From assembly GCA_046497275.1 (NCBI GenBank), contig JAWOFX010000082.1, positions 1 to 8,468 on the forward strand: a stretch of 8,468 nucleotides of DNA, written 5' to 3'. Every line of letters begins with the position of its first letter. The stretch's first letter is position 1. A program made the translations under genes and the position numbers. This document shows, piece by piece, positions 1 through 8,468 of the stretch. The notes under the pieces were generated by a model. The model did no database searches. It was not told where the DNA came from and worked only from the letters and a program-made list of their open reading frames with translations. Origin of the DNA: Promethearchaeia archaeon (lineage in GTDB: Archaea > Asgardarchaeota > Lokiarchaeia > Sigyniarchaeales > SOKP01).

Positions 1-158
1 TCTCTTGGATATGATCTTAAAACTACAAGATATGGGAGAAGAATCAATATTTTTATTATGGTTTAGTATTAATGAAATCATAAAAATTTAGATTTTTAGG
101 AAACCATGACATTTTTTCCCTTTTTGAATGTCTTTTCAAAATTTTCTCAAATTTACAC

Positions 159-172
159 AAAAACATTTAAAT
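159..172 (+). promoter_or_regulatory. Putative archaeal BRE+TATA element upstream of the AbrB-ligase gene
   Basis: AAAAACATTTAAAT is a purine tract followed by TTTAAAT, ending ~83 nt before ATG 255. It is 13/14 identical to 5847-5860. The AT-rich background lowers significance. Confidence 0.3.
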
Positions 173-254
173 CAAGAAACAACTTATTTTCATCCATCTT
201 TTTAATACTAGTAAAAAATAAAATTACGGTAGTAATAATTCTAATACAAAGTGT

Positions 255-2072
255 ATGAAAACTGGAAAAGGAAGAATAACTGAGAAAACCTCTGGAAATA
301 GAGGATATAAAAGCACTTGGTTATATATTCCCAGTAAGCTTTCTAAAGATGAAGATTTTCCTTTTAAAGATGGCGAAAAGGTAATAGTGGAAGTTGTAGA
401 TAACCAGTTAAGAGTGAAAAAAATTTTTACTCTGAGCGATCTCACCCAAGAATATGGAATCCCGGATGCAACTCTGCCTAAGTTAGTAGAAAAAAAAGCA
501 GAATATAATAGAGATAAGCCTTTATTGATATTTCCCGAGAAAATATTCTCTTACCAGGAGGTAAATGAAATTTCAAACAGAATCGCTCATGGACTTTCAG
601 ATCTATTTAAGGAATTAAATTTACATAATCCTAAAATAGCGATCTTCCTTCCAAATTGTCCAGAAGCAATTACGTGTTGGTTCGGAATATCTAAAATTGG
701 GGGAATAGCCGTACCTATTAATTTTATGCTAAGTGATAATGATTTAGAATTTGTTTTAAATAATAGTGACTCAGAACTTCTAATAATAGATTATCAATAT
801 TTTAAGGATATTAAGAAAATTTTAAATACTTTAACAAAAATTAAGAGGATTATAATTCAAAATGCTCCTGCTGGATTTGAATATAATCGAAAATTACTTG
901 ATTTCAAAGTAATCTCTTCAAAGAATTCAAAAAATCCAAATGTAAATATTAAATCTTCTCAGCCGCTAGAAATTTTATATACAGCTGGAACAACTGGACA
1001 TCCTAAGGGAGTGGTATATAAAAATCATCATACTTTATCTGGAATCAGCGTAGGGACAAAATTAGAAGATATAGGATTTGGTGCAGATAATCATAAAGTT
1101 TATTGCCCTTTACCCTTATTTCAGGCTTTTTCACGATATTTAGTTATCATTCCAGCGATGTATTACAATTCAGCAGTAATAATTCCAAACGAATTTGAAT
1201 TATCAACTTTTTGGGATGATATAAATGAATATGCACCTAATGGTTTTTGTTATCTCGGGGCTTACTTATTAGAATTAATGGATAGAGATCCATCTTTGAA
1301 TGATAGGAATCATTCATTAAAGTATGCATTTGGATTTGGAGCATTTAAAAAAATTTGGGAAGCGTTTGAGAGAAGATTTGGGATTAAAATAATTGAGGCA
1401 TGGTCACTTGTAGAGAGTATTGGTTTGACAATTAATACAGTAGGTTCAAGTGGAGGGAAAACAGGGTCGATAGGCATCCCAGCAAGAGGATATGAATTGA
1501 GGATTGTCAATCCAGAAGGTAATGATCTCCCTGCAGGGAGTAATAATATAGGTGAAATTGTTTCGAGGACTAAGCTTCCTATAGAATTGGAATATTATAA
1601 TTTGAAATCAAAATCTAATACTTCCATAGCAAATAATAGGTGGGTTTATACTGGGGATTTTGGATATATGGATCATGATGGGTTTGTCTACTTCCTGGGA
1701 AGAAAATCAGATATGATTCAGAGAGGTGATGAAATTTTCTTTGCTTTAGATATTGAGCGAGTTGCTAATTCACACCATCTTGTAATTAATAGTGCTGTTT
1801 TCGAGGTCTCTGTCGATCATACTTCTGAGACTGCCTTAAAGATATGTGTTGAATTAAAAGGGGAAAATTCTCTAAGCTATTCTGATTTTCATTTATATCT
1901 AAAACATCATTTAGCATATTTTATGGTACCTCGATATATAGAATTTAAGCGGAAATTACCAAGAAATGTTAATGAGCTTGTCCAGAAATTTTTGTTAAAA
2001 AAAGAATGGGAAGATGAAGGCTTAAGAAAAAACACATATGATACACAAACTAAGAAAATGCTTCCTAAATAA
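255..2072 (+). CDS. Fusion protein: N-terminal AbrB/MazE/SpoVT-like DNA-binding domain (aa ~1-57) plus CaiC-like AMP-binding acyl-CoA ligase (ANL superfamily) with degenerate catalytic motifs
   Basis: 605-aa ORF. ANL motifs are recognisable: P-loop ILYTAGTTGHPKG (aa 240-252), A7 YTGD, A8-like GRKSDMI, C-terminal YFMVPRYIEF..LPR. The CaiC-like flavour (PLPLF, FWDDI, FERRFG) is a judgement call. The N-terminal YKSTWLYIPSKLSKDEDFPFKDGEKVIVEVVDNQLRV fits the swapped-hairpin pattern [hydrophobic]-x-IP...-G-[DE]-x-V-x-[hydrophobic]. Confidence 0.85.
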   Translation: MKTGKGRITEKTSGNRGYKSTWLYIPSKLSKDEDFPFKDGEKVIVEVVDNQLRVKKIFTLSDLTQEYGIPDATLPKLVEKKAEYNRDKPLLIFPEKIFSYQEVNEISNRIAHGLSDLFKELNLHNPKIAIFLPNCPEAITCWFGISKIGGIAVPINFMLSDNDLEFVLNNSDSELLIIDYQYFKDIKKILNTLTKIKRIIIQNAPAGFEYNRKLLDFKVISSKNSKNPNVNIKSSQPLEILYTAGTTGHPKGVVYKNHHTLSGISVGTKLEDIGFGADNHKVYCPLPLFQAFSRYLVIIPAMYYNSAVIIPNEFELSTFWDDINEYAPNGFCYLGAYLLELMDRDPSLNDRNHSLKYAFGFGAFKKIWEAFERRFGIKIIEAWSLVESIGLTINTVGSSGGKTGSIGIPARGYELRIVNPEGNDLPAGSNNIGEIVSRTKLPIELEYYNLKSKSNTSIANNRWVYTGDFGYMDHDGFVYFLGRKSDMIQRGDEIFFALDIERVANSHHLVINSAVFEVSVDHTSETALKICVELKGENSLSYSDFHLYLKHHLAYFMVPRYIEFKRKLPRNVNELVQKFLLKKEWEDEGLRKNTYDTQTKKMLPK

Positions 2073-2297
2073 AACAGAATTAAAATTTATTTTCCTTAAT
2101 AATATGTTGAAAAGAATTAATAATCAAGTTAGAATTGAATTATTTCAACCAAATTATTATTTTTATATATTCATCTCCAATATTTTTATTCTATTTTTAT
2201 TGTTCTATTCTTTATTTATGATTAAAACATATCTTTTTTTATAAAACAATAATTATAAAAAAAATTATCAATAAATTAAAAAAAATGTGAAAAAAGT

Positions 2298-3830
2298 ATG
2301 AGAACTCCAGAAGAATATGAAAAAGCGCTTTTAGAGATGAAACCGAATATCTATATCGGTGAGGAGAAGGTGGGAAGAGATGACCCAAGAATTAAGGGAG
2401 GAATGAATATTATAAAAGTCACCTATGAGAAAGCGTGGGATCCAGAATTTGAGGACGTATGCACAGCAACCTCTCATCTCACTGGAGAAAAAATCAACCG
2501 CTTCACCCATATCCATCAAAGTGTAGATGATCTCTTGAAGAAACAAAAAATGACAAGGTTATTATGTCATCGAGTAGGTGGATGCATCCAGCGATGTATG
2601 GGAATTGATGCGTTGAATGCATTATCAGTGATTACCTATGAATTAGATGAAGCACTTGGTTCAGATCATCATCAACGCTTTAATGAATATATGAAATATT
2701 TTCAAAAAAATGATTTGTGTGCGAGTTGCGCACAAACAGATCCGAAAGGAGACAGATTAAAACGACCGCATCAACAAGAAGATCCAGATCAATATCTAAG
2801 AGTTATTGAAAGCAGAGATGATGGGATTGTTGTAAGAGGAGCCAAAATAAATATTACCAACACAGCATATGTAGATGAGTTAGTAGCTGTCCCTGTTAGA
2901 TACATGGGTCCAGAAGATCACGATTATGCTGTGGCATTTGCTTTACCTGCAGATTGGGAAGGTGTAAAATTACTCGCACGACCCGCATGGTTTAGTGAAA
3001 GGCAAAAATATGATGCTCCAGCAGCAAAATTTGGTGATGTTGAAACAATGATAGTATTTGATGATGTGTTCGTACCTAAAGAACGAGTCTTTTTGAATGG
3101 TCATGCAGATCCACGACAAACGGCATATGCAGGATTTTTGGCATTAATGTTTGCCCATTATCATCGGCATTCATATACAGGGTGTAAACCTGCAGTTTCA
3201 GAAATTTTGGCTAGTGCATCAGCTTTAGTATCTGAATATAATGGGATCGAAAAGGAATCTCATGTAAGAGATAAATTATCCCATATAATAGGAACTGCTG
3301 AATTAGTCTACGCTGCGGGAGAATCGAGTGCTTATCATTCCGAAAAAGCGCCGTCTGGAACACAAGTGCCAGATGAAGTTTTAACAAATGCCGGAAGAAG
3401 ACTTGCAGGTGAGATGATCTATAAAGAATATGAAATTTTAGCTGATCTCTCCGGCGGTTTAGTTGCTACTTTACCATATGAAGGTACATTTCTCAGTGAT
3501 GAGGTTGGAGATTTAGCTATGAAATATCTGACAAGAAATCCTAAAATTCCGCAAGACAAGGTTTATAGATGTTTTAAAGGAATCGAAGATTTAATAGTCT
3601 CAGATATGGCTGGTGTTATGCAAGTCGCAGGACTCCATGGTGGAGGATCTCCCCAAATGGAGACAATAACAATGATGATGAGATACGATCTAGAAGAACT
3701 GAAAAAGATTTCTAAGTATCTTTTTGGTATACGCAAAAAATTGGGAAGATATGAAAGACCAACAGTTACTCCAAGAGAACAATTAAAGAAATTTAGAAAA
3801 GCAATGGAAATGAAAAAACAATCTAAATAA
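2298..3830 (+). CDS. abfD: 4-hydroxybutyryl-CoA dehydratase / vinylacetyl-CoA isomerase family (AbfD-like, HpaB/AbfD fold), FAD and [4Fe-4S] protein; divergent active site
   Basis: 510-aa ORF. CIQRCMG (C96, C100) and HYHRHSYTGCK (H289, Y293, C296, K297) match the AbfD cluster ligands (C99/C103/H292/C299 in Clostridium aminobutyricum, numbering from memory). Family motifs TDPKGDR, GAK, VFDDVFVPKERVFL and HGGGSP are also present. Confidence 0.88.
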   Translation: MRTPEEYEKALLEMKPNIYIGEEKVGRDDPRIKGGMNIIKVTYEKAWDPEFEDVCTATSHLTGEKINRFTHIHQSVDDLLKKQKMTRLLCHRVGGCIQRCMGIDALNALSVITYELDEALGSDHHQRFNEYMKYFQKNDLCASCAQTDPKGDRLKRPHQQEDPDQYLRVIESRDDGIVVRGAKINITNTAYVDELVAVPVRYMGPEDHDYAVAFALPADWEGVKLLARPAWFSERQKYDAPAAKFGDVETMIVFDDVFVPKERVFLNGHADPRQTAYAGFLALMFAHYHRHSYTGCKPAVSEILASASALVSEYNGIEKESHVRDKLSHIIGTAELVYAAGESSAYHSEKAPSGTQVPDEVLTNAGRRLAGEMIYKEYEILADLSGGLVATLPYEGTFLSDEVGDLAMKYLTRNPKIPQDKVYRCFKGIEDLIVSDMAGVMQVAGLHGGGSPQMETITMMMRYDLEELKKISKYLFGIRKKLGRYERPTVTPREQLKKFRKAMEMKKQSK

Positions 3831-3844
3831 TTATTTTTAATACC

Positions 3845-3866
3845 TTCTTTTTTTTATTTAGTTTTT
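3845..3866 (+). terminator. Oligo-T tract, archaeal-type terminator candidate after abfD-like gene
   Basis: TTCTTTTTTTTATTTAGTTTTT with a T8 run at 3848-3855, starting 15 nt after the stop codon, with no hairpin. This fits archaeal oligo-U termination. Confidence 0.45.
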
Positions 3867-4028
3867 AGAATCATAGAGAAACTATATTATCAATTTTGAA
3901 AATCAAATATTTTCTTTGTGTCCTCTTTTTTTAATAAAGGATTGTTAAAATTAATTAAAACATTTTAAGAATATCATTTACTATCTCTTTTAACTATAAT
4001 TAAATATTTAATCATCTTGAGATATCTT

Positions 4029-5630
4029 ATGAAAAAGATTAAAAGAGCTATAATAAGTGTGTATGATAAAAGTGGTGTTGTAGATTTCACAAAAAAATTA
4101 GCAACAGAATACAATATAGAAATTTTATCAACGGGAGGTACAGGACAGTTATTAGAAGAAAATGGGATTAATATCATAAAAATCTCAGAATATACTGGCT
4201 CCCCCGAAATGTTTGAAGGACGTGTGAAAACATTGCATCCAAAAATCGAAGGAGGCATTCTTTATAGGAGAGAAATTGAGAAAGATGTAATTGATGCCGA
4301 TAAATATGAGATCCCCCCAATTGATATGGTGGTGTGTAATTTATATCAATTTAAAGAAGCTATATCTAAACCAGACACAACTTTATTGGATGCTTTAGAA
4401 ATGATTGATATTGGTGGTCCAACAATGATACGCGCGGCAGCCAAAAATTATCCAAATGTCGTGGTGGTACCAGATACAAGCTATTATACAAAAATTCTTA
4501 ATGAATTGAAAAAAAATGATGGGAAGATCGGAGATTCCTTAAGGGCTGAATTGGCTCAAGATGTTTTTGTCATAATGGCAGATTACAATGCCGCTATAGC
4601 AAATTATCTTCAAACAAGAAATGAAGAGAAATTATTACCACGTAATCTTATAAAGGTATTTGAAAAAGTATCAGATACGAGATATGGTGAAAACTGGGAT
4701 CAAGAAGCTGTTTTTTATAGAGATCTTTCATCAAAATATGGTCTACAAGACTTTAACCAGCTGAATGGAAAAGAGATCTCATTTAATAATTATCTTGACA
4801 TTGATTCATGTATACAAATTTTATTGGATTTTGAGACAGAAGATTATGTAACTGCCATATTAAAGCATACATCACCGAATGGGATTGCGATAGACCGCCA
4901 AGATCAACTTAATTCAGTCAAGAGAGCATTTAGTACGGATCCCTTATCCGCTTTTGGTGGAATCTGGGGAGTAAATAAAGAATTGACTGAAGAAGTAGCA
5001 GATTATATCGTGAATCAAGAGAATATTTTTATCGAAGTAATTATGGCACCATCATTTAAACCCAAGGCTCTTGAAATTTTAAGAAAAAAAGAGAGTATGA
5101 GAGTACTCGAATTCGGAAATTTTCTTACAAAGCGTGAGGAACTCTATGAAAATTTTGAGATTAGATCAGTTCTTGGAGGAATTCTTGTGCAAGAATATGA
5201 TCATAAACCAGTTATAAAAGAATGGAATGTAGTGAGTCAAAGAAAAGTTAATGATTTGGAAAAAGAAGCACTTATTTTTGCTTATAAAGTTTCAAAATGG
5301 GCAAAATCCAATTCTGCGTGTTTTGCTCAAGTTTATGATACTGGAATGTACACAATTGGTATAGGTGCTGGGCAGCAAAGTAGAGTTCATGTGGTTAAAT
5401 TAGCCGTGCAAAAAGCTCGAGAGTTTGGTCACCAAAAGGCCCTTATTGATTCCGTTATGGGTACAGATTCGTTTTTCCCCTTTCCCGATGGATTAGAGGC
5501 AGCAGTTGAAGCGGGAGCAAAAGCAATTATTAACCCAGGAGGATCAATTCGCGATGAGATAGTAATAGAAACTGCAAATAAACTAAATTGCGCATTAGTT
5601 TTTTGCGGTAAGCGAGTATTCCGTCATTAG
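4029..5630 (+). CDS. purH: Bifunctional AICAR transformylase / IMP cyclohydrolase
   Basis: Motifs RAIISVYDK, LSTGGT, GRVKTLHPKI, IDIGGPTMIRAAAKN, RYGEN, catalytic KH (KHTSPNG), DPLSAFGG, FFPF.DG, PGGSIRD and terminal FRH. I prefer ATG 4029 over the ORF-track TTG 4017 because PurH normally begins M-x-x-I-K-R-A-L-I-S-V. Confidence 0.97.
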   Translation: MKKIKRAIISVYDKSGVVDFTKKLATEYNIEILSTGGTGQLLEENGINIIKISEYTGSPEMFEGRVKTLHPKIEGGILYRREIEKDVIDADKYEIPPIDMVVCNLYQFKEAISKPDTTLLDALEMIDIGGPTMIRAAAKNYPNVVVVPDTSYYTKILNELKKNDGKIGDSLRAELAQDVFVIMADYNAAIANYLQTRNEEKLLPRNLIKVFEKVSDTRYGENWDQEAVFYRDLSSKYGLQDFNQLNGKEISFNNYLDIDSCIQILLDFETEDYVTAILKHTSPNGIAIDRQDQLNSVKRAFSTDPLSAFGGIWGVNKELTEEVADYIVNQENIFIEVIMAPSFKPKALEILRKKESMRVLEFGNFLTKREELYENFEIRSVLGGILVQEYDHKPVIKEWNVVSQRKVNDLEKEALIFAYKVSKWAKSNSACFAQVYDTGMYTIGIGAGQQSRVHVVKLAVQKAREFGHQKALIDSVMGTDSFFPFPDGLEAAVEAGAKAIINPGGSIRDEIVIETANKLNCALVFCGKRVFRH

Positions 5631-5639
5631 AATTATAGA

Positions 5640-5663
5640 TTTTTATCTTTTTTCATTATTTTT
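5640..5663 (+). terminator. Oligo-T tract, archaeal-type terminator candidate after purH
   Basis: Several T4-T6 runs start 10 nt after the purH stop codon. Confidence 0.4.
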
Positions 5664-5702
5664 CCATATATTAACTCATTAATATTCTACTTAAGTAATC
5701 CA

Positions 5703-5829
5703 TCTATAGTATTTAACCGGAGTTGGCTTTCTGCAAATTCATATCCTAAAAAAAATATCATACAAACCTTTAATTTTTACCCAGAAATTGGTTTCAGCCA
5801 AATAGGGAAACCTATTTCCGAACTATAGA
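5703..5829 (+). ncRNA. Candidate structured RNA (three-way junction with GNRA-capped hairpin) in the purH-wHTH spacer; family unknown
   Basis: Hand-derived nested helices: 5703-5710/5822-5829 (8 bp), 5718-5722/5816-5820 (4 WC + G-U), 5723-5728/5796-5801 (6 bp), 5729-5733/5782-5786 (5 bp), 5802-5806/5811-5815 closed by GAAA at 5807-5810. The arms are more GC-rich than the flanks. There is no expression or covariation evidence. Confidence 0.4.
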
Positions 5830-5846
5830 AATTCTCTTGTTTTGTA

Positions 5847-5860
5847 AAAAATATTTAAAT
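5847..5860 (+). promoter_or_regulatory. Putative archaeal BRE+TATA element upstream of the wHTH gene
   Basis: AAAAATATTTAAAT, ending ~110 nt before ATG 5971, and nearly identical to 159-172. Confidence 0.3.
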
Positions 5861-5970
5861 GTTAAAAAACATAAATGTAATACATAAAAGTTATTCTATC
5901 ATTAGAGATTTTACTGTAGTAAAGTCGCTATAATTCGTAGAAATCACCATAAGAGGAGCATTTTTTAAGA

Positions 5971-6252
5971 ATGGATTTTTTTTTGAAGAACTTAAGAGAA
6001 ACATTATCAGCCATCAATAAACTTATAGAAGGTAATGTGTATGTTGTAAATACTAAAAGGGTAAGAAGATGTAATAATATTAAATCGTCAAATCGTTCGA
6101 AAATAAACTTCATTTGGCGATCGCTCGCCTTTCTCGAAGAACATAAAATATTAGAACTAAATGGAAAAAGCAATCCTAAAACTTATAAGATTTTACCTCA
6201 AGAGGAATTAGATATTGATAAATTTATTGAAAAAATTGAGGAGCAAAGGTAA
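5971..6252 (+). CDS. Small hypothetical protein, probable winged helix-turn-helix DNA-binding protein
   Basis: 93-aa ORF with AGGAG at 5954-5958 upstream. The pattern of helix, basic helix/turn (TKRVRR..IKSSNRS), recognition-like helix (KINFIWRSLAFLEEHKIL) and beta-wing (LELNGKSNPKTYKI) is typical of wHTH folds. The fold call is pattern-based only. Confidence 0.6.
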   Translation: MDFFLKNLRETLSAINKLIEGNVYVVNTKRVRRCNNIKSSNRSKINFIWRSLAFLEEHKILELNGKSNPKTYKILPQEELDIDKFIEKIEEQR

Positions 6253-6264
6253 TTCATCAAAAAT

Positions 6265-8468
6265 TTAAATAAGATTTAATTTTTCTCTTAAATCTCTCAG
6301 CTTCTCTTTTGTTTTTGTCTCCTCAGGATTATTTATCAACCGTTTTTGATAAAAAAGGATATTTTGATATTTTAATTCTATCTGATTAAACAACTTTATC
6401 CATAAATTAAAACCATCCATTAATTCTTTTACTTTTTCATCTTCTGCAAAAGACTTTATTTTCTCCACATCCTCATCCATATAAGAAATTGCTTTATATT
6501 TTTTTAGTGAATATCCTTGTTCTTCTAAAAATTTTTTATTTAGACGATTGATAATAGCATCAAGTTCACTTCTCCAATGAATATATCTCTCATTTATTCT
6601 ATTGATAGAATTATGAATTATCTTAATTTCTTGTGGATAAATCGTTGAATCTTTCGTTAATATAGTCTTTATTTTTTGAAATTCTCTATTAAATTTATCG
6701 TAATAATTATTAACAATAATTTCAAATTCTTCTAAACTAGAAATGTAATTTTTAGCAAAAATTATCTCATCTCTGGTAAAAGTATAGGTTTCTTCATCAA
6801 ATTCTCCTTCTAATCCTCCACTATCTCTAAGCTCATTGAAAATATCCATCAAAACCTCCAAATCGTTTTCAGTTAATTCTTTACCATAAAATAAGTCATT
6901 AAATGAAAAAAGAGCACCACTAGAAATCATCATCTCTTTGATTCCCTTTTCAGTATAAAATTTCACCTCGTTATCTTCTTCATAGAAAATTCCTTTTAAT
7001 GTTCCTGACTGCTGCAATTCTTCGATAAGATTCTTCATTAATTGTGAATTAATATCATATGTTCCCAAAGTTATAACACTCTGCGATTGGGATTCCGTTT
7101 TGACAAATTCTTTTACTTTATTCTTTGCATTCTCGATTTTAGAGGGATTAAAAATTATAGTATCTCCCTGTATCAAAAAATTAAGATTTAAATCATTTAA
7201 ATATTCTATAAAAATTTCGTATTCCATGCCAGTTTTTGTTAGATATTCTGATATTTTAATTTGGTCTTTGCTTTTTATTTCCTCTCCTATTGATTTAGTA
7301 TTTTCCGCAATTTTGAGAAGGATTTCTTCTTTATTGATGTTTAGTTCTCGAGCAAAAATATTGATTTCTTTCGACTTTTTTTCATTATCTTGAATCTTAC
7401 TAATAGAGTCAATTCTTTCTTTAAGATATTTTGAATAATAAAACACTGTTCTCTCTTTATTCCAAAGCCCACTTCTTTCGTCAATATATGTATCAAAAAT
7501 ATCATATAACAATAACTTATTAATACCAAATTTTTCTGAAATGCGTTTTACATCAAAATATCCAATGATTTTAGTATTTTCTAACTCTCGTTCAATTTTT
7601 AATTTCCCAATATTTGTCAACCAAAAAGTTCTTTCATGAAAATTGGTTAAATATTCTTTTGGGAGATGCCTTATGAGTTTGATAAAAGACTTATCTGTTA
7701 ATTTCGCTTGATAATCCTTTAAGTCAATATAGGTTTCCTTTGTCGCCAGTTCTGTAATCCTTTTTCTAATAGTGTCTATTAGGAAGAATTTATCCTTCTC
7801 TCTCCCTAATAAAACTAAGAAATTATTCTCTTGAATGACATCTTTTATTAATCTCTTTACATAGGGTAAAGGAAGATGATTATAATTCTTTAATTCAATA
7901 ATTCCGTCTTTCTGTAGATCACGAATGAGTTGAGATTTGATATAATTTGCTGGATAAAAATAAAACTCTGAAAGATATCCTTGAATATGTCCTAATTTTA
8001 CTAGAGTTTTGATAAATAGCTTTAAATCATCCTTATTAATAATTTCAGAAAATTCTTCTAAAATTTTATCATAAGGAATCTTTTGCGTTTGATTAAAAAA
8101 TGAATTTAATTTCTCCTTTTCAAGGGCATAAAAATAAATTTGATTAGTTTCTTGATTTTTAGTATAAAAGTAAATTTCTACATCTTTCATACTTAACTCT
8201 TTAAAACTTTCTAAAAATTCATTAAAACTAATTCCTTTTTCTTTATTTAATTTTGTAAAATTATATTTCTTTTTAATAAAACTATTATCTAAAAGCTCTG
8301 TTAATTCATCTGCAGGCTTTGATAAAAAATCTTCTTCGTTTAATGTAGAAAATTCTTGACTTAAAAGAGCGCCTAATGTGGTTTTAAGCATTGCTACATC
8401 TTGATCGAAAAATGATTCAACTATTTCTATACCAATGTTCCTTAATCTGTAAAGATGCTTAAATTTGA
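6265..8468 (-). CDS. Large hypothetical protein, 5'-truncated at the window edge; tandem winged-helix (PCI-like/UFL1-like) repeats followed by a C-terminal helical/coiled-coil region
   Basis: The 708-aa ORF-track frame stays open past ATG 8391 to the window end (...KFKHLYRLRNIGIEIVESFFDQDVA-MLKT), so the real start is probably outside the window. Recurrent motifs LVKLGHIQGYL (7972-8004), LQQSGTLKGIF (6985-7017) and LRDSGGLEGEF (6799-6831), with units of roughly 55-60 aa. Confidence 0.8.
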   Translation of the reverse strand, partial: KFKHLYRLRNIGIEIVESFFDQDVAMLKTTLGALLSQEFSTLNEEDFLSKPADELTELLDNSFIKKKYNFTKLNKEKGISFNEFLESFKELSMKDVEIYFYTKNQETNQIYFYALEKEKLNSFFNQTQKIPYDKILEEFSEIINKDDLKLFIKTLVKLGHIQGYLSEFYFYPANYIKSQLIRDLQKDGIIELKNYNHLPLPYVKRLIKDVIQENNFLVLLGREKDKFFLIDTIRKRITELATKETYIDLKDYQAKLTDKSFIKLIRHLPKEYLTNFHERTFWLTNIGKLKIERELENTKIIGYFDVKRISEKFGINKLLLYDIFDTYIDERSGLWNKERTVFYYSKYLKERIDSISKIQDNEKKSKEINIFARELNINKEEILLKIAENTKSIGEEIKSKDQIKISEYLTKTGMEYEIFIEYLNDLNLNFLIQGDTIIFNPSKIENAKNKVKEFVKTESQSQSVITLGTYDINSQLMKNLIEELQQSGTLKGIFYEEDNEVKFYTEKGIKEMMISSGALFSFNDLFYGKELTENDLEVLMDIFNELRDSGGLEGEFDEETYTFTRDEIIFAKNYISSLEEFEIIVNNYYDKFNREFQKIKTILTKDSTIYPQEIKIIHNSINRINERYIHWRSELDAIINRLNKKFLEEQGYSLKKYKAISYMDEDVEKIKSFAEDEKVKELMDGFNLWIKLFNQIELKYQNILFYQKRLINNPEETKTKEKLRDLREKLNLI

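What the first reader, a model, noticed from the sequence alone, without database searches (positions are those of the whole stretch)
255..2072. AbrB-like DNA-binding domain fused to an apparently catalytically degenerate acyl-CoA ligase: candidate one-component acyl-CoA/carboxylate/ATP-sensing regulator
Seen in sequence: a ~57-aa extra N-terminal module (255-425) precedes a full ANL-superfamily body. Several catalytic motifs deviate together. P-loop YTSGTTG is YTAGTTG (A244, nt 984-986). A5 YGxTE is WSLVE (aa 383-387, nt 1401-1415). A8 GGENI is GDEIF. A10 LPxTxxGK is LPRNVNEL, placing Leu575 (nt 1977-1979) where the adenylation lysine sits. Established: the A10 Lys is needed for adenylate formation in ANL enzymes, and AbrB/MazE/SpoVT swapped hairpins dimerise and bind DNA. 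Inference: a pseudo-ligase was repurposed as the ligand-sensing domain of a transcription factor. I do not recall a characterised regulator with this architecture. Caveat: some CaiC-like proteins vary at A10 (e.g. Arg), and K578 lies three residues downstream.
Basis: partly seen in the sequence, partly recalled or inferred. Interest (0 to 1): 0.8.

Follow-up and report, generated by a model that had tools for sequence, protein, structure and literature searches.

The report
AbrB-fused ligase-like regulator of Asgard archaea
This Asgard-archaeal gene joins a small AbrB-type DNA-binding domain to an acyl-CoA-ligase body that has lost key catalytic residues, and a conserved palindrome in front of it and of neighbouring transport and acyl-CoA genes suggests it is a new kind of metabolite-sensing transcription factor.

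Summary
ORF 255-2072 (605 aa) is an ANL (acyl-CoA-ligase) body from residue ~67, preceded by a 60-aa module. That module is conserved in more than 120 full-length Asgard homologues, so it is not an assembly fusion.

The module is predicted to fold as a beta-beta-alpha-beta-beta swapped hairpin. Its only structural matches are AbrB, MazE, VapB, SpoVT and Sso7c4. It models as an interleaved homodimer (0.66; best control 0.01). It is linked by sequence to small archaeal proteins, some of which hit Pfam PF04014.

Leu575 sits at the A10 catalytic-lysine position. All 24 closest non-fused relatives keep Lys or Arg there, plus the A4 His. The 41-member crown clade of fused proteins, which includes this one, has lost the basic residue. 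The P-loop, TGD and the A5 Glu are kept. The A3 Ser-to-Ala and A5 Thr-to-Val changes are not diagnostic.

New here: a palindrome, TTAC-N4-GTAA, lies about 31-35 nt before the start codon in 33 of 53 orthologous loci, often twice and 20 bp apart. It also precedes neighbouring ABC-transporter, AbfD-like and other genes. Six of the 15 intergenic sites in this genome lie in the two AbrB-ANL loci.

Best reading (confidence 0.62): an autoregulated one-component regulator with a pseudo-ligase sensor domain. DNA binding, the effector and the loss of activity are all inferred. First-stage readers of this scan flagged the same architecture in other genomes.

The parts
255..2072 (+). AbrB-ANL fusion gene, 605 aa
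   Evidence: ORF. Full-length homologues across Asgard lineages. Salt-lake metatranscriptome contigs cover 489-2050 at 99-100% identity.
255..434 (+). N-terminal AbrB/MazE-like swapped-hairpin domain (aa 1-60): strands 7-13, 18-24, 43-48 and 51-56, helix 27-30
   Evidence: AF2 model, pLDDT 88. Fold matches only to AbrB, MazE, VapB, SpoVT and Sso7c4. Homodimer score 0.66, best control 0.01. 456 profile hits, and 11 of 60 standalone homologues hit PF04014.
453..2072 (+). ANL (acyl-CoA-ligase-like) body, aa 67-605. A3 P-loop (aa 242-252), A7 TGD (466-468) and E387 are kept. A4 is Gln (PLFQ, aa 287-290), A8 is GDEIF (491-495), A10 is Leu575. The C-terminal NTYD tail (593-596) is conserved.
   Evidence: Pfam and NCBIfam. 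AF2 pLDDT 89, best matches are ANL enzymes, several of them solved in the adenylate-forming state. Motif table. FATP2 alignment.
224..235 (.). Candidate operator TTACGGTAGTAA (TTAC-N4-GTAA), 31 nt before the ATG
   Evidence: An exact site within 120 nt upstream in 33 of 53 orthologous loci, with a position peak at -35..-31. Background is 0.012 per 150 nt. Expected in the window by chance 0.14, found 2.
205..214 (.). Possible degenerate second site ATACTAGTAA (half-sites 2 bp closer), centred 20 bp upstream of the main operator
   Evidence: Read from the sequence. The 20-bp spacing of a second site is the mode in other loci (19 cases). Weak on its own.
165..172 (+). ATTTAAAT inside a block conserved with the closest orthologue's contigs; candidate TATA element (inference)
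   Evidence: Upstream alignment A4. No transcript start data.
2298..3830 (+). AbfD-family 4-hydroxybutyryl-CoA dehydratase / vinylacetyl-CoA isomerase homologue, syntenic neighbour
   Evidence: PDB 1u8v at E 2e-101, against HpaB at 1e-37. GGCIQRC and H-x6-C motifs are present. Synteny in L020, L022 and L023, and an operator 21 nt before its start in L022.
5911..5922 (.). Second exact operator TTACTGTAGTAA, 60 nt before the 93-aa ORF
   Evidence: Same position before the orthologous 93-aa ORF in L020 and in C169 of this genome.
5687..5698 (.). One-mismatch site CTACTTAAGTAA in the same intergenic region
5971..6252 (+). Conserved 93-aa ORF of unknown family, candidate regulon member

Best explanation
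The gene most likely encodes a one-component transcription regulator that, among the sequences found here, occurs only in Asgard archaea. The proposed mechanism is as follows. Two chains pair through the N-terminal AbrB/MazE-type swapped-hairpin domain. The dimer binds the palindrome (T)TTAC-N4-GTAA(A), which lies in or just downstream of the core promoter of its own gene and of neighbouring genes. In this lineage those neighbours are a Liv-type ABC transporter operon that also carries a canonical acyl-CoA ligase, an AbfD-like acyl-CoA dehydratase, and a 93-aa ORF. The placement suggests repression. The ANL body derives from a PRK06155/CaiC-like CoA ligase. It keeps the nucleotide-binding elements (P-loop, TGD, A5 Glu) but has lost the A10 Lys/Arg, the A4 His and the A8 GEN. 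It is therefore read as a ligand-sensing pseudo-ligase. It would bind a carboxylate plus ATP/AMP, or an acyl-AMP or acyl-CoA of the regulated pathway, and pass that signal to DNA binding or to the pairing of two operator-bound dimers 20 bp apart. Shown by computation: the fold, the predicted dimer, the residue losses and their phylogenetic pattern, and the conserved cis-element and its targets. Inferred: that this protein binds that element, the sign of regulation, the effector, and catalytic inactivity.
For: The N-domain fold and dimer are supported, and the sequence bridge to PF04014. The first 32 residues carry 8 Lys/Arg against 2 acidic residues, and K31 in the helix is nearly invariant.

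Operator. TTAC-N4-GTAA lies upstream of the gene in 10 of 11 first loci, including orthologues of 42-63% identity. It is exact in 33 of 53 loci and within one mismatch in 40 of 53, peaks at -35..-31, and a second site lies exactly 20 bp away in 19 cases. Background is 0.012 per 150 nt. About 95 of 102 exact sites in ~70 Asgard loci are intergenic and precede genes. The targets differ by clade: Peripla_BP_6 SBP and permease promoters, AbfD-like, orf93, a DUF2284-corrinoid-RACo cluster, and SBP_bac_5 promoters. In this genome 6 of 15 intergenic sites lie in the two AbrB-ANL loci.

Catalytic erosion. A basic residue at A10 is present in 24/24 non-fused relatives, in 4/5 basal fused lineages and in 0/41 of the crown clade. 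The A4 His is present in 24/24 against 8/46, and GEN in 23/24 against 1/46. The fused proteins form a single clade on a long stem (SH-aLRT 100). Paralogues in the same genome are canonical. In the second copy of the locus in this genome (C185) and in L024, a canonical 561-aa ligase sits in the adjacent transporter operon, so a working enzyme is at hand.
Against: No experiment shows DNA binding. The palindrome could be bound by another factor. The loci were chosen because they contain this gene, so its being the common gene is partly circular. The motif is not enriched genome-wide: 43 sites in all and 15 intergenic, where composition predicts ~32. The window's own N-domain does not reach any Pfam AbrB model. 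The fold matches are weak in absolute terms (Foldseek E 0.2, Z at most 4.6), as is usual for a 50-residue domain. The dimer prediction may reflect memory of solved AbrB and MazE dimers. Strong conservation of the P-loop, TGD and E387 would also fit residual catalysis. Arg at A10 in the non-fused relatives shows that this clade tolerates departures from the textbook Lys. No exact operator precedes the AbfD-like gene in this window.
Confidence: 0.62

Rival explanations
1. It is a BirA-like trigger enzyme. The protein is still an active, perhaps slow, adenylate-forming ligase. It also binds the operator, with the enzyme-bound acyl-adenylate or acyl-CoA acting as co-regulator.
For: A3, A7, the A5 Glu and the A6 GE are invariant or nearly so. 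The AF2 model best matches ANL enzymes, several of them solved in the adenylate-forming state. Basal fused lineages keep Arg at A10 and His or Thr/Ser at A4 and A5, like the presumably active non-fused relatives. The operator evidence fits this reading equally well.
Against: In this protein and in all 41 crown members the A10 position is hydrophobic. The A4 His is Gln and the A8 GEN is lost. From established knowledge of ANL enzymes, replacing the A10 Lys strongly impairs adenylation. A canonical ligase is encoded in the adjacent operon.
Confidence: 0.2
2. It is an ordinary metabolic CoA ligase, and the AbrB-like module serves only as a dimerisation or protein-interaction domain. The palindrome would belong to an unrelated regulator.
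For: Sources annotate it as AMP-binding protein or crotonobetaine/carnitine-CoA ligase. It sits among acyl-CoA metabolism and uptake genes. The transcript evidence is compatible with a housekeeping enzyme.
Against: Residues kept by all non-fused relatives and paralogues are lost. The palindrome follows this gene at a fixed distance through lineages whose other neighbours differ. Every solved protein that matched the module's fold is a DNA-binding protein.
Confidence: 0.12
3. It is an antitoxin-like or other non-transcriptional AbrB-fold protein, for example part of a toxin-antitoxin pair or an RNA-binding SymE-like protein.
For: The best fold matches include the MazE and VapB antitoxins. One standalone homologue hits the SymE_toxin model.
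Against: No toxin gene is a conserved neighbour. The partner domain is a 540-aa metabolic fold. The gene lies in conserved, syntenic metabolic loci.
Confidence: 0.03

Closest known systems
SpoVT of Bacillus subtilis (AbrB-type N-domain plus GAF sensor domain; PDB 2w1t)
   Same: An N-terminal swapped-hairpin DNA-binding domain is fused in one chain to a larger C-terminal ligand-type domain. 2w1t is among the fold matches of the N-domain.
   Different: The C-terminal domain here is an ANL ligase fold of ~540 aa, not GAF. The protein is archaeal. A defined 12-bp palindrome is inferred as its site.
BirA biotin protein ligase/repressor (from established knowledge)
   Same: An adenylate-forming fold carries an N-terminal DNA-binding domain. 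The ligand state of the enzyme domain controls dimer-dependent operator binding.
   Different: BirA is a class II-like biotin ligase with a winged helix and is fully active. Here the fold is ANL, the DNA-binding domain is AbrB-like, and key catalytic residues are missing.
BzdR (HTH plus shikimate-kinase-like domain sensing benzoyl-CoA; PMC3602430)
   Same: A regulator built by joining a DNA-binding domain to an enzyme-derived domain. It controls genes of an acyl-CoA pathway.
   Different: Both the DNA-binding fold and the enzyme fold differ. BzdR is bacterial.
PRK06155 / CaiC-like ATP-dependent acyl-CoA ligases (closest non-fused relatives, 27-34% identity; Smithella, Syntrophaceae, Dehalococcoidia and others)
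   Same: The same ANL subfamily, including the unusual A10 context (E/Q before the basic residue) and the C-terminal (T/V)WD tail. The fused clade nests among them.
   Different: They lack the N-domain. They keep the A4 His, the A8 GEN and Lys/Arg at A10.
AbrB / MazE / VapB(AbrB-type) / Sso7c4 small DNA-binding proteins (Pfam PF04014 clan)
   Same: The predicted fold, the interleaved dimer and the likely autoregulation through a promoter palindrome.
   Different: The window's domain is too divergent to hit PF04014 directly. It carries a distinctive W-x-Y-I-P ... F-P-F signature, shared with a set of small archaeal proteins.

Membership tests
AbrB/MazE/SpoVT swapped-hairpin superfamily | beta-beta-alpha-beta-beta fold of about 50 residues | tested here: met
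   AF2 strands 7-13, 18-24, 43-48 and 51-56, helix 27-30, pLDDT 88. The Foldseek matches with TM above 0.4, and the ten VIA matches with Z 2.9-4.6, all have this fold.
AbrB/MazE/SpoVT swapped-hairpin superfamily | obligate homodimer with interleaved strands | tested here: met
   Complex prediction 0.66 against a best control of 0.01. The runs agree in at least 98% of contacts, and partner pLDDT is at least 80. Contacts are 23-23, 53-53 and 43 with 6-8 of the other chain. In the calibration this mark was reached by 20 of 30 solved homo-pairs and 1 of 23 proteins solved as single chains. This is a prediction and may lean on solved AbrB and MazE dimers.
AbrB/MazE/SpoVT swapped-hairpin superfamily | match to Pfam PF04014 | tested here: inconclusive
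   The window's domain gives no hit at E up to 10. One of 34 family members matches at E 0.063. 11 of 60 standalone homologues found with the family profile match at E up to 0.01, the best at 1.3e-4.
AbrB/MazE/SpoVT swapped-hairpin superfamily | sequence-specific DNA binding | not testable with these tools
   Only indirect evidence: the conserved palindrome in front of the gene.
ANL superfamily (acyl-CoA synthetase, NRPS adenylation domain, luciferase) | two-domain ANL fold and the Pfam AMP-binding model | tested here: met
   PF00501 at E 2e-53. Foldseek E 5e-38 to 4wv3, TM 0.72/0.83. AMP-binding_C scores 19.3 bits, below its cut-off of 24.5.
ANL superfamily (acyl-CoA synthetase, NRPS adenylation domain, luciferase) | A3 P-loop (T/S)(S/G)G(T/S)TGxPKG | tested here: met
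   YTAGTTGHPKG. G245, G248, P250 and K251 are invariant or nearly so.
ANL superfamily (acyl-CoA synthetase, NRPS adenylation domain, luciferase) | A7 TGD and the A5 acidic residue | tested here: met
   T466, G467, D468 and E387 are invariant or nearly so.
ANL superfamily (acyl-CoA synthetase, NRPS adenylation domain, luciferase) | A10 catalytic Lys (Lys or Arg in the closest subfamily) | tested here: not met
   Leu575. Basic in 0/41 of the crown clade against 24/24 non-fused relatives.
ANL superfamily (acyl-CoA synthetase, NRPS adenylation domain, luciferase) | A4 His and A8 G-E-N of the closest subfamily | tested here: not met
   PLFQ and GDEIF here. His in 24/24 and GEN in 23/24 non-fused relatives.
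ANL superfamily (acyl-CoA synthetase, NRPS adenylation domain, luciferase) | adenylation and thioester-forming activity | not testable with these tools
   Needs an enzyme assay.

The most novel reading that the evidence does not exclude
An Asgard-wide family of transcription factors uses a decayed ANL ligase as its effector-sensing domain and an AbrB-type hairpin as its DNA reader. It recognises TTTAC-N4-GTAAA operators, often two of them 20 bp apart. It has been re-wired to different local regulons (carboxylate uptake plus AbfD; corrinoid/RACo cluster; peptide-type ABC transporters) in different lineages. The fusion came first and the loss of catalysis followed, which would make the family a natural series from trigger enzyme to pure sensor.
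Probability: 0.5. Interest if true: 0.8.

Novelty: new variant of a known kind. Interest (0 to 1): 0.72.

Why it matters
Few transcription factors of Asgard archaea, the closest known prokaryotic relatives of eukaryotes, have a known ligand or binding site. This work supplies a testable factor, a candidate operator and candidate target genes for one such family.

I found no description of an ANL fold used as the sensor of a DNA-binding regulator. If the reading is confirmed, it adds a large and well-understood enzyme fold to the list of sensor domains.

The family also offers a graded set of natural proteins for studying how an enzyme becomes a regulator. Basal members keep Arg at A10 and, in some, the A4 His; crown members lack the A10 basic residue and most lack the His.

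For genome annotation, these genes are currently called crotonobetaine/carnitine-CoA ligase or AMP-binding protein. That label probably overstates the ligase count in metabolic reconstructions of Asgard genomes.

Tried and rejected
- Direct Pfam and PDB sequence searches with residues 1-70, and with the family profile of the N-domain, found no AbrB family. Weak hits to MTH865, Peptidase_A4 and NgoFVII B3-like were not pursued.
- Sequencing-error fusion is rejected, because the fusion is conserved in more than 120 proteins.
- A downstream start codon is rejected, because the N-domain is conserved at the protein level.
- K578 as a shifted catalytic lysine is rejected. It aligns with the conserved i+3 basic residue of non-fused relatives and of FATP2, and the loop has no length change.
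- A5 Thr-to-Val as a mark of decay is rejected, because non-fused relatives also read V or I there.
- Genome-wide enrichment of the palindrome was not found (43 sites). The signal is local clustering and positional conservation.
- A single conserved gene partner across all lineages was not found. The neighbours differ by clade.
- No exact or one-mismatch operator lies in window 2073-2297, before the AbfD-like gene.
- The metatranscriptome contigs did not cover 1-488 or 2051-2445, so they say nothing about transcript ends or co-transcription.
- Three literature searches found no prior description.
Full report
**1. What is in the sequence**

The window is a complete contig (C89) of a 3.85-Mb, 188-contig genome of about 30% G+C. 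ORF 255-2072 encodes 605 residues. Pfam AMP-binding covers residues 79-439 (E 2e-53). AMP-binding_C matches only weakly, at 19.3 bits against a cut-off of 24.5. The best NCBIfam models are PRK06155 (ATP-dependent acyl-CoA ligase), PRK06187 and the CaiC model. All score far below their cut-offs, and all align from residue 67-72 onward. About 60 residues at the N-terminus therefore lie outside the ligase body.

**2. The fusion is real and old**

More than 120 proteins of about 600 residues match over 100% of the query at 40-89% identity. Wherever a source names the organism, it is an Asgard lineage (Promethearchaeota/Lokiarchaeota, Thor-, Hel-, Hod- and Hermodarchaeota), apart from one record (P0018) filed as 'miscellaneous Crenarchaeota group'. 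In a 34-sequence alignment the N-terminal module is among the best conserved parts of the protein. G14, Y18, W22, Y24, P26, F35, P36 and F37 are invariant. A sequencing-error fusion and a wrong start codon are both excluded.

This genome has one further, truncated copy at the end of contig C185 (94% identical). It also has about a dozen other ANL paralogues, none with the module.

**3. The N-terminal module is AbrB-like**

- Folded with its family alignment, it gives strands 7-13, 18-24, 43-48 and 51-56 and a helix at 27-30, with pLDDT 88. This is the order of elements seen in AbrB and MazE.
- Among the Foldseek matches to solved structures, every one with TM above 0.4 is MazE, Sso7c4-type, C56/C68, AbrB, SpoVT or an AbrB-type VapB. 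The best has E 0.2 and probability 0.92.
- An independent all-against-representatives search gives ten matches with Z 2.9-4.6, all of that fold, and nothing else above Z 2 except one spurious row. The scores are low in absolute terms, as expected for 50 residues. The argument rests on the matches being exclusive to one fold.
- A profile of the module finds 456 proteins among 1.8 billion representatives. Most are standalone proteins of 55-100 residues sharing the Y-I-P ... F-P-F signature. Of 60 tested, 11 reach PF04014 (MazE_antitoxin, the SpoVT/AbrB model) and one reaches SymE.
- Two copies of the module model as a symmetric dimer with interleaved strands. The score is 0.66 with a best control of 0.01. 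The runs agree in at least 98% of contacts and partner pLDDT is at least 80. In the calibration this mark was reached by 20 of 30 solved homo-pairs and 1 of 23 proteins solved as single chains. This pass may reflect likeness to solved AbrB and MazE dimers.
- The first 32 residues hold eight Lys/Arg and two acidic residues.

**4. The ligase body: what is lost and what is kept**

Eight other ANL paralogues of the same genome read YG(M/L)(T/S)E (YWQTE in the acetyl-CoA-synthetase type) at A5 and GK at A10. The fused protein reads WSLVE and EL.

A genome-collection scan returned 47 fused Asgard orthologues with usable N-termini. It also returned the 24 closest non-fused relatives (27-34% identity, matching from query residue ~70). 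These come mostly from Smithella, Syntrophaceae, Dehalococcoidia and other bacteria. The motif table and tree show the following.

- The fused proteins form one clade (SH-aLRT 100) on a long stem (0.65), nested among the non-fused ones.
- The non-fused relatives already differ from the textbook. At A10 they read (Q/E)(R/K), with 15 Arg and 9 Lys. At A5 many read YGSVDG. They share the C-terminal (T/V)WD tail. A5 Thr-to-Val, the tail and a non-Lys A10 are therefore not marks of decay in themselves.

| Feature | Non-fused relatives | Fused proteins |
|---|---|---|
| Basic residue at A10 | 24/24 | 4/5 basal lineages (L065, L071, L066, L076, all Arg); 0/41 crown clade, which has L, F, M, Y or T |
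| A4 His (PLFH) | 24/24 | 8/46 |
| A8 G-E-N | 23/24 | 1/46 |

- The window protein lies in the crown clade.
- The A3 P-loop, A7 TGD, the A5 Glu and the A6 GE stay invariant or nearly so in the fused family.

An HMM alignment to human FATP2 puts its TFK lysine on L575 and aligns K578 with the i+3 basic residue. K578 is therefore not a displaced catalytic lysine.

The full-length model is confident (pLDDT 89). It best matches ANL enzymes, several of them solved in the adenylate-forming state.

Taken together, nucleotide-binding elements are kept while residues needed for chemistry are lost. The loss followed the fusion.

**5. A conserved palindrome: the new evidence**

The upstream regions of the window, of the C185 copy and of the closest orthologue's two contigs were aligned, and they share TTAC-N4-GTAA about 30 nt before the ATG. 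The same element is present upstream in 10 of the 11 loci first available, including orthologues of only 42-63% protein identity. In two of those loci it occurs twice, 20 bp apart.

Over 53 loci with at least 120 nt of upstream sequence:

- An exact site is present in 33, and a site with at most one mismatch in 40.
- Positions peak at -35..-31 (21 loci).
- The distance to a second, looser site peaks sharply at exactly 20 bp (19 cases, against 0-9 at other spacings).

Elsewhere in the same loci the exact pattern occurs 0.012 times per 150 nt. Many loci without an exact site show recognisable degenerate pairs. The consensus is (T)TTAC-(G/T)NN(C/A)-GTAA(A).

Across about 70 Asgard loci, roughly 95 of 102 exact sites are intergenic and lie 20-190 nt before gene starts. 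Besides the fused gene itself (38 sites), the targets depend on the clade:

- Peripla_BP_6 binding-protein and LivH-type permease promoters, the AbfD-like gene and a 93-aa ORF, in the window's clade.
- A 261-aa DUF2284 gene heading a DUF2284, B12-binding, RACo and AbrB-ANL cluster, with two sites about 86 bp apart, in another clade.
- Divergent SBP_bac_5/170-aa promoters in a third clade.
- A 171-aa gene and a 354/820-aa divergent pair in a fourth.

In this genome the pattern occurs only 43 times. Fifteen sites fall outside long ORFs, which is no genome-wide excess, since composition predicts about 32. Six of those 15 lie in the two AbrB-ANL loci:

- Window 224 and 5911.
- C185 before the fused gene, and twice in the divergent promoter region between the permease operon and the binding-protein gene.
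- C169 before the second copy of the 93-aa ORF.

One further perfect palindrome lies between an acyl-CoA dehydrogenase gene and a DUF35-type OB-fold gene on C20.

The simplest reading is a small, local regulon whose operator travels with the fused gene. That is the usual signature of an autoregulated factor, and autoregulation through promoter palindromes is typical of MazE- and VapB-type AbrB-fold proteins (established knowledge). The caveat is that the loci were collected through this gene. The non-circular parts of the argument are the fixed position, the 20-bp phasing and the clustering within this genome.

**6. Context**

In the window's clade the arrangement has two parts.

- A minus-strand operon of two permeases, two ABC ATPases and a HEAT-repeat protein of ~445 aa, followed where the contig reaches that far (L024 and C185) by a canonical 561-aa ANL.
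- The binding-protein gene, AbrB-ANL, AbfD-like, PurH and orf93. AbrB-ANL through orf93 lie on the plus strand.

The neighbour at 2298-3830 is an AbfD-family 4-hydroxybutyryl-CoA dehydratase/vinylacetyl-CoA isomerase homologue, not an HpaB hydroxylase: 1u8v scores E 2e-101 against 1e-37 for HpaB. It has C-x3-C and H-x6-C motifs, which by my recollection correspond to the Fe-S ligands of AbfD.

A working ligase is thus encoded in the operon that the fused protein is inferred to control. That fits a sensor derived from a ligase. A plausible effector is the transported carboxylate with ATP, or its acyl-AMP or acyl-CoA, for example a 4-hydroxybutyrate-type compound. This is a guess from context.

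Contigs from salt-lake metatranscriptomes of two studies cover 489-2050 and 2446-3802 at 99-100% identity. This is compatible with expression, but DNA carry-over is not excluded.

**7. Mechanism proposed, and rivals**

Most likely (0.62): a dimer formed by the swapped hairpins binds the palindrome in or just downstream of the core promoter. A conserved ATTTAAAT block at 165-172 may be the TATA element (inference). The pseudo-ligase body senses a metabolite and changes DNA binding, or changes the pairing of dimers on sites 20 bp apart.

Rivals:

- A BirA-like enzyme that is still active and also regulates (0.20). This is likely for basal lineages but less likely here, because of Leu575, Gln at A4 and the loss of GEN.
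- A plain ligase with a dimerisation module, with the palindrome belonging to another factor (0.12).
- An antitoxin-like or RNA-binding role (0.03).

**8. Comparison and novelty**

The closest architectures are SpoVT (AbrB plus GAF), BirA (adenylating enzyme plus DNA-binding domain) and BzdR (HTH plus an enzyme-derived acyl-CoA sensor; PMC3602430). None combines an AbrB hairpin with an ANL fold. Three full-text searches found no description of such a protein.

The protein belongs to the ANL superfamily by fold and by most motifs, but it fails the catalytic A10 test. It belongs to the AbrB superfamily by predicted fold and dimer, and only transitively by sequence. I rate it a new variant of a known kind: a one-component regulator with an enzyme-derived sensor.

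First-stage readers of this scan flagged the same architecture on the C185 copy and in two other genomes. Their motif strings correspond to loci L060 and L058 in my table.

Noticed in passing
window 5971-6252 (+), with operator at 5911-5922: A 93-aa ORF with no family match is syntenic in L020, L022 and C169. It always has a TTAC-N4-GTAA site exactly 60 nt before its start. It may belong to the same regulon; its function is unknown.
   Followed up: partly
window 6265-8391 (-): A 708-aa ORF (possibly longer, since it runs to the contig end) has no Pfam or NCBIfam match. A 777-912-aa counterpart sits at the same place in C169 and L020.
   Followed up: no
G000 contigs C185 (24000-36773 = L025) and C169 (1-6000 = L113): The genome holds a second version of the whole locus, split over two contigs. 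The fused gene is 94% identical at the protein level. This is either strain heterogeneity in the bin (contamination 4.4%) or a recent large duplication.
   Followed up: partly
L025 4665-6002 (-), also L021 and L024: A 445-aa all-HEAT-repeat protein is a conserved member of the Liv-type ABC transporter operon, between the ATPase genes and, where the contig extends far enough (L024, C185), a canonical acyl-CoA ligase gene. This is an unusual partner for a transporter.
   Followed up: no
L001 4290-9803; L028-L057 around 2100-2300: In another Asgard clade the fused gene ends a DUF2284, B12-binding, RACo cluster. The DUF2284 gene's promoter carries two operators about 86 bp apart. This suggests control of a corrinoid-dependent system by the same type of regulator.
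   Followed up: partly
G000:C20:7955-7966: A perfect palindrome TTACTTAAGTAA lies in the divergent promoter region between an acyl-CoA dehydrogenase gene and a DUF35 (ChsH2-type OB-fold) gene. It is a possible distant regulon member.
   Followed up: partly
protein P0132 (222 aa, on a 1083-nt ENA contig): The same N-terminal module (E 1e-18) is followed by a Sigma54_DBD domain (E 1e-44). This is an odd combination that may be another fusion or a chimeric contig.
   Followed up: no
window 2298-3830 (+): The gene that Pfam labels HpaB is an AbfD-family dehydratase/isomerase. It has C-x3-C and H-x6-C motifs at the positions I recall for the AbfD Fe-S ligands. An annotation as 4-hydroxyphenylacetate hydroxylase would be wrong.
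   Followed up: yes
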